Shown in pieces: positions 1 through 64,000 of a DNA stretch of 64,000 nt. Numbering within the stretch: position 1 is the stretch's first letter; each line of letters starts with the position of its first letter. The notes below the pieces were generated by a model. That model was not told the origin of the DNA. It searched no databases and saw nothing but the letters and a program-made list of their open reading frames with translations. Origin of the DNA: Pocillopora damicornis (Eukaryota); contig NW_020844017.1 in assembly GCF_003704095.1 (NCBI RefSeq), positions 1-64,000 of the forward strand, in the 5' to 3' direction. The position numbers and the translations under genes were made by a program.

Positions 1-11008: not shown

Positions 11009-14000
11009 CTTGAACTCATTTTTTCATGGCTTGAACAACATTTTGGGAGGAAGGAGGTCTTTATAAAGTTAGTGTTCGAGCCATTCATCATACCCAGGGG
11101 GTTGAGTTGATGTCTGTGGAAGCAATTAAAGCATCGCCATCAACTAGTGTCCGTTCACCTTGCGGCGGCTCTTTCACTGTAGACATTAGTTGGCTAAAAG
11201 TAAAGTGATAACCATAACAAAAGGAACCGCAAAGGAAACGTTATCACGAATCAAAATAACTCATTTTAAAGCCACACCCGTTTAAAAGTTGTAAAGTTGT
11301 TGAATCTTTTAAAATGGCCATTTTTCTTTTCCGAGGTTTTTTTACATAAATTTCTTTGTGCAGCCATACGACCTGCTTTCACTTACCAAAACTGAATAAT
11401 GCAAACTACTGGTCGAAGTGCAAAGATCTGACAAAAAATAATAAGAAAAAAAGAAACGGTTAGAAGTGGGCGAACAAGCGATTAGAGAACTGACAACACA
11501 CTGCTACCAAGTAACTATAATATTTTTCAGTCTTCTTGTTACACGAGCCTAAATTACACATAAATTTAATGCACTCTTACATTCTATCATCATCAATCAT
11601 TTCACGAAACAGCGACGAACCACCAGCTTTGTTTGGTGAAATACTTTCCCTGAAGTCCAGTTTAAATTTTAAAGATTCTCGGAATGGATTTGTTCCAAAA
11701 AAAAGCCAGGCGACAATTCAATCAGATAATTTCGTCTGTACTCGAGTAATCATCTCAACCAGTTGAAAGTTCTGATGAAGTTTAACTATTCAATTATATT
11801 TTTATGCTTTGAGTATATTCGTTACTTCTTAAGAAAAAAAAAACAGATAGCTGAAGGCATTGGGGTGTTAACCGAAAAAAAGAAGAACAACCTAGCAATT
11901 ACTTTGGGTCGTTCACCGGAATACTTTTAAACCAGTAGAATTTTTTAATTGTTCTTTCATCAGTGGTGTCTATAAAAGGATAAGTTACGCCAAAGATATC
12001 GTTTCAAAAGGATCCAAAGTATTAATCAAAAGGAATAAACCTCAAACGAATCAGGCAAGATCAACTAAATTTGTTACACTCGTGAATATCGTAAAAAATA
12101 TTCCTTGTCAAGATTGCGTGTCGGTTTTGGGTGTAATTAACCTCTAATTTTACGCAGAGCGAAAAATGAGGTTAAAAATAGGATCACAATTATTTGAAAA
12201 AACAGATACTTTACGATGTACTTAGCAAGCGTGAGAAAATATCCGGCACTATCTAGGATGCCGCTTACAAACGACTGAATTCGGCTTCTTGTTGTTGCAA
12301 TAAATTGGAAAGTGCAACTGTTTAAGAGATCTTAAGAGGTGAGTCGTTCGAAATTTCAAGTCATACCCTAGTTTGAATCTTAAATAGTCTGTATGTAAAA
12401 TCTATAATTTTTAAACATCTGCTCACCATCTAAACACAAATAGAAGATAAGGTGGATGAAAATTTAAAGAGGATCTATCTAAAAATTTCAAACAGGGCGT
12501 AGGGACGAAAAGTGGTGCAGAATTCGAAAAAAAATCAATTTGATTAAAAAAAGTGATGCAATAACTGAAATAGAGAAAAGTTCGATAGATACGACAAGTT
12601 TTCCTCTTGGAAAGTTCCTTTGTTTAAAGTCGTGTATGCCAGATTCTTAGAACTAAATTTGCACTAGAACAAGCTCAAAAGGCGAAGCGCAAAGACCTGA
12701 CTTGGACAGTGAAGAAGGTCATCCAGGAAATTGTAAATGATAAGTAAATAGCGAACTACATTTGTTGACAACAGGATTTAACGAGGAAGACTTGTCAGCA
12801 ACTTAAAGAAAATGTTCGTTTAGGGAATAGGGACAATATTTTGTGTCATGCATGAGATGGTTCTCGTGATTTACCTATGCTATACCATTGTTTACTAAGA
12901 ACATTTCACTTACCACATACCACTTTTCTCGCGGGCTCGCTTTTTGTTTATCTGAAATGCTTGCGACTTTATACGCTTTTGTATCACTTAAATCGTTTCC
13001 GTGCTCAATAAACTTTGTACTGTCGCATATGCCTTTCTTTTCAATAAAGTTTATCGAACGATGCGGACAAAAGGGAAATTTCATCCGGTACACCATCAGA
13101 CCTACCGATCGGAGTTCCCGTCAACTGATTACCACAGCAGCTAGCTGAGAAGGGTTCTTTTGACCCTACATTTTAACGATAATTTTGTAAAGATACTTTT
13201 AAAATGTCTATGTTGAAATACTCAAAATGATTCTTTCTGTGATTATACGTCCAGGAGAAATGATAGCTAGCATGCTTAAGTTTGACTACCACAGATTCTG
13301 ACGATTTGACGGACAGACATGACAGAATATTCCGTTCTTGTTGTAAATGCAATGTGAAGTCATCGAATGGTTCATGTTTCACAGAAAAAGTTTCTGAGTC
13401 ATGTCTTGTGTATAGATTTAAAATGAGGGAAATGTTCGGTTGCCGGTGTCACGTTACAATCGCACTTCGTTCAGGTTGGAAAAACACTTTCTGTCAAAAA
13501 CTTAAACCAATAACGTTTATTTGCCGTAGTATATATTGTACTGTATAATTTCAATAGCTCGATCTTCCTACCTGTTTAGACGATATGTTTAACAAGTCAG
13601 TGGCAAAATCAAATCCTTCTGCACATCATTGGTTATTTCAGGACTATAAGATTTTTTCTTGCTCACATTTTTAACTGGCTATTTCACATGGAAGAAAAAA
13701 GCCGAAAGTTTTCATGAATGTCCACAGTGTTAAGAATAAAGCTGTTGCTCTCGTGAAATTTTCAGTCTTGGATATTTCTTTTCTTTTTCATTTTTCTCCC
13801 CTAACATTCAACTCGAAAATGTATATAAACTTGACCATAATGTACATATTTGCTAGTGGTTTGCCTTTTCGGGGATAGCGAGGACGTAGTATGTAGTGCT
13901 GCCAGTTTAGTTTGCTCCAACCAATTTGCTCAGTGTATGTACTGTTGAAGTTTACAACGATCGAGCCTCGTAAAACAAACAAGTAGACTAATATGAGAAA

Positions 14001-16269
14001 AGTTTTCTTGAAACAAAAAATCATTTTTCGCAGCAATCAATGCGTATATGTGACATATAAGTTTCATAATCCAAGGAATTCCTTAGGAAGCTTATGTATT
14101 GTCAACTCATCAAAGGAAACTAAAGGTAGAAGAACTTGTTTTGAATCTATGACATATCATCTTCTACTGGGTTTTAAACCTATCAGATCCCTTTTGCGAC
14201 TCAAAATCATAGTATTGCGCCGTGAAGTCAAATCAGATTGCAGAATATCTCGAATGAGAGCAAATTTTACTTTTAAAAGAATAATAAAAAATAATATCAA
14301 TCAACGACGTACGATGCAAATCACCTTTCAGTTTTCGGGTGCGTCAACAACGTGTGAGGGAAATTAGGAACCGGTAAATAAACTTTCTGTCGGTTCTTTT
14401 GACCAGAGGAACACCTTGCTGGGATTTCCTATTTTGGTTTTATTTGAACAGTATCAAAGAAAACGGGGCTGAAAACATATAAATATATAGAAAAAAAACT
14501 TCCTTCAAATGTATGGTGTACCGCCTCTCTTTAAGTCCATTTTAAAATGAGCAGCACAGAGCAGATGAGCTCAATGTTAATTTTATGTCATTTTAATTCA
14601 AATGGAATGAAAAATTCAAGACAAATTGACACAAATGGCAGCCCAAACAGCCCTCATAACCCAAACAATTTTGTTTATTTTACAGAACAAATGCAACGAT
14701 TGGTGTTTGTACCAAACAGATGTCATCTTCATATATTTACAACTTTCAAGACCGAAGACTGCAAGTTCGTAACTCATCTATTTATCTATTTTTATTAGGA
14801 ATGGCAACTGGATAGGCCGTCCATGAATACTAGAATGGCCTCCAAAAAATATCTTTATTCTTGTAAGATTTAGCTATGCAAATACGATCGCAAATAAATC
14901 TGCACATAATCCGAAAGCGTCACTGCAAAAAATGCTTCGGTACAGATTTAGAACAGTAACACATGACATCTCTGGTGTATGTCTTCCATGGTATTATCCT
15001 TAAATTTCGGAAAGCTTTTTTCTTAGTGTGTTCCTAATCAGAACAAGTGTTAGGATTGGTTTCTCTGATAGCTGCGGCGAAGAAATAAAAAAACACGAAA
15101 TTGCCTATAAGTTCTGACCTTTCTGTGTATATTGTGTATGGCTGTCGACTGAAACAAAACAAAATGATCAAGATTGACTGCGACAAACAGCATTTTGGCA
15201 AGAGTAAAAGATGAGATTTTTTCGTTGTTTGCCAATTGTCTTTAGCCTGAAATCCATCGGTCACCAGTCGTTTTATAATTCTTTCTATTTCCCCCGCGCA
15301 GAGTTTTGATTATTGGAAAATATACTTCTTCAAAGAAATTCCCTTCATTCTTTTTGATACGAAATTAACTACTTTGAATTTTCAACGCGTTTAAACATGG
15401 CCGTTAGTCGTTCCGCTTTAAAAGACTCTCATATCACCCATGTTCATAGCTGCAGTGTGCCTGTGAATGGCAAAGGTTTTTCATGCTCAATAGAAAACCT
15501 CAATAAAAGTTTCTGGTGCATTCGGTCACCAAAAAAACGTATTTGTTTCTCATCGACAGTGACCAATCCCCGACTTGTTCTCAACCTTAATTTGGTTACG
15601 TAAATCGTGGGTTCAAAATCTACATGAGCCAAACAATATCCTTTGTTGTATGTTTTGCAAAATATCGAACGAGAAGACGAAAAGATGATCTTTCATTACA
15701 ATTTGAATTCATCCATACGCTTTCGCCTGCCTTTTTAACATAAACAAAAAGCCAGTTTTCCTCAATATTTCTACATATATCTCAAATATATCACTAATTG
15801 AAGGAACCTTACTCCGACGACTCGAAACCAACACTGGCTATTTTTAAGTTTCTATTTTCAAACAGTCATCTACAAAGACATTTCTGCCCATTTTCCATCC
15901 CTTATCGTATAAGACAAACAGGTCATTAATGTAAATGGACGTGGGTTTGGATCTAAGTTGCGTCTGCCGTGTTTTCGAAGATGACCATAAATCTTCTTTA
16001 GCTGAATTCAGAACATTTATCGCCTTTCGATATAAATGTGGTGCATTCAGCTCAAGTAATGAAAGCGAGCGAACGCAATCATTCTAGAAGTATACTGAGC
16101 AATGTCACTTTCTAATTGAGAAAATCAGCTTATTCTCCTGATCCATTTAACTTTGGCAAGAGTGCATCCTTTGCGTTATAAATCATATTAAAAATGTCAT
16201 TAGTTCGATCGATAAAACAATCGGAGATGAAGGAGTTAATTGATATTTTCTTTGAGTCCATCTCAAAAG

Positions 16270-17367
16270 CTAAACAGTTGTAATTTCTGGTCCACGACTG
16301 GAAACCTTTCGAATCGAGTTGGACCCTTGTCGCAAGCCGTTAGAAATGAAGGTTTCGTCGACTGTAGTCGACGGTAGTGGCCTTAACATGCGCTCGTTTG
16401 CGCTGCGCTCTCTGGAACGTTTAAGGCATAGAATCTTTGAGGTACAAAAAAAATTTTTAAAGGCCAAACGAAAATCCCTGTTCATTCCAGTATAGATCCA
16501 AGGGTTTGCGCATGAAAGCACGTAGGGAAGAAAGACGATGACACCTTGAACTGCAAGTGGAATTTCCTCAGTCGTGAACGCTTCAATGAGAGTTACCACA
16601 AGGAATGGACTCCAGCAAATTATAAACAGACTCACTATGACTGCAAGCATTTTGGTGATTTTTAGTTCTCTGAAGAAGCGTTTTCGTCGTTCAAACGACT
16701 GCCTCCTGTCTTGATCGTAAGACGTTGAGCTAAGTCGTGTGGAGTGCATCTTAGAAATCTGGTGGATGGCTGCCCTGCAGATCGAGATATACGCAAACGA
16801 CATCGTGATTAAGGGAATACAAAATAGCGTCACGAATAGAAATATAACATAGCCTTCGATAACCGTGTAGGACTCATGAAATTGCAGAAAGGAGACTCCT
16901 GCAATGGCCACTGCGAATCCCCAAACCACGGCAATGGAGCGCTTAGCACGAAGCGGTGTCACCATGGTTCTGTAGCGTAGCGGCTTGCTAATGGCACAAT
17001 AACGGTCAATGGAAACTAACGTGGCGTTCACAATGGATGCTGTACAACAGAATGGATCGATCCATTGGGTGCACAAAGCCATCACATAATTATCTTGTTC
17101 CCTTTCAACGTGAACAAGTGATCTTACAAGCCATACCGGCATCGCCAAAAGAGCAACGGCCACATCTGCGGCGGCAAGGGCCACTATGAAGTAATTTGTC
17201 ACCGTCCTCAACTCACGGAATGTGTAAACAGCCATGAATACGAAGCCATTACCAACGACTGTTGCAAGGATAAGCAACAACACGAACACCAGAAATACAA
17301 TCTTTCCGTCAAACTCTGCATCAGCGTCGAGGATATCGTTAGATACGTTGCTGAGATTTCCTTGCAT
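16270..17367 (-). CDS. Class A (rhodopsin-family) GPCR, biogenic-amine-receptor-like, intronless CDS, 365 aa
   Basis: Seven TMs with GN (TM1), LAAAD (TM2), IDPFCCTASI and DRY (TM3), W4.50, FCIPL..Y (TM5), CWSPF (TM6), NPWIY (TM7) and NRDFR helix 8. N-glycosylation sequons NLS and NVS at the N-terminus. Confidence 0.95.
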   Translation of the reverse strand: MQGNLSNVSNDILDADAEFDGKIVFLVFVLLLILATVVGNGFVFMAVYTFRELRTVTNYFIVALAAADVAVALLAMPVWLVRSLVHVEREQDNYVMALCTQWIDPFCCTASIVNATLVSIDRYCAISKPLRYRTMVTPLRAKRSIAVVWGFAVAIAGVSFLQFHESYTVIEGYVIFLFVTLFCIPLITMSFAYISICRAAIHQISKMHSTRLSSTSYDQDRRQSFERRKRFFRELKITKMLAVIVSLFIICWSPFLVVTLIEAFTTEEIPLAVQGVIVFLPYVLSCANPWIYTGMNRDFRLAFKNFFCTSKILCLKRSRERSANERMLRPLPSTTVDETFISNGLRQGSNSIRKVSSRGPEITTV

Positions 17368-19955
17368 CGTTCATGTGACTTCCGACGTTTTTTAAAGGTC
17401 TTGTTGCACTGAAGCAAGAAAAATTTGTCTGTTCATGTAACGTTCCCCACGGATATCAAGTATATAGAGTCCTCGATAGGTAGTTTCTCTGGTCCATCCA
17501 AACTAGCTGTTTTCGCGCTGGTTGAATGTTACTCAACGAGTTGAAAAAAGACACTTTCCTCAAATGAAGATTACGATACCAGAGCGAGAAGCAGAGTGAA
17601 GAAATGTTTCTGTTAGACACGCTTCTATGGTTATAAGACTTTTCCCGTTGTTCTCAGCCAAAGACCTGAAAGTTTACAATAGCGTGATAATGAATTTCTT
17701 CGATCTCTTGAAACTGTTTCACCCTTCTCATGCACAAAAAATGATTTGAAGGCCCTCTGAGTAGAGATTGTATTACTCTGCCCACAGCCTCAGATTTGTG
17801 AAGGTCAAAAAGCTTACCTGCAATTTATATGTTATTGCACAAAAAAAATCACCGCGCACATTTCCGATAGCATAAATATTTCATTGAATTTTCACGTTTA
17901 TAAAATTTGCATAAAAGATGAAGTTTGTGCTGAGGCTTTTGAAAATTACTTCCTTAAAAACAATATCAAATCTCCAAGCGCTTGCCTTTGCTACGTAAAC
18001 ACGAAAAAACCGCCCAGTCGTTTATCATGCAGAAGAAAAATAAAGAGCGAAAGGATTTTCATGATCAACAAATGACAAGAAAGCGTTCCTAAGGATTTAT
18101 TTTGAAACTTCAGCTAAATTTGTGCTTTATTATATTAGCGTTAAAGGCATTATAAGTTGTAAGCTTCAGGCGAAAGTGTTTCAATTTTCTTTTCTAATAT
18201 TATCAAGATCCTATTATCTGTGTTGTTATTAAAACTGCGAAACATGAATTGCACCTGCAATCAAAAGGGCATTTCAACCAGGGATTTTCTCAGAAAATCG
18301 TGTCACGCGAAACTACCTAAATATCCAATATCCGCCGTGTTTCCTTCTTTTGTTGTTGGAGAATACAATCTCAGGAGTCCACAGCGAATTTTATTACTTC
18401 TCTTTATTGGAATTAAATCATAAAATGACACAAAAACAATTCTTCCTGGAGGTTGATAACAGACCACACAAACTATCCATGTAATAACATTGTAATTTAC
18501 AACACAAAGCGAAGCGTTCAAGCAATTTTCAACAGCAACGAATTCGAAGCTCAATTAACCGCGTGCGGTTAACCTGACTTACAAACATAGCGAAATTTTC
18601 CAAATAAGCAGTAATGGAACGAAGAAATGGTCAATTTGATCCAATAAAGGCAATCATAGATGTCAAAATCCCATAAAAATTGAATTGTGTTGTTTTTACA
18701 CAGATTTTATACTCTTCACTTCTACCGCAAAATTCTGTGACAAAATTATTTGCACGTATTGAAAGTGTTTACAATGGGCAATCACGAAGAGTACTCCACT
18801 TGAAACTCTATCAGGACTACACAAGAGTTGAGAACAACTATTTAAGTAGAACGAGCTGCTAAGCCATAATTTCATTGAAAATGTTACAAAGAAACTGATG
18901 CTCTCAAAAACAATTCCTTGTCAATGATCGATTTTTCCACAGGGGTCGTCAACGCAAAGAGAGGAATTTTATTACTCTTAGTGCATTTTAATAATGATCC
19001 CTTCATGATCCATGATGATAATGATTCTTTTTTTTGTGCAAGAAAAGATGCTCCGGAAAGATGGAACCTCTCTGGCTGCATAACACTTTCAATCTTTTTA
19101 AAGTGGATCTGTCAGTTAGAAATTGAGAAAGGGTAGAGATGTCGGCCGATTGTGACTCAACTCAGACATTTATCTTCATTGCTATGCATTCAAGCGCGGC
19201 CGGATCAAAAAATACAAAATCTGCACCATTGATTGCCAGAAAGTACCTTCTTTTATGAAATAGGCTATGAGACATTTCTACCCAGATAGGTTTTATTAAG
19301 ATGGCATCCTGTATAAAGTTCTTCAAATGGTATTGTGATCTGCCATTTTTCCTTAGTTTTAGTTATTGCACAGCAGGTTTATAACAAAAAGTATAATAAG
19401 GAAGATTTTTTAAAAGATCAGAAGAGCTTTGTCTTTGTAGCTGTAATTTTATAGAACAGACAGAAATATGAGAGTACATTTGCATAAGGTTGTTCAAACT
19501 ACAGGCACAAACGCTGTTTGTCGAAGGGTAACGGCACCCAAGAGATTTTAATCTCTAGCGGCACCTGAATGGATAAAATTCAAAGAGCTCTTCCGCAAAG
19601 GTGAAAGCCTTTCCTTCCACGTTCAAAAAAGCCGATCAAGTTTTATCGTGAAAAGGGCAGCGCTCCTAAAAAGCTGAATTAATAAAGTTTCGTAATAGAG
19701 TAACACTTTTACTATTTAAGCTGGTTGTCATCTCTCGCAAAAGCGCTCGTTATATCAATTACAAAATGCAAAAATATTCCGCTATACACTTTAAGTTGGA
19801 ATTCATTAAGTGTATAATACCAACATTTAGCTGTAAACTAATGATTATTATAATAGCAATGCGCTTTCAGTTAGCAACCAATTGGTAGAAAGAAATCCTG
19901 AAGAAATTCAGAAGCGAGTTTTACGCCGGAATTACAGTTATCAGATACATAAAAA

Positions 19956-20420
19956 AAGCCACCCTTTGCAGCGAAAATATGCACGGATATTTGTTCACGG
20001 ACGTTTTCTGTTTAGAGATGCGAACGGCAGGTTTTCCGAGAGCGAACCTCGAGGAAAATTGCGAGCTTCAAAGAACGGATAATGTCCAAGGATAAATACA
20101 AGATGATATTTTTGCGCCAAATGGAGGCTAGTGTGTTTGTTATCCCTCAAATATTTTTGTAACGAGCGGGAAAATGTTACTAATAGCCTATTCTTTGCTG
20201 CGTGGGAGACCTTTCAGTGTCCTTTGGTACGACTTTATGAACAAACAAACATATTCCTTCATCTGTGACAATAGCTAGACGTTATTTCATCTTGAGTTAA
20301 ATTTTAAACGAACGCTTCTTTCTTGATAGACTCCCCATTTTTAGCTTGGGTATTTTCGATCATGTGATGCGTTTCGACCAATTGCAGGCAAGCGAAAACA
20401 TTTGATGGTTTGTAATTCCA
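19956..20420. repeat. Interspersed repeat with a long inverted-repeat head
   Basis: AGCCACCCTTTGCAGCGAAAATAT...GGAC / GTCC...ATATTTTTGCGCCAAATGGAGGCT form imperfect inverted arms spanning 19956-20130. No coding potential. Confidence 0.6.
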
Positions 20421-23400
20421 GTTATCATCATTGTAAGCAGATTGTACTTTTACCAAAATCATAGATGCCGTGCTTTTACCATCCATGCTGTGCGTAAATT
20501 CTCGCCAACCAAATTGAAAATAAATACGGCGCAGTTCAAAACCTATTTTCTCGGTTCGATTTATGTTATTGAGAACCCTCGTTTACACAATTTTGAATAG
20601 AATTCGTTGGACAGAGATGTGGTGTGTGTTCGTTTGGGATGACCCACATGTCTGGATGAAGGGTGCTGGATATCTCTTGCAGTCAAGAGGTGTATCAAAG
20701 GTGCCAGTCAATATACTCAGAACAAACGTTATAATGTGTACCCTGATGGTGGCCTAATGTCGGAAACGTTTGCTTTTTACTTTTTAAATGACATTTTAAA
20801 AGCTTAGCGAACTTATTAGTATTGGACAAACGTTTTGACGCTTATACACCGAGATGCAAATGATCTTCGTTTGCGTTTTCGACTCCACTCAGTGGTTTTT
20901 AATGAAAGGAGCTCACCTTGTTTTTTAAGAATTTCTGTCAGATTTGATGATTCTTTAAAATCAAGTGAAAGAAATTTCGTTTGAAATGGATTTCCTTTTG
21001 ACGGTCATTGGGAACAATTCTCCAGAAACTATGATGCATTTTACAGTTTGTTAGGACAAATGAAAATAATTGGATTTTTTTTCCCTTGGTAAGGGTCAAT
21101 CTTTGCGTCGATAGCCAAAATCTGTCCACTGAATTTTGACTTCAAAGTTCATGTATCAAATGAAAACTTGGGAAAAATAAAGCAGAGACTCGAGAGAAGT
21201 AAAATGATACCGTAGCCTTTACCTTGTACATATTTTCTGGGCATTCTCCATAATTCTTGGTCTACGATCGCCTTTAAGTTTTTTATTATTTCCGGCTCAA
21301 AGCTAATTTACCGGTAACTTATGTTGACCTCACTGGGTACCCACAGTGGTCAACAAGGGCCACTCTTTTCGTGACATATCATTCGGGAGGTATGAATTTA
21401 GAAAGACATAAACAACGAGAACATATCTTGAGGCCTTTAAAAGAAAACTTTAGTCATGATTGCCAGAGTTGTTCGAGTTCTGATCAACTTACTTATAAAC
21501 GAACCCGGCTGACATGTTCATGTACTTGTTGCCACCTTATTCAGACCCTGAGATAGTACTTGGGGAAGTTAAAATTGTGTAATTTATTACTCCGGCATAA
21601 CTGAGTGCATGGAGGTACGTGTGGACAGAAAAATTGTAACTTCCTTCTAAGTCGACTCATAACTGATTGTGTGGCGACAAAGATAAAAGAAGTCTATGGC
21701 CTTTGTCTCTCAAGAAATCGAAGAGTTTAAGAGATTATATTTAAGTCTTTTGCACCAGATTCTCCCACAATGAAACACGCTTCCGTTCGTAGATGGCGGA
21801 AATCTTCATCGTATAAAAGCAGCGGGCCGATTTCAATACAAAAAACGTGTGCATTCCGAAAAGGGCGCCAGATGTGCTGCCTCTATCAATTACCGACCTG
21901 ACAAATCAAGATAAGGAACAATGAAAAAGCATGTTTTCGTTGGATCTAAATCTTACATTAACTAGTCCTGTTGTAAGATGAAGCTCCAAAATTGTAGTTA
22001 ATATTTTCATACAAAGGAAGACGGATGCAAATTTCAGATCAAATGATAACAATTACCAAGTCTTTCAAGACAACCACGTTAAAGTAAAGGCGGATCTTAA
22101 GTCTAGTTGTCTTATCTCAGATAAGGACATGTTTTCTTCATCCGTATACCTTACTTAGTCACTTAGCTTTTGAGTGCTCCACGATTGTGAGGCAATTAAT
22201 GTCAGCGTTTATCATTCCAGTTTAGTGGTATTAACTTCCGCTGGATCTCAAATCAAAGTGCAATTAACAAGTGTTTTAAAATACTCATTTCCAATTATCA
22301 CCTACTTGATGGCATCCCGAAAAGAAATTCAAACAGGAAATTGAGTCATTCGCAAACCTGATAAATATAGATACGAAGAAACGAGAAAAAGGTATGTTTT
22401 GCATTTGTGCAAAAATAACAAAAATGACCCTATAAAAGACATAAAAAAGATGCCTCAAATGATTCAAGCCCTACAAGCACGAATCGAGAACTTTTTACTT
22501 CAATTACGTAATTGGATGGCGAATGAATAAATATTTCTTTAACGGAAACGAAATTTCATATAGAAGTGATAAAAACAGCCATTTGCACAACTGGATTATC
22601 TGCTTACTGGTTATCGTGGAGTTTTCGATCTCAGGAGGCTGTCCATAGAAACATTACAATCACGAGTAGCTTTAGATGTTATTTACCAGCATATTACGGC
22701 AAATTTTACGAAGTGAAGTTAAAAGCCTATCACGTAAGGTTTACACCATTTGACATGTAACCGAACATATCTCTGCCAAACTGAACCTAGATTTTCTCAA
22801 TTTTTTCATTTCTAAATTGGTTAGGAATAGCGCCATGGATAAATTAATCCCAACTAAATGTAAGGAGTACCTTCTACGTGAGTTATGGGTATATTTATCA
22901 ACTCGATCCTTCCAGGCTAATGTCCGTGCAGAGTTACTTACACACACGTTCCATACCTTCGTCTGACGACAGCTCGAGCAGACTGAGAGTCTTTAGGATG
23001 CGGTTATTGTAACGAAAAGTGGTTAAATTACGAAAAGACCACCATAACCACCAATCTATCATCAAGTATAATCGCGAACGATAGAAAAAATATGTTGAAA
23101 GGTTAAAAGGGAAATCCCTAGGCCAATGATGTGACATTATTTAGAAAGCGACATAAAATATTTCTTCTTTCCAATCAATGATAGCAGATGTCACGGTATG
23201 TCCTCTGATTAAGATATGCTTCAGTTAGTATGATATTTGCTGTAGATTATGCTAATAATGTGCCCGTTAATTTTAATTCTAACGAGTATAAATCTTGGTT
23301 ATCTTTTCTTTTTTTTCTGATTATATCTAAAACGTGACAGTGGCCAACTCGAAAGCCTCGGCTCTTTTAATCACTGTGTACATCCTCTCTAGATTTTCCA

Positions 23401-23549
23401 TCTATTGATATTAAAATAATATTTAAATAATACTTAAATAGTACATTACTATGATTATTTTTTTTGTCTGTGTAAGATAAATTCAGTTGAAGTTGAGTGC
23501 CTGAGCAAAGTGTTACAACGCCTTTTCGGTCAGATTAAGAGATAGCTTA

Positions 23550-23770
23550 GAGACCATTCATTATTTATTGCTTGCAAGGGGAGGGGGGGCCGGGGGGGGA
23601 CAAGAATAAGGATCACATGATTTTCAGGGGGCACGGAGGGGGGAATAAGTCGTTGCAGAGAATAAAGGGGGAGGACAAGAAAACTGACTTCCAATTACAG
23701 TCGAACCTGTATTAAGCGGTCGAAGGTCAAAGTCCCGAAATTTTTCCCCTTAAGTACTGTAATTTTCACC
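23550..23770. repeat. G-rich repeat fragment abutting a TA-CAGTCGAACC (Tc1/mariner-pogo-like) MITE end
   Basis: Several G tracts at 23578-23675, then TACAGTCGAACCTGTATTAAGCGGTC at 23696. No convincing opposite TIR found. Confidence 0.45.
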
Positions 23771-26700
23771 AAACAGACCGATGGGACCCAGCCTGTTTGT
23801 ATTGTCTTCCACCTGTATTGAGATCTCTTAAGTAAAATTAACTCCATGTCTGTCTCCAGAATCAATATTAGTACTTTGAGTTCACAGTTCCTCAATGCAT
23901 TGCAGATTATCTTCCTTTTTCATCACGTAAGTCATTTGCGTGAATCATGGAAGGAGCTGCGTTCATGCTACCAATCCCAATTAGGTTTATATGACAAGTC
24001 ATTGCTGGTCGTATATTATTCGCCTCCTTTTAAATATATTAATACTTTGACGGTCTTGATACTTCACTCTTTAGTGATATCTAGAAGATCACTAATCCCA
24101 AGTAGTGAAGGTAAATTAATTTTTTGAACCATTTGGACGAACTGTAGAGAAGAGAAATCTATTCAATTTGGGCTTTGTTAAAAAGTTACGGGGGTTTTCT
24201 GTAAAAAGAATGTCCCTCTGTGAATTTTTCCGGTTTTAGATCACGTACATCCATGGTAACGACTTTTATCTGTGGGAAGAGACTGGGACAAAGCGATTAG
24301 AAAAAACACTCTTGGTTTGTGGGAAAGGGAATATCTAAACAATCTTAAATGTACGATTTTCAGAGGTTGATATTCCGCCTAAGTTGGAATGTCTTTTCCA
24401 AAGAAGAGAGACAATCATTGTAAGGTAAAACTCAAACATTTTGTAAGATTCTAACCCTTCGCAATTCGCCTTGTAGATTCATCCGGATGATTTCACAAAC
24501 ACAACTGTAGGACGAGTTCGTGAGACCACCTTTTCGCGCTCATACCTTTTTTTTTGTACTCTTCCGGTTTAGCATGCAACGAAATCTTAGAGATGACCAT
24601 CAGCTGGCCGATGATTTTAATGAAACAATACGAGGTAAATTCAGGGTATCTCGCAACAACATAGAGCCACAATTCTATAATCCATTGTTTCTTCATAATA
24701 ATAGCGCTTTTGCGGGCTGAATGTTCACACATATATCACATCCAATACAATATTTTGTTTTAGTGATCAATCCTATTGTAGCCGAACCTCTCTATGATTT
24801 TAGAGTTGCGCCATATTGGTTGTGCGGGTGGTATGAGTTTTTATCCTCTCCAATCACAGAGCGAAGTATATTTGCCACAACCAATTGAATATGACAGTTG
24901 TTAGGGCAGAAGTGTGAAGTATTAGGGCATTTTTGATGAATTTGATGGTATTTGGAGTCAACCGGGATTAAGATTTGCGTTTTACTGCAACAGGCCACCA
25001 AAAAAAGGTATTTCATTTACCATTCGATTGAATTGGAGGTGAAACAGTCGGACGGCGTGAAAAAGCCAAGTCAACACAGGTGGAGAATGAATTAACCAAT
25101 CTCTATTAGGATTGTTTGATGACATGAATCACCATCTATCTAACTACCTCCATTGTTTTTATTTCCTTTTCTGCCTCAAAAGTCATGGAAATAAACTGAC
25201 TGCTACGCATGAGGCAATAAGCGAGAAATTTTGCATAAGACTCGCAAAGGCTTTTTTATATGAGTTCCGGTAAGGAAAAAAAAAGGATATAAAGAAAAAG
25301 TATAAAAATTAAACAAGATTACGTGATGAAAATTCTCTCCATGGAAACAGGAAACGGCAACTCTTAGATATCCAAGATGTTTGAAATTTTCTAATTTTCT
25401 AAATTCTAACCTCAAAGTAAATTTGTCATCTTAATTTTTGTCTCTAAACATTAAAAAAAAAACACACTAATAAAGCCACCACCTGATTGAATATTTTTAC
25501 AAGGCGAGCCTTTCTTCTGTTTGATTACGACAGTATTGTCCTGAAACTCAGATGAAATTGAAAAAAAGCCTTATTCGATCGTCGCTTTTGTCTTACAATT
25601 CGGACAAGTGTACAACAATAATGTTATTGTATCAGTTGTTAAAAGGAACATACACTTCCCAGAGGATCAGGTGGGTTTTCATGCATTGTGGTCGGATATT
25701 TGTGCCGCCATTCTTTAAAGGTTTTCGTGAAAATCGGGTGAAACTTTGGTCGATGGTAATCGCTTGGAGGATTGTGAGAGGTGTTCACCATCAAGAAGGC
25801 TTGCATTTGCACTGCTTGGCCTTGTAAGGTTAACAATATTCTAGATCGCAATGAAAATTTTACTGTTATTGTTTTCTACTTTTACCCTCGTATTTTTTTA
25901 TTTCATTGGTTTGGTTGTTGGTGTTACCCTCTTTGTTGTCGTTGATTTTTCCTTTAGACACGACTTCACGATTTGATCGTTTACTCGACTGTTTCTTCTA
26001 CTTTGATTTGATAAAAGTAGTATATAGGTATATACGTTTATCCAGTAGCATTAACAACTTTGCGTCTCTTATTAATCCAAGAATTTACCAAAAGGAATTT
26101 TCACCCTCTAAGGAAATCTCTTTTACATCCGAAAATCCCCTGAAGTGTGAAAGCGCCTGGGGATTTGAAAATTTACAATAAAAATAAAGTGCTTTTTCTC
26201 CTTCAGTGTTCTGTCCTTTTCATAGTCTGAATATAATATACAAATCAATAAAACGTTTTCACCTACCACAATATTTATCTGAAGATCCCTGCTGTCCAAA
26301 TGTGACGAGGCTGTAAAGTTGGAAAATGATACTATTACATCCTTTAGCTATAGACTGGATTCAATAAATCTTCATTCTGATTCTAGTTTGAGCGGTGATT
26401 GCAAATCTGAAATCATAAAATCGGCACTGGCTTAAGTTCTCTGTTAACAGCTTTGCAAATAAAAGCAAGTTTAGCGAAGCAAATCCAACTATAATCTTCA
26501 TTTCTTTGCCTTCTATTGTTAAAATTACTTAGCGATCCTTTATCCTCTTCCGACGTTATGAATATATAAATATTTGAATTTTAGAAACATGGCAGTTCAT
26601 AAAGCGTAGGAATAATAAAAATAAACAGAATTCAAAGATGTAATTTCTTCATTCCATGAAATAGAACCTTGCCTATATCAAGCAAATTGGTAAATTATTG

Positions 26701-29700
26701 TTGTGGTATCTTACAATTGAAATTTTTTTTTTTCCTTTTAATTCAGGGCTTTTTTTGGTTATTTTATATTCCGTGAATTTTATAAGATATTGTTAATCCG
26801 CAATGTGATTATCAGTTTTGAGGCTTACCTCCAAAGTATCGCGTTGTAAATATTACCGATAATAAAGCTTTTTCCTCTTCGTCTATCAAGATTTGAACGC
26901 CTTTTTCAATTTACATGGAGTAACCTTAAAATTTTATCTTCATTGAGTCCTTCGAAAAGTTATGCAAAGATTAAAAATTAAAAAAAAAAAAAAGGTAAAT
27001 AGTTGGAAAGAAGATTCGTGAAATGATCGACGTCTAGACGAAGATTTAATGAAATCTAAATATTCTATTTCCAGGTAATAATTCAAACTGAAGCACGGGA
27101 TAAGTTTTTGTCTTCCCTCGCTGATGTTCGGATCCCACGAGTTTTACTTTGATTTTCATGGCTGAAAACAGACAGATATCCTGATTTTTCCAACCACATT
27201 TATCTGTTAATGATAGGTTGAATGAATATCGTTAATAATTACCATATGAATCATATGATGACATGCCACCTTTTCAAAGTACTTGAAAATCTTCCATTTG
27301 AACCATTTAAAGAAGCTATTTCTCAGAAAATATGAGTTCTTAATCACCGCGTGATTGAAAGCTTCCGAGGAAGCTCTCGGCTTTGAAAGCAATAAACAAT
27401 TATATCATGCACTCTGAGAAGTTTTTTCCGTCTTACCATGGATGAATTAGTTCTTTTGGCAATTGGACCGCGTCGATTCTTCAAAATTAGTAGTCGAAGT
27501 GAATAGCCTGGAGCGTTCTGGCGACATGGCTGACGACAAAACCCACTTGGAATTTTTGGTAAAAGAAAAAGTATCTTTACCCATCATTAGACGGAGGTTA
27601 TCATAGTTATCGCAGAACTAATCTAGCCACGACAAGCCACGGAAAATCAAAAGATTCTATGTTTAATTAGAAGTGACATTATCGAAGTACACTCGCCCGT
27701 CAAATGGGAGAAAATGATACGTGTAATGTACAAAAAAAATCACAGTTTCTTCAACAAATTCGAAGGCCTCGTATTCATTCAAATCAACACGAAACTTGAC
27801 GAGTTTATTTACATGATCATTTGTTTACTCATATGTCCTAATTTTTCAGTCGTTTTTCGGATATCAGTTTGGACTTATTGCGCTGTAAAAAGACAGCTTT
27901 CAAAATCACATCTGTTATTTTGTTTTTTAGGCTACATGGAACATTATTTGTCTTCCGAATTAAAAACAAAACAAAATACATGATGCGTGGTTCCAAAAAG
28001 TGGAATGTTTTTTTTTTTTTGTTGAGAAAATATATTTAGAATATCGGAGAGCTAATCTTACCTGACTCTGTTAATTGCCAACGCTGTCTTGTTGAAGTCT
28101 TTTATCGAGATGGCGCACTGGTGTTTAGGGTTTAGGCGTCACGGTTGAACATAAATACAGCAATGTATACAACAGAACTGCCTTTAATCCGCTCTCAGAA
28201 TTGTTTGGAATAAATTATGTCTGATGCCTCATCAACTGAGGTAGAGAAAAGACATCATTAGCATGCAATTACATACTGCTATTGACGCATCGCCAAAAAA
28301 GTTATTATGGCCAATAATTTGTGGGATTCTTTTCATAAGGAAATCTCCAGGAAAACATCATCTCACGTTGTTCCCGAATTTCAAAAGAATTGACACGAGG
28401 GAATGTGTTTTGAAATCTAACTTTAAGCATATTTTTGTATAATATTTATACTAAGTTTGAAAAAATTATTATCATTATTCCTCCGGAAGACTGCAATATT
28501 TTTACTAATTATAATACTTGTTATGCGTTACCAAAGGTATGTAGCCGGTCGCTCAATTTCACAGGCCACACTCAGAATAAAAACAAAATAATATTCTATA
28601 GCACATAAAAGATAAAGTTAAGGTTTCTATTTGGCTACAAATTCATATTTTACCAAACAATGTAATCTTTCTACAATTCCCTAATAGGACGATTCTAAAT
28701 CTTTAAAATCGCACGCAGCAAGTCGTAAGGTCGTCCAAAAAGCTTGAATCGGCTACTTTTCTACGTATTAAATTTACCACAAAAATTCCCTGTTTTGTAA
28801 CTTCACTTATTAGGGATGATGTGTTGAAAAGAAATGTTGGAAATGGAAGTTTTTGCTATCAATTGAATGTGGTAAGACATATCTACTGAAAATCTAACGA
28901 CTTGAATTTTTAAAATAAATCTTGATTTGCTCTTATAAAAGAAGGCTAACATGTTTTTCACGTTAATTAATGTAATTTATTCAGTTTTTTTGCAGTAAAT
29001 TGCCTATCGTATTTTTTTTTAAAAATTAGAACATCACACACTGCGATTTTATATTTTTTAACTGAACCGAGAGTTTCAACACTTCGTGTACAAAAACACT
29101 GTGTAAATATACTTTATGGAAATTTACACCGCTCTTACTAGTTTCGTGCAGTTCGGGTGAAAACTCCTGCTTAAAAAAACATCATTAGGGTGAAGTTTTT
29201 CATGTTGCGCAAAAAGGAAAGATTATCCTTGGAAATCTCACAACAAAGGGTCAATTCACACCTCATTGAATTCTGAGTCTAATGGTTCGTCCCTTTATTT
29301 CGTTTATAATCATGATAAATTGTTTCCGTTGATAAGAGAGGCCGGCATACGCTACAGCAAGCTTCGTCAAGATAATAACTTAAACTTGAGGACTGAATAC
29401 AAGCGATCATGTAGAATTTCTTTAACTCTTATCAGAGTTATCTTTTCCGAGACAATACTCGTAATGATTTATGGAAAAAATTAAAACCGAGAAAAGATTT
29501 CCCACGTTGGTGATAAAACCTAAAGACGTGATATGTTTTAATAAATTCTCTTGACAATTCGTATTTCAAGTGTACATTTTGAATAAATTACCAGGGCTGT
29601 GAACTTGTAATACCCTCCCTGGTCTTCCTTGGACAACATGAACTTATTTTCAAGTCATATTCCAGACAAATAAAAAAGAAATTCTACAATGTATTTATTG

Positions 29701-32516
29701 GCGCAGCCTCCTTTTCAAAGAAGAATCAATTTTTCATAAAGTACATTAAAACATTCGTCAATTTTTAAAATTTTAGCGGAAAGTGACGACAGCAACAATT
29801 TCCTCTAATCACTTTGAAATTTCAACAAATTTGGGAAAGTAATCCAAGAAATCAAAGGAAAATTTTTAAACAAGCAGAAAATGTTATCATTTTAATGTGA
29901 TTTCTTACCCTGCTCTTTATTTCGTAATGTTCATTTTTGTTTTGACAAACGGAGTCGAAGATGGAAGCATTATTCATACAATAATCTCTTTTGAAATTGC
30001 TGCCAGCAACAACCATGAATAGCCAAACCATTCTGTAATAAATGGATTATTCATCGACACTAGCCACCAAATATAATTCTAATCGAAATTTCAGCAATTC
30101 CAATTTTCTTCAGTGGGCAGATCTAAGATGTTTTCGTTTTCATGACCGTCCTGGCATGGGTTTTCGGTATCTTTATTATTGTCCATGTTTAAGAGCATGA
30201 TTCATGAGTTTAGGCAATATTTGATTGTCACTATTTGGAAAATTTAACACATTTTTCTTAACCTGAGTCGAGGAAAAAAATGAAATTAAGATATAGAATT
30301 CTCCTATACAAGTTTCACAAAAAATGAAGTTTAAGATGTATTTCAGATTGTAGAAAGAAAAAGAAAGAGACAAAAGATTTTGGTCTTAATAAACTAGTCC
30401 GTCTGCCTTCAGATATATCTCTATTGGGGGTGAATGCCCCCATTTATTGCAAATGATGTGCTCAAGTAATTCAAACAGACTGTTGAAGTTAACCACCCAA
30501 TCAGGATACGAGGACATAAGTGATCCATTCCAATTGTGAATCCTTTTATTACTGAGGAAACAAGCCAAGAAAAGCCGTTTACCTTTTCTTCGGGACTTTA
30601 CGGCGATGTTTTCCTTGCTGTGATCCACAGAAACTTTGGAATAAACTCTTTTTTTTAAAATTTTGCTCAAAATTCCTTTGTCAAACAGAAATTTACGCGT
30701 ACGAAATGGACGTGCCTCTTATCAAGACAATAACAAGACCATGTAATTATGCAGATCCCAGATCTTTGAAAATGAAGCGGATTATCAAGGAGCTTTTTAA
30801 GGAACAGCGAACACAAACTCCTGAGAAAGCCGGTAAATTACCAATTTTATGCCGAAATCACAACAAGGTATTCTCCAATTACTTGTAATTTGAATAGAGC
30901 CAATGCAAAGATTTCATCAACTATTCTGCCCTTATATAAATTCGTGACCTTCTTTCACGTTTTAGCACAAAGGGAAAGTTAAGGAGAAATGTTTGATCTA
31001 CGTGACGATAGCTTTTAACCCAAATAAACGCAGCTGCCGGAGGTTAAGACTTTAAGAAAATACTTCAACGAAGTAATTTTTCTTATCCTTACGTAAACAT
31101 AAGTTGACCGAGGTTAAACGTTTTGTAATGAGGATCATTCATACCATAAACCTTCAGCTACGTGGCTGTTCTTCTTTTCCTGGTAACAGCTCAGAATAAT
31201 CTTAGGCAAAGAATCTTTGATGACAAAGATTACAAACACACCTTTAAAACAGTTCCACTTTAGACCTCAGAGCTTCGTGTCATCTCTTAGGCCGGGAGCC
31301 CATTAGACTTAAAAGCGAGAAAATGAAAACCATCTCGTTGGTTCTAATTTAAAAGCTACAATTTACGCCTCTATTGAACTCTATTGTAAAGGGTCTTAAT
31401 AGGTGTCATTTTCAAGGTCAATTCAAAAACACATTTCTTTTGATAAGAACACTAGTATCTGCTAACGCTATCTTCATTCGTAATAATTTTAACACTGTTA
31501 AGCGCAGCTTCGCACACCATACCGAATCCTCATCACAACGTTTCTTGGAAAGTGACCGTTAATCATAAAATAACATTTTAAAAAACGTTTCGGAGACAAG
31601 TGTCTCCACAGAATAGTATTTATCATCCAAACAACGAAAACTGATGAATTTTTAAAAATAATAAAATTGACTTAGGCAAAGGAAATGTGGGTTTTCTGCG
31701 GTTTTCAGGTGTGCTTTTTTGATCCCGCTTAGCTCTCATTTTTTTCACTAATGAGTCAGACAGCGCCCAGATATAACACTTCAAGATAGTAATCGAGATT
31801 GCAAGAGTGGTATGATAGATAAAAGGGTGATATTCTTGAAAATCATGGCTGGAGAACAAATGAAATTGCTTGAAAGTTAAATTTGGAGGTGCATTTTTAA
31901 TCGGCGCGCGCTAGTCGAGTCTTTACAATAACGCTTTCAGCATTTAACTCTACAAACACGGCGCATCCAAAATTCAAAAAAATTCAAGAGTTTTATTCAA
32001 CAAGTTATCCTCTTTTTTTTCTGGTAAAAGGTGTTCTTTATTTACAGGCAGTGGACGCCTAGAACTAGTTTTTTTCTTGTTATTGACTATTTAGGCAGAA
32101 CCCTTTTTAAGAATAAGTATATAAGTTACTTGCGACATAAATAAAAAAGGTATTTCCAAAAACGAGCCGATTTACTTTCACTGTCATCTGTTAAGCCATT
32201 TTCAATCGTGCTCTTCTCATGCCAGTTAAAGGTGATAAATAAGTACAGATATCTCTGTGCTTTGCAGGTGTGATGTGGGTTTTGATTAATCTACTTGGGT
32301 TCCCTTGAGAACAAAAATGACTGTGTGCCAAGTCAGAGTCTTTAATGTGGACATGGGTAGAAGGGATAAAGTTAAATGAAATGGTTTGAAGAGAAATTGA
32401 ATTACGGAGAGAGCCAAGTGCTAGTAAATTTTGAATCAAAACAATAAATAGGAACAAAGTTATTCTTCTAGCAATTGCAAGTGCAAGGCATTAGGACGGT
32501 CTCCATTAGATGGCTA

Positions 32517-32680
32517 TTAACCTTATAACTCCCATGAATGACCAAAACTGAATTTCTCCTCACAATTCCGAAACAGGCAGATGAGTGATGAGAATCAAGG
32601 AAATATCATCTAGGGAATTATCAGTTGATCCAATACCAAATTCTTCAAAATAACATCGTAAGAATTGTATGGAAGACAAA
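32517..32680. mobile_element. TTAA-MITE family copy
   Basis: Begins TTAACCTTATAACTCCCATGAATGACCA..GAATTTCTCCT, homologous to 42573-42745. Confidence 0.65.
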
Positions 32681-32927
32681 TTTGCAAATTTCATAACTGC
32701 TAGTTCACATTCAAATGGTCTCAGACTCAATTTCTCTAGATTAAGCCAAGTTTATGTAAAATTATAATTGTAACTTTTGCTGAAAAGTACCTGCTACAGT
32801 AGATTGCATTTGTAATGAAACGACAATTCCTTATATTTTTGAAACAATTCAACGGGTTCGTTTTGGAAATAAGATGACCATGAAAATTCCTCAGATAATT
32901 AAAGATCGCCTTTGTTAACAAAAAAAA

Positions 32928-35900
32928 CTATGCCTTTCTGTTTCTGATATACTCTGCAATTGATTTATGGCATCCTACCAAAGAATTAAGGATAAATTTG
33001 AACAACCGCCACAGGACAAAGACTACAATCATAAGAGCAAGTGCCAGGGGAACTGCTCCCAAGATGATGATTTCCACGATATGTAGCACAGTCATACAAA
33101 TCTGTTCCTGCGCTGAAAGACCCTCTCCATTGATACCAAGTGCTAAATCAGCCATGTTTATGATCGCCAATAGAAGAAGAGCCGCCAATGATGCTGTTTC
33201 CGCATGATTAACACGTGAGTCCTGGAATGGCTTTTTCCAAATATGGTAGGCAAGAATAGCAGCACACGTGATACTTAAACATACAATCCTTATGAAAGGG
33301 AAAACAATAAAAGTGTGGAGGCAGATCATAACCAAACGTCGAGCGATTAAAACGCTTTCCCAGTACACTGCACCAGCACCGCGGTCGTCGTAAGATTTCC
33401 TGAAAGGGCCATAAAGAACATCTTCTACCATGCTACATGATTTTGCTTGACATTGGTTGAGAGATTCGTCAAAAGAGGAAGACTTCTCAGCACTGTTCAA
33501 TGAGTCTGAAACCCGAAGAAGTGAAGATGTCTCTTCGCTTCTGATAACTATGGCTCCTGAATCTTTGCAAATCCTCCTGTATTTAACGACCCACATTACA
33601 GCGAAAGGCAAAGGAAAGGTGCAACCACATACAAACTGCCCAGAGGATATTGATTTATTGTTAAGCAAATGAGATCCAAGGTACAAGACTAAGACAAATG
33701 GAATAATGAAAACAGTAAGAAACAGTCCGCAAAGTTTCTGCCACCAACACCAGCACTGGACATTTCCATCATAAAAAAAGCGGAGCGTTGATTGAATTTC
33801 AACGCAGTTCAAGGCTTTAAGTGCTCCCCTCGCTAGTGCTGAATAGCCAAGGAGAAGACATTCTGTTGTGGCACTCAGATACTGACCAGAGGGGGGAAAA
33901 GACGGAGATTGTTTATTTATTTTCCTAAGTGCTCCATGAAAAAGGAAAATGATTAGGACACAGAATAGCACAACAAGGACTTGAGAGGCCTCCAAGAATA
34001 TTTTCAAAGTGACTGTGAGTCCACGAATTGGACAGATCAGTGCGTTACTCGAAGAGATAGCTTTAAAGTCGAACCAACCAATTATTGGAGTCAACAAGTA
34101 GTTGTCCTCTAAATGGATCTTAAAGGCTTCCGACATGAATACTAAATTGGCCACCTGATAAAAATAGAAGACTACCTTGATGTATCCACCACCGTTTGAG
34201 GAAGAGGGTGAAGTGCTACTTGCTTGTGTTGTTCTTTTCCATGGCAATAGCCGTTGAATAAGACATATGACTGGATACTTCCAAACAAGGAGGAAAGCAA
34301 ATGTCAAGCTGTAGAAAAAGACGACAAGCCAGAACCAGTAGTCTGCACACTCATCATTGGTTTGACATCGTGAAGAGAAAAGAGTTTCTGTGTAATCAGA
34401 CTTACATTGTCCACAGAGAAACCCAGTACGGTTTCCAGAACAGCCTGAAGACAAATAATTCTGGTTATCATAGGGACAGCTGATGTTTCGATAGGGACAA
34501 CAGTAACCCATCGGACACTCTTTAAAGCCGACAGTGCCGTGATCCGACAACAAAGGAAATCCCCAAAATGTAGGTTTCGCGGCAATATCAGTTGTACAGT
34601 TTCCACCAAATGGGCACGGTCGACACTTTTTGGCAAACGGCTCTACACTGTAGAAACCTGGAGAACATCGTTTGCAACTGAAAATAAAGGACTCTGACTT
34701 GGTGTTAAAAAAGCCGTCAGGACAAGCTTTGTTTGAAACGATACGAGAATGATCGAGATTTACCTCTTTTTTCAATGTTCCAACTGGACACTGAATGACC
34801 GATGTATCATCCATCTTTGCTTTGCTTGCCCCCGCGACCATAACATAAACATCGATGTCCTGAGAGGACTCAACGGAGAGAGTCGTGTTTAATAGATTGA
34901 TTGGTCCTGAACTCGCCCAGTATATGAATCCTGTAAAGGAAGGAGTCACAACTTCTCCATGGATGGTCACTCCATTTTGCCATGTTTTCGTCTGATCAAA
35001 AGATGTGTCGACCAAGTCAAGACTGGTTGAGCCCTCTGAACCAAATAGAGTGTAAGTAGCTGAATTGTCTACAAATCGAACGTTTCTGAGGTTATTGTAG
35101 CCGTTTTCCAAATGCAGGACCGAGGTATCGGCGCTATTTTTGTCAAAGCCAACATTAACGAGTTGGATGTAGTTTTTGTAGATCCATCTTGGAATTTTAC
35201 ACGCCAGAGGATCTTTTTCGTCGGGCGATAATCGAAAGCGTAAGATCCTGCCTTGTATGAAATTGTGTTTAAAGGTTGCCTCTTCCATCTTTACCTTATT
35301 TCCTTCTTTTTCAATATAGAAGAAGACCAACGCTAAGCTTCGGAGAACAGAACTTTCAAACTCATTTGCCGAGAACACTACGTTTCTTATTACAAGTTGG
35401 GCGCCTGTAGACGCCCTAATATCCATGGAGAAATATTGGTTGCTTTCAAAGATCGACTGCGCCAGGGAAAATGTTGAGTTACTTGCTTCATCTGAGCCCA
35501 ATTTAAAAAGCATTCCTCCTCCACTATTGTTTGTGTACAACAAGTCAGTTATGGTTATATTTGCTTTATAAGTTGCGCTCGCGAAGAAATTTACCGGCTT
35601 TCCTGCCAATGTATCATTATAAGCTGTAGTAGGTCTCCCGATATTTTCGGAGAAGTTGGATCTGATTAGGGTGAACTTTAGATGAACGGAGAAAATAAGA
35701 ATGGTTGTCCAGATGTAATGGGAACGTTTATCCTGTGAATTTCCATGGAAATTGCAATCAACAATCGTTACATCTGAATATGAAGCATCCAAGTATAGCG
35801 TTGAGCTTCCCATGTCAACCTTATTATGCAAAAACGAAGCATTCACTAAATTGATTTGAAGGTTAGCAGGCTCTACGGAAACTGTTAGAGTACCACCCAA

Positions 35901-37081
35901 GAGAGAATCCTCGATAAAATTAGGTTTTCGTAGGATGTTTTTTTGAAAAAGAACATTTTCAATCAGAATAAAACCTTTAGCTGCTTTAAAATCAACTGCT
36001 AGGATGTATATCGCTGAGCCATCATTTTTTGCGCTATTTTCCACAAATTTGCACTCTTTAATTTGCAGGTAAAATTTACGGCTGCTCTCAACCAGCATGG
36101 CCCCTCCACTTAGCGGAGAACTATTATTGGTAAAGTCACAATGCACGGCAGAAATATTTACGAGGCCTAACTTCCCGCCAACAAAGACTGCTCCCCCGAC
36201 ATTATGAAGAAACCTTCCTTTGGCCACAGACACGGAAACGTATCCCCACGTTGAATGAAAAGAGTTATGATCTCCAGAATGCGCTTGCGAAATATGGCCC
36301 AAGTACTTAGTTTCTCTGAAATACCTCACTCTACCGCTCACGTTATCAACATTTTTGACTTGCAAACATCCTCCGTTCGGCGCAAAGTTTCTTATGAAGG
36401 AGACATTGTAAAATGTCATAAACGTAGCACACCTTATGATACATGATACCGAAACCATGAACACGGCCACGTCCACCATTTTCACTTTACCTTCCCACGA
36501 TGCGTTATTCTCGCTAAACACCGTATCAAGAACTTCTAGTCTGAGGTAATTCCCAATGACACGGACACAAGGAAGAGAATTGTTGCTGAAAACAGATTTG
36601 GCGATAAGCAAAGAATGGTTCCCATTGAATGTCTTAAAATCAACAACGGCCGATGCGTTTGATAACGATTTAGCACCGATGAAATTACAATTTTTAACAT
36701 AAAGCGAGCTCATCCTAGCCGCGATAGAGCTATCAATAAAAGCAATTCCATCCAGGTAAATAATCACCTTGTCCGATGTGTTTCTGCCATCTAAGGTAAT
36801 TCGCCTCAAAGATGAGCATCTAATGAATACCTTATCTTTGCCGAATCGTCTCAAGGATAAACTTTTGTTGACGTAAATTCCATCTAGCTGCGACGTCGTC
36901 GGTAAGCATGGGTATGGATCACGTGATGTCTCAGTGCCATCAATATAGATAGTATCGTTCCACTGTGCATGTGCAATACCAAGAGCAATAAATTTACATG
37001 CTGTCTTCATTGTTTCACCACAAGAAGGCTGATTGTTACCATGATAGCGAGAGACATAAATTTCTTTACTGACAACCGGCA
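32928..37081 (-). CDS. Large uncharacterised multipass cell-surface protein (beta-helix/Pmp-like repeats, Cys-rich stalk, about 9-10 hydrophobic segments), exon 2 of 2
   Basis: 4154-nt uninterrupted frame after a strong acceptor TTTCTTTCCGTTTTTCGTAG|, phase 1. Repeated FxxN and GGA/GSA motifs, many NxS/T sequons, CxxC-rich region (CKRCSPGFYS, CPMGYCC, CSGNRTGFLCGQC) and a hydrophobic C-terminal third. Confidence 0.92.
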
Positions 37082-37603
37082 CTACGAAAAACGGAAAGAA
37101 AGGCGAAAAATTACCATCACTGAAAACAGCCTCAAAACTCGGACACGGCTGTCCTGCACAAATTGAAATTACATTTTATTTCCTGCTTTTGTCACGCAAC
37201 GTGCCGTGTGACAGGACAAGGATACTATGCAATAATCGATGATCTATCCATTCGCTTTTCAATGTGGCAAAAATGTTGCGAAAGAACCGCTGCACCCCAC
37301 TTACGGCCTTATTAAAGAAAATATAGAATATGACAAGATGTTTGTATATAGTTAGACAGAATCATGATTCTGCTGAGTCGTTTCAGAAACCGAAAGTGAG
37401 GCGATGCAAATTGACGGTACGATAAATTACATCTCGCAATGATCGTGTTATCTTCCCGTAGTATACCGTCTTGATCCTGTGGCTATATATACTTCATGAT
37501 CTAAGGATACCATTAAAGTACAGATGATTAATTCTTAGAGGGATGTAGGACCCACATCGGTCCATTACCGAAACGTTGTTACCGCTGACTCTAATTAACT
37601 TAC

Positions 37604-37679
37604 TTGTATGGAGAATGCACAGGATCAAAATAAGTAGGTTGAAAATGTGACTAATCGACAAAGTTTCCAGAGTTCTCAT
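37604..37679 (-). CDS. Signal-peptide exon 1 of the 1409-aa protein
   Basis: ATG at 37679 encodes MRTLETLSISHIFNLLILILCILHT. The donor A|GTAAG is phase 1 and joins in frame to exon 2 (..HT-M-PVVSKEIYVS), giving a plausible signal peptide. Confidence 0.8.
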
Positions 37680-37939
37680 AATCACAGACCAATTGGATCA
37701 CTAGTTCGACGAAAGTTCCGGCCTCTAGTGACTGTTCTGTTTGATCAGACCTGAACGTAGTGCGCAAACTCTGTAGTTTTTAGGACCATTATCGGTCACA
37801 CAATGTGTTTCTTACGACATATTTCTCGTCATGGTCAAATCAATAAATTTAAAAATCCATCAATTTTTCTCATTTAACTTACGAAGATATTACAGTCGAT
37901 GGTTTGAAAAAGGCCAGGTGTAATATTTCATCATGTAGT

Positions 37940-38130
37940 CTGATCGGTCGGGTGTGAGTAGCACTGAAAAGAACAGTTTCTGGTTGTAGTGACTGACGTT
38001 TCAAGGACGTAAGCGGAAGTCATCATGAGGGTAAAGTGACTTCCGCTAAGGTTGTTGGGTTGTAAGGTTGTTGTCCTCACTACTACCCACTACAGTCCTC
38101 CTTGGGATTACTCCCGCCAGGCCTGTCAGG
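37940..38130. repeat. Degenerate interspersed repeat with internal inverted repeat
   Basis: AGCGGAAGTCA ... TGACTTCCGCT hairpin arms at about 38011-38047. It resembles Penelope-derived repeats, an assignment from memory and unverified. Confidence 0.45.
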
Positions 38131-38775
38131 CTGTGCAGGAAGGAAGATATTACACAGAAGTGTTAAAATGTTTTGCAATTACATTACACACGTGATAAGC
38201 AATATTGAAGAAATACAATCGTGATCTAAAACGGATCAATAGAAGTAGAGAAAAGGCATAAAGAAAAGAAGGAAACTAGGTAAAAAATAAAAGTCGATAT
38301 GTTGAATTTGGGTCACTCAAACAGTTCATGGAGCTAACCGAGGTCACACAAAGAAACTGTAATTCATTAAAGGACCACAGCGTCGAATATCACACATTTC
38401 TTTAATGCTGTTGTAAAATTTTAAGTTGCAATGTAATATGAAAAGTCAAACTGATAACCTAGGGGCTCCACTTCTTCTCCCTTTGAGGAGAGCGTTGTAT
38501 GTCATTCCAAATGGCATCATGGAATCTATTTGTTCTTCTACGACCAAAAAGTAAAATGTTGTTAATGGTGACGTCATTTATGCGTCTGTCCGTCAATAGA
38601 ATCTCACAACAGAACGCAATCTGGACACCAGTCCCCCCAACTGACTGCTCTGTGAAGCCAGAGTCAACTCGATGTCTCCTTATTGAGATTTTCTCATTTC
38701 TCGCCTCCTTTGCACTAGAAATGTGTGGATAGCGTAAGGAGAAATTACTTGCTGGTCACTCCTCTGCGGCAAAAG

Positions 38776-39085
38776 GGTACTTGCTAGTAATGGACTAATG
38801 GGGATGTGCCTCTTAATTAAGTTGTATATTTTCACTTGGTTGACTGCAATGGGGTTGCATTTTCAATAGTTATTAGAATGGGGTTGCATATTTTCGGAAT
38901 TTTTGGGGGTAAGAAATTCTGGTAAGTAGGATTAATGGAAAGATCTGTGGTTAAAAATTTTGAGATCTTGTCAATTCCAGTGACTAAGATGGTGTCTGTA
39001 ATTGTTCACAGATTAGACCTTAATGGGGAAGGGGTTCTGAGAGTCCAACCGCACAGAGCCAGCGAAAATAGACCCAAGAGTACCC
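38776..39085. repeat. Non-autonomous DNA element remnant
   Basis: GGGTAC...GTACCC termini and internal repeated AATGGGG(G)TTGCA motifs. Confidence 0.45.
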
Positions 39086-39183
39086 TTGGTCATTTCCATG
39101 ATGTGTGCGTTGATTGTTTCCCTACGTCAGCCCTCGGCTTCACAATCAAACTTTGTAGTCGATGACTTCAAAAAGTACAAACG

Positions 39184-39189
39184 TTTATT
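39184..39189 (-). promoter_or_regulatory. Candidate polyadenylation signal for a PaxB 3' UTR of about 1.9 kb
   Basis: AATAAA on the minus strand at the point where the AT-rich, CpG-poor downstream sequence ends. Confidence 0.35.
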
Positions 39190-41077
39190 AACAAACCAAC
39201 TAATGTACCCTTTAAATACATACCGCAGTGCTTATTAAATAGTGCATACACGTACAAGAGAGTACTATAAATTGACTTGGAAAAAATACTATTTGTTCTG
39301 CGCCTACAAAAATATTCCTAGGAGTATTTCACCAAAGGTAGAAAAATGCCCTTGCAGTTATATCAAAACTACAAAAAAATAATAATATACATTATATAAA
39401 AAATTACACTACAAAATTTGCATATCAAAAATGTATAAAAGATAATTTCCTCCAACAATCTTCGATAACTAAATGCATATTTATCCTGATCTGTTCAAAT
39501 TGCTTTGAAAAGCTTGGTACCACCTATTTCTGAAACTGGATTATCGCCAGTACTGTTAACACAGCATTGAAGACTGACTTCTGATAACTTATTCTTTCAC
39601 TGCATTCTTCAAGCATCATTGAAATCAGGAACACTTAAAAGAGTACAATGAAAATTTTCATTCACTCATTCATTTAACACCAGCCCATAATCTTGTGGTA
39701 ATCTAACAGATGCAATATTTACAATTAAACACACATGCATATTAGCAACCCTGTTTAACATCAAGATTCCAAAATTTAAGGAAGGAACATAAATTTAATT
39801 CTGACCAAAACATGTTAAACCTTACATCACTTCTTTCCTTCCTTCCATTCCTAATACTTCTCATAGTTAAATGTTCACAAGTCGCAATACATAATGGGTT
39901 ATGAGAAGATTACGTTTGTCCAGTCGGTTTAATCTCTGATAGCAGTAAAGATGTTACATCACATAACTTTTAAAGGACTGTATTGGTTCAAAAAGTGTCA
40001 AAGGAAAAAGTTTTCTTCAGCCAGAATCTTCATGTCTTCTTACAACATGATCTCTTTATGATGATATCTATTTGGTAACAGATGAATTTTGTGGATTGGT
40101 AATTTTATGTTTTTCAAGAATTAATTTTGCCATTGGAGTACTAAATCTGTGATTTTCATATGTAATAATTTCAAAAACTACAGGAGAATGAACAAGTGCT
40201 TCTGTTTTTGTGACATAACATCCTCAAAGTGACAGAGCTAATGAATAAAATAAGAATTACATCTTTGAAGTAATGTCTACATACACGTATGCTAATTTCC
40301 CTTAATAACATATTTCAATCTAGACAACTAAGCCTATCCCATGCAAAATAACTGCATGGAAGCGTGTGAGTGATGAGGATTCACTTACAATTGGATTCAA
40401 TTTCTAAACAAGATTATCATCTATATGTATAAACATTAGTCAACAATGCTGTCAACCCATCCCTAAGTCTGCCAGTATCCAGCTGGATAAGGGTACAATT
40501 CTTGTTCCCCTTCATGATGGATCAAATTGATCCCTTGAAAACTGAGTATCATAATTTATCAAACATTTCTTTGAGTTGGGTTACTTTCATTTCACTATAA
40601 TCTTAAGCTACAAGGTTACTTTACAAACAAAAATACATGTCTGCTTAAGAACAATTTCCATGTGGTTTTGAACCAAAAATTGAGCAACGACCTTCTCGGA
40701 AGTGCGATGTGTGTATACAAAAATAGACTACAGTATAAACCAAAATAAAAAAATTATTATACCTTAACTCTACAAAATTTCTTAAAGTTGCTAATGATTA
40801 GCATAATTATTGTTACATTTCATGAAATCCTCCATCACAAAGAGGATATGTTTGAAACACTTCCCAAATGAGAGATACACACACAGATTGATTACATCAA
40901 CCACTGAATGATATATTTGATACATTTGCAGGTTTTGCTTTCCAAAACAATTCCTGCATCTAGCACACATGAATTCAAATACTAAAGCCTTAATGCTTGC
41001 TTCACCATACTTAACAACAACACTGGTGATGACACAGACATGAAGCAAAATTGTGGAGTGCCACCTTAAATTTATCT

Positions 41078-41135
41078 TCATGCCGAGGTGCTTAGTTTTG
41101 TGCTTGACATTCTTGGAGGGGGAGCTGGAGCAGTC
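41078..41135 (-). CDS. PaxB: PaxB, last coding exon
   Basis: Acceptor TTTTGTTTCAG|, encodes (W)TAPAPPPRMSSTKLSTSA then TGA. Summed CDS is 1686 nt, 561 aa. Confidence 0.75.
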
Positions 41136-41425
41136 CTGAAACAAAAAGTAAATACAAAGACAGTTTAAACAATAAACTGTACATTTTAAACAGTACAAGT
41201 TTTGTTGGAGTGATTTATAACTCAATTGTATTTGAGGGCATTGACTTTGGCAACTTGCACCACAAGAGGAATTTAACCATCTTACACAGGCATCTTTGAA
41301 CAGAGGCACTTTCCCCCATCTATTTTATTGTATTTAATAGCATCACATCTTTGTATACAGTTGTTGAGCGACTAAAACCTAGCTTTGCATTTTAAAACAA
41401 GAACTGAACAACTTTACTTTCTCAC

Positions 41426-41642
41426 CAGTTGGCAGGAAGGAACACTGTTGGCCTCCCAATGAAACCCTGGGGTGCATACGGGATCCACTGATCAGGGTAT
41501 GGGGCTTGAGCATAACTCGCTGGGGGGAATTGGCCTGTCATATCTCCTGGGATCTGACCTTTAGTGAGCGTGCTCACAGGAGGAAGCACATAGCCAGGGG
41601 CTGTGTTTCCAGCTGGGGGTGAGGTGGCTTGGCCAACATCAC
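41426..41642 (-). CDS. PaxB: PaxB, penultimate coding exon
   Basis: Acceptor CTCTCTCTATGCAG|, encodes DVGQATSPPAG...YPDQWIPYAPQG..LPAN, donor TG|GTGAG (phase 2). Confidence 0.85.
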
Positions 41643-41837
41643 CTGCATAGAGAGAGGGCCCAAAATTAGACATAAATATGAACATCAATGACCTATTTTA
41701 AAACCACTAGATAGTGATCACAACTTTTTACAGAAACTGATTTAAGCACTTCACTTGGTAGTCTAACAATCCTAGATATATCAGAAAAAAAATTTCTCTT
41801 TTCCTATTATTTAACTATTCCACCCAATGCTCACACC

Positions 41838-42048
41838 TTAACCTTTTCACTTCCATGATCTCTTTAGTAATTCTCCTTACTGTCTGGCATACATTGCTTA
41901 TAATTTCAGTTTGGAGAATTTGATATGGAATCAAATGATAATCCACTAATTGATATTTTTCTACATTCTCATCACTTGTCTTCTTGAGATTGTATTGATG
42001 TTGTAATGGGAAATTCTGTCTTGGCCACTACTGGGGGTGGAAGGGTTA
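41838..42048 (+). mobile_element. TTAA-MITE family copy in PaxB intron
   Basis: Termini TTAACCTTTTCACTTCC ... GGGGGTGGAAGGGTTA, colinear with 42382-42572. Confidence 0.7.
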
Positions 42049-42136
42049 CAACTCATATTGAATGAAATGACCATTTGTTCAGAGAAACACTTTAATCTAC
42101 ATTGAGAATGCAAAAATATGAATGCTTTGTTCTTAC

Positions 42137-42178
42137 CACCACCACTTGTGATAACGCGCTGATACTGTATTTGGCTAC
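42137..42178 (-). CDS. PaxB: PaxB, 42-nt symmetric (phase 1-1) microexon
   Basis: Polypyrimidine acceptor CTTTTTGTTGTCTCTAG|, encodes (R)SQIQYQRVITSGG(G), donor G|GTAAG. Frame-preserving. Confidence 0.65.
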
Positions 42179-42381
42179 CTAGAGACAACAAAAAGTAACA
42201 GAACATGAGCAAAACCTATCATTACAAGATTAAAACAAATTACTCCAAGCAGTTGAGTTTGAAATCTGTCTCTTAAAATGTATGTCACTTTGGAATAATT
42301 CTGTGTTGAAATCACAGAGGCCTACTTCTATTAATTGCAAGTTTGAGTTATAACAAGAGTACTTAAAGGAACTCAAATACA

Positions 42382-42745
42382 TTAACCTTTTAACTTCCAG
42401 ATCAAATTTGTAATTCTCCCTCCTGTCAACCACACCATTCTTATCATGTTAGTTTAGAGAATTTAGTATTGAATCAACTAATTATCCCTGAATTGATATT
42501 TTTCTTAATTCTCATCACTTATCTGGTTGATATTGTATTGATATTGTAAGGAGAAATTCTGTGTTGGTCATTCCTTTAAATCCCATGAGTGACTAAGACA
42601 GAATATCTTGTTACAATATCAATACAAAAGCAACCAATTTGGGGATAATTCTTTGATCCAAAACTAAATTCTCTGAACTAACTTTATAAGAATTGTATAG
42701 TTGACAGCAAAGAGAATTACAAATTTGATCTGGGAGTAAAAGGGA
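42382..42745. mobile_element. Two adjacent TTAA-MITE copies in inverted orientation
   Basis: 42382-42572 (CCTTTTAACTTCCAGATCAAATTTGTAATTCTC...) is followed directly by a reverse-complement copy at 42573-42745 (...GAGAATTACAAATTTGATCTGGGAGTAAAAGG). Confidence 0.8.
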
Positions 42746-43549
42746 TAGAGTGCATTCTTTTTAGTGTTAAGTTCAAAGGTCACTCAGTGGTACTCCAGAG
42801 TGCATCTTTATTGCAGATTATCTTACGCATTGTTATCAATATAGCTGAAGCTTTCTAAAAATTCAATTTACAAAGTTCACATAAACAAGCAATCCTTTAC
42901 AAAAGTGTCCCTTCCAAAAAATTAACTCAGAACAGTTTTCAGCACAGAGTAAGAAACAATCATCAAAACACAGGAATTTTTCAAGAGTTCCAAAAGGTGA
43001 TCATGGTGACTAAAGGATAGTTTGAGAAACTGCTTCCCTCAATAAGTAGGGGCCCCCAATTTTTGGTTTTAAACTTTGAGCTCCTGTGAGATACGTGTAT
43101 ACAAATACATGAACATTTTTAAGCAGATAAAAGGCAAAAATTAACAAAACGTCTTGACATGCAGTAGGTAAACACAAACTGCAGTTAATTCTTAAAAGAA
43201 ATGTCAGTGTTATTGTCAGTTCTTCAGTCAAAGAAATAGTAGAGCTCAGCTTCATCAAAATTGTCCTCTTAGGAGGACATTGCAACCATCAAATAAAGCG
43301 AGATGCTTCTCTTTAATGAGCTTTCACAAGCACAATGTTTTACAAGTTTCCTGAAGACAAAAGTAGGTTGCCTTTAACACTCTGGCTCTGAAAGAGTATA
43401 ATCCTGTTTCTTGATAGTTATGGGTGGGTAAGTGTATATGTGGGGTTTTTTCCACAGAAAGGCATATAGATTAGTGCAACAAGCATCAGCAAATATGTTG
43501 AACACTAAGTAGTCACGCAAACAGAAAAATAGGTGTAAAAAAAGCTTAC

Positions 43550-43895
43550 GTGATGCATAGGAGGGTGAAGTTGTCATAACACTTTGGCCAACAGTAGAAT
43601 ATCCAACTGAGGAATTGTTACTACTAATTGGCTGTGACTGGGTGTGGTCACTGAGGCGCATGGTGTACCCCTGGCCATTTGACATGGGATGAGATGATTG
43701 CACTAGGTTGCCGCTTGGCACAGCAATAAATGTTGGGCTGTGCGTTGGCACTCCTGAAGGTCGCATCATGTCATAAGATTGCTGTTGAGGCGGGGGTGGG
43801 GCTAGGTTTGGGATGCCCATGGTGGTGTGCATGGTTGTCAGGCTGGGATCAGACACTGGTTTCAGTTCTGTCAATTCTGCTTTCACTGGAGCATC
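43550..43895 (-). CDS. PaxB: PaxB, P/S/T-rich transactivation region exon
   Basis: Acceptor GACAG|GAT, open frame DAPVKAEL...TTSPSYAS, donor C|GTAAG. Phases fit the neighbouring exons. Confidence 0.85.
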
Positions 43896-44490
43896 CTGTC
43901 AACAACAAATATATGACACTCAGCCTATGTTTGCACCTTTACCTGATTGAGACAACTATAAAATTTTACATAACAACATCAAAAAAGAGACAAGTGCTTG
44001 TTAAATACCTCTGCAAATTTAAAATTTAACATTGATTGGACACCAAATGCCCCCCGACCAATGGAATCTAAATATATTTTCCCGCACAAACTAGTTCGAT
44101 TTATGGAAAAGAAAGTGGGGGTACTGTTTGACTATTAAAAAAAAAATTCAGCAGATAACCACAAGAAAGGAAAAGCACCCAGCAGTAAAGAGAGAAATGA
44201 AACAACATGATCCTTTGTCACAAAATTTTGATGCAATTTCCATGAAATAGATGGTGAATTAAGGTTTCAGGTCTTGTAGTTCTAGCCAACTTTAATGTAG
44301 ATTTGCTTTGAGCCTAATTTTTTTCTGCCACATTTAAGTGCCACTGATTGCTTTTCTGGTATTTTTACTGGAGGTGTTAAGTTTTGGGCTGCCTTCTACT
44401 GACACTTTTGGTTACAAATAGACCCCAGTTTTCTCCTCTCACTAGGCTCTCAATTTCTCCACACATGAAGTTGTTAAGTATAGAACTTAC

Positions 44491-44706
44491 ATCATGGACT
44501 TGACCGTACTGATGTGAGTGAATGTTGTCATCTTGAACTGGGGTTGGTTGGTTAGGAGGAGGGCTGATAACAGTGGTGGGGTATCCATTGGCTGTGTTAA
44601 TAAAAGTTGTTGGCACAGTCTGGGCAGGACTTGCTGCTGTGGGACTTCCAAGAGGAGGCACTTTTTCTTGCTTCCTCCACTTGGCTCGGCGATTGGAGAA
44701 CCAAAC
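44491..44706 (-). CDS. PaxB: PaxB, homeodomain helix 3 end and Pro/Thr-rich region
   Basis: |VWFSNRRAKWRKQEK gives Ser at position 50 (Pax type). 216 nt, donor GAT|GTAAG. Confidence 0.95.
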
Positions 44707-45818
44707 CTATAGATAAGAAGAGGGAATAAAAATCTGGGGAACAGCAACTGAAGTTGACAGAAAGCTGACAAGAATGAGGACATGACACAAGGAAACAGTA
44801 GAGTGGAGGCCACTGAATTAATCTAACCAGCTTTGCAGTTCACAGTGGCTTTAGAAGGAAGCACAAAAGATAACAAAATAAGGTTAAATTGAGATAAAAA
44901 TTTCTGATAAGGCAGACAAGTTGGGTTAATTGCATAGCAACAAACTATAGGTCATAATCTAACAAGAAATTACTCAGCCTCCATAAAAGTATATTTTGGT
45001 CTAGGCTGTAAAACTATAAAAACTCACAAATCAGTGTTACAGGTTAAACATTTCTCATACAAAAAATATACAGCTATAAAAAGTAACTTGCATAGACATA
45101 TAAGAAAAATTAGAACAGGTTAAATCCATCACTGCTAAGCTGGAAAGTCAAAATTATGGTGAGGTTAAATGAAGGTGAAAGTAAAGAAAAAGGGAGTTAC
45201 AGATGCAGAAATACCTCTCACTAACCAAGTTCAAGGTCCTTATTGTAGGGTACAGACCAAGAAAACCAGGATAGTAAGATACTTATTATATGTCTGGGTT
45301 CAAATAGTGGGGAAGATTTCACTTCAACAAACATTTGAGTTTCAGGGGCTGTATGGTGAAATACAGCCCTCTCAAGTGACCAATTTTAGCCCAAAAACAT
45401 ATTTAATGTCCTTTTTTTATTGAGGTCCATCCTCTCACATATTTACTAATCTTTTTCTTTATGGTTTCTCAATGAAAACAAATAATAGCTCAAAGTTTCT
45501 AGCAAGGCCAAATGGGCTTTTCTTTTTTGAAAACAGAAATTTCCAAACCATGGATAAAAACAACATTGCAAGTATTTGATTTTGCTTTGCTGTATAATAT
45601 TTTGAATTACATCTCTTGGTAAAACTTCTTTGTTTTCTCAATGATGATTTCTGTTGTTGATTAACCAAGACTAACAATTTGTAAATTATTTTTTAGTTGT
45701 GTCAAGGACATACTCTCAACAAAAATGGACAAAATCCCTCTTCTTTGGAGACTAAGGAAGTTATAACACTGCATCATTTTAAGACCCTTTTCCAGCATAA
45801 CAGCAATGACTTTAGTAC

Positions 45819-46030
45819 CTGAATCCTTGCCTCAGAAAGATCAACATCTTGTGCAAGCTTTTCACGAGTAAACACATCTGGATAGTGTGTCTTCTCAAAA
45901 GTCTTTTCTAGTTGTTCAATCTGTTCTCCAGAGAAGGTAGTGCGTTGACGGCGTATTATCTTGCGACCATGAATATCTGTTGGTGAAGTTGCATCCCCTT
46001 CTGCTTGTACTTCTTCTTCAGAATGACTCC
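45819..46030 (-). CDS. PaxB: PaxB, homeodomain residues 1-46
   Basis: [46 protein letters not shown]| with a phase-0 intron between Q46 and V47, the diagnostic PRD-class position. Not in the ORF track. Confidence 0.95.
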
Positions 46031-47142
46031 CTATAAAGATAAATGCAGTGAAAAATTTGGTTTAAGAAACTTCTAAACTAGAAGAACAACAGCAAGAATT
46101 TTACAAGTTTTTGTAAAGCAATTGTCTCAATGTTACTAAAGATTCATTCAAGTACAACTCCTAGAAGTTATTAACATGTAACTTCTCCCTACAACATTCA
46201 CACATTATTCTCTCCCAATGTAATGAGAATACTCAAACTTATAGGATAGAAGGCACTACCTTGAACCAACACCAAATTCTCATAACTAATTTAACATTAA
46301 GATCTTGGGAGTTCAAAAGGTTTGTAACACAAATATTTTATTTGACTTACTAATTGTGATACTTATTATACTTTTCTTCATTATACTGATATCACTCCAC
46401 TTTTTGGGAGAATTATCATACAATAATCTACTACTTTAAGTTAAGTACCGACAAAAGATATATAATCAAAAAAACCCTTCCACTAAAAACTGTTAAGCCT
46501 GATTATGTAAGAACAGTAAAGTGGATTGCTGAAAAAATGTTTTTTTCGTATTGGTAAATTAATTGTATAAAACTTTTACATGTGACAGGTGACCCATCTG
46601 ACTGATGCTATAAATTAATTATAAACTGCAAATTGATCTAATTGAACTAAATTAATTTTGGCGCTTATAAGGAGCAATAGAAACAATTTAAAGGTAATGT
46701 CAAGGGATGATACACTATATCACTCGATGTTCCTAGTTTTATAAATTATTTTTAGTAAGATTCAAACATTACTATCTAAATATTTTCCAAACTATAGTAG
46801 TTAGCCTTAAAAGCAATATTCTACTCGAATATTCTTATCGAAGGTTTACTACAAAGGTTTCATGCCCTTACTATGACGACTAAAATTCTTAACAAAGCCT
46901 CACATACTCCCAAATTCTTTCTAGTCTATCAGCTGACTGAGGAAAAAAATATTTTGTGCGTACGAAGGTAAATTTTGACTGTCGAAAGGTTGTATAAACA
47001 AATTTTCGCGCGCGCGCCAACGATGTAAGTAGCATATCCTAAAACGCATGTGCAAAAGGTCAACATAGGGTATAGTGTTTCCTCACGACAAGTTAAGATT
47101 CCATCACACAACTTCAAACTTTGAATAAAAGACAAAACATAC

Positions 47143-47715
47143 CTGTGCTTTCTGTACTCTCAACTGAGTGCTTCCTCTTGCTGGGTGGAACAGAATTCGC
47201 TTGATGAGGTCCCATTCCAAGAATTCCGCTGATTGAATACGAAGTCCGCGGCATATGAACACCGCTTTCAACTTTTACATCTCCACCGTTAGAGACTTCG
47301 TCTTTTGTCGGGCTCATTTTATCGCCGCTGTTGATACGATTTCTAACAATTCTGTTAATAGAGCTGACACTGGGAACATTGTCAGTTGTGCATACACCTT
47401 CGCTCAGAAGTCGATCCCGAATCTCCCAAGCGAACATAGTCGGATTTGCTCGCTTGTAGTCCGCGATCTTATTAACGACGGGACCTGTTGCTACCTTGGG
47501 CTTGCTTCCACCGATAACACCCGGCCGAATGGAGCCAGTCTCGTAGAATCTGCACAAAATCTTGCTCACACAGCCGTGAGAAACCCTCAACTGTCGCGAT
47601 ATGTCACATGGCCGCACTCCACTCTGAGCCAACTCAACAATTCTCTGTCGAACAACATCAGGTAGTGGCCTTCCATTAACGAACAACCCTCCGAGTTGGT
47701 TAACCCCTCCGTGTC
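47143..47715 (-). CDS. PaxB: PaxB, paired domain and octapeptide exon
   Basis: [20 protein letters not shown]...[15 protein letters not shown]...[11 protein letters not shown] with the Pax2/5/8-type Q42/R44/H47 residues, then octapeptide YSISGILG. Acceptor CATAG|, donor G|GTATG. Confidence 0.97.
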
Positions 47716-47791
47716 CTATGAAGCAGTAAAAATGCGCTCAGGTTGTACCTTCGGGTTTTTTTTGCTACAGACTACAACACTCATTAACTAC

Positions 47792-47813
47792 CTTGCTTCG
47801 TGGTGTGAGCCAT
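47792..47813 (-). CDS. PaxB: PaxB, first coding exon (MAHTTKQ-G)
   Basis: ATG GCT CAC ACC ACG AAG CAA G|GTAGTT has a phase-1 donor that joins in frame across a 76-nt intron to the paired box. It was the best in-frame ATG I found upstream. Confidence 0.7.
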
Positions 47814-50800
47814 TCCGGGCGACCCGTCGATCCGTGTGTATTTTTCCTTTCCAAAAATCACTCAGGCGCTTCGAGCTCAGTCAGGCGTTACTAAACACTG
47901 TCACCGGCCGCGTAAGCGAAAACCTGTGAAAATCAAATAAAGAGCACAAATACTATCAGATTTCTGCTGCAGATCACTGGAGCGTTTCGAGAGCGTAAAG
48001 CAGACAGCGCAGAGGTTCAATCCAGTATCGCACTGTACCTTCCACCCTCGTGCTCTCGGACGGGAAACTTACAAATAAAATGCATCTATTAGTTTCTTAG
48101 CTAGAAAATATTGCAACGAACCCGACTCGAAACTGATTGACAGATTTCTTCCAGCGCAGTTTTGATTGGTCCGTTGAGAAACGTATTGTTCTTTTAACCC
48201 AATTTGGGTTACCACAAAACAATTGCATAACGACAATTCTGTCACTCATCTAGAACTCAATAAGATGCATTACCTCTTCCCGGTAAATTACTTCCCGGGG
48301 GATTTCAAGGTTAAGACGAAGCACCGAATTTGGTCTTCTTCACAATTTTCGAGAATGTCGTTAAGCCGAAAATAATGCAGAGTTATTTCAAACTGATCTT
48401 TGCTACGAACGAAATAGCATGCGTATTTCCTGTTTGTAGATGCGTCAAGATTGTTCGTAATACACTGGCATAATTAGGTTGCGCAGTTGTCATTGATTTT
48501 TTACAATAGGGCCTTTTCTTACTGTGAAGGAATCCGCATCGAGGAGAAAGACGAGTAGGTGTTAAATGCAGCAAAGTGTGACTGATTTTTTAGCTATAGA
48601 CCTGAAATTCACTCTACCGTATCAGAGCACTGCCTTAACTACAACAGATAAAGCTAAAAACGGAAGCTAAGTTGACACCGAACGAAACTAAATACTAAAC
48701 AAACTAAAAACAACAGTAGTGGAATTTTTATTATCTCAAGCCCTATTGAAAACATCTCTTTGTGTGCAGGATGCTTTAATAGCGCCCCACAAAGCTTCTT
48801 TTCTCAATTTTTTTCACAGTGAAGCTTGGTGATACATTTGCATCTCTTTGACAAAAAGAAACTTTTGTTATTTACCGGCGGAAAATGTTTATGGCGACTG
48901 ACAGGCTCTAGATGCTACTTAACACCGACTTTGTGTGAACATTATTTGTTTTTCGCGCAATAAATGATTTATCCACTTTCGCCAATTTATTGCCAGACTG
49001 AAGTCAGTGGACGATGCAAAATTTAATCTCACATCACGTTATATCGCAAAGTTGTTTTCATTGCTATGTTGACTGTACCGGATACTTCTAGCATATCACA
49101 GCACGATATGGGCACTCTTGTTTAATTGTGTTTCATCTTGCCCCAATGACCGAAGCGTATGAAGACCTTTTGACTTCTAATTTTGAAATGGGCATATTAT
49201 GCATCAACGAATATTTATAACGAGACGGGGCGTGAGGTGAATTTTTAAGGAGCTGTTAAGTTGTTAACAAGGCAACAAAGTCACTTGATATCGTTAGGGT
49301 CTCTTGGTTCATCACATACGGAAGGTAGCCTCTTTAAGAACCATGCGGAAGGAAGCGGTTGAGCTTTTGTACTAACTTTGCTAGTAAAATCTTTTCGAAC
49401 CACCGATGTTGTGGCTTCAGGCAATCTCTTTTTTCAATGAGTGCTGTGCATAATAATGAAGTGCGATTACAACGCAGATATTAACACGTTCTAGATAATT
49501 TAAAGGCATTTCATTCCACAAGTGGCCGAGTTACATATTGTCGATGCGACGTAAATATCGAATCACGATTACACAGTTGTACACTCGATTTCCTTCAAAC
49601 AGCATGGCGCGAATTTTCGTTGAAATGCATGACGTCATCACAATGGCATTTTCCTCTTGCTTGCAGAGACAAAGGATCGAAGCCAAGGATTTTAGGGTTT
49701 TGCCATGGAAGTTGTATGGCTGCGAACACGATCAAATGGCCACTCACCTCTAAATGAACATATGTCTAGACTGTGGAATATGATAGTTCCTATTAATCCT
49801 GATGTAACTCAAAGAGAGATTTAACGGACTGTTGGTTTTGACTGCAAACAGAGCAATATTAACATCAGACTTCAAAACATTCTCCACTTGTTTTCTCCAA
49901 AGCACAATCGGATTGGCTTAACTTAATTCATCCTCAAAAATTTCAATAGTTTTCTACCAGTTTGTTTGAAATCTTAAAGACGTGACTTTGCCAATTTTTC
50001 ACGATTTACATAAAGTATTGGAATTTTAAAACCAATCTAATGAATGATTAAGCCCTAAGGCTAGCTTCAAATGATTCAGTTTAAAAAATTAAGAAATCTT
50101 CCAGCTGCAGTGGAGTAAAATATTCATTAAAAATGCCTCAAAGTAAGGGAAGTTTGTGAGTTATTTAGGGTAGGATCAGATTTTACACCATGATTTTTTG
50201 CGGAAAAAGTTTTGACCTTTGAGATGGAAAGTGAGTTTAAAGAGGTCCTTCACTCAGACGGAAAACCGCGTAAGTGGCTTTTGCACGCAAGAATGATCGG
50301 CGGAGAACACGAAATCAAGAGAGCATAGCTTTTTATAACGATCTATCTGCGAGATGTTTAGAGATAAAACACAATTTTGAAGTATCGTGAAATCCTTCTA
50401 AACAAAATGTCCCCAACTGAAACAAAATCGTTAAGTTCACTGGAATTTTTTTTTTTTTCGATTGGGCTATAAAATTACTATCAGGTTTTGAGGCAAACTC
50501 TGTTTCTCTGATGATGCGAATATCAAGAGAAGTAACATACAAAACCTCTTAGAAGTAAAGAAGAAAACACACACAGGAGTAAAGAAAATTAGTGTTTGGT
50601 CAAGTTGCGCAATAAAGAACAGATTTGCGGATAATCTCCGCCACCTGAATGGAGACATGTTCAAACGTTTCTAACGTTCTATATCTCTCCCCTCGTGTTA
50701 TCGCTTCATCTTCCTCCTACTTAATGCAACGGAAAGAAAACCATATTAAAACCATTTTAGCCTCGTTATCCTGCGACTCTTCTTTAACAGTCATAACTTA

Positions 50801-53800
50801 ATTGCCGCTTATCGGCAAGACGGAGCGATTTCATCACAAGGGAAGTCACTCGCAAAGCTCTGGAATAAATCAACTTTTATCATTTCTTCTTTCTGAAATT
50901 TTCTATCGCGCTCTTGTTCTTTCAATTACATTTAAAAAAATACAAAATAATTGCAAAAGAAAAGGAGTTAATGACAAATTCAGGATTTAGTTTCCTCACT
51001 CTTGTTCAACGTCGCCACGTTCCACTGAAAGATCAGACTGGCGATTCACGTCTCACACGCTTCCTTAGTTTGTATTTTCAACTTGACTGACTTGCGGTTC
51101 AACTTTATGATTTTTATACGGGTTCGTATCGCGCGCCACTGTGCTAATTTTACGCATCGAAATCAGCAGTGAGAGACGACATGGTTGTTGCATGCTTCAG
51201 TTTCCTAGAGCAGTGATGTGTGGCAATAAAAATCAACTAATGTTAAGGCGTTTCTCTACGAGAAATCAACTCAGTTTGGTTCCTATGAATTCGCGAGGAA
51301 ATAACGCTAGCCGTTAAACACGAACAACTGTCCGAGTAGAATCTTAGACCAATTTTTTTTTTAGATAAGTAGTGCAAAGTCGTTCGCACGAAAAATTCCG
51401 TGAGGTTCAGCTCCATTTTGATTTATCTAATCTCTTCCCTTGAGATTCTAGCGACTGGGTTTCTTGGAGCAGTGCATCAAAAACTTCTCGTGGCTGTCTC
51501 AGCTTCATCAACCGAAGCAGCTTTGCGCTCCCTAAATCTAACGCTCCTCGTCGTTTTGTTGCAATAATCAAATTACGATGTATTTACTCGTTCACCACAG
51601 CTCACTGGCTCATCTTGACGCTACCCTAAATTCACACCTCACTCGAATGAATCCGTGTTAAACCAATGAACCAGAAATGTTCAACAAAATCGACCGACTC
51701 CGTTTTACCACAACTCACCAAGCGGTATTTCAGTTCATCGGATATCACTTCTCGATACGGAACGACGATTCGGTTGCCTGTATCTTAGTCGCATTGGACG
51801 CGAAAGCTTTAATCCAGCGCTGTCCTCCCTAGCAAATATTTACGCAGTAAACAGGCGCTCGTGGCCAGGCGTCAGAAAGGATTTGTGGACGAAATTGTTT
51901 GTTTGCGAGAGATTTATCACAACTATAGTCAAGCTTGACATAGCAGCAAGACATGCGAGACAAATCGTTGAAAAGAACGCTGTCAGCGCGATTTTGCCTT
52001 ATATATATGAATACTTTTCGAAACTAAGCATGTCGAAAGCTACAAAATTCCTTCACAGGGTACAAAGAAACAAATCTGGTATCAAACCGATAAAACATCA
52101 TAACCTCTCTCTCTAATTGTTTAAGTACGCTGACTGAAAGCGAACATAACAAGCTATATTAAAAAGGTAGAGAAAAAATAGAGGGGTACTTTACCTTCTA
52201 AGCGAATGTGCTCGAGTCGGTTGGCTCCGCCAAATAATATTCTTGACAAAGATATAAGAAGTTTGTAAAGGGTTGCCAATAAATAGGGAGTCCTAGAGTG
52301 GCTCTCCTTTGTTATGTATATTAGATGCTTGATTAACTAGCTCGTAATATACTCTACTAATGTTTTTTAGCCTCGAGCGATTCGGCGTTAGATGCATGGG
52401 CTTCGACCACGGCAACTTCTGCTAAGTTCAGTTATGACGGGCACTATCAGTCACTAAGATTACCAGCTCGTTATTTTTTATTAGCAAAATATTTTAAAGA
52501 CCAGCTGTGATTATCAAGTTTAGTTGAAGTTTGAGGGGGTTTCGTGCATGCGTCGAATGACTTTTGCAATCTATTTTTATGAAGGTTGAATAATGTTTTC
52601 TCTGTGCTATTGACGTAGTTGTGACCACTGTTGTTTTCCGGAACAAAGGACGAAACATCTCGCCGATGGTGAGCATTCCTTGCTTTTAGCATTCACTCAG
52701 TGTTTTCTCTCTCCTTCACAATAAACGCAAGGTGTTTTGAGCTTACTAGCATCTGCAGATTGATTTTGCTAAGCTTAAGATAAATACCAAAATGCAGCAC
52801 ATTGTTCATTTCTTTAAAGCATGTTTACGCCTGATTTCCAACGCTGAATCAAACTACAAGATGCTTCAATATTACCACCAAGTTGAGACGTCTTTTCAAT
52901 TGACTAAGAGGCTTCTCATTGGTCGATCAATCAGCAAAGAATTAACAAAAAGCCGACGCGTTCGTATGAGTGTAGGAATGAGCGCGTTGTTTTCGATTAT
53001 ATCTGCTTCTGGGCGCATTCCGCAAATTCACTACTCGAGGGTAGTTTGTTTGTCATACATCAATTTCCTCTTAGTTCATGTTAAGCTCACCCCAGCTATT
53101 GTCAGCGTGAGGTAGATGTCAGCCGATAGCATTTTAATTGCTTCAGCTATTAAAGTTAAAGACAATTTCTAACTTTGACAACGTGCAGTCCATCTTGTTT
53201 TGTTAGAGTAGGAAAACTCAGATGGTTTTTATTAAAGTTTGACAAGTTTTTTTTTTCGTAAACTTCCCTTACAGCTTCGCCAAACCTCAGCAATACGGTT
53301 ACAATAGGTACATTGATTGATAATGAGTTTGGAGTGTTGCTCAGTGATAAATTTAGATAGTTTCCTTTTGAATGACTGGCAAATAAAATGCAATCCTTGT
53401 TTTGCTTCAAGAGTATTAGGAAAACCACTTACTGTTAAATTCGCGCTAATAGAGCTTGACATGCGATGTTGTAAGGTCTGCACAAGGAAGACTCTTGAGT
53501 ACGTGATTCGAGTGAGTGAATTTTACATTTCAGCAGTAACTCGGAGCACACAAAACATTAGATACTGGTCCTTGTAACAATCATCGTTTGAGTTGTTTAT
53601 GAAAGTATATTGGAATAGCTTAGATGCTAGAGGTCAATTTGTAGTCGCCATGAAGAAATTCAACCTTACAAGCGGTGTCGCTCAGGACCAGCTTCTGAAA
53701 ATGGAGAGTCCATGTCTGACGCTTTTTCTTAATATTGTAGTGTTTGTCTGGTTCTAAAAGGGGTCGAAACTAATCTTGAAATGTTGGACGCAGTAGGCTT

Positions 53801-56454
53801 AGTTAGACTCAAGAGTTTTGCAGTTATCTAGTTGCTTTTAAGACCCTTAACGGTGCGTGAGCGGTTGTGATCCTTCAATGCGCCTTAAATCGTACAAATT
53901 ATCTGGTATATAGACCCTTATATAAACAAACATGAAGCGAATTAAGCTCGCTAGAGGATTTATTTGTAGTACGGATTCACGCTTTGCTAACCAACCTCGC
54001 AGCGTCAACTGCTGTACAAACCCTCGTAATCGAGAACTTTGTCCTTACGACGGTGATAGAGCAAGCCTTCATCAAAAAAGCAGAGAAGGAAAAGAAAAGA
54101 AAAGAAACTGAACATCGCAATATTTTTATTGACTGTGCAGAATCAGCAAAGGTTTGAGCCGTAAAGCTTTTTTCCTTCTTATGACAAAGCATTAAGAAGA
54201 GAAAATTACCGATTGTCTGATATGGGTGGACAAGCACTTTACAATGCCAGTCTCGCTTCCATGATTTTCGTGGCACGCTCAGCTAATGCTCTGTTGAAAC
54301 CGTTGAAAAGCAAAATTGATTGACTAGGATATGCTTGAGAAAAGCGCAATGCTTTCATAATGCCGGCGAATTTTTAGGCTCACGGATCACGCGAAGAACT
54401 GGGCGTCACTCGTTTACGGAAAATTCAACGAAAACACGCTTTATTATGAAGAGTATCATTTACGTTGAGATCGGTCAGAACAATGATTTATGGGGTTGTT
54501 ATTTAATAGGTTTCTCATGCGTCAAGCTTCTGAGCTCTGATTGTTTTGGTTGCCTTGGTGATTTTTATGGACGGGAAGGGCGTCAATAAGGCGGACTCGT
54601 GTCGTTCATGCAAATTTGAGGTAAATATAAGAGTCCATGGATCAATATTGACAAGCGCGTATAAGAAATGGACATTTAATGATTTTCAAGTAGAAGATAC
54701 TTGAACATCAATTTCGATTTCCTTCATAACTGTAAATCACAGCTTTCATAGTTGCCGGTTCCTTGTTGTTTGATGAAAGTTTCTCACTATACGTGACTTT
54801 CCTTTTCTCTTAGATTTCCACCCACCTGCAAAACATAGTTTAAAAAGACATTGAAACAAAAAATAAAAATTCTCTCTCCACGGAAAATTGGTTTGAAGTA
54901 AAGATACTAAGCCGAAAAAGCAACTAATGTAAAAATGTATGGACACGATCACTCGGGTCACTTGTTTCCCACAGTCCAAAAATTCGCTACACCAATGTTA
55001 ATTTTTTTAACTTTAAAATCTCTGCGGGCGTCATATACATACAATAAGTCTGTATTCATAAACGCTGTCACACGTAACTACCAAACGTCTTCCGGACTCC
55101 GAAACTACTTCTTTAATAAGGAAACAGAGAGGTCATGGATGTTTCTAGTAAAATTTTTGGTCAGAAGAGGATTTGGTGAACAAACGCGCAAAATATATCT
55201 CGCTTGGTGACTTGTTTCAAATCAATTACGTAATTATGGCAAATCTGCGTAACTTGTGGTTTAACACGGAATTCAGTTCAGGGGGCTATCATACTGATAA
55301 AAAATTCATATATGACGACTTGGGACAAGTGTGTTGAAGAAAAGTTGATACTCGTCATGAAAATTCTTCGTTAAAATGAGCAGTCAAAGAAGATCTAAAA
55401 CTCACAAGATGGAAATGAATTCGAAAGAGCTACACGCAGGAGCTACACGCCATAAATTGTTCTTTTGTTTTGTTTTATTATTATTGTTTTTGTCTTGTTT
55501 GTTTTCCTTTTCTGGATAACCGGTTATTGTTGTAAAGTTCCTTTGAAGTCTCACGAAAATTTTGGGGACCAGGAAAGATGAGACTGATCACAATCCATTG
55601 CCGATACAAGTTAATCATTAACCAGTACAAAGACTGGCTACTCTTTAGTTAGTGAACATTACAAAGATGATCTCTTTAATGACTGCGCAAAGTTATATCC
55701 ACAGTTTCACTAAGAGTCGTTTGATGATTCTTCTTAATAGAAATGAGTAATCGAAGCAGGGAGCACAATAACGAACACTGAATCGAACTGAATCTTGTAA
55801 CATTCCTCTCAGTTTACCAAGAAACCCTTGACACTACTCTTCTGGCTTTATCAGTAATTTTTCAATTAGTTTTCCTAGAAACGTGACTCTAATAAATGAG
55901 CTTTCTTTACTTCTCTTCTACCTATGAATTAATGACGACATGACGAGTTCATGAGAATGAATTGCGATCAATTACGTGAACGAATTCGCTGAAAAGCGAA
56001 TACGAGAGGAAATGAAACTATTCTTCACGCATAATGACGAAATCCTTTCTTTTCTTTGTTTCTTTGTTTGTTTAGTGCTCATTGCTTCTTTTCTAGTTAG
56101 AGCAAATAATGTAAATGAAACCATATTCAAATGCTACAAGTACACGCGACTCTTTGGTGCCAGCTCACAAATTCCCGAAATGCTTCTGGGTTCCCAGTTG
56201 ATTATCCATTTCCTGACAAAGATAACAATTACTGCACATTCGTAGTTCTCATTAGATTACCTTTAACTGAAGTTTGACCTGTATGCTTTGCTCATGGATA
56301 TTAAAAAGCTGTATTACCATTCTTGAGGTTTTAATTTGTATTTTTATATATTCACTCATCTATTCATTCAATTATTTTCAATAAGCTATGAAACAAGAAA
56401 TAATCTTTTCTTGTTCATCCCAGACTCGTAAAAGAAAACGCAATAATAAATCAA

Positions 56455-56703
56455 AACCAAAATCATGACATCGTCTAATCAGGAGAAAGCAAGTACTTTA
56501 AAGAACCAATGAGAACTCAAAGTAAACTGATCAAACAAAATGCCCAAAGCGCGGAAAATGTGACCAGGTAGTGATTGGTGTTAATTTTGCATCTGATTGG
56601 TAGGTTGGGAAATTGGTGCAAGTTGTTTTGGATCACAGAGCAAAACAAAGAAAAACCACTGCAATCCAAGATTATTTTTGACACTTAATTGAAAACTGGT
56701 CTA
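56455..56703. mobile_element. MITE-like repeat, same family as 61364-61808, in the opposite orientation
   Basis: Shared motifs ATGAGAACTCAAAGTAAA, AAAGCGCGG, TGATTGGT and terminal GACACTTAATTGAAAACTGGTCTA. Confidence 0.6.
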
Positions 56704-57269
56704 TAACAGCTACCAGGTATAACTATGTATTTCCTTTCATAAGTGATGCTCATGATCAATAACGGGCACATAGACGAAGTTAACTGAGCAAAAATCACAA
56801 GCTAAGGTCAAAGGATTTCAGAGAACCCTTTGCCTGTCAGGTCTCCATCGTTTGTGACCTGGGTTTTTCTTCAGTTTTTCATCCAAAATCTTTAATTTTT
56901 CACTGATATATGATGTCATCTGTGCTGTTTCGGTTTCTGTTCCTCGCTTTGTCTTCTCATCTATTTTTGTGTCATTGTTATCGACGTTCTTTCGATTATG
57001 AGCGATTCTTAATCTGATTTTTCAGTTTTGATGGATATTTTTTTAGAATTTTCCGGTCTCTTCGTTCGATCATTGTGGTTTGGCCGACATGATATCTCAC
57101 TTTGACACAACTAGATAGTCCGGTAGAAGGAAAATTCAAAGGTCTGTACGTTTGAAAAAGTGATGAGAATGATGGCGGTGACAAATTCAACCGAGAGTGG
57201 GACACAGATTAAGGCATCTGAAAAACTTGTATGTTACCCCACTTTTGATAGTGGATTAGAACAGCCTTT

Positions 57270-58105
57270 AATTTAGTTCTTTGCCGTTAACATTCTTCTA
57301 TCCTTCAAAGCTTTTTGGGGGAATTATCTTATCCTTGCTGCGTTTTATAAGGAATCTTTGCTTTATCCGCTGTTTAAACTCTTTTATCGCTGTCTGGAAA
57401 CAACTGATCTATTTGTCGGTCTTATTACCCAAACTCTATATGCCACTCGTTGGACATCCTTGGTTAAACAAGACTGGAATCTTTGTCGATGCACTTACGA
57501 CGCAGCCTACATCACAGGTTATACGTTCTGTTCTGTCTCTTTGCTGACCACGACGGCCATAAGCGTGAACAGACCTCTTGCCGTGTTTTTGGGACTGAAT
57601 TACAAACAAATCGTAACACTGAAGCGCGTATATGTTGCTATAGCTATCTTTGGGCTGCATGTGGTGTTGCAGCCTTATGCCATATTTTAGATTACCGTAT
57701 AACCTTCTGGTATGGTTGTCCAATTACACTATTTTGTCTTGTCCTTTCAATCGCCTCGTACACAAAGATTTTTCCGCGCTCTCAGTCAGCATCGCGCTCA
57801 GATGCAAAGTCATGTCCAAAAACAGCCGAGCCCAAAAAAACATATTGAATATCCCGCAGTACAGAAAGGCAGTGTACAGTGCCTTGTGGGTACAGTTGGC
57901 TTTAAGTATTTGTTTTTCGCCTCATAGCTAAGTGGTAATTGTGATCACCGCTTGTACAACACATTCAACTACTAATATCGTTATTGAGGAAATAATGTCA
58001 GGTTTAGTTTTGTTTAACCCTTTTTTAAACCAGTTTCATTACTGCTGGAGATGACTGAGGTAAGATAAGCAGTAAAGCAGACAACTAGACAAGCACTTTG
58101 CTATC
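57270..58105 (+). pseudogene. Class A GPCR pseudogene (coral-expanded melanocortin/adenosine-receptor-like family)
   Basis: Consecutive fragments in different frames: KESLLYPLFKLFYRCLETTDLFVGLITQ.., AISVNRPLAVFLGLNYKQIVTLKR, WAACGVAAL..SIASYTKIF, RALSQHRAQ, YRKAVYSALWVQLALSICFSP, NPFLNQFHYCWR. At least 3 frameshifts, in-frame stops and decayed DRY/NPxxY equivalents. Confidence 0.85.
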
Positions 58106-59346
58106 GATCCATGGGATTAAATTTCTCTTAAGGTTTGGGTCGTGAGAGGTCTTGGCCGAAATAATGGCTCATAAATTCGAAGATCAGTCCGCTGCTCGTT
58201 TTTCAACACTTCCTCTCTCTTTTCATTGAACCCCAAAACGCGAAAAACTAATTTCATCATTCTCATATCTCATGAACGGTTTGTTTTATGCGAGTACAGC
58301 TAATTTAATATCTAATGTTACTTTGTAAGCTTAAAGAAAATTTGGATAAAATTAGAGAGACGTAGATGTAAAGATGTATTACAAGTGAATTACGGGCTCC
58401 TGGGCTAATCTTTCCAAGTGAACGGGGTCTGTGATTGTTCTATGAGCTAGTCAAATTGAAAAGCAGCCACAGCTTTGAATTTTTTTTTATTTTAGGGAAT
58501 TGTCAATGATGTCATAACAAAAATGTGTTGGGAATTTATCTATTTTTGGAATTGTTGTTTTTACCGAAGTCAACTTTAAAAACAAAATTATTCGTCACAA
58601 GTTCTCGAATAAAGCTCTATTTTACATATTTTTATTTTTCCCGAAGGTAAATATGATAAAGAAATTAAAGAAGTCGAATTCAACCCAAATCAACCAGAAT
58701 CTTTTTCAATGTAGGTTGGATAATTTTTAACTACGCTTAACTCGAATCCAGACTATGGAGGCGAAGGTATGCGTATTTGTTTCTTTAAAAATCTTCAGCC
58801 ATAAAGTGCTGCTAATTTGAGCAATAGACCGTACTTCCTATCGGCTTGCCGGCGTAGTGCCTAGTTGGAATGTTGGGAGTGATTTACAAGCTTTTTGAGT
58901 CAAACCTCTCGTGATGTAAGCTGAGTACAGGCATTTAACTCAAATCTTGTCGGCGGTAACCAAAGTTTTGAAATTCTTTTATTATTCTATCGTCTCTAAT
59001 GAGTTTGAAAACCTGTCTAAATCCAAACATCTAACGTCTGTTCATCAATATAAGCGACCAAAAATGCAAGCTATGATGACAGTTGTAAACTTAAACGTTT
59101 ATTTCCAAAATTTTAGAACTGTTCACGAGACGAAAACATGACGAACCGAAGACCGAAACCTTTCTTGGCATACATTACACATGTGTGCACTATCACGCAA
59201 TTTAATCGACACAGCAGACACGCTTTATTGCACTGATGAGGGTGTCAAAGAGATGTGCTGCATGAGTCTCACAAAATGCCTGCATCTCATCGGAGCTTTA
59301 TAGAGATTGACCCCCACTCTCATAGTGCCTGTTCAAGGCCAACTGA

Positions 59347-59566
59347 AATAGGTCATTTTACAGTTGTGTACTTAATTGCCAAGCCCTTGATTTAGAGTGT
59401 GGCTGAAGGTGACCTTGTTGCGATAGAGACCTCTATCTAGTTAGTATGATAACAAAGTAATTTGCATTTGAAAAGTAGCAAGGTTTGTCTTACAACAAAG
59501 TCAACCTCAGCCTCACTCCTGTTTAAAGGCTTGGTAACCAAGCACACAACTGTAAAATGGACTATT
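59347..59566. mobile_element. MITE with imperfect TIRs of about 40 bp
   Basis: AATAGGTCATTTTACAGTTGTGTACTTAATTGCCAAGCC ... GGCTTGGTAACCAAGCACACAACTGTAAAATGGACTATT. Confidence 0.8.
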
Positions 59567-60061
59567 ATGTCATCATTTTTTAAATTATTTTATGATGTAA
59601 ATAGTGTGAAGTAAGTGAAGCTGGAATATGCAGCAGGCGAAGACAGTCTTTGAATATAACCATGTACCGTTTTTCTCCTGACTGGCTTTTTTTTAGTGGT
59701 GTTCGAGGCAAATGTTTTGGCGGTGTTTCTTCTACAGCTTGTGCACTACCGCGTCCCTGGTTGATAACATGCCATCCTCTCGAGACATTTCAGTGTTTAA
59801 GGCAGTTATCTTCCTCTACAAGCAGAACTATTGCGTGTTTTTTCTCACAGACAACAACCTCTACGCCGAGCGGTTTACCTACTGAGGAGGCGATAAAAAC
59901 AAGTGCTATGGTAATAACACGGGATACGAAGTTCGTAGCCATGTTACGAACGTTCCACTTCAATACTTAAATTCACATCTGTGGCCAAAATATATATATT
60001 TTTTGTTCGGAAAGATATGTTGCAGAGCAGGTTCGAAAGAAACTTTCTTTAAATTGGGAAC

Positions 60062-60308
60062 CTTGGTCCAGTTGTTCGAAGGCCGATTAGCGCTAACCCA
60101 GGGTTAAATTTTAATCTGGGTTTCTTTACTCCTTTGTTCGCGCGGCCTTTTTTAGATCATATTCTCTATTCTAAATGGAGCACTTGATTATCAAATTGTC
60201 GACAAAAAGTATTATACTAAATCTTCTTTTAAAGCCTTCAGATCTGAAATCATATTTCACACTAACCCTGGGTTATCTAAGCCCAGCTTTGAACAAACAA
60301 CCCAGCCC
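60062..60308. mobile_element. MITE-like element
   Basis: Imperfect terminal inverted motifs GTTGTTCGAAG..TAACCCAGGGTTA / TAACCCTGGGTTA..CTTTGAACAA. Confidence 0.55.
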
Positions 60309-60329
60309 TTATCTGTTTAGGCTAGGGCT

Positions 60330-60738
60330 TATCCCCGCGACATGAAACAAACAATAGTAATTTTAAAAATACCGCCATATCGCGCCTAGAATGTTACTAT
60401 GGAAATATTGTCATTCCTATTCCTTTACGCGCATAAATTTTCGCGCGCGTTACAAGCATGCGCGCTCGTTTTGTCGTTGTGTCAACTTAATCAACATCAT
60501 AAGCGCGTGCACAGTAAAGATCAAAGAATCATCTTAAGCCCTGTCTCGTCATAGAAGATATTTCACGTAATGATGACGCCAAAAACGAAGCAGGAGAAAA
60601 ATTAGCTTTTGGAAGAAGAACAATATCCCAATAACGTCGCTGAAAAGATTTCAATTAATATTTAATTCTACTGATCTTTGCTGTGACTGTGCAAAGGCGT
60701 TTGTTCTTCGTTTTGTAACGAGCGCAACTCACGCCAAA
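60330..60738. promoter_or_regulatory. CpG-rich putative promoter of the microprotein gene
   Basis: Dense CG dinucleotides with TTTCGCGC (E2F-like), GCATGCGC (NRF1-like) and TGACG (CRE half-site) motifs just upstream of the ATG at 60739. Confidence 0.45.
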
Positions 60739-60834
60739 ATGAAACCTTTGAATTTCGCGCTTGGTTGTTTGGTTACAACAGGCGTTGTCGGTGCTACTGT
60801 TGTTGTTTACAACTGGTGGAAAAACAAAGGAAAG
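60739..60834 (+). CDS. 75-aa single-pass microprotein, exon 1 (signal anchor)
   Basis: AAAATG context, MKPLNFALGCLVTTGVVGATVVVYNWWKNKGK, donor AAG|GTTAGT, phase 0. Confidence 0.65.
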
Positions 60835-61363
60835 GTTAGTAGCATCTAATGTATATTTATGTTTCCATGAGGCAACACTTTTTCCTCAACGACAATAACA
60901 ACGACAAAGGAATCTGCATCTTGCATGGGTTAAAAGGGTTTCTTTTTATGTGAAATAGACGAAACGAAATGTACAATAGAACAAAACGTATATGTTGATA
61001 TTAGAATTCCCTTAACTTGATATTTGAGAAAAAAATAATTAACTTTTTTTTTTATTCCGTGAAATTTTGCTTCAAATTTTGGGAGTAGCATGGAATATTG
61101 TGGGTTTCTATGAAGACTTTTTTTGCCTTCATTTTAAGACACTTTAAAGCAGGCGAAACTGTACGCCTTACCACATTTTTCAACTTTTTTTTATGAATGA
61201 AAGTAAAAGATAGCACAGAATCAGACTACAAATCAACAAAAGCAGAGCAGTTCTCTCATTGGAACTGATGAATATCGTTGATAAATCGAGGCTAATATCT
61301 TCATGGTCCCCAATTCAAACTTGGTCATATGACAGGCTTAAACCAATCGTGCGCGAGTGAAGA

Positions 61364-61808
61364 TAGAGCAGTTTTTTGGAGCGACTGAGTATCGAAAATA
61401 GTCCGCGATTGCTCTGCTTTTACTTTACTTCGCTCGGCGATTAGTTCAGAGGATTCGCGCCACTCTCTAAACTAATCAGGCACAAAACTAAAACCAATCA
61501 TGACTTGGTCGCCCGCGTTTTCCCGCGTTTTCCCGCGCTTTAGGCAGTGTGGTTGTTGGATCAATATCAGTATCTGGGCAACTGCCCACCTACCCCCCCC
61601 TAACTCAACAACAGTCAATTGACAACAAGTGAAGGTTAATGTTGGGTTAGGGGAGGGGTAGGTGGGAAGTTGCCCAGATACTGATATTGATCCTGGTTGT
61701 TTTTACTTTGAGTTCTCATAGGCCCTTAAAGGTATTTTTCTCTCTTTTGATTGGCCGTTGCAATTATTTTGGTTTTGGTTTTATGACATTCAATCAAAAA
61801 GTGCTCTA
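61364..61808. mobile_element. Host MITE-like element carrying a nested insertion
   Basis: Termini TAGAGCAGTTTTT ... AAAAAGTGCTCTA. Homologous to 56455-56703. Confidence 0.65.
61558..61693. mobile_element. Young 136-bp MITE with long near-perfect TIRs and an 8-bp TSD
   Basis: GGATCAATATCAGTATCTGGGCAACT(G/T)CCCACCTACCCC inverted at both ends. TGGTTGTT is duplicated at 61550-61557 and 61694-61701. Confidence 0.92.
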
Positions 61809-61868
61809 TTCGTTAGATTACACAGGCTGATGTTATCAGTGTTATCTTTTTCGGTGATTACTTTGCAG

Positions 61869-62000
61869 GATGAAGGAGATTCAAATGATTCGGACGACGA
61901 AGAAAATAACTGGCCCGAGCTGAGATATGGAATCTACAAAAATCCAACACCGGGTCCTTCGTGGAGAGAGGATGATGAAGTGTCCCCTAATCCCGCTTGA
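61869..62000 (+). CDS. 75-aa microprotein, exon 2 (acidic tail)
   Basis: Acceptor TTACTTTGCAG|, in-frame DEGDSNDSDDEENNWPELRYGIYKNPTPGPSWREDDEVSPNPA then TGA. Confidence 0.65.
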   Translation, partial: DEGDSNDSDDEENNWPELRYGIYKNPTPGPSWREDDEVSPNPA

Positions 62001-63162
62001 TCTGCTCAGGGCCCATTTGCGCCTACGTGAAGCACCACCTTGAGTCAGCAGCGTGGTATGTATGAAGGCTTGGGCCAACGATCTGGGCCTGTGATTAGAA
62101 AAGTTATTCAATACTACATACTGTATAGAGATGTGTGGAAAAAAACGAAATTAGTGTGAAGAATTTTAGATTTTTAAGTCAAGAATATGGTTGCCATTTG
62201 ACGTTGAAGTCCACTAGAGGCGCAGTATACCATAGATTAGAAGACGGGTTTACTTTTGAAGTAATATTTCCACAGGGAAATATTGTGAGAAGCTCATAAT
62301 TCTTAAAACATGATCTTACATGCATAGAAGAAGATTCACAAAGGAGCCCGCGTGGCTGACTTCTGAAGAGGAATAAGATAATTCCTCTTTGGACGTTGGC
62401 CACGCAGGCCCCTTTGTAAATCTTCATCTATGAATTCTTGTAAGGTCATTAGGGACTCTGCTCTTAGACTAGAAAGAGAAAAGAAAGTTTAATTCGAGCA
62501 TGAGGCCCAATGAATTTTAAATCGCTGATTCCAACGATCGCGCTTCGCACTGAAATTCACTTCACTCTCTTCGTGCCCATTTTTTTTAACTCCAGCTAGG
62601 CGGATTATTTACATAGTCACTTCTGTGCGTTTTTCAGTTTTTATTCTTGCAGAGAACCAGCTCTGATAGCTCAGATTAAATTACTACCCGTCAATTGTTA
62701 AAATCATTAAAATGTCACTCTGCCAATTTAGTATTGAAGGCTATCAACGCCCTTGCTCAAACTAAAACTTTTCCTAGAAAAGAGATCGATGGCAAAAATT
62801 ATAGGACATTTTAAATTCGATAAATTCGTTCGATGTCGCCGTTGTTTCTTCGTGTTTTAATGAGTGATTTTTGGCAGGATTGTCTCCATGTGACCCCAAG
62901 ATTAATTGGTTACTTTATATGTAGATCTTTTCTCCTGATGTGGATTTTCTACACATGAAAAGCTGATTATACATGGTCTTGACAATTTTACCTTCCAACG
63001 TGCCAAGAAACAGAGTGTCATTTAAACAGCTGAGGTAAAACACTAGCGCATTCTTTAAAAGCAAAATAAACGCCAACGGCAATCAAAGAAACGGTATAAA
63101 GCCGTTTACAATTGATGTATCATTTATATCTGGCAAAACAAATCTGTTGAAACGTTGAAAAC

Positions 63163-63355
63163 ATGGTCCGATTGGTTTCAAACATGGCGTATGAATACCT
63201 TCAGTCGAAGACACTGATTTACTTTGCAGTGTCTGTTTTATTATTCATAACATGTTCGACAAACTCAATTTCGGACTCAGCAGCGGAAATTAAGTCAAAC
63301 GAAGCAAGATCCTCGGAAAATTCTGCAACAAACACACTGTGGATGTCCCGACCGG
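63163..63355 (+). CDS. First coding exon of a secreted or membrane protein, probably continuing beyond the window
   Basis: AAACATGG start contexts at 63163 and 63184. Hydrophobic stretch LIYFAVSVLLFITC, then a polar spacer ending LWMSRP. Donor G|GTATG. Confidence 0.55.
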
Positions 63356-64000
63356 GTATGAAATATTTTATGTGCGTGAAACTGAGGTGTGAATTTGAAA
63401 CCCTCTGACAACACCTTCTACCACTGGAGATAGGTCCTGAGATTGATCGCGATGAAAACGTCGATAAATATTTTCAAAACTAAAGAGGGTGTAATTCTGG
63501 ATAGCTTTTCATTAGTTAATACTCTCTAATTACCCGCACAAGAGCACATGTAGTTTAAATCGAACCAAAGAAGCGTCAAGAAACCCTTTCAATTCAGAAA
63601 ATCACAGTTTCATTTCGAGTGAATATGATTTGGTGTTCTCAACTGAAATCTTTAAAGTGTCTAATGGCCAAAAAAAAAAGTCATGCATGCAGAGAAAAAA
63701 AAACCGGTTTTGATTTAGTTCTAACATGGGTGTAATATAAAACAAAACTGAGTCGCTGATGCTCCAGTTTCAGTTTCATTCTGGTTGTCAGTGCCGCGTT
63801 TAACTATTGATATTCTATAACTGATTGTAAATTTCCCGCACATGCGCAGTATTATTCCTGCAAAGTGTTTGGAGTCGGACCATTTGGCAACGGTTCGTCA
63901 CACTAGAGATATCATCTCGTGAGTTCAGAACTGTCATTATTTGTCCAAAATTGACTTGTGGTAGAATTTAAAATTAACAGTACTAAGAATAATAAAATGT

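What the first reader, a model, noticed from the sequence alone, without database searches (positions are those of the whole stretch)
32928..37679. 1409-aa receptor- or channel-like protein: Pmp-like beta-helix ectodomain, Cys-rich stalk and a multipass domain that is not a standard GPCR
Seen: separate signal-peptide exon, an ectodomain of about 800 aa with FxxN and GGA(V/M) repeats, a Cys-rich module, then about 9-10 hydrophobic segments with motifs GYIKVVFYFYQV, YWESVLIARRL and KKPF..SRVNHAE. It has no DRY, NPxxY or GPS motif, and almost all of it is in one 4.15-kb exon. Known: FxxN/GGA(I/L/V) tetrapeptides define chlamydial Pmp adhesins and pectin-lyase-like beta-helices, which often bind polysaccharides. 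Inference: it belongs to a functionally undescribed family of glycan or microbe sensors coupled to a membrane domain that may be related to fungal FLC/Pkd2-type TRP-like proteins. A role in symbiont or pathogen recognition is conceivable. This is the strongest candidate for an undescribed system in the window.
Basis: partly seen in the sequence, partly recalled or inferred. Interest (0 to 1): 0.7.

Follow-up and report, generated by a model that had tools for sequence, protein, structure and literature searches.

The report
Coral beta-helix nine-pass membrane sensor family
This coral gene encodes a large cell-surface protein, a long rod on a nine-pass membrane unit resembling a yeast stretch-activated calcium-entry protein, and it belongs to a big family whose job is still untested.

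Summary
It is an intact two-exon gene (76 + 4154 nt, 1409 aa), 79% identical end to end to a Stylophora protein. It has a signal peptide, a roughly 800-aa ectodomain with 17 FxxN (4.2 expected), a Cys-rich stalk and a membrane domain. A confident model (pLDDT 88, pTM 0.87) plus the charge pattern gives nine transmembrane helices and a re-entrant hairpin, so it is not a 7TM GPCR. Two weak, separate leads link this domain to the fungal/protist FLC/Pkd2 'TRP' family PF06011: language-model features and structure. No family member tested hits the PF06011 HMM. The gene belongs to a large family (1246 clusters at 50% identity; nine named Oculina paralogues) with fixed architecture and a faster-changing ectodomain. 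The beta-helix is inferred from motifs and homologues and was not modelled. Best guess (about 0.4): a tethered sensor whose rod binds extracellular glycan or matrix and gates Pkd2-like Ca2+ entry. Nothing here supports or excludes symbiont recognition. My searches found no paper on this family.

The parts
37604..37679 (-). Exon 1: ATG and most of the signal peptide (aa 1-25, phase-1 intron)
   Evidence: GTAAGT donor and hydrophobic stretch aa 12-30; same N-terminus in Stylophora P0002
37082..37603 (-). Intron, 522 nt
   Evidence: GT...polypyrimidine-AG, keeps the frame
32928..37081 (-). Exon 2, 4154 nt: the whole mature protein and the stop codon
   Evidence: open frame 32928-37175; 1409 aa when joined to exon 1
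36768..37067 (-). N-terminal cap of the ectodomain (aa 31-130), with conserved Cys and Asp residues
   Evidence: most conserved part of the ectodomain outside the stalk: 65% vs 40-49% in close homologues; D68/D73/R79/D80/Y82 conserved
34998..36767 (-). Right-handed parallel beta-helix rod (aa ~131-720), 17 FxxN coils, many N-glycosylation sequons (fold inferred, not modelled)
   Evidence: FxxN spacing mostly 24-42 aa; Beta_helix in 13 of 35 and Chlam_PMP in 5 of 35 aligned members; conserved columns are N/F/G/L/A/C/V/S/I only
34683..34997 (-). Linker ending the rod (aa 721-825), with conserved D783 and CP790-791
34338..34682 (-). Cys-rich stalk (aa 826-940; 16 Cys from C828 to C937), weakly Ephrin_rec_like and DUF7630
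   Evidence: E 0.016 and 0.11, below cut-off; DUF7630 in 17 of 35 members; modelled at pLDDT 82-97; stalk motif in 201 of 216 homologues
33003..34337 (-). Membrane domain (aa 941-1385): TM1 941-958, TM2 990-1006, TM3 1049-1075, TM4 1090-1115, extracellular beta-hairpins 1118-1134, TM5 1138-1166, TM6 1263-1283, TM7 1287-1308, TM8 1314-1342, TM9 ~1352-1385; N-out, C-in; FLC/Pkd2-like
   Evidence: AF2 model, family hydropathy and K/R bias, Atlas, BFVD Foldseek
33588..33650 (-). Re-entrant kinked helix pair on the cytoplasmic side (aa 1170-1190), invariant P1182
   Evidence: both flanking loops are K/R-rich; helix break in the model; P1182 100%, P1184 94% of 143
33372..33587 (-). Long, poorly conserved Ser-rich cytoplasmic loop ending in the conserved GPF motif (aa 1191-1262)
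   Evidence: lowest pLDDT; low alignment occupancy
32931..33002 (-). Short cytoplasmic C-tail (aa 1386-1409), no recognisable signalling domain
   Evidence: median 49 aa after the P1370 column across 142 homologues

Best explanation
A secreted-pathway, N-glycosylated cell-surface protein of a large multi-paralogue coral family. It has a rigid, non-enzymatic beta-helix rod, a disulfide-rich stalk and a nine-TM plus re-entrant-hairpin domain of the FLC/Pkd2 (PF06011-like) type, not a GPCR. SHOWN by computation: gene structure, motif enrichment, family size and fixed architecture, nine-TM topology, and an ectodomain that changes faster than the membrane domain. INFERRED: the beta-helix fold (about 0.9) and kinship of the membrane domain with FLC/Pkd2 (about 0.75). 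GUESSED mechanism (about 0.4 overall): the rod binds an extracellular polymer (mucus, matrix or a microbial surface glycan). Binding or pull passes through the stalk to the conserved extracellular disulfide/hairpin face (C1042, C1118, C1135, W1139, Q1140). This opens a polar pathway formed by the least hydrophobic, most conserved helices (TM2, 4, 6, 8: K994, Y998, Q1001, Y1105, W1266, E1267, R1273, R1274, N1317, E1320) and lets Ca2+ in, as reported for stretch-activated fission-yeast Pkd2. Paralogues would differ in what the rod binds.
For: Nine TM helices plus a re-entrant hairpin, pLDDT 88.4, pTM 0.87; alternating K/R-rich loops agree. S. pombe Pkd2 is also predicted with nine TM helices, N-out and C-in (10.1101/2022.08.11.503631, passages; PMC9727806, passage), and it passed Ca2+ on membrane stretch in vesicles (PMC9727806 abstract and Discussion). 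Atlas features of the Stylophora orthologue's TM part: best named cluster 0.96, PF06011 in 25% of its members, and 14 of 30 named hits carry PF06011; 10 of 30 unfiltered hits do. Foldseek on BFVD: the top 3 of 399 rows have probability 1.00 (E 3e-3 to 3e-2, TMt 0.45-0.48), one named 'Transient receptor potential ion channel'; the two GPCR-named rows score 0.07-0.12. Polar residues inside TM helices are conserved across 143 sequences, and conserved and polar faces coincide in TM6-8. Architecture is fixed: 196 of 216 long homologues have 5 or more FxxN and 201 of 216 have the stalk. Against the 97%-identical P0001, differences number 31 of 910 in the ectodomain and 3 of 390 in the TM part, p = 0.004. 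No acidic residue is conserved at 60% or more inside the rod across 98 homologues.
Against: PF06011 was hit by 0 of 1, 0 of 14, 0 of 41, 0 of 49 and 0 of 35 family proteins (sets overlap; one of six families was hidden for P0246). The BFVD matches are above E 0.001 with rmsd 11-12 A, and the 'TRP' name is a database label. Atlas calibration was not measured for parts of proteins. There was no direct comparison with a fungal FLC/Pkd2 sequence or model. Pkd2's channel activity still lacks single-channel recordings, by the authors' own statement, and FLC proteins were first described for FAD import (reference title in PMC8778642). Many conserved intramembrane residues are basic (K994, K1052, R1273, R1274, R1290), which is not what a Ca2+ filter usually shows (own knowledge). 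The window protein itself hits no beta-helix Pfam, and the profile containing its ectodomain found only a PL6 chain at E 0.26. Faster ectodomain change also fits relaxed constraint; no dN/dS was possible. No expression or binding data.
Confidence: 0.4

Rival explanations
1. Non-conducting adhesion receptor. It works like an adhesion GPCR or bodonin: the rod binds a ligand and the nine-TM bundle relays a shape change to a cytoplasmic partner docking on the re-entrant hairpin and the WE..RR, H..PF and N..E motifs.
For: Most conserved TM-domain motifs lie at the cytoplasmic ends of helices. A large variable ectodomain with many paralogues is typical of receptor families. Bodonins are described as about 7-TM adhesin-like surface proteins (PMC4728078 passages).
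Against: The tail is short (24 aa here; median 49 after the P1370 column) with no kinase or other signalling domain. There is no GPS motif. The closest lead, Pkd2, has a reported ion flux.
Confidence: 0.27
2. Structural surface adhesin or coat protein (DGF-1/bodonin-like): the rod glues cells to mucus, skeleton matrix or prey, and the membrane domain is mainly an anchor or trafficking module.
For: T. cruzi DGF-1 has the same plan of signal peptide, beta-helix ribs, a linker domain and 7-9 TM helices (10.64898/2026.07.27.741050, parts 1-4 of 6). In chlamydial Pmps adhesion maps to side loops of the helix (PMC11166332 abstract).
Against: An anchor does not need nine helices with invariant buried polar residues (Q1001 100%, N1317 99%, R1274 97% of 143). 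The membrane domain is the most conserved part.
Confidence: 0.15
3. Transporter or lipid-handling protein in the FLC sense (flavin, haem or lipid movement, perhaps in ER or endosomes), with the luminal rod capturing cargo.
For: Conserved basic residues in the membrane and a re-entrant hairpin suit an anionic substrate (inference). FLC genes were found in a haem-uptake screen and tied to FAD import (reference title).
Against: There is no reason for many divergent paralogues with variable rods. No ER-retention signal is evident in the tail (sequence).
Confidence: 0.12
4. Membrane-tethered glycan-cleaving enzyme (pectin-lyase, GH110 or GH136-like) coupled to a sensor or transporter.
For: The family profile hits GH110 alpha-galactosidases (E 2e-5) and lacto-N-biosidase (E 3e-3) in the PDB; 3 of 35 members hit a pectate-lyase-like Pfam.
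Against: The 64 columns conserved at 70% or more in aa 131-720 are all structural residue types, with no D, E, K, R or H. The same profile hits the non-enzyme Rhombotarget A (E 2e-4; non-enzyme by recall).
Confidence: 0.05

Closest known systems
Fungal FLC/Pkd2 family (Pfam TRP PF06011 + TRP_N PF14558; S. pombe Pkd2, yeast and Cryptococcus Flc1)
   Same: Signal peptide, extracellular N-domain seated on a nine-TM domain, cytoplasmic C-end; language-model and structural leads point to PF06011-bearing clusters.
   Different: The ectodomain is an 800-aa beta-helix rod plus Cys stalk, not a 150-aa Ig/ML-like domain. The PF06011 HMM is not hit. The family is large and diverged rather than a few housekeeping genes.
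Trypanosoma cruzi DGF-1 and Bodo saltans bodonins
   Same: Multi-copy surface glycoproteins with beta-helix ectodomains (DGF-1) and 7-9 TM helices, function unknown.
   Different: DGF-1 has seven 390-aa ribs and an Ig-like hat domain; here there is one rod and a Cys stalk. No DGF-1 Pfam family appeared in any scan. Homology of the TM domains was not tested directly.
Chlamydial Pmp autotransporter passengers
   Same: FxxN and GGA(I/L/V) tetrapeptides marking beta-helix coils; Chlam_PMP in 5 of 35 members, POMP_repeat above cut-off in 2 of 7 tested.
   Different: No autotransporter beta-barrel; alpha-helical eukaryotic membrane domain; spliced gene; only two canonical GGA motifs.
Adhesion GPCRs
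   Same: Large modular ectodomain on a multipass domain; extracellular disulfide and hairpin between TM helices.
   Different: Nine TM helices plus a re-entrant hairpin, no GAIN/GPS, no 7tm Pfam.
PANTHER PTHR11319-type 'PmpC-related' automatic grouping (recalled, from no call)
   Same: From memory, this bin collects eukaryotic Pmp-repeat multipass proteins, so the family may already be catalogued automatically.
   Different: Not checked here; a full-text search for the identifier found 0 papers.

Membership tests
Adhesion/other GPCR | Seven TM helices | tested here: not met
   Nine TM helices plus a re-entrant hairpin
Adhesion/other GPCR | GAIN/GPS motif before TM1, or DRY/NPxxY | tested here: not met
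   No DRY or NPxxY; no GPS-like regex match in 281 stored homologues; no 7tm Pfam, while the neighbouring true GPCR scores E 1e-48 in the same scan
Adhesion/other GPCR | Structural match to solved GPCRs | tested here: inconclusive
FLC/Pkd2 (PF06011) | PF06011 HMM match | tested here: not met
   No hit
FLC/Pkd2 (PF06011) | Nine-TM domain, N-out, C-in | tested here: met
   against the Pkd2 description
FLC/Pkd2 (PF06011) | Same fold as PF06011-bearing proteins | tested here: inconclusive
   Atlas 0.96, 14 of 30 named hits; BFVD probability 1.00 but E 0.02 and TMt 0.45 for the TRP-named row; no fungal model available
FLC/Pkd2 (PF06011) | N-terminal TRP_N/ML-like Ig domain | tested here: not met
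   No PF14558 or PF02221 in any scan; ectodomain is FxxN repeats and a Cys stalk
FLC/Pkd2 (PF06011) | Ca2+ permeation or calcium-homeostasis role | not testable with these tools
   Needs reconstitution or imaging
Canonical 6-TM TRP channels/polycystins | Six TM helices with an S5-S6 pore loop and TRP box | tested here: not met
   Nine TM helices, re-entrant segment on the cytoplasmic side; no TRP-box or GYG motif
Right-handed parallel beta-helix (pectin-lyase-like) | Periodic coils with an Asn ladder/FxxN | tested here: met
   17 vs 4.2 expected; spacing and conserved F/N/G/C columns
Right-handed parallel beta-helix (pectin-lyase-like) | Profile or structure match for this protein | tested here: inconclusive
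   13 of 35 members hit PF13229 but the window protein does not; family profile hits GH110/GH136/RbtA chains; second profile only E 0.26; ectodomain not modelled
Beta-helix glycosidases/lyases | Conserved catalytic acidic or basic residues in the groove | tested here: not met
   None at 70% or more in aa 131-720 across 98 homologues; a few Asp/Glu are conserved within the 30 closest only
Chlamydial Pmp autotransporters | C-terminal autotransporter beta-barrel | tested here: not met
   C-terminal domain is alpha-helical; no NCBIfam hit
DGF-1/bodonin | Homologous hat-TM region | not tested
   No DGF-1 sequence or model was available; only architecture compared from papers

The most novel reading that the evidence does not exclude
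Corals keep a large, previously unrecognised family of ionotropic pattern-recognition receptors. Variable beta-helix rods read microbial or algal glycans and directly gate a Ca2+-permeable nine-TM unit of the FLC/Pkd2 class, a channel architecture distinct from canonical TRPs, providing a fast route for symbiont, prey or pathogen sensing.
Probability: 0.13. Interest if true: 0.85.

Novelty: new variant of a known kind. Interest (0 to 1): 0.52.

Why it matters
FLC/Pkd2-type proteins are studied as fungal genes with a small Ig-like cap. An animal family that joins a similar nine-TM unit to a variable beta-helix rod, in many paralogues per coral genome, would extend the class to animals and supply a new candidate set of surface sensors. 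A published Pocillopora receptor survey does not contain 'pectin', 'Pmp', 'beta helix' or 'TRP' in its main text (supplements not seen). The high-confidence model and list of invariant intramembrane residues make the open question of whether this class really conducts ions directly testable. The locus itself is one ordinary member of the family.

Full report
Observation. The window is about 36-41% GC eukaryotic DNA. A 1415-codon open frame lies at 32928-37175 on the minus strand. A 76-nt exon at 37679-37604 with a GTAAGT donor, spliced to the polypyrimidine-AG acceptor at 37081, gives 1409 aa with one stop; two other in-frame acceptors would give 1403 or 1433 aa. The Stylophora pistillata RefSeq protein P0002 aligns over residues 1-1409 at 79% with the same signal-peptide start, which supports the exon choice and points to a pocilloporid coral (inference). 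FxxN occurs 17 times in residues 31-830 against 4.2 in shuffles; canonical GGA(V/M) occurs twice; the three quoted TM motifs are at 991, 1265 and 1308; DRY and NPxxY are absent. Transcripts were not examined.

Family. Residues of the stalk and TM part found 375 proteins among 7999 candidates; the named ones are from Stylophora and Oculina patagonica, the latter with nine entries. The TM domain alone matches 1246 clusters at 50% identity with E <= 0.001. The eight Oculina paralogues in the TM alignment are 31-89% identical and fall into several deep clades (36-sequence tree). Of 281 stored proteins, 216 have 500 or more residues before the TM domain; 196 of these have five or more FxxN and 201 have the stalk motif. 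A very divergent Ala-rich homologue, P0281, keeps cap, stalk and TM motifs (23% over 939 columns); its taxon is unknown. There is no paralogue in the window.

Ectodomain. FxxN motifs recur mostly every 24-42 residues behind a hydrophobic-x-hydrophobic strand. According to the abstract of PMC11166332, such tetrapeptides mark the coils of a beta-helix. The window protein hits no beta-helix Pfam, but 13 of 35 aligned members hit PF13229 and 5 hit Chlam_PMP. A 143-sequence profile, whose ectodomain columns come from homologues only, hits GH110 alpha-galactosidases, Rhombotarget A and lacto-N-biosidase at E 2e-5 to 8e-3 (that these are beta-helices is recalled). A second profile that included the window's ectodomain reached only E 0.26. 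The 64 columns conserved at 70% or more in the rod are N, F, G, L, A, C, V, S or I, with no catalytic-type residue, so a binding rod is likelier than an enzyme. The ectodomain was not modelled. It diverges faster than the membrane part: 31 of 910 versus 3 of 390 differences to the 97%-identical P0001 (p = 0.004), and 46% versus 68-70% identity to Oculina P0013. This fits ligand diversification or relaxed constraint equally.

Membrane domain. AlphaFold2 on residues 826-1409 with 81 sequences gave pLDDT 88.4 and pTM 0.87. The model shows a compact Cys-rich stalk, nine membrane helices, extracellular beta-hairpins between TM4 and TM5, and a kinked helix pair at 1172-1190. Family-averaged K/R content alternates as expected for N-out/C-in with that pair re-entrant from the cytoplasm. 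TM2, TM4 and TM6 are the least hydrophobic helices, and TM2 and TM6 the most conserved. Q1001, P1182, N1317, W1266, R1273, R1274, K1052 and Y1105 are 95-100% conserved in 143 sequences. It is therefore not a 7TM GPCR and not a six-TM canonical TRP. Searches of solved structures are told under Tried and rejected.

Link to FLC/Pkd2. ESM Atlas features for the Stylophora orthologue's TM part gave clusters at 0.93-0.96 whose few labelled members are haptophyte, ciliate or oomycete, with PF06011 in 10 of 30 hits. Among named clusters the best scored 0.96 (PF06011 in 25% of members) and 14 of 30 carried PF06011. Separately, Foldseek on predicted viral structures ranked three Megaviridae proteins first with probability 1.00, E 3e-3 to 3e-2 and TMt 0.45-0.48, one named 'Transient receptor potential ion channel'; GPCR-named rows scored 0.07-0.12. 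Fission-yeast Pkd2 is predicted to have nine TM helices under an extracellular cap, and its TM domain could not be replaced by human polycystin domains (10.1101/2022.08.11.503631, passages). Against membership: no family protein hit PF06011 in five scans, the TRP_N cap that defines most FLCs (PMC9600462, passages) is absent, and no fungal sequence or model could be compared directly. I treat it as a distant structural relative (about 0.75), not as a member.

Mechanism. Pkd2 reconstituted in vesicles passed Ca2+ under membrane stretch, though single-channel data are lacking (PMC9727806, abstract and Discussion). By analogy the best guess is a tethered sensor: rod binding or pull, transmitted by the stalk and the conserved extracellular disulfide face, gates cation entry (0.4). 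A non-conducting adhesion receptor (0.27), a structural adhesin like DGF-1 or bodonin (0.15), an FLC-style transporter (0.12) and a tethered glycosidase (0.05) remain. The many conserved basic residues in the membrane sit uneasily with a Ca2+ filter. DGF-1 of T. cruzi (10.64898/2026.07.27.741050, parts 1-4 of 6) and bodonins (PMC4728078, passages) show that a beta-helix or adhesin ectodomain on 7-9 TM helices is a known plan of unknown function; homology of their TM regions to this one was not tested.

Novelty and verdict. Nine informative literature searches returned no description of this family in corals or other animals; subscription papers and supplements were not seen, and I recall an automatic PANTHER grouping that probably includes it. 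Symbiont or pathogen recognition has no evidence here. Verdict: new variant of a known kind, one member of a large undescribed coral family; interest 0.52.

Noticed in passing
window 41422-47737 (-): Multi-exon Pax gene with paired box (PF00292, E 4e-71, exon 47114-47737) and homeodomain exons (45774-46061, 44377-44706), ending about 3.7 kb upstream of the gene studied; PaxC-like by recall.
   Followed up: partly
window 16270-17370 (-): Single-exon rhodopsin-class GPCR, 366 aa (7tm_1, E 1e-48).
   Followed up: partly
window 57277-57848 (+): Rhodopsin-class GPCR sequence spread over two frames, probably a pseudogene (7tm_1, E 6e-9).
   Followed up: partly
window 6078-6764 (+): Get2/CAML-like first exon (PF14963, E 8e-4, below cut-off).
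   Followed up: partly
window 849-1543 and 2420-3573: Runs of N (assembly gaps) beside reverse-transcriptase-like fragments (2602-3573, 4053-4508; identity recalled, no Pfam hit for the latter).
   Followed up: no
window 7748-8017: 25-bp minisatellite, 10.8 copies, 96% matches.
   Followed up: no
window 31901-32346 (-): Four candidate polyadenylation signals (AATAAA/ATTAAA) 0.6-1.0 kb downstream of the stop codon.
   Followed up: no
P0122 (3995 aa): A homologue with six matched stretches, about three TM domains in one chain: either tandem paralogues fused by gene prediction or a real concatemer.
   Followed up: no
BFVD rows A0A5J6VI06, A0A5J6VHI1, A0A5J6VLW6: Three proteins from a Megaviridae environmental sample carry a similar membrane fold without a long ectodomain (284-416 aa), suggesting giant viruses have picked up this domain.
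   Followed up: no
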